Assembly (NCBI GenBank): GCA_964016885.1
Contig: OZ024741.1
Coordinates: forward strand, 312,666,001 to 312,730,000
Length of the DNA stretch: 64,000 nucleotides
Direction of reading: 5' to 3'
Origin: Eledone cirrhosa
Taxonomy: Eukaryota
The translations under genes and the position numbers were made by a program. The notes under the pieces were generated by a model. The model ran no database searches, had not been told where the DNA came from, and worked only from the letters and a program-made list of their open reading frames with translations. This document shows, piece after piece, positions 1 to 64,000 of the stretch; position 1 is the first letter of the stretch; every line of letters begins with the position of its first letter.

Positions 1-750
1 CAGAAACTAATTAGTTGGAGTGAAAATTTAAGTAAGTAAGTTAAAATTTAAAAAAAAAAACTTTTTTTAAAGGATTTTCTTATTTTACGTCTTCTATATT
101 ATTGTTCTGCATCCTCCTGCATTGAACCACCTAGGTACTATGACATAACCTGTGTATTTGCTGGCATTAGCGTACATCTGTGCGCTTATGTTAGTTGATA
201 TATTAAATTATCTATATTTATCTCCAAATCACTGATTTGTCGAGCAAACCTGCCAAAACCACTTCTAAATTTTTTTGGGGGTGTTAGTAGGCGTCTGTCA
301 TCTTACCATCCCATTCCTACTGACTAGCCTCTGTGTCACGTGATTGATTCTTTAGAATCGGCCATTTGACTAGAGGCAGTGAGGATTTCAGTGCATGGAA
401 TTTAGTCCCCGCTAGCTGTTCCATCTACCGAATTATTATTATTTTTATATGATCCCCCAGTGTCCGCGCATTGCCTGGAGACTTAGCTGAGAATAGACTC
501 CCTGATGACGCAATGAATTCTCGACAGTTAGATTACGTAACTCTCTTTATCCCATTGCTGAAACTAATTAGTTGGAGTGAAAATTAAAAAAAAAAAACTT
601 TTTTTAATGGATTTTCTTATTTTACGTCTTCTATATTATTGTTCTGCATCCTCCTGCATTGAACCACCTAGGTACTATGATATAACCTGTGTATTTGCTG
701 GCATTAGCGTACATCTGTGCGCTTATGTTAGTTGATATATTAAATTATCT
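1..750 (+). repeat. Tandem non-coding repeat family D (~557-bp unit) carrying an HHR; ends in (TA)n
   Basis: GAAACTAATTAGTTGGAGTG and the following ~190 bp at position 3 recur at 560; a homologous sequence lies at 15617-16290. Confidence 0.85.
497..578 (+). ncRNA. Type I hammerhead ribozyme with extended stem II (family D)
   Basis: ACTCC-CTGATGA-c-GCAATG...CATTGC-t-GAAA-CTAATTAG-TT-GGAGT: stem I, canonical core, palindromic stem III, GUU site. Confidence 0.8.
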
Positions 751-751
751 A

Positions 752-844
<93 letters not shown>

Positions 845-883
845 ATATATATATATACATATATGTATATATATATATATACA

Positions 884-977
<94 letters not shown>

Positions 978-1001
978 TGTATATATATATATACATATAT
1001 G

Positions 1002-1030
<29 letters not shown>
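751..1030. repeat. (TA)n microsatellite, representative of dozens of TA/CA/TC/TAA arrays (e.g. 1774-2100, 10210-10773, 12870-13037, 13948-14010, 14170-14246)
   Basis: Direct reading; source of the spurious YIYI ORFs. Confidence 0.99.
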
Positions 1031-1032
<2 letters not shown>

Positions 1033-1770
1033 TACAATTTAAAAAAATATGATCAACACTAATGTGTTTTTGCAAAGTAACAATAATTTTTTAGCCAGAT
1101 AGAAATACCTTAATTCAAGTACATATAGTCCGCCTGTATCGATCTAGAGCATATTAAATCTATACTTACAGACGTAAAATGGCAACTGCCTGGTGCCTAG
1201 ACAAGTTTAAATTTCAAAATTCAAACCTCTTCAGCAGATCGGGCGGAACTTCAAAGCACAACCCTGTTTCACAAGGGATGGTAAACTAATGAAATAATTA
1301 ATTAATTACAGAACAACTATTTATAAAATAATTATTAGTGAAGTAATGAATTTTATGTGATTTTCAATAGCACCCAGAAATTATAGTTATTTCTCCTAAG
1401 ATAATAATCTTAAGACTGATCTGTCGCAAGCCTAATACATGTGCTTTTGCACACGACCTTCTCAGCATTCTGGCTCATATCCATGGCGCTAGAAATAACA
1501 GCCGTAAATATGGGATTATAAATTCAGCTCTACCTAAGGAGCAGATTTATTTCAATTCAGAAGTCAAATACAATTCTTAAGCTCTAAGAAAATATTTCTG
1601 AACATTACATTACAATTTAAAAAAATATGATCAACACTAATGTGTTTTTGCAAAATGACAATAATTTTTTAGCCAGATAGAAATACCTTAATTCAAGAAC
1701 ATATAGTCCGCCTGTATCGATCTAGAAAATATTAAATATTAAATCTATACTTACAGATCTAAAATGGCAA

Positions 1771-1773
<3 letters not shown>
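1031..1773 (-). repeat. Tandem non-coding repeat family A (578-bp unit, ~1.3 copies), bounded by (TA)n
   Basis: ATTACAATTTAAAAAAATATGATCAACAC at 1031 and 1609; colinear similarity to family B at 10774-12361. Confidence 0.85.
1192..1374 (-). ncRNA. Expanded type I hammerhead ribozyme with U3-A8 core (family A)
   Basis: Minus strand GGTGCTA-TTGAAAA-tCA...TGt-GAAA-C[long imperfect hairpin]G-TC-TAGGCACC; same layout as family B. Confidence 0.65.
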
Positions 1774-1806
<33 letters not shown>

Positions 1807-1833
1807 ACATATGTATATATATATATATGTATA

Positions 1834-1878
<45 letters not shown>

Positions 1879-2209
1879 TTATATATATATATGTATATAT
1901 ATGTATATACATGTATATATATATATATGTATATATATGTAAATATATATATATATATACATATGTATATATATGTATATATATATATACATATGTATAT
2001 ATATGTATATATATATACATACATATGTAGATATATGTAAATATATATATATATATATACATATATGTATATATATATATATATATATATACATATATAT
2101 AAAAACAAATAACTCTATGCAAATTAGTCTGCCCACTACTAATTTTCATAGAAAAAGCATATAATGATATGTGCTTTTACGATTCTCTAGAGAGGCCGGA
2201 AGATAGGTA

Positions 2210-2254
2210 AATATTGCTGATGAGTTGTAACAACAACGAAACTAGTTCAATATT
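2210..2254 (+). ncRNA. Minimal type I hammerhead ribozyme
   Basis: AATATTG-CTGATGA-GTTGT-aaca-ACAAC-GAAA-CTAG-TT-CAATATT: 7-bp stem I, perfect core; lies in a ~370-bp island between (TA)n arrays. Confidence 0.9.
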
Positions 2255-2470
2255 CCTTGTCTGGCTTTCTGGAGAATAGAGGAAAGGTGTTTCCTCAAAA
2301 ACCAGTATGACTCTAAAAGCCGGTTTGTCTGTGTGTTTACATACAGAATAGCTGGCCACTCACAGTAAAGTGACCAGTGAAAAAACTTGGTACATCTACA
2401 TATGTATACGTGTGTGTATTCATATACATACTAGTATTTCAGTATACATATATGGATGTACATCTTTAAC

Positions 2471-2504
<34 letters not shown>

Positions 2505-2506
<2 letters not shown>

Positions 2507-5500
2507 ATCTAAGGCGGGTAAAATTGCCGAGATCCATGGACGAGTTCTGTCTGTCCCTCATTATCGCTGCCATATCCTGCATCTCCAAAATACCAGTGTC
2601 TGTCCTTAGGGCATCAACATATGTTAACCTTGGTCTTCCTCTTCTAGTGTGTCCATGTAGGGGCTCCCAAAGGAGGACTGAGTGCAATGTCAACTCTGGA
2701 TGTCGGTGAGCATGTCCAGCCAACCTCAGTCTCCTCTGTGTCACTTTTGAGCTGACTTTTGGGATGCTCCCATACAGCTCTGAGTTTTTCATCCTCAGTG
2801 TATACTGATTAATGTTCAGAGCCATCCTCAGCATTCTTGTGTAGCACCCATCCACCATCTGAGTGAGTCTCTTGGTCAGTGTCCAAGTCTAAGACCCACA
2901 CAGCAGCACAGACTCCACTACAGCAATGAAGAGGCGGATTTTCAGGTCTTCACGAAGGTCCGACTCCCACACCGATCTCAAGCTGTGGCACGCCGCCCCG
3001 GCTTTGCTCTTCCTCTCAACCACATCATCTTCCGTATTCCCAATCTTTGCTCCCAAATACAGGAAGTCCTCAACCAATTCCAGCGGCTTCCCGCCTACAT
3101 TAGTGATCCCCTCTGGCTTCTCAACATTCTCTACCAGATATTTTGTTTTAGTCTCATTCATTCTCAGCCCCACACTCATCGACACAGTCTCAACCTCCCG
3201 CATGAAATCCTCTGCCTCCTTCACTGTATTTGTCACCAAAACTATGTCGTCAGCAAATTCAGCATCCGATACCTTTTTCGCCCCAACTCTCCTGCTCTGA
3301 GCCGGTGCTACAGTAAAGCCAGAGTCCTGGTGTTTCTCCAGTGCAAGGCGCATACAATAGTCCACTACGATGATAAAAAGGTAGGGAGTCAATGTATCTC
3401 GCTGGAGCACTCCAGCCTGTATCTCAAAGAACTCTGTCATCCCATCAGGTGTAATGACTTGGGCTTTGGTGTTGGTGTAGAGCAGTGATATCAGGTCCAC
3501 TATCCTCTTGGGGATTCCATAAGCCTGTAAGATCTTCATCAGGCAGTAACGATCCACAGAATCAAAGGCCTTCCTAAAGTCAATGAAAACCATGACCGCA
3601 GGTAGGCACTTTGCTCTAGCTCCCTGTAATATCCTCCTTAGCATCAGGATGTGACTGGTGGTTGATCTTACCTCTCTGAAGCCGTTCTGGTTGTCCCTGA
3701 GCTTCTTCTCCATCTCAGGCTGGATCCTGTTAAGAATCATCCTGTTGAGGGTATTTTCCACAAGTGACGTCAGTGAGATCCCCCGGTAGTTGTTGGTGTT
3801 AGAGAGATCTCCCTTCTTTGGCACTGGGACGATGTTACTGATCCTCCACTGATTCGGGGCAACTCCTTTCTCCAGTGCCCCGTTACAGAACCCCAGGATG
3901 ATATCATCAAAATCACACCTCTTCATCACCTCTGATGCCACTCCATCTTCTCCATGAGCCTTGCCCTCCTTGATCTTCTTCTTGGCTCTCTGAAGCTCCT
4001 CTCTGGTGAAGGGCTCTGTCTCAACATCCAGTTCCTCAAACAGCCGCCTGATCTCCCCAGTGCTCTGGGCTGTGGAGGGTGGCTCTCCTAGTAGGGTCCT
4101 AAAATGGTCTAGCCATTTCCTCTTCCTATCCTCGGGCCCCGTTCCCTGGATCTGACTCGAACACCTTTTCTTCCTCCCTGTGATCTCGTTGATGATCTTC
4201 CAGCTCTCCTTACATCCAGATCTGTCAACCGCTCTCTCCACACTTCTGATCTTCTCTATCAGAGCCTCCTCTCTGACCTCAGTGTAAGCGGTACAGAGCT
4301 CTTCCCTCATCACCTCCACAGTCTCCATCCTCTCCTCCGTAGGATCAGCATAGAATTGGTCCCTGGCAGATTTCAGGTGTTCTCTGGCTGCACACACTTT
4401 TGGGTTTGCAGAGCTGACGTGCTTCTCTTTGTTCTTTTTCCTCGGCACCAGGGTTTCACTTGCTTTCGCCACTGCATTGATGAAGTGCCCGTACCTCCTC
4501 GTCACACTCTCCTCAGTCCATCCAATCTCTCTCTCCTCTGACTCTCCACACAGAGCACTAAACCTGTTTCTCACTTCCACTGTGAACCACTCGTGTAGCT
4601 TATCATCTTCCTTGAAAGCTCCCCAGTCATAGATTGTTCTCCGAGGCTGAGCCTTGCTCTTTCTTAAGCTCACGCGGACCTCACTCATAACAAGCCGGTG
4701 GTCACTACCCAGTGTACTGAAATAGCTGTATGGTTCCGTGTTCAGAACACTATTCCGCCACTTTTTCCTCACCAGAATGAAATCAATCTGGGACTTGGAC
4801 AGGTGCATATCTGAGATGTAGGTCCACATCTTCCCCAGATTCTTCCTAAATCTTAGGTTGGTCGCCATCAAGTTCGCCTCCAGCAGTGTGTCTCTCAGTA
4901 GTTTTCCATTTCGGTTGGTGTTGTTATGGAAGTACCAGCAAGGATCTTCACTGCCCTCCTTACTCAGATGTGCATTGAAGTCCCCCAAAACAAGCAGGAT
5001 ATTGTGTGCCTGAGTGGTGTTGACAGCTCTACACACCTCCTCATGGAACTCCTCGGCATTCACATCACTGTCCCCCTCGGTTGGACTATAGGCTGAGATG
5101 ACTGTCAGTCTTGGGTTTCCATTGAAGGTAACCCTCAACACTCGCGGGGAGATAGGCATTATTTCCCTCACCAACAGATTGGTTCTTGCACTGAACACAA
5201 AACCCACTCCTCCTACTGCAGCATTTGTTGTGTTCTTCACTGCCGATGTAGTGATGAGCTGGCTCTTCCTCCCGATCATCACACTCCTCACGGGCTCATC
5301 GTGTAGAATCCTGTGTTCTTGGATCGCAAGTATCTGTATACCACTCTCCTCGAACAGATGTCCCAACTCCTCTCTCTTCTCCAGCGTTCGAATAGTCCTC
5401 ACATTCAAAGTGCCCATTTTGATGGCTCTTCTGCCGAACAAAACTGCATTCTTTATATTTGTCTCAGAGACAGCTGATCCATCATCCACTGGCCCTCTCT

Positions 5501-5594
5501 GTGGCTCTAAGCCAGCAGAGTCATAACGACCAGGCTGCTCCTTGACAGTGTAATTAGGGGCTCTAACCCTAGTGCTGTTAGATCAACTCTCCAT
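2505..5594 (-). pseudogene. RTE ORF (APE endonuclease + reverse transcriptase) broken by two nonsense codons
   Basis: Motifs TLNVRT, IQEH, AYSPT, GDFNA, SDH, YRGISL, QNGFR, FIDFRKAFDSV, FADD; in-frame ATG at 5594 with TGA at codon 4; TAG at 2889-2891 in frame with ORF 2505-2858. Confidence 0.9.
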
Positions 5595-5800
5595 ATTTCT
5601 TTTCAATGGCTGACAATACCTTACCGGCGCCACTCGAATAAGGTAGTTATTTAACCCATAAATGGAGCCCTAACAGGTACTACCACAGCGGGCCAGAGCA
5701 GACCTGGGAGTCATGACAACTAAGGGGTAACTCCACATTCCCCACATCTCCTGAACTCCCGAACTGGAGCCTTGATGTAGTTTAATGTCATACCCAGGAC
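2505..5800 (-). mobile_element. RTE-clade non-LTR retrotransposon, near full length, flanked by (TA)n
   Basis: Single APE+RT reading frame plus ~200-bp 5-prime UTR; C-terminus RRLRLAGHAHRH...RGRPRLTYVD typical of RTE. Confidence 0.9.
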
Positions 5801-6078
5801 ATATATATGTATATATATATATATACATATATGTATATTTTTAGACATATATGTTTATATATATATTTCGTTTCTGAATTTGTTTAGCAAGATTCTTTTT
5901 CTGAAATCGTGTGTTGAAACCGATATTGTTATACTTTGTGATGGTCATGTTGCCAATAAGAAACACACGCACCAGTTGCTTTCACTTCAATTTATTATAA
6001 TAAATTTATAATAAATTTATAAATTTATAAATTTCTGGTTGGTTGGTTGGTTCCACAACCAGATAGTTGTTTATATAT

Positions 6079-6123
6079 AGTCATAGTTCTTTCGTCACAC
6101 ACTCTGTGACCTCTTCAGTGACT
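6079..6123 (-). ncRNA. Minimal HHR in PLE1 pseudo-LTR
   Basis: AGTCA-CTGAAGA-g-GTCACA-gagtg-TGTGAC-GAAA-GAAC-TA-TGACT. Confidence 0.88.
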
Positions 6124-6324
6124 GGGGATTCCTTTCTTTGTTTCTGTGCCTCTCCTTTGTTCTGTCCTACGCCATTTTGTTTCTGTGTGTGAGGTTGTGT
6201 GCTCAGTCTGTGCATGCGCCACATCCGGGTGTCTGTGTGTGTTTATGTTCATTTATTTATTTGTTTATTTACATGTTACTGGTTGGTTGTTTGTTCTATG
6301 TGTGTGTGTGTTTTCATTTTGTCC

Positions 6325-8965
6325 TTAATTGTAAGTTGTGATGTTGCTGTTCCACTCATATTTTCTATTTAATTTTGGTTGTAATTCTTTTATGTTTATA
6401 GCTTCTGTAATTTGTCTAAACATTGCGTCTTTTCTGTGTGTAGATTCTATTTTTATTTCTATGTTCTCTAATTTACCCTTGTGTTCTATTTTAGCATGTT
6501 GGTAGAGTACAGATGATTCTTTGTTATCTTGAAGGTCTCGCCAGTGTTCAATTATCCGTTCCCCTACACTACGGGCTGTCTCACCTATGTACACTATATT
6601 TTTGTCTCTACATTGTCCTTCAGTACATCTTATGCTATACACTACACTTCTAGTTTTACAGTTAATATGGGGGCTTATTTTACAGGTTATACATTTCTCA
6701 TCTATACATGAGGGTCTTTGAAAAGGGTATGTCTTGCTAATAAGTGTTTTTACGGAGGTACCTGGTCTTTCTACTATCTTAATATTGAGTTTATGTTTAT
6801 TTAGGGCCCTTCTAAATTTGTAAGCTAGTTCACCTCTAGGGGTTGTATCGATGAACATTACACTCTGGTATTTATTGCTAGCATACCATGAGTTTATTCT
6901 ATTAGCCTTGTTCCTAGTTCTTTCTATTCTATTCCAAAATTTGCTCCTATATAAGGGGCAGGTCCCATTTATGTCATTATTTACCATTTTTTCCCATTTG
7001 GTTCTGGCTCCTCTATACACTCTGATTTTATCTCTCTGATTGTATCCAGAGAACTGCATACGGTGGATGAAGTGTTGTATGTGTCTCTCTAGTTCTTCGG
7101 GGTTGCACATGCGGGACACATTTCTCATCACCCGTACCAAATCCGCAATCAGTATGTTGATTTTGGTATGGTCCGAAACGGCCGAGTTTCGGTGGATCAG
7201 ATGTTTGGAAGTCATGGGTTTGGCATAATGGGAATGGAGGATTTGTTTTTTGTTGTTAATGGTATCTAACCAGAGCTCTGTGTCTATTACAGGTAATCGA
7301 TGGTTGGGGTGTTTACTTGGGTAGTCTATAGTAACTCTAATGCTCTGGTGGATGGAGTTTGCTATTTGCTGGATGCTTTCCATTGTGTTTTTCTCTAGTT
7401 CCTGACTGTTCTCTAGTGGGGGTGTCTTAACTACGATGTTTATATCATCTACGTAGCGGGAGTACATTATCAGGGTTAAGGGGTCTTCTAATTGTTCTTT
7501 AAGTTTAAGTTTAAGTCTACTGTCCCACCATACCATGAATAAGTTAGCTATGTCGCTTGCAATGCTAACACCAATGGCTGCTCCTTCCTCTTGGGCATAT
7601 GTTTTTCCATTAAATTTGAACATATGTTCCTTAAGGGTTGGTTTTATGCTGGCCCCTACCGCATGTGCAATCATTTTCTTCAGTTCATCGTGGTTTTCGG
7701 GTGTCCGTATGGCTCTGGTCCATCCGTTCCATCTATCTGTGTTTGTTTTCTTGGCCATTGAGGTAATGGTAGTTGGTCTGCCTCTTGCTGGTCTTGTAGG
7801 GCACAGGTTGCTAAGGTCATTTGTGTCTAGGTAATTATTACTATAGGTAAGCCTAAGTAGGAGTCCCAGCTCACTGGTATGAATCCCACGGAACACAACC
7901 TTGCTCTCACTGATCATTTCTACGCATTTCTCCACAGCAAAATCCACGTCAATAGATGGATACAGGGACACAACATCCATACTGCCTATTATGCGGTTTG
8001 TTAGGTCCCCAGATCGGTTACTCACGCTGATTCTGCTGAGGAGGTCCTCCGTGCTGTCACATACATCTGAGGACATTTCAATGATGGGGCGTATAATCAG
8101 GGAGAGGAAGTAGAACAGTTTGTAGTTACTAGCAATGTTAGCTCCACAGACTGGCCGTGTTGATGGTCCCGCGACAGGGTCACAGCCCGTTTTATGGTCT
8201 TTTCGAAGCCCATACAACGCCGGCACGTCATTGTTCCAGGCCTGGAAGTTGTTGGCAGTCCTTTCGTTTGGCTGCATTATATTCGTCCACATCACCATAT
8301 GGGCATTGAGGGCTTTTTCTCTATCCTGATGCTCCTGTGGTGTTACCTCTCTTGTGTTAGTGATGTGGGGTTGCATTGCCTGGATGTAGTTTGGCAGGCT
8401 GTCAACCGACGTTCTGCCAGACTTGTCTGTTGGAAAGCATGCTATCTCTCCATTACGTGAGCGCTGCATGAGCTTACGCAAGCCATTTGCAGATTTTTCT
8501 CCCAGTTGCTGGGCCTCAATTCTATTATGCTTCTTGCGATATTGTTCTATAATATTTCTAAGTTCGGATCTAGCTATACTAAATTGTGCTTCTGTTTGTT
8601 CATCGACCTGCGACGGCAATTGCGTGCGTTTGTTAAATGGTAAAGTCGTGGCGTAGACTCGTCGCAGGTCGAATGATTTATCGGAGGGATTATAAAACGT
8701 AGAGTTCCAGGCTGCTGCTTTATGTGTACTAATGCTATTGTTATTGTTAGTTGTGTTGTTTCTATTTCTATTTCCACCAACAACCTCATGGTTGTTTCTA
8801 TGTCTCTCACAATTACTCCTGTCTCTTTCCACTGGCTCATTGTTGTTATCTACCCTATTTTGTGTGAGTGTGTGTTCGTCTTGGTTATTCTCTTTGTCCT
8901 TAGTCTCCCTTCTCTTTTTAATCCTATTACTTTCCCTTATTTCTGTGATTTCTGTGCTACTGTCA
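6325..8965 (-). CDS. Penelope-like reverse transcriptase + GIY-YIG endonuclease (5-prime truncated)
   Basis: TDKSG, LYGLRKDHK, RPV, MDVVSLYPSI, RYVDDI, CxxC, VVYSIRC...YIGETAR; frame stays open upstream of the tracked GTG (8832) to the inversion junction. Confidence 0.9.
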
Positions 8966-10009
8966 TGACAGTAGCAACATACTGATTGCGGATTTGGTAC
9001 GGGTGATGAGAAATGTGACCCGCATGTGCAACCCCGAAGAACTAGAGAGACACATACAACACTTCATCCACCGTATGCAGTTCTCTGGCTACAATCAGAG
9101 AGATAAAATCAGAGTGTATAGAGGAGCCAGAACCAAATGGGAAAAAATGGTAAATAATGACATAAATAGGACCTGCCCCTTGTAAAGGAGCAAATTTTGG
9201 AATAGAATAGAAAGAACTAGGAACAAGGCTAATAGAATAAACTCATGGTATGCTAGCAATAAATACCAGAGTGTAATGTTCATCGATACAACCCCTAGAG
9301 GTGAATTAGCTTACAAATTTAGAAGGGCCCTAAATAAACATAAACTCAATATTAAGATAGTAGAAAGACCAGGTACCTCCTTACAAACACTTATTAGCAA
9401 GACATACCCTTTTCAAAGACCCTCATGAATAAATAAGAAATGTATAACCTGTAAAATAAGCCCCCATATTAACTGTAAAACTAGAAATGTAGTGTATAGC
9501 AAAAGATGTACTGAAGGACAATGTAGAGACAAAAATATAGTGTACATAGGTGAGACAGCCCGTAGTGTAGGGGAACGGATAAATGAACACTGGCGAGACC
9601 TTCAAGATAACAAAGAATCATCTGTACTCTACCAACATGCTAAAATAGAACACAAGGGTAAATTAGAGAACATAGAAATAAAAATAGAATCTACACACAG
9701 AAAAGACGCAATGTTTAGACAAATTACAGAGGCAATAAACATAAAAGAATTAAAACCAAAATTAAATAGAAAATATGAGTGGAACAGCAACATCACAACT
9801 TACAATTAAGGACAGAATGAAAACACACACGCACATAGAACAAACAACCAACCAGTAACATGTAAATAAACAAATAAATAAATGAACATAAACACACACA
9901 GACTCCCGGATGTGGCGCATGCGCAGACTGAGCACACAACACACAAACAGAAATAAAATGGCGTAGGACAGAACAAAGGAGAGGCACAGAAACAAAGAAA
10001 GGAATCCCC

Positions 10010-10054
10010 AGTCACTGAAGAGGTCACAGAGTGTGTGACGAAAGAACTATGACT
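10010..10054 (+). ncRNA. Minimal HHR in the inverted PLE1 pseudo-LTR
   Basis: Same motif as 6079-6123 on the opposite strand. Confidence 0.88.
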
Positions 10055-10270
10055 ATATATAAACAACTATCTGGTTGTGGAACCAACCAACCAACCAGAA
10101 ATTTATAAATTTATAAATTTATTATAAATTTATTATAATAAATTGAAGTGAAAGCAACTGGTGCGTGTGTTTCTTATTGGCAACATGACCCTCCCAAAGT
10201 ATAACAATATATATATATATATACATATATGTATATATATACATATATATATATGTATATATATATATAC

Positions 10271-10357
<87 letters not shown>

Positions 10358-10383
10358 CATATATGTATAAATATATGTATATA

Positions 10384-10447
<64 letters not shown>

Positions 10448-10995
10448 TGTATATATATATATTTACATATATATACATATGGATATATATATATATATAC
10501 ATATATATACATATGTATATATATATATATATTTACATATATATACATATATATACATATATATACATATATATACATATATATATATAAATATATATAC
10601 ATATATATATAAATATACATATATATACATATATATATATATACATATGTATACATATATATATATATATACATATATATACATATATATATATATATAT
10701 ACATATATATATACATATACATATATACATATATATACATATATATACACACATATATATATATATATATATATTATATTATATTTTGAGAATAAACTCT
10801 CAGTCGTTTACAATAATTGAGCTCCAGGAAGGGGCTCTTCCGAGCAGTTACATTTAAAATATATGATAAACACGAAATGTGTTTAAATTGCAACAGACAA
10901 AGTTAGCTATTAATGAAATAAACTAATTAAAGTAAATACAATTTGTCTGTCTTGATATAAGTCAATAAAGACAAGCTTATATTGGCAACGGCAAT

Positions 10996-11173
10996 GATTT
11001 CTGGACATATTTAAATTTCAAAATTCAAATCTGGTTCTGTAGACGAATTTGAACCTCGAAACCCAAATAAGTTTCGCAACGGTGGAATGTGATTTGAAAA
11101 ATAAAGAGAATCGAAATGGAGTAGAAATAAAAGAGTGAAATATCCAGATCTTCTGTGCTTATCAACAGGAATC
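10996..11173 (-). ncRNA. Expanded type I HHR with U3-A8 core (family B, copy 1)
   Basis: Minus strand GATTCCTG-TTGATAA-GCA...TGC-GAAA-C[long hairpin]G-TC-CAGAAATC (one stem I mismatch). Confidence 0.75.
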
Positions 11174-11549
11174 CAGTAAAATTAGACTATCTCACATCAA
11201 AAATTTTGCAGGTCTGACTACACGTGTGCAGGCAGGCCAAAACTAGCTATCCGGCATTCACGGTGCTAGAAATAACAGCCGCTTATGCAGGATTAAGGAT
11301 CAGCTCATACAATAACGGAGCTATACATTATATTATATTTTGAGAATAATCTCTCAGTCGTTTACAATAATTAAGCTCCAGGAAGGGACTCTTCCGAGCA
11401 GTTACATTTAAAATATATGATAAACACGAAATGTGTTTATATTGCAACAGACAAAGTTAGCTATTAATGAAATAAACTAATTAAAGTAAATACAATTTGT
11501 CTGTCTCGATATAAGTCAATAAAGACAAGCTTATATCGGCAACGGCCAT

Positions 11550-11726
11550 GATTCCTGGACATATTTAAATTTCAAAATTCAAACCTGTTCTGTAGACGAA
11601 TTTGAACATCGAAACCCAAATAAGTTTCGCAACGGTGGAATGTGAATTGAAAAATAAAGAGAATCGAAATGGAGTAGAAATAAAAGAGTGAAATATCCAA
11701 ATCTTCTGTGTTTATCAACAGGAATC
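11550..11726 (-). ncRNA. Expanded type I HHR with U3-A8 core (family B, copy 2)
   Basis: Perfect 8-bp stem I GATTCCTG/CAGGAATC, TTGATAA core, GAAA, long stem III, GUC site; first stem II pair mutated. Confidence 0.75.
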
Positions 11727-12357
11727 CAGTAAAATTAGACTATCTCACATCAAAAATTTTGCAGGTCTTACTACACGTGTGCAGGCAGGCCAAAACTAGC
11801 TATCCGGCATTCACGGTGCTAGAAATAACAGCCGCTTATGCAGGATTAAGGATCAGCTCATAGAATAAAGGAGCTATACATTATATTATATTTTGAGAAT
11901 AAACTCTCAGTCGTTTAGAATAATTAAGCTCCAGGAAGGGGCTCTTCCGAGCAGTTACATTTAAAATATATGATAAACACGAAATGTGTTTATATTGCAA
12001 CAGACAAAGTTAGCTATTAATAAAATAAACTAATTAAAGTAAATACAATTTGTCTGTCTCGATATAAGTCAATAAAAACAAGCTTATATTCAACTCCATT
12101 TCGATTCTCTTTATTTTTCAATTCACATTCCACCGTTGCGAAACTTATTTGGGTTTCGAGGTTCAAATTCGTCTACAGAACAGGTTTGAATTTTGAAATT
12201 TAAATATGTCCAGGAATCATGGCCGTTGCCAATATAAGCTTGTCTTTATTTACTTATATCGAGACAGACAAATTGTATTTACTTTAATTAGTTTATTTCA
12301 TTAATAGCTAACTTTGTCTGTTGCAATATAAACACATTTCGTGTTTATCATATATTT

Positions 12358-12428
<71 letters not shown>

Positions 12429-12440
12429 TTCATATATGTA

Positions 12441-14013
<1,573 letters not shown>

Positions 14014-14164
14014 ATCAAAAGATGGTTAAATGAGTCCCATGTATTTTATTATGCGCATTTCAAAAAAATATCATCATGCAATAACATTTGTGTTTTCATC
14101 AGATAAAATAGGAGGACATGATATGAAGGTTAAAAACACTTGTGGATAGTGCACTTTTAATCAA

Positions 14165-14245
<81 letters not shown>

Positions 14246-14251
<6 letters not shown>

Positions 14252-15618
14252 GGAAAAAATGAAACGATATTTCATTTCCCACTCTTAGTACGGCTGTTAC
14301 TTAAATATAAGTATGTACACGTACATACATATATGTATACCGACGTACAGTAGTATGTATATATATATATACATACATGCACACATATATATATGCACGT
14401 ATGGATTCACCGAACATTTATTATAATGCTCGGTGTGTTTGTAAACAAACATCCCGTATTAAGCCGTAGTGTCTAGCAACCACCGTTGCTCGTTTGTTCA
14501 ACACTGACAAAGGAACGCTGTACTAGTTTCAAGCTTGTTAGCTATCGTCAGCAACGTATACCTTCCTGCCAGATTGTTGAACGTATATACTTACCTTATG
14601 CATATTGACGGCCGAGTAGCCCAATATGCATATCGAGTGGGTTAATCGGCCGGGTGCACCGAAAACGATAAACGGAAAAAATGAAACGATATTTCATTTC
14701 CCACTCTTAGTACGGCTGTTACTTAAATATAAGTATGTACACGTACATACATATATGTATACCGACGTACAGTAGTATGTATATATATATATACATACAT
14801 GCACACATATATATATGCACGTATGGATTCACCGAACATTTATTATAATGCTCGGTGTGTTTGTAAACAAACATCCCGTATTAAGCCGTAGTGTCTAGCA
14901 ACCACCGTTGCTCGTTTGTTCAACACTGACAAAGGAACGCTGTACTAGTTTCAAGCTTGTTAGCTATCGTCAGCAACGTATACCTTCCTGCCAGATTGTT
15001 GAACGTATATACTTACCTTATGCATATTGACGGCCGAGTAGCCCAATATGCATATCGAGTGGGTTAATCGGCCGGGTGCACCGAAAACGATAAACGGAAA
15101 AAATGAAACGATATTTCATTTCCCACTCTTAGTACGGCTGTTACTTAAATATAAGTATGTACACGTACATACATATATGTATACCGACGTACAGTAGTAT
15201 GTATATATATATATACATACATGCACACATATATATATGCACGTATGGATTCACCGAACATTTATTATAATGCTCGGTGTGTTTGTAAACAAACATCCCG
15301 TATTAAGCCGTAGTGTCTAGCAACCACCGTTGCTCGTTTGTTCAACACTGACAAAGGAACGCTGTACTAGTTTCAAGCTTGTTAGCTATCGTCAGCAACG
15401 TATACCTTCCTGCCAGATTGTTGAACGTATATACTTACCTTATGCATATTGACGGCCGAGTAGCCCAATATGCATATCGAGTGGGTTAATCGGCCGGGTG
15501 CACCGAAAACGATAAACGGAAAAAATGAAACGATATAGCTAACAAGCTTGAAACTAGTACAGCGTTCCTTTGTCAGTGTTGAACAAACGAGCAACGGTGG
15601 TTGCTAGACACTACGGCT
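14246..15618 (-). repeat. Family C array: three 422-bp units plus short inverted segment (15535-15618)
   Basis: Unit starts at 14246, 14668, 15090 and 15512; the units read as identical. Confidence 0.95.
14515..14557 (-). ncRNA. Minimal type I HHR, one per 422-bp unit (also 14937-14979 and 15359-15401)
   Basis: ACGTTG-CTGACGA-t-AGCT-aaca-AGCT-t-GAAA-CTAG-TA-CAGCGT, GUA site. Confidence 0.9.
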
Positions 15619-16290
15619 GTAAGGGGATAAATATAGTTACGTAATAACTATAGAGAAGCCTTACGTCATCAGGGAGTCTATTCTCAGCTAACTTTCCAGG
15701 CAATGCGGGGACACTGGGAACTTATATAAAAATAATTCAGTGGATGGAAAAAAGCGAGCGGGGTTATATTCCAAGCCATTGAAAAATTCACTGCCTTCTT
15801 TGTCAAGTGGCAAATTCAAAAGAATCAATCACGTGACACTGAGGTTAACCAGCTTGGAGTATGTCGGTAGATATATTATTTCTTTATAATTATCTCCAAT
15901 TATTTGTTGAGCAAAATTTGCCAAATACTACTGTGACTGATAGTAGTAGCTAGGCTCTGTCTTAATAGCACCCCCACTCCAAGCTGGTTAACCTCAGTGT
16001 CACGTGATTGATTCTTTTGAATATGCCACTTGACCAAGAAGGCAGGGAATTTGTCAATGGCTTGGGATCTAGCCCCGCTCGCATTTTACCATCCACTGAA
16101 TTATTTTTATATACGTTCCCAGTGTCCCCGCATTGCCTGGAAACTTAGCAGAGAATAGACTCCCTTATGACGTAAGGCTTCTCTATAGTTATTACGTAAC
16201 TATATTTATCCCCTTACAGAAACTAATTAGTTGGAGTGAAATGTTAGTAAGAAAGCCAATTTTATTAACTTTCTTATTTACGCCTTTCAT
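15617..16290. repeat. Fold-back element of a family D subfamily (arms 15617-15860 and 15976-16219) with HHR at 16159-16237
   Basis: ~243-bp inverted arms; the + arm HHR has a CTTATGA core, the - arm has CTGATGA but is cut at GAAA. Confidence 0.88.
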
Positions 16291-16299
16291 ATATATATA

Positions 16300-16333
<34 letters not shown>

Positions 16334-16336
16334 GAT

Positions 16337-16705
16337 ATATTTCGTTTCTGAATTTGTTCAGCAAGATTCTTTATCTGAAAACGTGTGTTGAAACCGATAT
16401 TGCTATACTTTGGGAGGGTCATGTTGCCAATAAGAAACACACGCACCAGTTGCTTTCACTTCAATTTATTATAATAAATTCATAAATTTTGGAACTTATA
16501 CATTTCCGGTTGGTTGGTTGGTTCCACAACCAGATGGTTGTTTATATATTGTCAAAGTTCTTTCGTCACACATTCTGTGACCTCTTCAGTGACTGGGGAT
16601 TCTTTTCTTTGTTTTTGTGCATCTCCTTTGTTCTGTCCTTCGCCATTTAGTTTCTGTGTGTGACACACACAGAAACAAAATGGCGTAGGACAGAATAAAG
16701 GAGAT
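16337..16705 (-). mobile_element. Solo PLE1-family pseudo-LTR with HHR (16551-16593) and terminal snap-back (16621-16705)
   Basis: Matches 5865-6190; HHR with CUU site; ~40-bp inverted arms at the truncation point. Confidence 0.88.
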
Positions 16706-17304
16706 AGTATTAGTATTCTTTTTCGGGACTCTGAATTATTATTTCGTATTAGTTTACTTTTTTGCACTGGGTGTTTGCTGGCCTTGTGCCTGGGGTAGAA
16801 ACCTTTATTTATTATTTCGTGGTAGTTTCTTTAGTATTTTGGCCCCTCACTTGTTGACCCGTCACCGTAAGATAAACTCGGTTTATTACTTATACCTCTT
16901 AAAAGGGTCTCATTATAATTCCGTCCCACCTAGTATATTTTTTTAGCCTAGCAGTACCAGTGAGAGACTTAGGTCGTAGTAACCAGAAATTGTTTTTTTT
17001 TTTTTCACATTTAATTGCTTTTTAACACTCTCAGTATTTTTCTATATATTTACCCCTTATAGTTCTACTTATTGTTTCGACTTCCTCCCCCGCCCCTTCC
17101 CTAGTATCTTCTTTGACCTCATGCCCAGCTGTAGTCGGCACTATCAACGCATGAATGGGTCTCCTCCACCCCCTCTCCCTCTTTCTCCTACTGGCAGGTT
17201 TGGCTACCCCTTCCCTCCACAAACTGCCATCATAGAATTATTATGTCTCAACAACAAACTTTTGACCAATCCTTCTGACAATCACTTTGACCATATATGG
17301 AATT

Positions 17305-17400
17305 ACCCCTTGAGAAGCTCGGCTACTCAAATACCAGGATAACAATGTTCATTTAGTCCAGAATTAGCCGTCGAAACGGCTTGAGCTCAGCCGTCGGGGT
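17305..17400 (+). ncRNA. Type I HHR with U3-A8 core and long stem II (family F)
   Basis: ACCCC-TTGAGAA-gct-CGGCTA...TAGCCG-tc-GAAA-CGGC-ttgagctca-GCCG-TC-GGGGT. Confidence 0.75.
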
Positions 17401-17491
17401 CCTACTCGTTCCTATTACCCACTCTACTACCCTAAGTATTGAGTACTCTGGTGCGTTATGGTCCACCTGGTTCCTTACCACTTTTCCTCCG

Positions 17492-17584
<93 letters not shown>

Positions 17585-17656
17585 ATATTTATTCATCCTT
17601 ATTGAGCCCTCTTTGGATTTTAGTCTTCAAATGTATTATTATTACTATACATATAA

Positions 17657-17847
17657 GGGCGTTGGATTGGCAGTATCGGTAGAAGGTCGGACGCTATGCT
17701 TTCCAGCATAGTTACGTCCCTTTACGATCTGAGTTCAAATCCCGCCGAGGTTGAATTTGCTTTTCATCCTTACGGGGTCGATAAAATAAAGTACCAGTAA
17801 TGCACTGGGTAATTGCTGGCATTGTGCCTAAAGTAGAAACAATTATT
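17657..17847 (+). mobile_element. tRNA-derived SINE
   Basis: Same family as 13152-13335. Confidence 0.9.
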
Positions 17848-18137
17848 ACTATACATATATATATATATATATGTATATATATAACCAAAGATTAATATGG
17901 TTCATTGATTACTCAATGAATACAGTTTTACAATAGATTAAATACTGGAATTGAAATATCAAGACCGTAGAGGTATGTCATATATCAAATCGTATATTTT
18001 ATCTGACGAGCACGTACTGGAAAAAACAACACAATGCCTCCGAAATATATATAATAAAGCATATATTTTGATTATGTGAATATCTTTATTTGTTAATATT
18101 TTGAATTATATTTATATATATATATTTATTTATTCAG

Positions 18138-20463
18138 GTGTGTTGTTTCACCACTGGATAGAACTGCTCATTCCGTATGGTCAACCTCGTTGTAATATTA
18201 TGGAAAGCACTTAACGTATTGCAACTCACCCGTCTTCGTTTTTGTAGTTGGTGGTTCGAGTACGGAGTTAATTATTATAAAATAACAGGAGACTGGACTG
18301 GTGTAATTCTTTAAAAGGTTTTTTTATACTATGATCATTTCAATGCCCGGGTTCAGTATGAATCCTGTGACAACATCAGGATTTCGAAATATAAGAAAGG
18401 AATATAACAGACAAAATCCATGGTGTTGAAAATCAGAGACATGAGGGTGGCCGACCATTTAACAGCTACTAGCCCGGTCAACCGCCCTCGAGTGATGATT
18501 ATTAAGTCAACTTATGTCCTTGTGGTGGAGGGGCGCAGGCTTATAGCGTACTACTACCAGCCTGTCAAAGACAGAGTCCAGCGGTGAGATCAGGTTACAT
18601 TCAAGCTGGTCATGAGTGTTAGGAAGTGCCGCGAAAAATATTTTTTCAAAAAAGATATTTCCTTAACAAAGTTACATACATGGCGTCAGCACAGTACATT
18701 GTATGGTCAGAAATTACGATTAGCAATTACAAACGTTAACTTTATGTTTAGAGATAAAAGATGCCATTTAAGATGAAATTAGAAAAATAAGATTTTGGTT
18801 TAATGTTGGGAGATTAAGTTAAAGAATTTACAGAAGGAGGCTTTTAAGAAAAAGTATAAGTGTATTATATAGTCACGATAAAGTTTCAGGGTGGAATATA
18901 GAGTAAAGATTAAGCCCATGCTTAGCGGACATTAGCCGATGACGTTGCAGACTCCTGGCCAGCCGGGGGGCCGACGGTGTGTCAACCGTTCCGAGTATTT
19001 TCGTCTAGAGAAAGAAAGGGAAATTTATTTTTCCAAGCACTCCAGGAATGTTTACTGATTTAAGCGCCGGGTTTGTCAGCTGGCTATCGTATATACCTAG
19101 CGATTACTAGTTATTCACACTGTTGGGGGATTTAGTTGAGTGCTAGTAGAAGGAGGCATGACAAATTAAAAAGTTATGATTATGCCTTTAATTTAAAGGT
19201 ACTGTTTGGCGGTCAATATTCGGTTGCATGGTTGATTCCAAGTCTGACAGGGCCCCAGGGCGAAACACTCGTTCCGAGTATATTCGTTTACCGAAAGAAG
19301 GGGAAATTTAATTTGTCCAGGCACTCTAGGAAGGCTGATCGACCCGAGCGCCTGGCGTGCAGTCGGGAAAGCCACCATAACAGTCGGATCATCGCGTGTA
19401 CCAAACGATTATTAATTATTCGCACCCGTGATGTGAAGTTTAAAAGTGGGAAAATCTGATGAAACGTGTCAATAAACTATAGTTAGTCCGCAGTTAGTCC
19501 GGGTTATATGTAGTGGGAACCTTGAGTGGGTAGGGGGAGTGAATAAATATAAACAGATATAAGGGTACAGAGAGTAATATTCTAGGGTCGTGCGCTAATG
19601 AGTACAAGGATAAGTATATAAGAGAGGGGGAAGGTGAAGCGAATAAATAAAAACATAAATAACATAAATAACAACATAAGTAAAATGCATAAGTAAAATG
19701 CAGTCATACCTAGGGTGGTAATTGAGTGAGTAAAATGGAAGTATTTAAGAACATATCAAAGAAGTCAACATACATAAGAATTAAAAACAGATCAAGGTGC
19801 ATAAATGGACAATAGATATCACGGTTGGAGAATACAAGGTTATACATATAGATGTAGAGGATGGAAGAGTTGGAGAGGTGTCAGGTGATACCTAGTGTAG
19901 GTTCGAGTACAATTTTCAATGTGGATCCCAAAAGTCCTGAAATATAGACTAGAGAATTCAGTCAATACAATACAGGGTATATTAGAATATGTTGATTTTT
20001 TTGAGAATCTATGCGGTCTGGCGAAATCTGAGTTTTCACAACAGGGAAGCAGCAATGCATGGTCCGGGAAGGCGGTAGACATATCTTAATGCAGCCAAAA
20101 TCCGAATGGTGTGTAGTTAGTCCCATGCTGGCGATAGCTTTACACTGGAGCCTGTTCATTATTACATCTGAAAGCGCTCGACATTTCCTGGAGCATTATT
20201 TATTTAGTTTTGTTGGTTCATCACTGGATAGGACAGGTCATTCCGTATGGTCAACCTCGATGTAATATTATGGAGAGCACTCAACGTAATGCAATTCACC
20301 CGTCTTCGTTTGTGTTGTTGGTGGTGCGAGTACGGAGTTAATTATTATGAAATGACAGGAGGTTGGACTGGAGTAATCCCTTAAAAGGTTTCTTATACTA
20401 TGATCATTTCAATGACCGGGTTCAGTATGAATCCGGTGACATCATCAGGTATTCGAAATATAA
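18138..20463 (-). mobile_element. Non-coding element with ~255-bp direct terminal repeats, each carrying an HHR (family G)
   Basis: 18138-18393 matches 20208-20463, offset 2069 bp; no recognisable ORF inside; TA-rich flanks. Confidence 0.75.
20395..20452 (-). ncRNA. Type I HHR (family G; mutated copy at 18326-18383)
   Basis: ATAC-CTGATGA-tgtc-ACCGGaTTCA-tac-TGAAcCCGGT-catt-GAAA-TGATCA-TA-GTAT. Confidence 0.8.
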
Positions 20464-20486
20464 CATATATATATATATATATATAT

Positions 20487-20679
20487 GACGAAGGAAGTGT
20501 GGTAAGGAACCAGATGGACCATAATGCACCAGGGTACTCAATACCTAGGGTAATAGTGTGGGTAATAGGAAAATGTTCAAAACCACGACGGTAGAGCTCA
20601 AGCCGTTTCGACGGCTATTTCACTCCAGAAATAGCCGTCGAAAGGGCTTGAGCTCTGCCGTCGGGGTTTTGAACATTTT

Positions 20680-20684
<5 letters not shown>
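20487..20684 (-). repeat. Family F fold-back fragment (arms 20565-20621 and 20628-20684, plus 78-nt tail)
   Basis: Homologous to 17352-17493 and 45092-45306. Confidence 0.85.
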
Positions 20685-20719
<35 letters not shown>

Positions 20720-20722
<3 letters not shown>

Positions 20723-21208
20723 TTGCGAGGTTTTTTATATGAAATCATGTGTCGAAACAAATATTGTTATACTTGGGGAGGGTCATATTTGTGTAATATT
20801 GCCAGAATTAATAACAGAACACACTGTTTGGTTGGTTTTCGCTTCTCGCTTCTGTGTCTTTTATATCGGTAATGTAACTTACTCGTTCCTCAATGTTGCA
20901 TTGACTGACCGACGGTCAAATATAATACATATACAATATAGACACAAAGACATATATATATAGTTTATCATAAATCTTTCGTTGCACATCTGCAACATCG
21001 TCAGTGGTGTTATCGTTTCCTCCTGTTGTATTATATGTCTACGCCATTTTTATTCAGTCTGTCTATATATTTATTTATTTATGTGCTTGTTTGTTTATTT
21101 TATTTTGTATTCTTTGAGCATACGTTTGCGTGTGTGTAGTGTTTTGTTTGCTGTGTGATGGGTGACTAGTGTGTGTTTATGTGCTTGTTGTTATTGTGTT
21201 TGTGTATG

Positions 21209-21239
<31 letters not shown>

Positions 21240-22643
21240 TTTTATTTACTTATTTATACTTCTCTCAGGTCAGTGTTGTTTGTTTAGGGTGTTGTTGTTA
21301 TTCCATTCATTCTTTCTGTTTAGTCTTGACCTTCTAATTCCTATTTCACTGGCCTCTCTGATTTGCCTATCTGCTGGGTCATTTCTATGTTTAGATATTA
21401 TTCTAATTTTGTATGTTGTCTATGTCACCGTCATGTTGTTGTCTAGCATGTTTGTATAGTACTGACCCATTTTTTCGTCCTTTTAGTTCCCCCCAGTGTT
21501 GGTCTATCCTTTCACCTATGCTACGAGCTGTCTCACCTATGTATGTTGTTGTCATGTTTCTGCAAGTACCCTCTGTAATCTTATGCTATAGATTACGTTT
21601 CTAGTTTTACAGTTTATCCGGGGGTTTACCTTACATTTGATACACTTCCTATTGGTACAGTGGTTTTTCTTAAAAGGGTAGGTTTTGCTGATCAGGGATT
21701 TTATGGTGGTTCCTGGCTTTTCTTCCACCTTAATTTTTAAGTGGGTCTTTCTCAGGGCCTTTCTACACTGGTTAGCTAATTTCCCTCCGGGGGTAGCGTC
21801 CACAAACATGACACTCTGGTATCAAACATGAGGTGGCTTTCCCTATCTTATGTCTAGCCCTATCTAAACTATTCCATGATTTGCTCCTGTATAATGGGCA
21901 AATTCCTTTCATGTTCAGTTCTATGAGGGTCTTATACTTCTCCATGGCTCCTACGTATACTCTGACTCTGTCTCTTTGGTTGTAGCCAGAGAACTGCATG
22001 CGGTTGATGAAGTGTTGGATGTGTCTTTCCATTTCTGTTGGGTCGCACATGCGGGACACATTCTTCATCACTCGTACCAAATCTGCGATCAGAATATTAA
22101 ACTTAGCACTAATGGACATTGCTGAGTTTTTGAGTATCAGGTATTTGGAGGCCATGGGTTTAGCATAGTGTGAGTGGAGAATTTGGGCTCTCTCGTCTAT
22201 AGTGTTAATCCAGAGTTCTGTGTCTAATACAGGTAGTCTATTGTTAGGGTGTTTGGAAGGGAAGTCGATATTTACAGTTATACTCTGGTGTATGGAATTA
22301 GCTATCTGCTGTATGCTTTCCATCGTGCTACGTTGTAAATCAAATTTGTTGGTGCTTTCTAGACATATAATACAACAGGATGATACGATAACACCACTGA
22401 CGATGTTGCAGATGTGCAACGAAAGATTTATGATAAACTATATATATGTGTTTGTGTCTATATTGTATCTGTATTATTTTTGACCGTCGGTCAGTCAATG
22501 GTAACTTTGAGGACCGAGTAAGGTAGATTACCGATATAAAAGGCACAGAAGCGAGAAGCGAAAACCAACCAAACAGTGAGTGTGTTCTGTTATTAATTCT
22601 GACAATATTACACAAATATGACCCTCCCCAAGTATAACAATAT
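20720..22643 (-). mobile_element. Penelope-like element PLE2: truncated and frameshifted RT thumb + GIY-YIG with inverted pseudo-LTRs; HHRs at 20967-21008 (-) and 22393-22434 (+)
   Basis: ORFs 21772-22419 and 21552-21809 align with the PLE1 protein; arms 20761-21041 and 22360-22643; CTGACGA-t-GTTGCA-gatg-TGCAAC-GAAA-GATT-TA. Confidence 0.9.
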
Positions 22644-22900
22644 ATATATATATATATTATAAGGGATAACAAAATATCGTTATAGGTAATCTAGTTAGAG
22701 CTTGTGAATACTTCTTATTATGGATAGTTTCAGCGTACGACGTTGTTTGACTCAACAAGAAGTTTACGTAGGTGGCGAGTTTATGTGTGAGTTCTCTTGT
22801 ATTCCTATGTAAGTTTATTTTGAAGTAATAACATTGAAAAAGTGAAGAATAACATGGTCAACCGTACAAAAAAAAAGATCATCGGAGATAATTTGAGTTA

Positions 22901-23004
22901 TCTCCGATGATCCGATTAAGCTAACATCGTATTTGAAATCGAGTTGCACTGCTTCGAGTGTTCAGCAATTTATAGATAACTTAATCAGTGAAACAATTAT
23001 CAGA
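22901..23004 (+). ncRNA. Type I HHR with ~75-nt stem II, inside a small fold-back element (22834-23062)
   Basis: TCT-CCGATGA-tcc-GATTAAG...CTTAATC-agt-GAAA-CAATTA-TC-AGA; stem III closing pair mismatched. Confidence 0.65.
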
Positions 23005-23075
23005 CTGTAAATAAATCCTTTTTTTTTGTACTGTTGACCATGTTATTCTTCACTTTCTCAATATATATATATCTA

Positions 23076-23118
<43 letters not shown>

Positions 23119-23119
<1 letters not shown>

Positions 23120-24030
23120 AATAAACTACAGAGTTACTAACTCATATTGATACCCTGTAATTAACAAGCCCAAAGTATAAATATTGAGCATTATATAGTA
23201 ATATATGTAGAAATAAACACAGTAAATTTTGGATCTAAAATTACGAGGGTTGAAATACCACATTGGTTTGATAAATTTAACCTGAAGCAAACGGAAGATT
23301 TAGAATATATATACAGACCGTCTTAATAACTATTTCATCTCTCGGACAGAGTAGAGATTTAATCTCTCTAGCCCTGAAAATTGTGTTTATAACAGATAAT
23401 CCGTAGGCTTTCCTCAGTGAGAGATAAGATCAAATGGAACAAACACATACAACTAAAAGCCACACGAATGAATATCACCTCGTGCGCTGGATGTTAGAAG
23501 TGGTGTGAGTGGATATGCTAAATATAATAACCTTAATACATCCACTTATAAGCTCACCTAGTTAGGGAGCCGAAATACAAATAAAATACAGCTTGTTAAA
23601 ATTTGAGCTTGTTAATTACAGGGTATCAATACTCTGTATTTTATTTGTATTTCGGCTCCCTAACTTGGTGAGCTTATAAGTTGGGTGTATTAAGGCTATT
23701 ATTTATAGCATATCCACTCACACTACTTCTAACGTCCAGCGCACGTGGTGAGATATTAATTCGTGTGGTTTTTAGTTGTATGTGTTTGTTCCATTTGATC
23801 TTATCTCTCGCCGAGGAAAGGCTACGGATTATCTGTTACAAACACAATTTTCAGGGCAAAACAGATTAAATCTCTAATCTGTCCGAGAGATGAAATAGTT
23901 ATTGAGACGGTCTGTATATATATTCTATATCTTCCGTTTGCTTAAGGTTACATTTATCAAACCAATGTGGTATTTCAACCCTCGTAATTTTAGACACACA
24001 ATTTACTGTTTATTTCTACATATATTATTA
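23119..24030. repeat. Family E: ~460-bp unit with an inverted copy
   Basis: 23200-23590 is the reverse complement of 23634-24025; AAATAAA(C/A)TACAG recurs at 23119 and 23579. Confidence 0.88.
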
Positions 24031-24035
24031 ATATT

Positions 24036-24085
<50 letters not shown>

Positions 24086-24088
<3 letters not shown>

Positions 24089-24297
24089 AAAAGGAAAAAC
24101 AGTGACTTCAGTTGTAGTTGGTATTCTAAAGAATTTAATTTTACGATTTTACAATTTTACAATATTGGGTATGTAGATCTAATTAGCAAAATCTTATCTA
24201 TATCGATCTACATAGCAAAATTGTTAAATTGTAAAATTATAAAATTAAATTGTTTCTGACACCAACTACAAGTGATGTCATTCTTTTCCTTTTTTCC
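24086..24297. repeat. Diverged fold-back (~95-bp arms)
   Basis: TTGTAGTTGGT...TATGTAGATC versus GATCTACATA...ACCAACTACAA. Confidence 0.75.
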
Positions 24298-24337
24298 AGA
24301 TACTCTTAACTGTACTAAGGATTTCACAAATTTTCAA

Positions 24338-24368
<31 letters not shown>

Positions 24369-24657
24369 AGATAAAACAATCAATCTACCAGACCTTAATC
24401 ACCCATATATCATCACACCCTTTCATCTATTAATCTATTTACTGCTCCCCATTCTTAGTCCTATCCTTTATCTCTCATTCTCATTCTTTATTTTCTATCT
24501 CCTGTTCTTTATCTCTTTGTCTCTTACTTTTTAATTTTTATTTTAGTCATCTGATATTTTTTTTGTACTTTTTGCATTTTCATTTCGCCAATTCATGAAC
24601 TTAATACGCTACATTTCACCTATCATATAATTCGTATTTCTTTTCATGTTATATTAA

Positions 24658-24844
24658 TGGATTGGCAGTATCAGTAGAGGGTCGGACGCCATACTTTGAC
24701 GTATAGAGTTACGGCCCTTGCCATTCTGAATTCAAATCCCACCGAGGTTAACTTTACCTTTCATCCTTATAGGGTCGATAGAATAAAGTACCAGTAAGGC
24801 ACTGGATAATTGCTGGCCTTGTGCCAAACGTAGAACAAATTATT
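24658..24844 (+). mobile_element. tRNA-derived SINE (diverged)
   Basis: Same family as 13152-13335. Confidence 0.85.
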
Positions 24845-25120
24845 ACTCTCATCACTACTTTACACATCAACTTATTCACGATTGTAACTTCAACTACCAC
24901 AACCACTACTACTATTATCAGTAACCGTATTTTTTACTTATTTTTCACTTTTTTATCCTTTTTATTTTCTTATACTTTTTTCTTATTTTTTCTTCATTAT
25001 ATTTTATTATTGGTGTAATTGTTTTTCGATGTATCTATAAAAACCAGTGCCATGTGTTAAACCCTCCAGTATTCCGATGATTGGATCTGAGACGCACACT
25101 GTATTTAAGGTCGAGTGATG

Positions 25121-25162
<42 letters not shown>

Positions 25163-25201
25163 CAAGGATGATTTGTTAATCCGTCATTACGTTTATTGAT
25201 T

Positions 25202-25286
25202 GGTGACGCGCGTTTCGCTATTGATGAGCTCAAGGTTCGATCCGTATCGGTCAGGCCCTACTCTGGAACCAAAAGCTCGTCGGACC
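25202..25286 (-). ncRNA. Type I HHR with long stem II
   Basis: GGT-CCGACGA-GCTtTTGGT...ATCAAtAGC-GAAA-CGCGCG-TC-ACC. Confidence 0.75.
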
Positions 25287-25953
25287 TCTTCTGTTGTAAT
25301 GACAGACTGAATATATAAAGCATATACATGTGTAACATTTTGCGTTCGTATGCTGGTCAATTTATTTTGTTTTGATTAGTGGTTTAGCGATGAGGAATGT
25401 TTTGGCATATGTGATAAATGAGGTTGAGTATAGTGACGGGGTAGTGGTGGGGAGCGATGGTTGATGTGAGATACGGAGTGGTGTTTTGGCTTGTCATAGA
25501 CATGTCGGCGTGTATGTGGTGAGGCGGTGGGGCTGTATGTGGTGTGGATGAGGTGGATAAAATACGTTGTTTGGAGAGGTTGCTAAAACACTGCGGGTAG
25601 GGGCAAGATACTTGTTCAGTGCATATTGTGTGAAATAATATACAAATGAAAATAAATAAATAAATATGTGTACACACGCACACATACCCATATGCACATG
25701 CATACACATCGACACATGCATCAATGTAAATATATATACAGTCAACTATCAACCGAAAGAGGCACATGCAGAGGCTACATGGAGCCTACATATGTCTGCG
25801 TCTCCGCATGAGTACACGCTAACGAGATATGCTTGCTCATATTCCGGGGCTCCATACTACTCTATGGCTGTGTAGGGGTGCAGGCAAATACATATGCACA
25901 CATATACACACATATACATACACACTCACCCACCCGTACATACGCACATTTAC

Positions 25954-25991
<38 letters not shown>

Positions 25992-26029
25992 CTGTGGAAA
26001 CACGAAACAGGTGTAGATGTACGTAGCCT

Positions 26030-29000
26030 ACTCATTTCTACTCAATGCACATTCTTACTGAGAACCACCTTGACAACTCCCACTTGTAAGCCGAAGTGAA
26101 AGCGAGGAATTTCACAACCATTCGCGTGGATAGTATCGACAGAAACAAGGGCGGATCTGCCAGTTTCCTGCATGATTCCTTTACGGCAGAAGGAAATACC
26201 ACATTCTCCAATGGCTATTGTGCATCAGTCACGGTGCGCAACAATGCCAATGACCTGATAGTAGTTGGGCTCTATAGGCCACTCCAAACAACCATACTGC
26301 GCTTTAAAGAATGCCTCAACAGTATTAAGTGCTTTACTCAATAGTGCTATTCTGGTAAGATACTTATGATGTGAGACTTAAATCTACCCTGTGTTGATTG
26401 ATCTACATACCGTTTGAAACCTGGCACTCCCACCTCAACCGCTGACAAAGAAGCAGTAGAGTTAATTCTCGACTTTATTAATGAAGTTTTCTTGTCGCAA
26501 CTTGTTCTTGCACCAACAAGCTATCAGAAGAACATTTTGGACCAAGTATTCATAACCACACTAACACTATATATAATATTAGAGTGGAAAAACCCATCTT
26601 TCAGACGAAAGCTAATCCTAGTGAACTCTCTCCAGCTCACCCATTTGATAACATGGATCTCTATAATGCCAATTGGGATGCAATCATGAATGACCTATCA
26701 CATGTTGACTGGACTTTTACAAACACACACATCTCCACCAACATCAAGACAGTTTGGAAGATCTTTGTATACACTGTCACAAACATATGTGCAAAACATA
26801 CCCCACCAAGGCCTGTGAACAAAACTAAGTCCAGAATATCTCCAAACAGGAAAAATATTATCAGAAAAATAAAAAGAACAAAGAAAAAATTAACAAACTA
26901 AAATACTGCCAACAGCAACACACTCATTCGACGGCTACTGCATTGCTCGTTTAAAAAAATTATAACTTCCAACAATACATGAAGACCATAATCAATAAAC
27001 AAAGAACAGCTGAAGAGAAATGGGCCATTGCGAAATTCAAACTCAACCCCAAAGTGTTATTTTCATTTGCGAAAAAAACACAAGATCATTGTCTCCAATG
27101 TTGGCCTTTTTATTAATGAAAACGGCACTCTCCAAGATAATGCCAAAAGCATTGGGGAAATACTGCAGAAACAATACTGCTCTGTTTTCAGCAATCCTGA
27201 TATGGCCGATCTGAGCTGTATCAGTGATGTTAATCCCCAACACACTATATCGGACATAATGTTTGGCGCCCCTGATGTCTTAGCGGCAATACACGACATT
27301 AAACACAATTCAGCAGCAGGCCCCGATAGGTTCCTTGCTTGTGTCTTGTAGGTGTTTCGATATGAACTTGTATCTACTCTTGCTAATCTGTGAAGGGACT
27401 CACTGATGCTGGCTATATTTCTGAAACCTTTCTATCCCAGTCTGTTATCCCAGTTTACAAAAAGGGATACGAGTCCCTTGCAGTGAATTACCGTCCGATC
27501 TCACACACCTCTCATGTCATCAAATTATTTGAGAGGATGGTGAGAGCACGAATAACTCACTTTCTTGAAAGCAAAAGACTGCTGAACTCCAACCAACATG
27601 GGTTCCGGAATTGAAGGGACTGCCTAACGCAGCTCCTGCACCACCTTAATGACATTATGAGAGCTTTGGGTGAGGACTCCAAAACTGATGTCATCTACCT
27701 AGATTTCAGCAAGGTCTTTGACAGGGCTGATCACAAAATTCTTCTGAAAAGACTGTCCAGCATTGGTGTCTCTGGAATGTAATTGCAATGGATTCTGTAT
27801 TTCCTGACACACAGAGACCAGCATATTGTGGTCGGAGGAGAAAAATCAGGCCCAGCCAAAGTGAGTAGTGACGTTCCACAAGGCACCGTGTTGGGCCCAC
27901 TTCTTTTATTCATCTATATAAATGACATTACTGACATCATCAAGCACAGTAATATAAGGATCTTTTCAAATGATTCCAAGCTCCAGAAGGTCATCAATGG
28001 AGTACAATAGGGCAGTGGTCGCCAACATGGGTTCCGTAAAACAAACTCCGGGTTCCTTAAAAAATAAATATTTACGTTACCATTAATATTTTGGGTTTTC
28101 TGAAAAAGATGCAAAGAAAATGCCAAAGGTGCAATGTATAAATTAACAAGTACTATTGTAATGTACACAGGTTCTCCACTCCAATTCGTGGAAAACATTA
28201 CTTTCAGTTTCTCACTTGAATTAGCAGAAAAACACTGTTCTGAGATTCGTGGAAATTGAATACTTTCAATTTCACATCAATTCTTGGAAAGACATAGTTT
28301 TCTGAATTCCGAGAATTTGACTACTACTGATAATACACTAATTGAACTTAGAGATTGACCAATCACGAAGAAGTAAATGTTGGTCGATGACAGCATAACT
28401 TTAAACTGAAGACTTCAGTTCAGCTAGGTCTCTCAGCCAAGAGACTGGGTCAGTTCGCTGTTCTCACAACGTAAGTTCAGTAGAATGTTTTCAATAGAGA
28501 ACACGTTTTAATCTGCTGCCCTCACAAAAGCTTTAAAGTCGTCTAATGTTTCCTCACTGAGTGAAGTCGCTTACTAGTCGTTTTCAACATGCATCCAGTT
28601 CCACAGACAATTCTAAATGAGAACACTTTACATTCTGTTGTACTTTGCACAGAAAATATAACGCCTGTAAAGTTTCGACTACTAACAAAGGTAATTTTGT
28701 ATTCCATGCACACACTATACACTTTGCAACACAATTATGTATTCATTTAAATCCTGCAAAACGTAAAAGACACATTGATACTAATCACACTAATGATAAA
28801 AACAAGTCACTGGAATACTTTACTTCGCTGAAAAACAACATAAAAAAATCACAAGCTAATATGTATGACTTGTTTTGTAAAAAGTTAGATAGAAATAAAG
28901 CTTTAACAAGAACATCTTTTGAGATTTCACATTTGATTGGTTAAAACAAGAAAGCATTTACATTAGGAGAACAGTTAATTCTGCCAGAGAATCTTTCTTT

Positions 29001-31230
29001 TTGAAAGCTGCAGTATTAAGGACAAAGAAAAATTAAGCCAGTTACCATTGTCAGCAAATACCGTAAAAAGAGGGATAATTGATATTTCTTCTGATATAGA
29101 AAATCAGATACTAACTGCACTAAAGAAAAGCCCATGTTTTGGACTGCAAGTGGACGAAACTACAGACATTAATAACAAGGCTCAATTAATTTGCTATGTA
29201 CGGTTTGTAGACCTTGATAAAAAAGAATTAGTAGAAGAGTATTTGTTTTGCCTGGCATTAGACATCACAACTAAAGGTCAAGATATATTCAATAAAATTG
29301 AAGAGTATTTTTTTTAAATGGTGTATCTTGGAGCAAATTGACTTCAATAACAACAGATGGAGCATCTGCAATGACTGGTAAAAATTCTGGTTTGATTGCA
29401 AACATTAAAGAACAGACCCCAAATTGTATTTCAAATCCTTGTATGATTCATCGAGAGGTTGTGTGTTAAAAAAAATTCAAAGACAGAGATGCTCACATAT
29501 TAAATGACTAGCTGAAAGACATTGTCAAAATTATCAATTTGATCCATGCAAGAGCAAAACATTCTAGAATGTTTGAATCTATTTGTGAATGTTCTGGAAG
29601 TAATTATAATAGATTGTTATTGAACAATGATGTGCGTTGGCTGTCTTTTGGGGATGCTATGTAGTGAGTTCTTGAACTGAGAGAAGAAATAATAGTTTTT
29701 CTAAAAAAACAGAATGATGAAAGAGCAAGTGTATTAGAAACCAATGAATGGAATGTGCAACTCGCTTATTTAGTAGACATTTTTGGTGAACTGAACAAAC
29801 TAAATAAGTGTCTTCAGGGTAACAATTCATATATATTTACTTCAATCAATTTTATTACAGATTTTCAATCAAAATTAAACATCTTTATCAAAATAATTGA
29901 ATCGGACAATTACTTTCAAACCTTGAACAAAGATTAAAAAGAGAGAAAATTTTGACTCCAGCAATCTAAAGAAGATCATTCTTTCTCATTTAAATGTGCT
30001 TTCCACAGGTTTTTCAGATTATTTTGACTTGATGGAAAAAGATATTGTTAGCGTAAATTTATAGATAAAAATCCCGTTTACCGAGATCGAACAGTTAGTG
30101 TCAGAAAATGACGCTGGAAATTGTAAAAATTTACTACCTGCCCAATGCTTACATCAGTTGATGGATTTGAATTCAAACGAAGACCTGAAAGTGATATTCG
30201 AAAGCAGAAAGAAAGAACTATGGATTGACTTATTCTTGATTGGGGAGTTTAATGAAATCAGCCAACTTGCATTGAAGTATTTGACTTTATTCCCATCTAT
30301 TTGTGCGAAAAATGGTTTTCGCAGTTGGTGGAAATCTGCACAAAGAAGAGGAATAAACTGTCAGCAATTGACGAGTGTATGAGACTGGCATTATCTAGTG
30401 TTGAACCTCGATTTTCTAAACTCACTGATGAGGCGCAGCAGCAGAAAAGCCATTGTGTTCGATTACATACAGACACATGAAACACTAAAATAAATAAATA
30501 CTTTATTATTTTTTTTGTAAGTTTTTGTACTGTATAGGTTCCGTGAAGAATTCAAAATATTTAGAGGGTTCCTCGGTTTTAGAAAGGTTGGCGACCACTG
30601 CAATAGGGTACTAAATGGTGATATATTTTAGTTTATCTACTAAGGAAAAGAGGATGCACTGAAACTCCCATCTTCCATTCCATCAGGTGAAACTCTCGTG
30701 GCATCCAACAACATCAAAGAGTAGGGTGTAATTGTAGACAACTACACATATAAACATATAAACATATAAACATAAAAGTTAATATGGACCGCAGAATATG
30801 TTCCTGAATTCTCAGAACTTCCCAGTCGAGAGATATCCACACCATTGTCCTTCTCTTCTCCAATTTTGCCCGACCCCACTTTGAATACGGTTGTCCACTG
30901 TGGTCTCCCCACACAAAACAAAGTTTCATGAAAGTTGAAGCACCTCAAATGTCAATCACAAAAAGATAGATATCATGTCAGGCTTTGCCTATTGGGGTTG
31001 ACTAGAAAAACTCAGACTTTAATCTCTCCTACGTCACTGTGAGTGCTATATCATATAAATGATGTGGAAAATATTCCATCAGCATTGCTCAAATGATGTT
31101 TGCATCAGCTTTAAGCTACACTCAAGGCTTGGGCTCCATTCTATCCACCACCAATAAAAATCAAATTCGTATCTTATAACAATAATACGGCAAAATTATT
31201 TCACATCAATTTGCCCCGCCCTCTTATAGT
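26030..31230 (+). pseudogene. Degraded CR1/L2(Jockey)-type LINE (APE + RT), interrupted by a hAT transposon
   Basis: DRNKGG, VGLYRP, SAAGPD, NYRPISHTSHVIKLFER, NQHGFR, YLDFSKVFD, VPQGTVLGPLLLFIYIND; after the insertion FARPHFEYGCPLWSP. Confidence 0.88.
28013..30600 (+). mobile_element. Buster-type hAT DNA transposon with decayed transposase
   Basis: 14-bp TIR CAGTGGTCGCCAAC/GTTGGCGACCACTG; 8-bp TSD CAATAGGG (28005-28012 and 30601-30608) with central TA; LSANTVKR, LQVDETTD, TDGASAM, CMIHRE, VRWLS, LAYLVDIF. Confidence 0.95.
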
Positions 31231-31494
31231 TTTATATATATATATATATATGCGTGCCACACATATAACATTTGCACTATATAACCGCTTATCTTCATGT
31301 TGTATTTTAACCTATATCTTTGATTTGTGATTGTACCTATTAATATAAATGTAATCTCGAAGTGTGTACTGCCACTCTAAATTCTGTAATGAATGTTGAC
31401 CCACAATGTTTGAATATGTATCAATGTTTGAATATGTATTGGTATGTCTCTCGGCTGAAAAGGAGGTCATATAACTGTCCATGCATTAATAAAT

Positions 31495-31541
31495 TGCTCC
31501 GAAGAATCCAAACCTCGGTTTGGAGGAAACAGCTGTAAGCA
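31495..31541 (+). ncRNA. Minimal type I HHR (homologous degenerate copy at 46053-46097, minus strand)
   Basis: TGCT-CCGAAGA-a-TCCAAAC-ctcg-GTTTGGA-g-GAAA-CAGCTG-TA-AGCA; ~100 bp downstream is homologous to 45950-46050. Confidence 0.82.
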
Positions 31542-31742
31542 CAATAATGTTTTGAACAGTTCTTTGATTCTTATATTTCATATAACTGCTCTGTAAATCA
31601 TCTGATGTTTTTACATTGAGCTACTTAACTTACTGGTAATAAGGTAGTAATACAATACTGCCTACCACTATTTAGGGTGTGTGTAAAATACTTACAACTG
31701 CTTAAGGTTTTGTATTTACATAACCATAAATAGTATAACTAA

Positions 31743-31778
<36 letters not shown>

Positions 31779-32860
31779 GTGGTTACACAGCAGTTAGTTC
31801 ACTATACCGAGAACAATTGTTTCACCTTAGCGGATCCTCAGCTCTTAATGGGCATGGTTATACGGAGCAGGAAGGAAAACCGTACGAACGCGCATGCGCA
31901 GAAATCCGTCACTTCAAACAGGCAATACGAAAATGCGTGCCGGAGGTGTAAGGGACATAACTGCGAAAGTCCGAAAAGTTTTTAGTTGATAAGAAAAAAA
32001 TATTGATGTTGTTAAAATAATTCATTCAATCCGGAGCTTTGTAGTTATGCAGTAGGTGTTTCGAGACGTGTGGACAACGTGTTAAAAATTCATTACTCGT
32101 GTTCAGGCAATCACTATTTCATAATCCCTTTAAAATATTTATTCGTTCGTCAATACACAGTCCACACGACGGATTTCCTCTTGCGTACGGCTTGGACTTA
32201 GTGATGGTTTTCCATTGAATGAAGTAGTCTATACTTGAGACCTCGTAGGACTATACGTGGCTCGCGAGTTTCGTGGATGAACGTCTGTCCGTGTACCTAA
32301 AGTTCGACTGATGGTTCAGGAAACGTTCCTTAAATCGGCTTTCCGCCATGCCCACATAGGATTTGACGTCTTGTGGTTGGTTTGGTCGATTGGAAGTGAC
32401 CAGAGCTTCATAAATTACAGCTGGTGTGTTGCATTGTTGTTGAAGGGGGAAAGCTTCGGGCTTACGGCAAGAGCACCCTGGTGGGGTGTTGCTCATAGGG
32501 TTGCTGGTAATGTTGGCCTTCATAACTACAAAGCTCCGGATTGAATGAATTATTGTAACAACATAAATATTTTTTCTTATCAACTAAAAACTTTACGGAC
32601 TCTAGCAGTTACCTCCCTTACACCTCTCGCACGCATTTTATTATTGCCTGTGTGAATTGACTGGCTTCTGCGCATGCGCGTTCGTACGGTTGTCCTTCCT
32701 GTTCCGTATAACCATGCCCATTACGAGCTGAGGATCCAATAAGGGGAAACAATTATTCTCGGTATGGTGACCTAACTGTTGTGTAACCACTGCTACCTAA
32801 CTCGTCCCATGGACTGAGTGCTCTACCACTACGGATATTACCTTCCAGTGTGCTACCACT
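31779..32860 (-). mobile_element. Penelope-like element PLE3: GIY-YIG fragment between inverted pseudo-LTRs; HHRs at 31809-31844 (-) and 32724-32761 (+)
   Basis: CSCRKP...C...VIYEALV...YVGMAESRFKERFLNH; arms 31779-32053 and 32518-32790; GAG-CTGAGGA-tCC-gctaa-GGt-GAAA-CAATTG-TT-CTC. Confidence 0.87.
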
Positions 32861-32907
32861 ATATATATATATATATATATATATAAATGTATATATATAA
32901 ATGTATA

Positions 32908-33539
32908 TATAGTATATTTTGCAGTACACTGTATGCTTAATTAAAAGCATTTCGAAGACCTTACGCTATTGTTTTAGAGTAGTGATAGTCTCACTAACTT
33001 TAAATTTTCCGCAAAAAGGGGAGATAAAGCTGACAGAGCTCTGTTTCGTACTGATTGGTACTTATCAAAGCCAAGTACTTCACCTGTTTGTTGAAAATCA
33101 TGAATGTTTGATTCTTATAGAATTCTAGTAATAATCAGGAACTGATTATACAGAGCGGTTGCCGGTGGGGCAGAAATTGGAAATTAGAATTGGTGCTCTG
33201 AAATAGCGATATATATATATTCTAATTTTCAATTTCTGCCCGACCGGCAGCCGCTCTGTATAGTCAGTTCCTGATTATTACTAGGATTCTATAAGAATCA
33301 AACATTTATGATTTTCAGCAAACAGGTAGAGTACTTGGCTTTGATAAGTACCAATCAGTACGAAACAGAGCTCTGTCAGCTTTATCTCCCCTTTTTGCGG
33401 AAAATTTAAAGTTAGTGAGACTGTCACTACTCTAAAACAATAGCGTAAGGTCTTCGAAATGCTTTTAATTAAGCATACAGTGTATTGCAAAATACACTAT
33501 ATATACTTTCATATAAATATTGCTATTTCAGAGCACCAA

Positions 33540-33547
<8 letters not shown>
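32908..33547. repeat. Family H: two inverted, circularly permuted copies of a 320-bp unit
   Basis: 32908-33190 is the reverse complement of 33219-33501; ATTCTAAT recurs at 33219 and 33539. Confidence 0.9.
33337..33381 (+). ncRNA. Type I HHR with U3-A8 core (family H; second copy 33028-33072, minus strand)
   Basis: GGCT-TTGATAA-GTAC-caatca-GTAC-GAAA-CAGAGCTCTG-TC-AGCT, identical in both arms. Confidence 0.85.
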
Positions 33548-33589
<42 letters not shown>

Positions 33590-33807
33590 TGTGTACACAT
33601 AGATACAAGCATAAGTACATTTTCTAGTACGAGTTGATGGCAATCATTTGACCAGCCAAAAGAAAAAGTAAAAACAAAATATTGGGGTATAAAAATATAG
33701 AAAACATCTAAACAACGCACATAAGCACGCGCAACACGTACACAAAGATACTGATGTACACAAATACATATCATTACAAAAGAGTATGTAAATATATATA
33801 TGTACAT

Positions 33808-33929
33808 ATTCTTGCTCTTATGTTGGCATGTTTACATGAGGAAAACTCCCCCACCACTTTCTTTCTTTCTTCTTAATTTTAAGCCTACCTTAACTAGCAA
33901 CTACACAGCCTCCCTATTATATCTCTCTC

Positions 33930-34028
<99 letters not shown>

Positions 34029-34170
34029 GGAGAGGGAGAGAGAGAGAGAGAGACTAGGACGGCTGTGTAGTTGCTAGTTAAAGTAGGCTTAACATTAAGA
34101 AGAAAGCAAGAAAACGGGGGGGGGGGGGGGCGTTTTCCTCATGTAAACATGCCAACATAAGAGCAAGAAT
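33808..34170. repeat. Fold-back element with ~105-bp arms around (TC)n-(TA)n-(GA)n
   Basis: ATTCTTGCTCTTATGTTGGCATGTTTACATGAGGAAAAC and its reverse complement. Confidence 0.85.
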
Positions 34171-34331
34171 GAAGGGTTCATTCTACTGACATAGCCTTAA
34201 AAATGAGGCGTGTTTGCATAATTGCAAATGAATCGAATGTTATTATTAATTTTTTTAAAACTCAGATTACATTTATTGTATTCAACTATGGAGACCGAAA
34301 TTTTATTTTTATTATATAAATATATATATAT

Positions 34332-35037
34332 ACTAGCACTGTATCCCGGCGTTGCACGGGTAAGAACATTGGTAATAACATCTCCAATAAGAAACGTTTA
34401 TTTGTGAGTGCCTGTTAAAAACTCACGAAAATATACCGACAGGAAACTTGTTTTATTTGGAGAAAATTAAAAAGTTGAAAGTACAGTTTAGCTGTCTACT
34501 TGCATTGTTGATAGGAATATTGTTGAACACCATCTTTTCATACTCCTCTGTTTTGGCCTTTTGGAGTAAATGTGAAAGAGAAAGTCACAGGTTAAGTTGG
34601 CAGAAGGTTCCAGTGTCATAGCAGTAAGGCGTAGGCTACTTACCTTAAAATTCATTCGCACACTTGTCACAAAGTTACTCTTTCTCTCTATCTCTCTCGG
34701 TGCAGTCCCTTGCGAATTTCTCTTGTAGGCCTAGTGTAGATTTGCACCCCATCTCTCTGCCCGATGCACATGTCCGCTTTGTACGGCTTTTGGAACAAGG
34801 AGTGACCAGCAGTACATTGTTCGGTATTATTACGAAAAGGTGTAGCAGAGAATCCCGCGTGAATTAACAGCTCGGGAGGAAACTGCTCACCTCGAAGATT
34901 CATTTGCCATCGTTCTTGTCAATGCTCCGTTTAGTTGGTATTTGTTGGTCTACAGTTAGATGAATGGCGCACAAAGGGTTAATGTTTATTGGCAAGAAGT
35001 ACAACTGGACTGGCTTGCCTCGCTTATATTATATATT
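34332..35037. mobile_element. Non-autonomous Helitron/Helentron-like element
   Basis: Terminal ACTAG followed by hairpin CCCGGCGTTGCACGGG, as at 42596; right boundary approximate. Confidence 0.55.
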
Positions 35038-35044
35038 AAAATAA

Positions 35045-35232
35045 GGGCGGTGGATTGGCAGTATCGGTTGAGGGTCGGACGCCATGCTTTCCAGCATAGT
35101 TACGTCCATTTACGATCTGAGTTCAAATCCCGCCGAGGTTGACTTTGCCTTCCATCCTTACGGGTCGATAAAATAAAGTACCAGTAATGCACTGGGTAAT
35201 TGCTAGCCTTGTGCCTAAAGTAGGAACAATTA
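35045..35232 (+). mobile_element. tRNA-derived SINE
   Basis: Same family; degenerate or partial copies also at 36440-36597 and 47680-47785. Confidence 0.9.
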
Positions 35233-35622
35233 TATATTAAAATAACACATTAAGAATCGCTGCTTTCACCCTTAACGGGAACTTCTGAAACTACAAATAT
35301 CAATCTGTGAACGAAGAAGTAAATATTTCGAAAAACGTTGCAACTGAAGGAAAAAGGAAGACGATACTTTGGTTTGAGAAGACGTTCCCTGGTAATGAAC
35401 GGAAAATAGCGAAGATAATACGTCATCAATGTTTTTCAGAAAGTTGTAATGCAGAGAGCCAGGCATACAGACAGATCCGGCGCCTAACACCCTTTTAAAA
35501 ACAGAAAATTGAAAAATAAAAGCTGCATAGACTTTGCAAAAATGAGGACACGCATAGACAACTAGTTAAGGGTAAAAGCAGCGATTCTTTGCTTAAACTT
35601 TAATCTGTTATTTTAATAAATG

Positions 35623-35654
<32 letters not shown>

Positions 35655-38639
35655 TACGTATATATACATATATATACACATGCACACACACACACACAGA
35701 CATATATATACACACATATACATATATACACACATACATATATAAACATACACGTGTGAGTGAACATTGACGGATAAACAAATATGTAAGTAATCCAAAA
35801 AATAAATAGGTAAATAATAGACATAACTATACACACACATTCATATTCATAAATGAAAAGATATCTTTACATACGCATGTACGCACGTACGCAGACATAG
35901 AGATATGGAAATGCATATAATTAAAAAAATAGAGTGTATATACACACCTAAATAAAAGTATATAGATAAATAATTATATACACTATGATATACACATATA
36001 CAGCACAAAATACGTATACATACGTACATAAACACACGTATATATAAGTATATACACGCACACACATAAACATATATACATATATGCATATACATACATA
36101 TGAACATATACATACACATATGCACACATACGTATGTGCAGAATATATACATACGCATATATAGACAGGCACATACACACTCATATATAAATATACATAT
36201 ACACACATAAATATAAGAATACACACACATATATACATAAACACATACATATATACATACATAAACAGGCATATATTCATACATATCTATGAATATATTA
36301 TGTCAAAGATAGAATTGGGGTTCCCGTTATTACAATAATGAAATGTTAAGGTGTCTGTAGAAAGAGTATAACTATTAGGTAGAAAGAAAAAGACTTTGAT
36401 TGAGTATTAAAGTGGATGGAATATGAGGGTAGTCTCATATCATTTGGCAGTATCGGTAGAGTTACGGTCTTTTATGGCCCGAGTTCAAATCCCGCCAAGT
36501 TTAATTTTGCCTTTCATCCTTACGGGATCGATAAAATAAAGCCCCAGTATTACACTGCGATAATTTCTGGCCTTGTGCTTAAAGGAGAAACAATTGTTAC
36601 TCTGAACTAAATTTATTAAATAGGAAATCTGAAATATTTCCACTTCTCCTTATATTAATCTCCATTGTTTTCACTATTTTAGACCTATTAACTAATTTAT
36701 ATCAATGTAGATTTATACCTTACTCTTTTCAGTACCATTACTATCACTGTATAATAATTATTTAATTGCACTTTTAAACCTAAAAGTTTAACTATAATAT
36801 GTTTAAATACTATATACTGTCTACCATTCTTCACACACCCCTCTCCGATCACTTCTATTGCAAATACAATTTATTATAACCACCTCATCACTTTTAGGCA
36901 ACTTAATAATACATTGTTTCCATACCTTTTCTCACTAGACTCACTTATATTTATTTTTGCTAAATATATAACAACCATTGCCTCACCATATATTTTTTAT
37001 TTAATATTAACTATTCAATAATAGTATAATTAACCTTTTTTTAAATAATGCATAGCACCTTTAGTATATATACATAATTTCTTTGTAATATGTAAAATTA
37101 TATTTCATTTAAATTTCTTTTGTTTTGCAATCATTAAATCAGAAAACAATTTTTTTAAAAATTCGATTCCCATATATATTTAGATACTAAATTTTTCTAC
37201 TTTTTCTTACTAAATATATAGTAGCTCTCTAATATATAGAATGTCTTACATGAATTAACTCCCCTTTATATTTATTTTATTTTACCCTTTTTTTTTATTT
37301 TTTAAGGCTTATTTTTTAAAAAATTCATGCTAAGATGGATGATTTGTACTCTTGATGACATATGACTTTGTCTCCTCTATTCAACTATGTAGTGCTTTAG
37401 ATCAAAGGTTCTCAACGGGAGGGGGGGGGGGGGGGCGTTTCGGAGCTCCAATTGGGCGTTTTGGAGGGCGCTAGAGCGGTGCTGGGAGCTCCTTTAGTTT
37501 TGTAAGTTTTATAAGTCATATTTGTACATCTCTTAGACAGCCAGTGTGAATTCATTTGAATGAAGAAAATGAAGTAAATAAATAAAAGAAGATTGTCAAC
37601 GAATTCCCCAGGAAGATAAAAGAAAAACAAAAGAAATCAACGAAAATGAATATAAGGACGTCAACTTTGACAACAGTTACAAGAACAACTTCAACAGAAA
37701 TGACAACAAAATGAAGCAATGGTGATGAAAGATGTGGGTACATACGAACATACACACACATGCATACGTACGTATATACATATATACACACACACACACA
37801 TACATACATACACACGTACATACACACACATATATATACACACACAGGCCTGCGTTAGTGTTTGATGAGGTTGAGAACCTGGTCAGCTTTCAGCCAGAGC
37901 TGTGGTATTTAATCTCCCTAGGTAATAAAATCTGGAAACAGAATTTTCTCCTTGCCAAAAAAAAACACATCCTTACACACTTAAATATAAATGCATGTAT
38001 ATCCTGAACGGACGGTAGTCCGTTTAGTAATATTGTTGTGGTCGTATTTTCGTTGGCAATCGTCTGTTTACGACAGTACAGCGCGGCTCTACTTTATTTA
38101 ACTGAGATAAAACTTATATGAGCATGAACAGTAGATCATTACGCATCTTTTGGCTTAAAAATCTAGAAATTTGGTTCAGCGGGAAAAAGTTTATAATCAA
38201 AGTTTGCTGATAAATCTTGTGTTCAAGTGAGTGAGTAGTAAGCGTGATGCTAGGGGAGGTAATCCAGAAATGACGACGTTTGGAAAAGTTTAATTACTGC
38301 ATGAAAGAAATGATTCAAAAATTGAACTTGCCCAATCTTCACAACATTGAAAATTGGTCAAAATTTGACAAATCTGACTTCAAACCAGATATGATTCATT
38401 TGAACAATGTTGGAAATCTTAAATTGACACACATTTTTGCCAATGTTTTTGCCACCTGATCCTTGTTCTATGGCTGACTGACTAATTTTGTGACTTAATA
38501 AAATGTCATCATACTAGTAATGCACAATGGTCATTTTTAAATTTAAATTTTATTAAATAGTTGTTCATTGCATTGCCTTCAAATAGTAACAAGAATGTAC
38601 ACATACTTTTAAAAAATACATCATTATCAGTCAAATCAG

Positions 38640-39099
38640 TCAAATGTCACTAAAAGCCAGGTGGTCGATAACAACTTCTATAAGATTAGTAACATGCTCA
38701 CACATTGGATCACCTCTCATCAATGGCATTGGGTATCTGAGATAATTGTGGAGATAACTGATGAAGTCACAAATGAAGTGATGGTCTTCCAGTGTGAACA
38801 ACTTCCTATATCCATTGATATATGTGATGGCTTCCGATTCATAGGTGCATTGTATGAGGAATTCCATGCATCCGATTTTCAGTGATTCAATGGGCATTTT
38901 ATCAGAGATGATAAGGTATTTGACCACGTTTTGCTTTGTAAGTAAATTGGAGAGAATCACTGCAGTCAAAGTCATTTCTTTGCATGGTTTTTGTCCATTC
39001 TAAAAAGTTAAAATGATAAAGTATTACTACTATATAACTTACATCTATTGTTGTAACACCATTGAAATGCACAAGCTTCACCAATTCACTATTATGCAC
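38640..39099 (-). pseudogene. Possible frameshifted BTB/POZ-domain fragment
   Basis: VHFNGV...IVVILY then LTKQNVVKYLIISDKMPIESLKIGCMEFL resembles the BTB C-terminal pattern; by eye only. Confidence 0.4.
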
Positions 39100-39271
39100 T
39101 AATCATCTCAAATGCATTCATGATTTACTAGCTTTGTCATTAAGTCAGTTGCCTCAACTAGATTGCAATTATACTCAAAAGAACTTTAAAATGTCAATCA
39201 CTTGTCAGTAATTCACTATGATCATTTAATTATTAGATAGTTGTTGCTTGCATTGCCTTAAAAAATAGTAG

Positions 39272-40303
39272 ACCAGATAGAAATATGCGTACAGCAAAAA
39301 AAAGTAATATTGTTGGAATATAAACCTTTAAAAATACAGGACAAGAAACTAAAATAAAAATAAAACTTTAAAAGAATAGGACAAGAAACTAAGATAAAAC
39401 TTTAAAGAATTGGACAAGAAAAAAAAAATTTTACAATGATATTAGTGGCAAATTTTTTTTATTCGTTTCCTGTGCTATGCCCCAGTATCTTCTTGATTAG
39501 TGCATAATAATTGTCATGCTCTCATTGTGCGTTGCCTCTGAGCGGTTGGTTCTAGTTGGGATTGGTTGGCTGAGCAGTTCTGCTCCGTCAGAATGACCAT
39601 TGCAAGAAACATTGGCCGATGCAGCTGCAGGTCTCCTCCAAGAATACACTTCTGGTCCCGCAACACCAGACGAAGATGGAGAAGACGACCGGGACAAGAT
39701 GTCGACTCTGACCACCGACTACGGCACCTCCCTCAACCACCGGTCCTCCCTCCCTCTGTCTCGTCATCCCTCCAGTCCTCCTGCTCCCCCTTGCTGTACC
39801 AGAAAGCTGTGGCACGCATTCATCTGGACTGTCGGACTTGAACTCAAGGACAAGATGCAAGGAGAAGATGGACGGGTTGGTCAAGATCAAGGATGAGCGG
39901 GACGACAAGACCGTCCGCTGCTGCTCAAGATCTGTGCTCATGGGCCCATGGGTCCATTCACATTATGCATGACACATGAAGCGTGTCGCCGAATGATGAA
40001 ATAGGGGTATGGTTATGGCCCAATTGGTGTTCAAACCAGGATCAAATGATCCCCCGGTCTGACGACGACCTCTGAATGTGGAACCCAGAGCCTATGAATG
40101 TGGAACTCGGTTTTTTACCAATAAAAATTTTGCCACTAATATTATTGTAAATTTTTTTATTTCTTCTCCAATTCTTTAAAGTTTTATCTTAGTTTCTTGT
40201 CCTATTCTTTTAAAGTTTTATTTTAGTTTCTTGTCCTGTATTTCTAAAGGTTTATATTCCAACAATATTACTTTTTTTTGCTGTACGCATTTTTCTATCT
40301 GGT
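39272..40303. mobile_element. Non-autonomous TIR/fold-back element with ~185-bp TIRs
   Basis: ACCAGATAGAAA...GTGGCAAATTTTT and its reverse complement; subterminal GGACAAGAAA repeats; no clean TSD. Confidence 0.8.
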
Positions 40304-40444
40304 ATACAAATGTATAAATGCAGAGCTATATACATACGTAAATGTTATCTCTTTCTCTTAATTTCGAGTATATTTTTTTGACCGGCCACCTTCCTGGTGG
40401 CAAGGTTGTAAAAGAAAAGAAGTTGTCATCCCTTGAATCGCAAG

Positions 40445-41230
40445 AATGTTTTGCAAATTTTGAAGGTGCCAGCTATCGCAGCCATTTGTAGACTATGAAT
40501 TAGGGAACTGCGCTTTTTGTCCGCAAATCCAAGTTCAGTCATACTTTAGTCCAAGCGGGTTGGTATATAACCCGTAGCTCCAATGATGATGGGTATGAAG
40601 CTATAGGTGTATCTTGGATACTGGATTTGTAAACTCCTCATCAAATGTCTGTAGATATCCTCCTTCTCCTGTATTTTTCTGACAACGTTTACATCAAGTG
40701 GGCAGCTGATCTCCACAACAGAACACGTTTTCAATGTGTGGTCCCAAACAACAATATCAGGCCGGTTGTGCTTTAATTTGGTGGCAGTTTTTATTTTCAG
40801 GTTCCACCAGTATTCGTTAGTGCCATCTGTCTCAATATATTCTTCCTCGTTTGTTGTTAATTTTGTTTTCCGAAGTGCGTTCCAGATGTTTCTAGCTATC
40901 CCATCGTGTCTCATGGGGAGGTAGTAGCGAGATGACATTCTTTCGCAGGTGGCAACAATGTGGCCTACATCCTCGATCTTTGTTTTACATAGCCTACATT
41001 TATTGTCAGCTACTGGCCCTCCTCTTTTGTGCAGCAGATATTTGGTAGGGAGTTCTTGTTCCTGTATTGCATAGAGATATCCCTCAAGGTGTGATAAACT
41101 TGTTGGAACACCATGCCAGGCTTTTTGAGTGGTTTATCCCCTTTATGGTCTGTGTTTTACGCCTCAAGTATCCATGCACAACTTTTTCTATAAATTGGTC
41201 AATTTTCTTATCTTGTTTGAACATTGAATA
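40445..41230 (-). pseudogene. R4/Dong-type non-LTR retrotransposon 3-prime fragment (CCHC knuckle + restriction-like endonuclease)
   Basis: CRLC...HIVATC, RHD, HNRPDIVV, VEISCP, K..K..Y, IPIIIGATG. Confidence 0.88.
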
Positions 41231-41333
41231 GGACCTTCCGATTTCTCTGGGTGAGAGATTTATATCAGGCTTTAGTCCATATCTCTCCTCCAGATCAGTC
41301 GCTATTCTAATGATATGTATGTATATATGTATG

Positions 41334-41375
<42 letters not shown>

Positions 41376-41468
41376 CATATATATAAATCTACATAAATAC
41401 ATATATTTACGTATGTATATAGTTATGTTTTTATACGTTTGTATATATACATATTTAAGTTTGTAAGG

Positions 41469-41506
<38 letters not shown>

Positions 41507-41507
41507 A

Positions 41508-41590
<83 letters not shown>

Positions 41591-41808
41591 TTCTGGTCTA
41601 CCTCTGGTGGTAGAGTCCATACCGTAGATAGAACTCAATGTAATCTTCTAAAATCCAAAGAGAAGTTCTGTTTCGCTGAATTAAATCTTTAGATACAGAT
41701 TCATTCAGAAATTAGGTATTAAATTAACAATAAAATTAAAAACACCAAAATAAAAACAAAGTTATAAAGTAACTTGACTTTGTTCTTTTTATTTTCATTG
41801 TTAATTTG

Positions 41809-41910
<102 letters not shown>

Positions 41911-42595
41911 CAAAAGGGATATTTAATTTGTTGGTAATTCAACAAATACATATATTTATAACTGATTCGAAGCATTCGACATTATTCTGGAGGATAATAT
42001 CATGATATTAATAAATCGAAAGTATATTTATAAAACCATATTTATTCTATTATATATATTTCAAGGGTACCAAAACTTTGGTACGCACTCATCAGATAAA
42101 ATACAAAGTTTGTTTATAAATATTGACATATGCAGGAAGGATATCTTAACGGTTCAAGTTTTGCCTGGATAGTAAAGGAAAGACGGGAAAGAGAGGAAAA
42201 GTCAAATATTTCAAATTATTAAGATGAATATGCAAATCATTTTGAGGCATAGGGCTGAAAAAAACGTTATTTTTAAACGCTAGGTAGATTAAAATAATTA
42301 TTAGGATATATATATGTAGAAAGAAGAAAGAGAAAGAAAGAAAAGCTTGTATATACGTGGATTTAAAAAGAATTAACAGTTTGTAGGAATGGTGGAATAT
42401 GATTCCAGAATTTAAAAAAATATTTAGCTATAGTATGAGTTATAATATTGTATATATAATCAATTAGATTATATGAAGAATTATGGTTGTAAGTACATTT
42501 TATCTTATTATATTGCAACAGGTTGTAACTATACAAATATCTATATAGATTAATAATTGTGCAAATATAAGATTTATTAGTGATTTTATAGAAAT

Positions 42596-43832
42596 ACTAG
42601 CAGTAAAGCCCGGCGTTGCTCGGGGTCGCTCAGTAGCTGTGTTAAAGTTACAATGTTAAGTTTCTTTCTTGGCTTAAAAACTGTAGTGTCTACTGTGCAG
42701 ACTTGCATGTGGTGTTTTTGATTAATATTCCCTCAACCAACAATATGCCTTATGAAGTTAAGAAAACATAACGATAACCCGAATGTTATAACAAAAGAGG
42801 GTGCTGGGGATAGAAACTGCACTGGTTATTTATTAACAAAGATCGAAAATGTAAACACTGCAACGCAGAGAAAAACATTAGCGTAACCAAATTATCAGTT
42901 ATGTCTGTCTGCACGCCTATATCACCTCTCTGCACGACTGTCTGTCTGCACGCCTATATCACCTCTCTGCACGACTGTCTGTCTGCACGCCTAACGACGA
43001 AATATTTGCTTGTTTTACGTAGTCTTTAAATAGACTTGTTTTCAAGTAAAAATATTGTTTTAAAATGCTTTTAAATGGAAATGAAGCGTGTTTTTGATTA
43101 ATATTCCCTCAACCAACAATATGCCTTATGAAGTTAAGAAAACATAACGATAACCCGAATGTTATAACAAAAGAGGATGCTGGGGATAGAAACTGCACTG
43201 GTTATTTATTAACAAAGATCGAAAATGTAAACATTGCAACGCAGAGAAAAATATTAGCGTAACCAAATTATCAGTTATGTCTGTCTGCACGCCTATATCA
43301 CCTCTCTGCACGACTATCTGTCTGCACGCCTATATCACCTCTCTGCACGACTGTCTGTCTGCACGCCTATATCACCTCTCTGCACGACTGTCTGTCTGCA
43401 CGCCTAACGACGAAATATTTTCTCGTTTTACGTAGTCTTTAAATAGACTTGTTTTCAAGTAAAAATATTGTTTTAAAATGCTTTTAAATGGAAATGAAGC
43501 AAAACGGAAGCTTAGTGTTCGAACTGATGAATTTTGCAGGTCAATATTTTGCTGGCTCGACAACTGTTCGTGTATTGTAATTTTTTACGTAAGACGCTCA
43601 ATGTAAACAGAACAAAGGGAAATAACTGATCACTTACGCTCAAAAATCGATACATTATATTCGATTTCGTCACATAGGGCGGGTCAATTTGAATTTATTT
43701 TTTCCGATGTCTTCGCTAGGCCTCAATGTACAAGTATAGCAATTTCGGTGCAATTCCGTGAGAGATTCTAAGAGGAGATGTGTGCCGAAAATCGATAGAC
43801 AGACAGACAACCACAGTTTTATATATATAGAT
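42596..43832. mobile_element. Non-autonomous Helitron/Helentron (DINE-like) element with internal ~377-bp duplication and 37-bp minisatellite
   Basis: ACTAG plus CCCGGCGTTGCTCGGG hairpin at the left end; (GACA)n then TATATAGAT at the right end; duplicate starts at 42712 and 43089. Confidence 0.75.
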
Positions 43833-44002
43833 AACACACGTATTAATTGCTTACATTTCTAATGTGAGTTATGAAGGATGTTGATTTTACGTTTTACATA
43901 AATATTTAAGAAAAAGACGTAGTTCAAATTATAAGAGAAGAACAATTTGTAGATTCAAATATTTTCATCCAACATTGAAAATATTTTCAGAACATTATTA
44001 AA

Positions 44003-44189
44003 GGCGGTGGATTGGCAGTATCGGTAGAGGGTCGGACGCCATGCTTTCCAGCATAGTTACGTCCCTTTACGATCTGAGTTCAAATCCCGCCGAGGTTGAC
44101 TTTGCCTTTCATCCTTACGGGGTCGATAAAATAAAGTACCAGTAATGTACTGGGTAATTGCTGGCCTTGTGCCAAAGGTAGACACAATT
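44003..44189 (+). mobile_element. tRNA-derived SINE
   Basis: Full-length copy of the same family. Confidence 0.92.
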
Positions 44190-44574
44190 GTTAATTTAGC
44201 GAAAATTTATCATACAAGTTATTATGTCTATGTTTGCACAATTGTAAAGGAAAAGATAACTCCAATATTATTTGCTAACCATTAAATTTGATGAATGATT
44301 TTCTTAGAAAGTATGTATTTCCGGGTCAAGTGCCACTGCCCGGGCCGACCAAGGTCCTGTGAGTGGATTTTATAGACCGAACTAAAAGCCCGTCGTATAT
44401 ATGTATATATGTCTGTGTGTGTCTTTGCATTTGTGTTTGCCCTCCCACCAATACTTGTTGGTTTGTTGACGTCCCCCTAAATTACCAAGGTGATGCTCCA
44501 GCATAGGCGTAGTCTAGAGACAGAAAAAAGTAAAGTATATATATATGTCTGTGTGTGTGTGTGTGTGTGTAGAA

Positions 44575-44978
44575 GAGGGGTCTCAAACTCAAGAACTCAA
44601 AAGGGCCATTATGTCCTGGAGGAGAGGAACAGTGGGCCAAACGTGGTGGTGGGTGATCATTTTCACCAGTTATAATCATTTCTACTATAGGAACAAGGCA
44701 TGAAATTTGGGGTTTAGGGTTCAGTCGATTGCATCTCTCCTAGTACACAACTGGTACTTAATTCATCGACCCCAAAATAATGAAAGTTAAAGTTGAGATC
44801 AGTGGAATTTGAACTCAGAACGTAGAAACGGAACAATCCAGTTGAGCATTTCGCCAGATGTGCTAACGATACCACCGGCTCACCGCATTATTTTCACCAG
44901 TTATAATGCAATATGAAATATTGGTTCTACCCCGAGCCACAGAAAAGTAGTTCGCGGGCCGCATGTTTGAGCCTCCTG
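44575..44978. mobile_element. Degenerate hAT-type MITE containing an older SINE (44677-44889, minus) with 18-bp TSD
   Basis: Ends AGGGGTCTCAAAC and GTTTGAGCCTCCTG; ATTTTCACCAGTTATAAT at 44659 and 44890. Confidence 0.65.
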
Positions 44979-45091
44979 TTAGAGATAGATAGATAGATAG
45001 ACGTGTGCCAAACACACACACATATATTTCTTACTCTCTCTGTCCCTCCCTCTTTCTCTCTTCATTTATATATATATATATATATATATAT

Positions 45092-45305
45092 ATGGGAACA
45101 AGTATGATCCCGACGGTAGAGCTCAAGCCGTTTCGAAAGCTATTTCTGGACTAACAAAAATATTTTTAGTCCAGAAATAGCCGTCGAAACGGCTTGAGCT
45201 CTGCCGTCGGGGTCATACTTGTTTCTATTACCCACTCTACTACCCTAAGTATTGAGTACTTTGGTGCGTTACGGTCCATCTGGTTCCTTACCACAATTCC
45301 TTCGT

Positions 45306-45306
<1 letters not shown>
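45092..45306 (+). repeat. Family F fold-back fragment (arms 45092-45154 and 45166-45228, plus 78-nt tail)
   Basis: Homologous to 17352-17493 and 20487-20684. Confidence 0.85.
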
Positions 45307-45337
<31 letters not shown>

Positions 45338-45673
45338 AGCTGACGGCCGTATGTATGTAACAAACTTTTCGCCAAACGACTGAACCAAAGAGCACCAAAT
45401 TTGCACCACCGATGTAACTTTTTCCAAGTAAGAAAATGAGCATATTTTTGTCTTCTAACTTTCGTTAAAAGATTAAAGATATGTTATCGTTTATTTAAAT
45501 ATTCACTTCTTTAAAATGTTCAAATGTCAACACTTCCGGATATACGACATTCCTCAATCTTTCTTAGGCTGTCTGTTTAGATAGATACATAGCTATAACG
45601 TCGCGCCCTTCTAATATGTCTCTGTATGTCTGATGTCTGCATTAGATACATAGCCATAACGTCGCACGCTTAT

Positions 45674-45785
45674 AATTGTTTCTACGTTAGGCACAATGCC
45701 AGCAAATTACCCAGTGCATTACTGGTACTTTATTTTATCGACCCCGTAAGGATGAAAGGCAGAGTTAACCTCGGCGGGATTTGAG
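45674..45785 (-). mobile_element. 5-prime-truncated SINE with 13-bp TSD, inside a Helitron-like remnant (~45330-45890)
   Basis: GCACGCTTATAAT at 45664 and 45788. Confidence 0.8.
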
Positions 45786-45889
45786 TGGCACGCTTATAAT
45801 ATCTGTCTGTCTGGTTGCCTGTCTGCAATGACTTCGCTTCTAACAAACTTTTAATTAATTCAGTGCAAAGATACTGCACGCCCTCTCAA

Positions 45890-45929
<40 letters not shown>

Positions 45930-46805
45930 TCAGTAATTTATCACTACTTTATTACCAGTAAGATAAATAGCTCACTGTAAGAACATCAGTTGTTATACAG
46001 AGCAGTAATATAGAATTCACAAGAATCAAAGCTATGTTCAAAACATTTATTCGCTGACAATTGTTTCTTCCAAACCTAGGCTTGGTGTCTTCGGACCATT
46101 TTAAATGTTTTTACATATAATAGACCTCCAACCCAACGCAAGAGACATACAAATACATATATTGGTGCACAGTAAGGAGTTGATGCGACATATATTATAC
46201 TATACTATATTTGTACAGAAATTCAAATTAAAATCAAAATTTAAAACAGATTAAAATACATGCGACAGATAACACCGATAATGCAAGAGAATAGTCTAAT
46301 AATAAGATCAAATAGTGTATGCGTTAGTCATATATGGAGCAAGCAAATGTGTCATTTATATATGAGTATTGTGTGGCAAGGTATTACATGTCATACAAGC
46401 ACTTTAAGCGGGTATGCAAGAGTATTATGGTGGTTGCAGTGCGAGGGTATTTTCTGTATAGATCAAATTAGTATGTGTGCAGAAAAAGAAAGTTATAGTT
46501 TTCACATCCACCACCATTTTCACATCCAGAAAAAGGAAGTTATAGTTTTTACATCCATGTTACGATGTATTTGTATTGAATGTTTGTTGTAGTAAAGGAT
46601 TGTAACGTATTGAAACTCAGTGTTATTTAATCCATATTTATAGATTAGGTTCTTTCGGCTGCGAGAATTTACAGTGGTTTAATATCCGGAAGTGGGTATG
46701 TAATTAAGGGGAGCTAATGCGTAAGGGGAGGTAACTAGTTGATTCTCATTACTAAATTCATAGCTTTGATTCTTGTGAATTCTCTCACTCTCTCTCTCTC
46801 TCGCT

Positions 46806-46870
<65 letters not shown>

Positions 46871-46875
46871 TCTCT

Positions 46876-46924
<49 letters not shown>

Positions 46925-47391
46925 GTAATAATAATAAATGTGAAGACTAAAATCCAAAGAGGGCTCGATAAGGATAAATATATATCAAATATATAAGAAC
47001 CCTATCTTCGCTTTTTTTCGGTCATAGCCATGGAACGTCTTCACAAACCAATCTATCGTCTTCCTGTTTTCCTTCGGTTGCAACGTTTTTTGAAATATTT
47101 AGTTCTGCGTTCACAGATTGATTTCTTTAGTTTCAAAAGATCCCGTTCAGGGTGAAAGCAGCGATTATTTGCTTAAACTTTAATCTGTTATTTTAATATA
47201 TATATATGATTATATATTCGTGTTCAGATATTTGTGCATACACAAAAACAAAATATAAACAAACGTATTTATTTCACAAAAGCACAGACGGCTTATCGGC
47301 ATTGTTACTGCCGATATGCCACCAAAACACTTCCATCCTGGCCACAAGATCAGATTTTCCAGAAGAAAAACTGTTACTAGAGCAACAGAGA

Positions 47392-47591
47392 GACTAAGCT
47401 TCGCGATTACCATCAACAAAGCTCAGGGTCAAACCATAAAAGTGGCTGGCCTTCATCTGGGAAAACCATGCTTCTCCCATGGTCAATTGTATGTAGGATG
47501 CTGTAGGATGAGTGCGCCAAACAATCTTTTCATCTTTGCTCCCGAGGGCCGAACAAAAAGTATTGTATACTCTGAGGCTCTAACAATGTAA
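47392..47591 (+). pseudogene. Helitron PIF1-like helicase C-terminal fragment
   Basis: SFAITINKAQGQT...CFSHGQLYVGCCR...TKSIVY. Confidence 0.9.
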
Positions 47592-48143
47592 TTTATGTAT
47601 ATTCTGTTACTTGGAATTTCCTTTATGGTTGTACAAATTATTGTAAAGTTTGTTAAAAAACGTGTTCTCTGTTCAGCCTTCGCCGAGGTTGACTTTGCCT
47701 TTCATCCTTACGGGGTCGATAAAATAAAGTACTAGTAACGCACTGGGTAATTGCTGGCCTTGTGCCTAAAGTAGAAACAATTATTGTAACTATCAATGTT
47801 CTTTAATGTACTGGCTGCTGAACTGGGGAATCCTAAAAACTATTCAAACCCAACATCAGAGCACGTTAATCCCCTCCCCCTCGCAGACTTGAGAGAGCGT
47901 GCGGTATCTTTGCATTGGAGTAGAGGGGGGATTCCTGAAAAGATAAAATGCCGGTATACCTAGCCGGACGCCAGCCAGACGGCCAAGAGTATATATATAT
48001 ATATGGCGTTGTTATTTTGCGTTGTTGAAAAGAGCAGTGGCTTTTGACCTGGCAATAAAAACTCGAAACAAAATTCTTTCTGTACCAAAACCAAGGCACA
48101 CACACACGTGTGTGTGTGTCTGTGTGTGTGTTTGAGTGTGTGC

Positions 48144-48190
<47 letters not shown>

Positions 48191-49354
48191 TGTGTGTGTG
48201 TGTGCGTGCACGTTTATGTGTATGTGTGTGTGTGTGTATCTATCTAGGTATATATATATAAGGGATACAGATATTGCTTTCTCACTGTCACCAAGCTTCT
48301 CAATTCATTCGTTGCTACTAAGTATTTTATTTTGCTACGAGGTATTTTATTTTGCAAGGTACCATTTTCCCCCTGAGTTTGTTATTTCAGAGAAAGGTAA
48401 GAAATTCTTCATATTTTGCATCTTTTGTATTTTGACTTTACAGTTTGAATTGTAGAATTGTCTGTCCACTCAAAATATGACAACAGCTAACAGTGAAATA
48501 TAGAATTTAAAAATAAAAGCTTTTTCGACTTAGATCATATCTTTGAGAACATTTACTTCTACTTTTCAAAAATATATAATTTGAAATAGCTTGCTTTTGT
48601 TTTGGACTGAAACTTTTTTGTATTTAATTCGTACGAATAGTTTTTAAAGATTCTAAGATAACTTGATTTGGTCCAGTAATCTACTGATATCAAAATCAGT
48701 AGTATAGTGAAAAATGGAAAAATAGGGTAGGGGGGGGGGGGGCGTTTCGTGATTTAGAGGGGCAAAATTGGCCGAAATGGGTTGATAACCTTTGCTTTAC
48801 ATGATGTCTTGAGTGCCTAATTGATAATACTTCCATCTACATTGGATTTTTTACTTTGATGATTATATTTATTCACTCAACATTACAGTAGCTCCTTTGG
48901 ACATTTTGATAAATAATAATTATTATGACTGAATTATGTAATCGAACTGTCTGTATGCTACACGTAAACTAACCTTTTTAAAATGTATTTTTAAATATAT
49001 TTTAAAATATATTTTTAAAAAGAATCGTTTGGAGATGTATTTTAAAATTTATATTTGAATTGCATGACTTCTCTTATTAACTTTATTAACTTTCTTAACT
49101 ACTTATGATATATGTTTTTCACTGTACTTAATTTATTTGTAACAGCATGCTTTTTTATTTTTAAAATTTTTATTGGTTTTATCTTCTAATTTTTATTTCA
49201 TTTATCTGCTCCTATTCTTCATATTATTTTGCTGCCTCTGTTACCTTATATACATGTTTATACTTATGCTTATCTAGCATACCATATTATGTATCCCCCT
49301 AATGTTCTTGTAACAACGTTTTGATATTATATTTGTGTTTGCCTTTTGTTATCA

Positions 49355-49399
49355 ACTCCGATGAATCCGGTCTTGTGCTAGGATGAAACGATCGCCAGT
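49355..49399 (+). ncRNA. Degenerate minimal HHR
   Basis: ACT-CCGATGA-ATCC...GGAT-GAAA-CGATCG-CC-AGT; U16.1 replaced by C. Confidence 0.55.
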
Positions 49400-49490
49400 G
49401 ATTAAATGTTTGAAAGAATAAACACTCTTTGATTGTCATTTACATTGTGTGTATATATATATATTTATATATATATATACATATATATCT

Positions 49491-49562
<72 letters not shown>

Positions 49563-50181
49563 CTGTATTTTATCTGTCTGTCTGTCACAAAATATTTCAA
49601 ACGAGAATAATCTGAGAAGTTCAAGGGCATAAAAGAGTGATGCTGCTAGGTCAGTGAAATCTTGCATGCATTAAATTCAAACATTCTTATTAATAAGTGC
49701 ATTGTTCCTTTCCAGGAACTATGTGGAAAAATAAACTTCATTTGGTCACTCCGTGAGAGTTTGAAATGTTCAGCCTATGAAATGTTTAGCCGACCCTCGG
49801 ACATATTTCCTCCAATATCTGAAAGGTAATACAAACAATTCTCAACGACCACTTATTGCATCACATTTTCTCTCCACCAGACATCAGAGACAACGAATAT
49901 GGTTTCACAGATCTAGATCTAACGGAAATATAAGTGACACTTTATCAAATCTTGTGTTCTTCACGTTTTATTAGTGTCTCCCACCTTTACCCATTCCTTG
50001 ATGCTCTACATTGTTATTGACTCTAATGAGGCGCCCTGCAACTCAGAATTTGATGAAATTATGACTTCCTAAACAAAACAAGCACAAACAGGTTGTCACG
50101 TGATCATATATTTCTCTTATAAATATGTTAAGTGTGTTAGTTTGTATAAATGTATAAATAAACCTACACGCACACACACAC

Positions 50182-50264
<83 letters not shown>

Positions 50265-50427
50265 CTAATACTGGTGGCTGAGCTAGGATCTAGATGTCGA
50301 AACGGCGGAAGCTCAGCCGTCGGGTTCCTGACACTTTATATATATATATATGTATGTGTGTGTGGTGTGTGTGGTGTGCGTGTGAGTGTGTTTATAAATA
50401 TATGTGTATATATATGTGTGTGTGTTT

Positions 50428-50512
<85 letters not shown>

Positions 50513-51039
50513 GCGTGTGTGAGTGTGTGTGTGTGTGTGTATTTATTTAAGTTTATATTTCATACAGTTTACTACGAAATTCCGGTTTCCTCATGTAAGT
50601 TAACATTTCCGTTCCTTGCTGATCTTCCATATGTATTGACGATTTGATTTAAGTCTAGCAATAACACGCCACAGAATACAAATTAAATAGGATTTTTAAA
50701 AGAAAATGCGTCTCGTCCTCCACCATAGTGTCCACATAAATCACAACATACAGTCCGTTTCCTCCAGAATATAGATTCCGCTAGAATTCACTCGGTGGAT
50801 ATCCTTATCATCTACAGGTCTTATCTACGTAAATTCATGACATTTAGGGAAATCATATATGTGTAAATGTCACATAACAGAGACTGTAATAAAACATTTC
50901 TTTGGTTTTCAAGAATATTATAGTTTTACCAAACTAAGTATTGAGCTATTCTCTTTGTATTTTCCTTTCTCTTATCATCTGTATTTACCTCTGTCTTTTT
51001 TACTGTCTTTACACTCTCTTTTCCTTTGTCTCTTCCTCT

Positions 51040-52330
51040 GTCTTCACTGTTGTCTTTTCCCCTATTTTTCTTTTGTCCTTTCCTCTGACTTTTCCTCTGT
51101 CTTTTCCTCCGTCTTTTCATTTGCCTTTTCCCCTGTCTTTTCCGCTGTCTTTTTCACTGTCTTTTGCTCTGTCTTTAGCTCTGTCTTTTCCTTTTTCTTT
51201 TCGTCCGTCTTTCCTTCCCCTGTCTTTTCCGCTGTCTTTTCCCCAGTCTAATCCAGTGCTTTTTCCTTTGTTTTTTCTGCTGTCTTTTCCGCTGTCTTTT
51301 GCCCAGTCTAATCCGGTGCTTTTTCCTTTGTCTAATCTGTTGTATTTTCGGCTGTCTTTTCCCCAGTCTAATCCGGGGCTTTTTCCTTTATCTTTTCTGC
51401 TGTCTTTTCCTTTGTCTTTTCCCCAGTCAAATACGATGCCTTTTCCTCTGTCTTTTCTGCCCCTGTCTTTTCCGCTGTCTTTTCCGCTGTCTAATCCGGT
51501 GCTTTTTCCTTTGTCTTTTCTCCAGTCTAATCCGGTGCTTTTTCCTTTGTCTTTTCTGCTGTCTTTTCCGGTGTCTTTTCCCCAGTCTAATCCGGGGCTT
51601 TTTCTTTTGTCTTTTCTGCTGTCTTTTCCGCTGTCTTTTCCCCAGTCTAATCCGGTGCTTTTTCCTTTGTCTTTTCTGCTGTCTTTTCCGCTGTCTTTTC
51701 GCCAGTCTAATCCGGTGCTTTTTCCTTTGTCTTTTCTGCCGTCTTTTCCGCTGTCTTTTCCCCAGTCTAATCTGGTGCTTTTTCCTTTGTCTGTTCTGTT
51801 GTATTTTCCGCTGTCTTTTCCCCAGTCTAATCCGGTGCTTTTTCCTTTGTCTTTTCTGCTGTCTTTTCCGCTGTCTTTTCCCAAGTCTAATCCGGTGCTT
51901 TTTCCTTTGTCTTTTCTGCTGTCTTTTCCGCTGTCTTTTCCCAAGTCTAATCCGGTGCTTTTTCCGCTGTCTGTTCTGCTGTCTTTTCCGCTGTCTTTTC
52001 CGCTGTCTAATCCGGTGCTTTTTTCTTTGTCTGTTCTGCTGTCTTTTCCGATGTCTTTTCCCCAGTCTAATCCGGTGCCTTTTCCTTTGTCTGTTCTGCT
52101 ATCTTTTCCGCTGTCTTTTCCCCAGTCTAATCCGGTGCTTTTTCCTTTCTCTGTTCTGCTGTCTTTTCCAATGTCTTTTCCCCAGTCTAATCCGATGCTT
52201 TTTTCTTTGTCTGTTCTGCTGTCTTTTCCACTGTCTTTTACCCAGTCTAATCCGGTGCTTTTTCCTTTGTCTGTTCTGCTGTCTTTTCCGCTGTCTTTTC
52301 CGTTGTCTTTTCCGCTGTCTTTTTCTGTGT
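51040..52330. repeat. Minisatellite with 60-bp period built from 12-bp CTGTCTTTTCCG-like subunits
   Basis: Successive 60-base lines align from ~51540 to 52300. Confidence 0.95.
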
Positions 52331-54996
52331 TTTTTCCACTGTCAATTCTTCTGTCTTTATTTCCCCGAATTTTCTTCCTGAAAGTGGATGTAAATATTTC
52401 ATTACAATTTAGTATGTATTCTAATTACAACGTATCATGTTTATTCTAACGCCTACATATGTTAATACAATCATGGTACCTGGTTTCTGTGAGAGTAGCT
52501 ATATTTTGAACAACTGGGTGGTAAAAGTGAGAACTAGAATATAATGTTGAGAGCTATGTTTTTCAGGTTAAGACAAAAAAAACATGTTACAGTTAAATTA
52601 CACATTAATTATTATTTTTATTACAGCAAATGGAAATTTAAAAATTATTAAATAATATTGTATTTAACAAAATAAAAATAATTGACGAGGGAATGACGAC
52701 TTGGTCACAATCTGATATTCAGTCATGTCTATAACACATTATTAATTTCTCATCAAAGACAACTTCTGGTATCACTAATAATTTCCAGAGAGATATTCTC
52801 ATCGAACAATCTAAATCCTCCATTCTTATATGATTGAAAAATTAACCCAGGAAAGATCATTATTTTCACCAATATAAAATATGTTCTTGTGTCATTTATT
52901 TTGACTCACTTATGTTCTGATACTAACGTGATTTTCACCTATATTGATTAGTCGATAGAATCAGTAACAGTCTTGTATTGCGAATCGGTTCGGTTTCTCA
53001 ATGCATATGTCATGACAGTTTATATTATCGTGGCCATGTAAGTCATATTTCTTATAGGTAATATGCCTTAGGTACATATATCAGTGCTGATGCAAATTGG
53101 TAATTGTATAAAACATTGTTAATCTTATATAATTAGATTTCTGAATAATATATTTGATGTTACTTGGCTGAGACTTCATCAGATTGAGTGTTATCACGTA
53201 TTTTTTATTTTATTTTAACTGGTTTAGGGAAATATATAGTTATTGAGATAATATCTATAACATGTCTTTTGAATAAATAAAAGTATTTGAGCGTCTTGTA
53301 TCAGTCAAAACCTAACAGATGCAAATGTCTCAGAACTGGCTACATCTAATTGGTTCTGCGAATTCATTTGTTTGAAAGTTATTTGAATGGTTAACATATT
53401 TATTAAAAGTGGGGATGAGAAACTTTCTTTATGGTTGCTGGACATGCTAAAGAAAGCAGTCAAAAACACAATGTTGTTCGCAAGACACTTAAATGTCAGT
53501 ATGGTGATGACTGAAATGTTTTTGATGATAGGTGTCTTCAGTTATGACTGACCTGAGCCTAAACAACAACTGAAGTGCGATAAAATTAGTAAACCCCAAC
53601 TCCAGTAAATTGTACAGTTATTAAAAAGGAAATTATCTCCAGATGGGTTTGAGCATGGACTAATGTAGTAGTGAAAAGCTATAATAGAATATAACATTTG
53701 GTTTCTTCATAATTAAGATATTATTTAATTTCCGAAAACCTTTGGTTAGCAGAGGCGGTAGCGCGCTGTTCTTAATGACATGTTGTAATGACATGTATCC
53801 TTTCACATACACAGTTTATATCTCATTCAGTAGAAACTTGACATCCACTCTTTCGTCCCCGACAAACTTTCTATGAGTTGTGATGTTGATATATTTACAT
53901 CTAGCTCTCCCTAAAATTTGCGTCCTTAAATTGTGTTCTTCAACTTATTGGTTTATCCTGCGGTAGTTTTAAACAATTACATCCCTGTTCGAATTGTTTG
54001 GCCTTCTGCTAAATCGCTGATTTTATTTATTATTCAATCAAATATGCTATCTGTCTAAACCAAGTATAAATCTAACCACGTTGTCGTCTTACAGCTTACC
54101 CCCCCTCTCTCTCTCTCTCTCTCTCAATCTCTCTCTCTCTATCTCTCTCTCTCTCTCTCGCTATCTCTCTCTCTCTCTCTCTCCGTATATATAGTACTGT
54201 ACCTTGTGTTCATTGTATTCACAACTAAATCAGGTGACTCGTAGAGATATTGTCACTGTATTAGACTTCTACATATTAGACTCAGTTATAAACCGTTTCA
54301 ATAAGTATGCATTTGACTCATGTTATCTTGTACTTGTAATGGTATAAAAAAAACTAAATATTGCTTGGGCTATAGAAAATGTAATTAACAAATCAAAATA
54401 TTTCTTGTCAAAACAATAAAATACTAATATGAAATATATAGGAAATTCACAATATTGAGAACTAGATGTACTACTTTACAGTTTCCAACATTATGCCTAA
54501 TGTATCTGTATTCAAATAACATCAAGGCAAAGCTTGTTTTAATGTATTAAACACAATTACTATGTTTCTGTCAAAAAGAAAATTTTAAATGTCCTGGTCA
54601 AATTATGAGGCAATAATTAGTTCAACGACTGCAATTAGTACATTTAATATTATACGTGGTTATTAATATTCACCGAACAACCTAACTGGGAAAATAAGTT
54701 TTAATATAGAAAACTCATCGCTGAAACATACGGAGGTCAATGACACAATATACAAATATAAAAAAACAAAACATTGTTATTGACTCTAAATCTAAACATC
54801 AGAAAGATTGAAATTCACCAATTACTTCTAACAATTGTATTGATACAAGAAATCACATACCTGTAAATGACTGGTGCAAGCACACCTGAAATTAACAGGA
54901 AAAGTAGGCACAACGCAATCATCACGATATAACCGGGATATAGTCCGTGTGTTTCTTCTGTTCAAAGGTAAAATATTATTTATATATATATATACA

Positions 54997-55080
<84 letters not shown>

Positions 55081-55308
55081 TAAAAGGAAAAGAAAATGCT
55101 GACAAATTGTTCCCAGTGAAAAATAGTTTAATTAGGAATAAGCAAAAATTAGTAATAGTATTGGTTAGTATTCAGATTTGGTTTTAAGTTTTTACCGGTT
55201 GCGCATTTCTAATGCTTTTCAAAAATAAATTTTGAGATAGAGCGCCCGTGATGTCTGCTCTAATCTGTAGAGCAAACATATATATATACATACACATATA
55301 TATATATA

Positions 55309-55459
<151 letters not shown>

Positions 55460-55504
55460 CAGAATAACAGAAAAGAAAAAAGAAAAAAAACAGGCAAACG
55501 CAGG

Positions 55505-57420
55505 AATATATATATACATGCACAAAAGGGACAGCCACGGGCACCAAAGTAGCCCCAACATATGCAACACACGTCATGGGTCATCTAGATGTAACGTTAT
55601 ATTCCCATCTGCAGGAAACATTCAGTCACGACTTTGCCACCTACATTAATAACAAATGGATATGTTACCTAATCGAATGCTTCATCTTCTGTAATAGAAG
55701 TCAAGGAGACCTACTAAGATTCCATTCCCTCATGAACAGGCTCCATGAAGGAAAACAATTTATCATGGATTGAAATAAAAAGGAACGACCGTTTTTGGAT
55801 ATCATTATCATTATCGAAAAAGAAAATTTTAAAATGTCCTGGTCAAATTATGAGGAAATAATTATTCAAACGACTGCAATTAGTACATTTAATATTATAC
55901 GTGGTCATTAATATTCACCGAACAACCTAACTGGGAAAACAAGTTTTAATATAGAAAACTCATCGCAGAAACATACGGAGGTCAATGACACAATATACAA
56001 ATATAAAAAAAAAAACAATGTTATTGACTCTAAATCTAAACATCAGAAAGATTGAAATTCACCAATTACTTCTAACAATTGTATTGATACAAGAAATCAC
56101 ATACCTGTAAATGACTGGTGCAAGCACACCTGAAATTAACAGGAAAAGTGGGCACAACGCAATCATCACTATATAAGCGGGATGTGTGGATTGGCAGTAT
56201 CGGTAGAGAGTCGGACACCATGCTTTGAAGCATAGAGTTACGTCCCTTTATGATCTGAGTTCAAATCCCGCCGAGGTTAACTTTGCCTTTCATCCTTACG
56301 GGGTCGATAAAATAAAGTGCCAGTAATGTACTGGGTAATTGCTGGCCTTGTGCCTAAAATAGAAACAATTATCATTATCGGTAGAGGGTCGGACACCATG
56401 CTTTCCAGCATAGTTACGTCCCTTTACGGTCTGAGTTCAAATCCCGTCCGTCCAGGTTAACTTTCCCTTTCATCCTTGCGGGGTCGATAAAATAAAGTAC
56501 CAGTAATGTACTGGATAATTGCTGGCCTTGTGCCAAATGTAGAAACAATTATCATTAAAGAAGGGGTAAATATAAAAACAGACCTATTTTACAAACCAGC
56601 AGACACACACCAGCACTTGAATTTCCGATCAGCACACCCCTCACATACCAAAAGGAACATACCCTTTAACAAAACGCATTTGCACAAAGTAACGCAACCC
56701 ACACTACAGGAAAAAAGATTATATGAACTAAAAGAGTTCCTTAATAGACTATCCGGTGATCTTCATCAATACGGCTATCTCCAAGCCCAAGAATATCCCA
56801 GTGACAAAACAGAAAAACAAACCAACAAAATAAAAGGGGAAAAGCAGTTATCCCTTTTGTCATCACTTATAATTCAAAGAACTTGAACATTGTGAAAGCC
56901 GCTATATAATATCTCCCGATTCTCAAGCAGTCCTCCAAAATAAAAGCACTCATAAAACTCACAAATACTATGTAGTGGACGCCAAGCAGCTAACTTTTTA
57001 AAAAATTCTTATTAAGACGAAATTTACGTCTGACAATGAAACAATGCAAGTTAAGAAATGCGGGAACTCTCTATACGGAACTTGCTAATACATTGAAGAG
57101 GATGGACAAATCTCCTTTAGAAACAATGACATTTTCAAATTTAAGGCAAGCGTGAATTCCAAAACAAAAACCTTAATTTAGTGTGTGAGCTGCCCAAAAT
57201 ATGAAGAATACTACATTTGAGAACGTGTCTACATGATAGGGTTCAGGCCACTAAAAAACAAATTGGAGACTCCTCTGTCAGAAACACCACATGCAGTGAA
57301 CACTTCGCATCATGCGGGAAGAGAAAATTCACAATTTTCCCCTTCTTCAAGATATGGTCGGACAAAGAACATTCCCCAAAATATAAAGAATTTTTCATTA
57401 CAAATAAAGAAAAAAAAATT
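55505..57420 (+). pseudogene. Degraded Penelope-like RT + GIY-YIG (PLE4), interrupted at ~55815-56553
   Basis: [51 protein letters not shown]...YI, SEHF. Confidence 0.85.
56186..56550 (+). mobile_element. Two tandem SINE copies (56186-56370 and 56377-56550)
   Basis: Same family; each ends in ATTATCATTA. Confidence 0.9.
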
Positions 57421-58107
57421 TACTGAACACAAAACAATGATATTCCATCTTTCAATACTGGGATTCTTTTTAAAAAATCGCATATTGGAAATATTTTTTT
57501 TTAATATGCATATAGAAGTGGATGACACCCACACTTTCAAACATTCGATCATTGAAGAGGAGAACAAACCTCGGAGGTATTCCATTTCATTAATTCCCTC
57601 TCCACACTGTATATGTGAAGTTAAATGCTTGAGATATATTTATGCACATGTGTGTATATGTCGATATATATGTATGCATATGTATGAATCTATATATATA
57701 TGTGCGTATGTGGATACAGATGCGGATACGCGTGTTCATGTATGTACATATGAATATGCATGAATTTACGTGTGTGTATAGGCTTACTTCTGTATATAAA
57801 TATATCTATGTGTACACATGTATGTAAATGTATCTATGGGTGTGTGTTTGTGCTCCACAGTTCTACCTGTAATTCAGAAGGGTCAGGTTGTGACACACTG
57901 TATCACACTGAGTCTCCCTGACGCCAAGGATACGCATTGCTGTGGAATGTATTCATGGGTGTATATGTAAGTTTATATATGTAGGTGTGTGTATGTAAGT
58001 GTTTATGTATGTGTGTATATGTGTATATGTGTATGCGTAAATATGTATATGTGTATATGCAGGTATGTTTGTATGTGTACATGTATGTGTATGCATGTAT
58101 GTATATA

Positions 58108-58138
<31 letters not shown>

Positions 58139-58139
58139 C

Positions 58140-58404
58140 ACCTTGATCACCTTGACCGACCAGTCTGTCGGGCGTCCATTTGGAGCCGCTGGTCACAGCA
58201 CGTCGTGCTGTTTTAGCCATAAGATAACGCCATCCCATTGGCTGGGCGGGCAGGCCGGCACCTCTTCATCTCATTTCTACAGCTGAGTAAACTCGAGCAA
58301 CGTGAAATAAAGTGTATTGCTCAAAGAAAGAACACATCACCCGGGCTGAGAATTGAACTCACAACCTTTCGATTGCAAGCTCAATGCTCTCACCACTAAG
58401 CCAT
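58140..58404 (-). mobile_element. Second tRNA-derived SINE family (a third SINE-like remnant at ~44320-44520)
   Basis: Minus strand TGGCTTAGTGG (A box) and GAGTTCAATTC (B box), then TTGAGCAATACACTT. Confidence 0.7.
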
Positions 58405-58415
58405 GTGTGTGTGTA

Positions 58416-58482
<67 letters not shown>

Positions 58483-58959
58483 CAGTACGTGTACGTCTGT
58501 AAATATTTGGGTATGTATGTACTTGAATATGTGAATGGGTTGTATGTATGTTTATATGTAGGGAGATAGATATGTGAGTAAGTATGAGGCCTCCTTCACC
58601 CCACCTTCTAAAACAACAACAACAACAAACATCTCTCTCAACAAAGATTCACAAACTTATTAACTTTGTTTTATATCCTCACCAAAATACACTTAGGAAA
58701 ATCTGACCACTCTCAATTAATCATCTTATTTTCCTTTTTGTTGTCATTCTCTTTTGTGCTTACATATTTCTTCACCAAAGATCATCTAGTGAAATGTGAA
58801 CAGCAGGAGGGAATTTTACAACCAGTTTTTAAACTCTCATTAAACATCCATTAACTTTGATTCTTTTCTTATTCTTTCACCAAATATATTTTAGGGAGGG
58901 ATGAAGGGGGAGGGTGATTGGGTTTTCAGTCTAGGGCAAGCGGGCAGAAGTCTTGCGCC

Positions 58960-59335
58960 CCACGGACAAGACGTCAAAAGCATTCCCGCGGACGATAGCC
59001 AGTGACACCCACTGCAACAGCCAACCACCCTCGCGGGGCTCCCTCCTCAGACGGGCCACCGACACACCCATATTGCGGAGGAGCTCGGCAATACGGGGTC
59101 CAAATAAGCCTGAGGTCTCAACGGTGACCGGTGCGAAGATGAAGCGGCCGGATAAACCACGGTATTTGTTTATTTTACGTTCTTCTTATTTTACGCGATG
59201 CCGGGGTTTGTGGTCGAAGCGACTAAGCTGGAGGCGGAGACCGTGTCGCAGCAGGTCGTGTCCCAGATAAGGGATCTACCTCCTTCGAATGGGATGAGGC
59301 TGATACCTTCGAGGCGCTTGCCATCTCCGCAGTCA
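58960..59335 (-). pseudogene. CRE-type non-LTR retrotransposon endonuclease fragment (related piece at 61733-61830, +)
   Basis: DGKRLEG.SLIPF..GRSLIWDTTCCDT, FAPVTVETSG..G, LLQWVSLAIVRGNA. Confidence 0.8.
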
Positions 59336-59385
59336 GCATATGATTGGTATGTAGTTCTCATATTCCTGTTCAAAAATAAAATACA

Positions 59386-60352
<967 letters not shown>

Positions 60353-60599
60353 AATATATATATGCGTGTGTAACGAAGGAGGTGTGGTAAGAGCCAGATG
60401 GACCATAATGCACCAGTATATACATATATACTGAGAGAGAGAGAGGAGGGGGTGGGAGATATATCTCCCTCTCGTATATATATGGAGAGAGAGAGAGGTG
60501 GGGAGAACGATCTGTCCTTTTACTAAATAACATTAGTAAGATCAGTATAGAACTTAGTACTTTATATATTAAAGAAAATAGAAATGATTAAAATCAATT

Positions 60600-61000
60600 T
60601 TTATATCGATTATTAAAATACCCTTATATTTGGTGAGAGTCATGTTATAATATTTGCAGAAATAATAATAAATCTCACTAACTGTTTGATTTGGGTTGGT
60701 TTTCGCTTCAGTATATTTTAGATCCTTATAGTTAATTCAGCTAGGAAATCTATGTTTATCATTGATTGACCAACAGTCAAAAATAAATATAGATATAATT
60801 ATATATATAGTCTCTCAGAGTTCTTTCGTCACACACTTGTCACATCATCAGTGACACTATTATATTTCCTCCCGTTGTGTTGCTGTAATGTTTATTTATT
60901 CTATTTTATTTATTTATTTATTGATATCTCTGTTTGCACATGCATTTGTGTGCGTGTTTTCTGATGGGTGTGTATTCGTGTCTGAATCTGTATGTGTTTG
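60600..61000 (-). mobile_element. Old PLE pseudo-LTR remnant with degenerate HHR (60815-60854)
   Basis: TCA-CTGATGA-t-GTgACA...TGTGAC-GAAA-GAAC-TC-TGA; flanks resemble the PLE1/PLE2 pseudo-LTRs; boundaries approximate. Confidence 0.7.
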
Positions 61001-61193
61001 TATTCCATCTTTGGTCACAAATGTGTGTTTATGTGTGGTTGTTGCCGTCTATTCCCTCCCCTATGCTATGGACTTTCTGTATTTTTGTTTTACTTTAGTT
61101 ACTTTTCGCCAACTTTACGGTTCACTGCAAATTATTTATTTATTCATTTATTTATTTATTTATTTACGTACACTGATCCCTCTTTTCTATTTT

Positions 61194-61730
61194 ACTAACT
61201 GACGTAGCCAGCTTCACTCTGGTAAATAGATGAGAGAAGACCCATAGAAGAGAAAATGCGTTGTTTGTTTTTTTCAGTACGAGGTGAGACTGTGGTATGT
61301 GTAAGCGACAAAAAAAAAAAAAATAAACAGTAAATGTATTCGAGATGCACCAGATTCTTTGTTTCATCATTCGTACATAGTATATGAAGGTTTCTAGGTG
61401 TTCCCACACGTGAACAACCTACATATAACTGTCCATAGTGAAAATGTGATTCTCATTTATTCGATTCTACAACTCTGAGCCAAAGTTTGTTTATGGTCAT
61501 AGCAAAACTGGCTCTAACAGGGAACTGAAGTCTTAAGAATTCGAATGGCAACTCAGTAGAGGAAGGGATTAGAGGAATCTTGGGAATGACTGAATTTTCT
61601 CCTTGATGATTGCCACCAAGAATAAGGACCTCGAAGAGATCATTTATCATCTGCCTGACTGTTAAGCGTGTGTCATTTCATAGAGGTGGCTGCTCCATGT
61701 TTCTCAAGAGGATGATGGGAGTTCCAGTCT
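61194..61730 (-). mobile_element. Helitron 3-prime end with decayed helicase
   Basis: IPKIPLIP...LPFEFLRLQFPVRASFAMTINK, YGQLYVGCSRVG; terminal hairpin CCAGAGTGAAGCTGG then TTAGT. Confidence 0.88.
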
Positions 61731-63500
61731 ATCTGAGGAAGGAGCCCCACAAGGTGAGGTCGCTGCTGCAGCGGGTGTCAGTGGACATTATCCGCGGAAT
61801 GCAGTCCCAACTGCACGAAGCCCTAAGCTAAGAGCCCATCACCCTCTCCTCTTCACCCTCACAATCTTCTTTGGTCCTAAAGTCTATCATTTCCCCCTCC
61901 TTTTCTTTCTCATTTAGGGCTTTTATTCTTCTTTCTTCTACTCTCCCACACAACCAGATTTGCCCTTCTTTACCCCCTTCCTCATTTGTAAATAAAATTA
62001 GTATATTACGTCATTATGTGAAGCGAGAAGAACCCATTCTTGCTATAGAAAAAAACTGCCTATGTTTGTTACGAAAAAATCAGGAGATTAACATTTTATT
62101 GAGAATAGCCGAATGATTTCCAGCTACCATATATGGAAAATGATGTTAATAAAAGTAAAATGGTTAAAGATAAATATATAGATATAGATAATTATACATA
62201 AATGTGTGTGTGTGCGTGTATGTGTATGTGTGTATGTGTGTGTGTGTGCGTGTATATGTGCGTGTGTTTTTCTGTGTGTGTGTGTGTAAACCAGAGTTCG
62301 AATCAGTGACGCGAAACACGATTATCACTGACAACGAACGTGCAGAGAGAATCCCTTATGGTTGATTCCCAACGTGCTAGAAATATCAGTCAGGCTGTGT
62401 AGCATATCCAAGATGTTTTTCTTATTCTTTGATTTTATAGAATTAGGATCAATAAACCTTCCTGAGAATACCCTCAATCCATTGCGCGTGGGACCCCATT
62501 TGCTCAGAATAGAGAGAGAGGAGACGGGCTGGAGAGGCGGAGACGATGACAGTGGGAGTTTGGTTTCTCTGTATTCGGAACTGGTGTACAGGTGTGTGTA
62601 ATTTTACACTATTAAACTAAAGAATAATTACCCCTATAGACAGGTTACACATGTTTCACTGACTTTGCCAAATTAACCCTGTCAAATCTTTACTCAGGCC
62701 ATTAACTCTTTCTTTAGAGTTGTCCTACCAAAAAAGATTGAACAAGCATAACCATTCCAAGATGGTGAATCTGTAAGTATATATTGCTCTACTTACGTTT
62801 CGATGTCAGTTTTCGTTAATGTGTGATGCGCCTAGGAACCAACCAAACAACCATCCAACCACCAAACAAATATCTCTCTTTTATATTATGTATAGATTAC
62901 TAAACTATTCGTTTGTCTCTGTTCTTTTCTTGCTTTCTATATATATACATCCTTTATTTTTTTTTGTTTTTTTTTAAATATTTACGTGTGTATATATATC
63001 TATGTACGTGTGTATCTCCATATGTGTGCGAGAGCATATACGTATACGTGTACGTATACATATATTTTTTTTTATGTTATACTTTTTATATATTCTAATA
63101 TTATATTTTTTATATATTCCTTCAACCTCAACCCTTTATTTTATTGTTATTAACTCTTTCGTTTTTTAGTTTTATTTTATTTTCATTTTTATTTTAATTC
63201 TTATCTTATTAGTATTCTTAATTTTTCCATGTTCCACCTTTCAGTTTACGGTCTATCTATACCGTAGCATCATTACCAGCATGACAACCATTATTAAAAT
63301 CATTGTGCCATCTGTAATGTTTTTCTTCATGTTAGCTCTTATTATTTATTGTTATTCATATTGTTTTCACGTTGTATATGTAAACCCCCGCTGTCACAGT
63401 GTTTTGTATTGTCCCCTATATGTCGGACCTTATGGCCAATAAATATGATCATTATAATAATAATAATAATAATAATATTAATAATAATAATAATAATAAT

Positions 63501-63688
63501 AATTGTTTCTACTTTAGGCACAAGGCCAGCAATTACCCAGTGCATTATTGGTACTTTATTTTATCGACCCCGTAAAGATGAAAGGCAAAGTCAACCTCGG
63601 CGGGATTTGAACTCAGATCGTAAAGGGACGTAACTATGCTGGAAAGCAAGGCGCCCGACCCTCTACCGATACTGCCAATCCACCGGCC
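63501..63688 (-). mobile_element. tRNA-derived SINE within (TAA)n
   Basis: Reverse complement of the 13152 family. Confidence 0.92.
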
Positions 63689-63740
<52 letters not shown>

Positions 63741-63750
63741 AATAAACAAC

Positions 63751-64000
63751 AAACAAGAAAGATCAGAGTCCTGGTGGAAGAAACGACTGAATGGTCAAAT
63801 CAGGGAAATGAGAAATGACATTGGAAAGCTTGAGTCCCTACTGAATGGGACACTAAAAAACATAGACACTAAAAATAGACTGGAAATAAAGTACAAAACT
63901 AGGAGGAAAAAGCTAAATATTATCATAGAGGAACTGAAGCAACGCATTGTAGCAAAGAGTGCAAAAATTAGGCGATACGAGAGCAGAGTCAGTCAGTATA
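63751..64000 (+). mobile_element. 5-prime-truncated R4/Dong-type retrotransposon ORF running off the window, preceded by (TAA)n
   Basis: Open frame SWWKKRLNGQIREMRNDI...EELKQRIVAKSAKIRRYESRVSQY, like the pre-RT region of R4/Dong; Dong elements target TAA repeats. Confidence 0.75.

Follow-up and report, generated by a model that had tools for sequence, protein, structure and literature searches.

A dispersed noncoding superfamily of Eledone cirrhosa pairs an enlarged hammerhead-shaped motif with the insertion anatomy of Penelope-like elements

What kind of element gives rise to a 553-bp repeat whose units each fold, on one strand, into a hammerhead-shaped RNA? The question is raised by a 64,000-nt stretch of the Eledone cirrhosa genome (here called the window), which holds such a repeat (family B) and a diverged relative (family A) (Table 1). 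A preliminary description had labeled the family B repeat a satellite. That label fails, given that the repeat is dispersed, has fixed 3' ends, and forms short arrays: it belongs to a dispersed, noncoding superfamily.

The family B insertion consists of a 2.39-unit array (unit starts at 10768, 11322, and 11875, i.e., spacings of 554 and 553 nt; 97% identity) and an inverted arm that directly abuts it, the whole lying between two (TA)n tracts. The long arm (10768 to 12089) has its 3' end at the long start site and is 5' truncated at 12089. Its tail is bounded by the long site near 11322 to 11327 and the short site near 11403. The inverted arm contains GAAA (12140 to 12143), stem III (to 12207), GUC (12208 to 12210), and the 3' strand of stem I, and is without the 5' half of the hammerhead core. 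With a G+C content of ~34% and a longest stop-to-stop frame of 59 codons in 10768 to 12089, the units are noncoding, and no LTR-like layout was seen in family A or B insertions. The 15-nt block common to the two families lies outside the ribozyme (three matches versus 0.02 expected) and may be a promoter or a site for protein binding; a 93-bp tandem repeat at another locus (L090) contains a similar word.

Table 1. Features of the family A and family B insertions in the window
Feature	Position	Strand	Remark
(TA)n microsatellite, left insertion target	10207..10784	.	
Family B long arm, 2.39 head-to-tail units	10768..12089	RNA sense on minus	
Inverted 5'-truncated family B arm, ending at the short start site	12084..12365	+	
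(TA)n microsatellite, right insertion target	12350..12526	.	
81-nt tail between two fixed 3' ends	11322..11402	minus	equivalent stretch in every unit
15-nt block identical in families A and B	11265..11279	+	also 11818-11832, 1488-1502
Unit 1 motif	10996..11173	minus	predicted cut between 11004/11003
Unit 2 motif	11550..11726	minus	predicted cut between 11558/11557
Predicted pseudoknot	11700..11736	minus	5' flank 11736-11727 with loop II start 11708-11700
Small conserved hairpin just 3' of stem I	11538..11547	minus	97% of cells paired
Family A insertion, 1.27 units between (TA)n tracts	1032..1773	minus	
Family A motif	1192..1374	minus	core UUGAAAA; predicted cut between 1200/1199

Read on the minus strand, a full family B unit presents stem I, UUGAUAA, a 3-nt strand of stem II, a 77-nt loop, GAAA, 64 nt, GUC, and the partner of stem I. 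In unit 2, the eight positions of stem I (GATTCCTG, 11726 to 11719, with CAGGAATC, 11557 to 11550) are followed by the core UUGAUAA (11718 to 11712), a stem II formed by 11711 to 11709 with 11631 to 11629 (A10.1-C11.1 in this unit) around the 77-nt loop II, GAAA (11628 to 11625), the 64 nt of stem III, and GUC (11560 to 11558). Family A has the same layout, with 67 to 69% identity to family B over the alignable parts; its insertion in the window (1032 to 1773) has its 3' end at the short start site and its 5' end 11 nt 3' of the predicted cut. No copy in the window is flawless, with unit 1, unit 2, and the family A copy each damaged: unit 1 has one stem I mismatch (CAGAAATC) and one extra nucleotide in loop III, and the family A copy lacks 1 nt of stem I and opens stem II with U-U. 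Other family A copies have a perfect 8-bp stem I (GGTGCCTA/TAGGCACC). The motif bounds (10996 to 11173, 11550 to 11726, and 1192 to 1374) exclude the 5' flank needed for the predicted pseudoknot. Fold z-scores of the three full window copies were -2.8, -0.9, and -2.1 on the minus strand and -1.1, 0.0, and +0.05 on the plus strand; the whole 553-nt monomer gave -4.06.

The features read in the preliminary description are confirmed, and its interpretation of them is partly supported. It had read a type I hammerhead on the minus strand of each unit, a layout found in the window units and conserved across the subfamilies; it had given family A the same topology with a distinct stem I, as is supported by stem I covariation among sister families; and its proposal of a retrozyme-like element with an enlarged hammerhead and a U3-A8 core is likewise supported. 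It had also expected the usual searches to miss the motif. The Rfam hammerhead families (clan CL00010) gave no match at E values of up to 10 in 10770 to 12365, and a plain stem descriptor missed both copies tried; counts of animal hammerheads may therefore be too low. Its ~24-bp stem III is as G-U rich as described but longer (27 pair positions, counting A15.1-U16.1), and the monomer size that it had considered unusual is not, since animal retrozyme families span 51 to 972 bp (10.64898/2026.07.22.740005).

DNA searches returned 1862 (family B) and 1046 (family A) first-look candidates, of which 40 each were scored. Two motif patterns yielded 641 and 891 exact matches genome-wide (reversed controls, 0 and 0); because each pattern holds part of the motif constant, both counts are lower bounds. 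Parsing of 180 loci gave 203 distinct motif copies, which hand-set rules divided among 11 subfamilies; sister families more distant than these may have been overlooked by the pattern and DNA searches. Loop II ranges from 25 to 87 nt across the superfamily, the stretch from GAAA to GUC is 63 to 65 nt in 106 of 106 copies (the parse allowed ~41 to 71), and unit lengths from tandem spacing are ~512 to 601 nt. Arms are mostly 0.5 to 1.5 units long (at most ~5) and spread over many contigs, and the arrays consist purely of head-to-tail units, uninterrupted by any reading frame. The pattern of stem III and stem I had no match in metagenome or viral contigs. No RNA collection was listed as containing the unit, and three contig sets of unrecorded kind contained 0.29 to 0.45 of its words, which speaks neither for nor against expression.

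Two side observations concern copy structure. Widely spaced copies reflect a local duplication at L109, unrelated insertions at L197 and L198, and a likely 3' transduction at L196. A 38-nt internal deletion, which shortens stem III via its internal repeat, recurs in several subfamilies (L106, L107, L144, L161, L170, and L178); at L170 it is present in both arms and was therefore already in the template RNA.

Judged from sequence comparison, the RNA structure is under selection. In a covariation set of 22 copies at <95.5% identity, picked from 106, 92.9% of 1077 cells pair and 9 pairs changed on both sides. The covariation score was reached by 0 of 500 shuffles (the shuffle ignores relatedness), and slid controls reached at most 53%; the count of both-side-changed pairs alone was reached by 42 of 500 shuffles. 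Covariation had been proposed beforehand as a check on stems I and III. It is present in stem I, where both partners have changed at 3 of 8 pairs, one of which occurs as three pair types, while the changes in stem III are mostly one-sided: 101 of 106 copies contain 727 G-U versus 6 A-C cells there. Abundant G-U with hardly any A-C in stem III fits an RNA of the minus strand. Unaided, RNAalifold recovered stems I and III and the 3' hairpin and did not recover stem II, which is conserved, 2 to 3 bp long, and has a thermodynamic pairing probability of 0 to 0.29; several lineages open it with U-U, A-C, or C-C. The layout is thus that of type I, with three stems round the core and stem I open, stems I and III being supported by covariation and folding. 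We are nearly certain that the motif is hammerhead derived.

We tried A-to-I editing as a source of the G-U pairs. Shared A>G changes affect 9 of 20 A positions in family B stem III (20 of 135 elsewhere) and 1 of 18 in family A stem III (4 of 164 elsewhere; no enrichment). Editing was not adopted as the source; selection explains this pattern equally well.

A pseudoknot involving loop II is also predicted. In all subfamilies the 5' flank and the start of loop II can form 6 to 10 bp, with a few one-sided or compensating changes, and the own partner beats shuffled partners in 192 of 203 related copies; pairings between families are no less stable than those within a family. Because only one of seven pairs changed on both sides, the pseudoknot stays a prediction, of a kind common in hammerheads (PMC3088659).

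Within the core, G5, A6, A9, G12 to A15.1, C15.2, G16.2, and U16.1 are invariant in 11 of 11 subfamilies, and positions 3, 4, 7, 8, 10.1, and 11.1 vary; outside the core, 49 of 150 columns downstream and 22 of 170 upstream are invariant. GAAA is present in 187 and GUC in 192 of the 203 copies. The 891 matches to the second pattern comprise 123 CC+G8, 0 CC+A8, 6 CU+G8, 4 CU+A8, 63 UU+G8, and 17 UC+A8 cores, the remaining 678 being UU+A8 plus an uncounted UC+G8 class. C3 pairs with G8 in 129 of 133 genome matches and U3 mostly with A8 (U3-G8 in at least 63 of 891), and C4 occurs in at least 140 of 891, in three lineages; the window copies keep U4. In a tree of 32 copies, C3-G8 appears in two separate clades, both with C4, and is nested once inside a U3-G8 grade. 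The textbook CUGANGA was found in only 6 of 891 cores, and these cases may be CpG decay of CCGA.

The U3-A8 core that the preliminary description had reported is present; as a departure from the hammerheads of Penelope-like elements (PLEs) it does not stand, being a known natural variant that occurs in PLE hammerheads also (PMC3088659, PMC4209133). U-U at 10.1-11.1 is likewise natural (PMC3088659, PMC4209133), as is U4C, which is far less active in vitro (PMC3088659). In a published mutational scan, the C-G/G-C swap was the only change in the motif that retained activity (PMC9901934). We found no report, in the literature searched, of a CCGANGA core that characterizes a whole lineage. The U4C lineages and the 63-copy U3-G8 lineage would be surprising in an efficient hammerhead. 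The rarity of CUGANGA may reflect selection for a slow ribozyme; another reading is that a core CUG is avoided, as it would compete with the CUG/CAG pairing of the pseudoknot. With CUGANGA avoided repeatedly, the lineages form a natural series in which the tuning of ribozyme speed can be examined.

Insertion anatomy was compared, after removal of duplicate loci, in 71 family B and 34 family A insertions, in which arm lengths are biased upward because loci were chosen for full-length or motif matches. Arms end on their 3' side at two fixed sites: in family B, 57 of 104 at unit positions 1 to 3 and 42 of 104 at 78 to 93 (99 of 104 in total); in family A, 32 of 50 at 1 to 16 and 16 of 50 at 514 to 531 (48 of 50 in total). 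The 5' ends are scattered in both families. Both orientations occur in 32 of 71 family B and 16 of 34 family A insertions, and, of the two-arm inverted insertions, 29 of 31 in B and 13 of 16 in A have one arm per start site. In family B, (TA)n adjoins 46 of 54 long ends and 39 of 42 short ends (six of the misses are unfiltered internal junctions); in family A it adjoins 27 of 31 and 17 of 17 ends. Each insertion stems from one template, units being alike within insertions (median divergence, 1.1% for B and 1.9% for A) and diverged between them (5.5% and 3.9%, respectively). Shared variant sites did not separate circular from multimeric templates, differences within insertions being mostly end effects.

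PLE insertions have been described as partial tandems that have inverted 5' copies, carry a one-sided tail, and target (TA)n (PMC8557442), and two internal reverse transcriptase (RT) start sites with both-strand extension have been reported in vitro for a PLE (PMC11167929). The autonomous PLE in the window (5867 to 10210) shows the same insertion layout, with a 56-nt tail. The insertion anatomy of the units is that of PLEs, a feature that the preliminary description did not contain, nor did it contain the CCGANGA lineages or the predicted pseudoknot.

Some 5' ends coincide with the predicted cut. Four local family A arms (L033, L042, L054, and L059) start exactly at the predicted 3' product, that of L033 being ambiguous through stem I microhomology; 0 of 104 local family B 5' ends lie within 5 nt of the site. 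A genome-wide end-pattern test with an internal control covered 39 A-type matches and 100 of 107 B-type matches. Twenty candidates were fetched, comprising 7 true 5' ends at 0 to +2, 1 ambiguous end, and 12 intact copies with point changes. Pooled with L042, the count is eight ends between 0 and +2 of the predicted cut, against zero at -2 or -1 (chance, ~0.02 if ends fall evenly over the five positions; families were pooled after the fact); two of the eight carry TA microhomology of up to 2 nt. Local samples contributed two further clean family A ends at 0. These ends are suggestive of cleavage in vivo, and part of the template may have been cut. By eye, ~32 of the 100 listed B-type matches end at +7 to +9, i.e., at the foot of stem I, many with microhomology. 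As ends pile up there, the template was folded; RT stalling at stems I and III explains this main pile-up as well as cleavage does. We think it quite probable that the motif still cleaves. Of 313 segments, 137 run at least 115 nt past the predicted cut; most arms pass the site, and circles or uncut multimers would therefore be the main template.

The loci examined contain at least five PLE families: the window element, PX, PY, a YRDD-type family (copies 99% identical), and the element behind a compact hammerhead at 2199 to 2270. The window element, an ordinary PLE and our comparator, has a 912-codon frame (6325 to 9063, minus strand) with an RT, a CX4CxxC linker, and a GIY-YIG-like endonuclease; it also has an inverted 5' arm, its tail measures 56 nt, and each pseudo-LTR carries a minimal canonical hammerhead (~10010 to 10055, plus strand; mirror near 6085 to 6125, minus strand). 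PX is represented in the window by a fragment at 21772 to 22437, ~70% identical to the 6325 to 9063 element. PY (L181 to L195) is very young (1185 candidates; 40 scored copies ~100% identical), and its 3' region includes long mixed microsatellites. At L196 (1043 to 8295; G000:C3:161916000-161925900), a young PLE with a YRDD RT motif forms a two-arm insertion, both arms of which continue across (TA)n and into hammerhead-element copies in antisense orientation. This antisense junction looks like a 3' transduction; an assembly fold-back is also possible. The 3' region of the L196 element has two ends 105 nt apart and a core-like CUGAAGA...GAAAC...GUC with an ~80-nt loop and no clear stem I. The compact hammerhead at 2199 to 2270 (plus strand) is of type I, with a CUGAUGA core and a palindromic stem III (Rfam HH9, 37.7 bits, under the 52-bit cut-off), and is probably a truncated PLE end between (TA)n tracts. 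The window further contains an 897-codon frame with endonuclease and RT domains (2889 to 5582, minus strand), which by its motifs we take to be an RTE-like LINE; a 422-bp repeat in 3.1 identical copies (14246 to 15536); a 60-bp minisatellite with open frames on both strands (50956 to 52358); and a 180-bp tandem of a SINE-like element (56198 to 56557).

In four PLE families compared directly, no significant sequence common to the units was detected; the enlarged motif was absent from those families, PY and the YRDD type included, in the loci searched; and no 3' similarity of the units to an autonomous family was found among the five PLE families sampled. At 31 of 180 loci a PLE fragment lies near the units; each is an insertion in its own right, has an unrelated 3' end, and is in most cases separated from the units by (TA)n. 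Candidate chimeric unit-PLE insertions at L097, L105, L107, L094, and L010 are explicable as separate insertions into the same (TA)n tract, as are those at L021, L076, L078, L150, and L164. Because no sampled PLE shares sequence with the units, the driver can be proposed only as a class. That a PLE protein mobilizes the units is highly probable. Penelope elements are listed as abundant in a survey of cephalopod repeats in which unknown repeats were set aside (PMC8967140).

Our best explanation, which we regard as likely, is that the units are a non-LTR retrozyme superfamily moved in trans by a (TA)n-targeting Penelope-like RT-endonuclease. It builds on the anatomy, targets, covariation, core counts, and 5'-end positions reported above, and it proposes transcription, cleavage, circles, and a driver protein. 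The tandem array would be transcribed on its minus strand, and the short stem II would be propped by the predicted pairing of the 5' flank with loop II. Thanks to its long stem III, the hammerhead could act as a monomer, with a cut after GUC; slow cutting is expected, because each lineage has at least one activity-lowering core change. The template would consist of monomers, probably circularized, or of uncut multimers. Once the PLE protein had nicked a (TA)n tract on both strands, each 3'-OH would prime RT at one of two fixed internal sites 65 to 85 nt apart, and joining of the two cDNAs at variable 5' ends would leave a partial tandem and an inverted copy with a tail at one end. A more specific version, which we offer tentatively and consider somewhat less likely to be right than wrong, is that the hammerhead is selected to be weak, flipping between UUGANAA and CCGANGA and avoiding CUGANGA, so that enough of the template, uncut or circular, survives for the PLE enzyme; the insertions would then record twin priming and run-off at the cut. 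If true, this version would supply direct genomic evidence of PLE-driven retrozyme mobility and of cutting in vivo.

The units could instead be a nonautonomous PLE whose fold no longer cleaves and is kept as a binding or folding scaffold, uncut multimers being the sole template. Lineages with U4C, U3-G8, or mismatched 10.1-11.1 are tolerated, stem II is unstable in silico, most arms pass the site (the 137 of 313 segments at least 115 nt beyond it), and a PLE inserted in vitro without need for hammerhead cleavage (PMC11167929), all of which such a scaffold would accommodate. A mere scaffold would not, however, lead one to expect core bases and a GUC that are invariant while their neighbors vary, a covarying 3-8 pair, or 5' ends that stop at the predicted cut, and a circle would more readily regenerate arrays of up to 5 units; we consider it unlikely. 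Several of the observations that favor it also count against our own explanation, as do the single both-side change in the pseudoknot, the small size of the 5'-end step at the predicted cut, the lack of sequence shared with the sampled PLE families, and the result that eight of nine predicted Xenopus retrozymes showed no cleavage in vitro (10.64898/2026.07.22.740005).

That the units are the pseudo-LTRs of an unsampled autonomous PLE, with arrays as truncation products, seems to us more doubtful still. Their insertion anatomy is identical to that of PLEs, 24 of 57 Xenopus retrozyme families match known transposable elements, nearly all PLEs, at pseudo-LTR ends (10.64898/2026.07.22.740005), and ~150 insertions were inspected out of hundreds; yet the arrays are pure head-to-tail series of up to 5 copies with no frame between them, and the PLE fragments nearby (31 of 180 loci) are separate, with unrelated 3' ends. 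A satellite or a DNA transposon (MITE or Helitron type) that resembles a hammerhead by chance would account for tandem units and for AT-rich, self-complementary sequence. Such an origin is very improbable in the face of copies on many contigs in arrays of mostly 0.5 to 1.5 units, fixed 3' ends with scattered 5' ends, G-U rather than A-C substitutions that fit one RNA strand, and core covariation.

For the proposed retrozyme superfamily moved by a PLE protein, the literature offers partial precedents. A link between retrozymes and PLEs has already been proposed (PMC7229834; 10.64898/2026.07.22.740005), the enzyme that moves animal retrozymes was stated to be open (PMC7229834), and a 2026 preprint argues for PLEs from co-occurrence and pseudo-LTR homology (10.64898/2026.07.22.740005). 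The present units add a retrozyme-like element that, without detectable pseudo-LTR homology, carries a PLE-specific insertion signature. Their two start sites are known to within a few nucleotides and several young PLE families are candidate drivers, so that an in vitro test is well defined. In the open-access literature searched, we found neither this family, nor the CCGANGA/UUGANAA toggle, nor retrozymes with PLE tails; a repeat-database entry for the family may already exist.

Metazoan non-LTR retrozymes are, like these units, noncoding and low in G+C content, occur in tandem with one type I hammerhead per unit, and are found beside PLEs (PMC7229834; 10.64898/2026.07.22.740005); the present unit size falls within their 51- to 972-bp range (10.64898/2026.07.22.740005), and U-U at the base of helix II occurs in the axolotl retrozyme hammerhead HHR_Amex2 also (PMC7229834; 10.64898/2026.07.22.740005). 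Their hammerheads are compact, with a helix III of 1 to 2 bp, whereas the units' motif covers ~120 to 185 nt, with a 27-position stem III, a 25- to 87-nt loop II, and a UUGANAA or CCGANGA core. The units also differ in their PLE-specific two-site, two-arm anatomy and in having no detectable homology to local pseudo-LTRs; metazoan retrozymes are defined partly by monomeric linear and circular RNA, whereas the units are known here from DNA.

With PLEs and with MRC1, a nonautonomous PLE that forms head-to-tail copies (PMC8557442), the units share the partial tandem, the inverted 5'-truncated copy, the tail at one end, the (TA)n target, and two RT starts (PMC8557442, PMC11167929). They differ in having no reading frame, in a tail of 65 to 85 nt versus 30 to 40 nt (PMC8557442, PMC11167929), in an enlarged rather than minimal hammerhead, and in the absence of detected 3' similarity to an autonomous family. 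The U3-A8 core is found in nature in the minimal PLE hammerheads of Cercyon, and a large helix III is found in fungal and protist PLE motifs, where it gives a monomer-active ribozyme (PMC4209133); in contrast to the PLE hammerheads described there, the units join U3-A8 and a long helix III in an animal, with a large loop II and repeated U4C. Natural pseudoknotted hammerheads, human C10orf118 among them, are reported to display U3-A8, a stem II of 2 bp or starting with U-U, and a Watson-Crick pseudoknot joining stems I and II (PMC3088659), whereas the pseudoknot of the units is predicted only. Retrozymes, nonautonomous PLEs, U3-A8 cores, long stems III, and pseudoknots are therefore known singly, and we did not find them combined in the literature searched: the units would function like a metazoan non-LTR retrozyme and insert like a PLE, both kinds of element being known.
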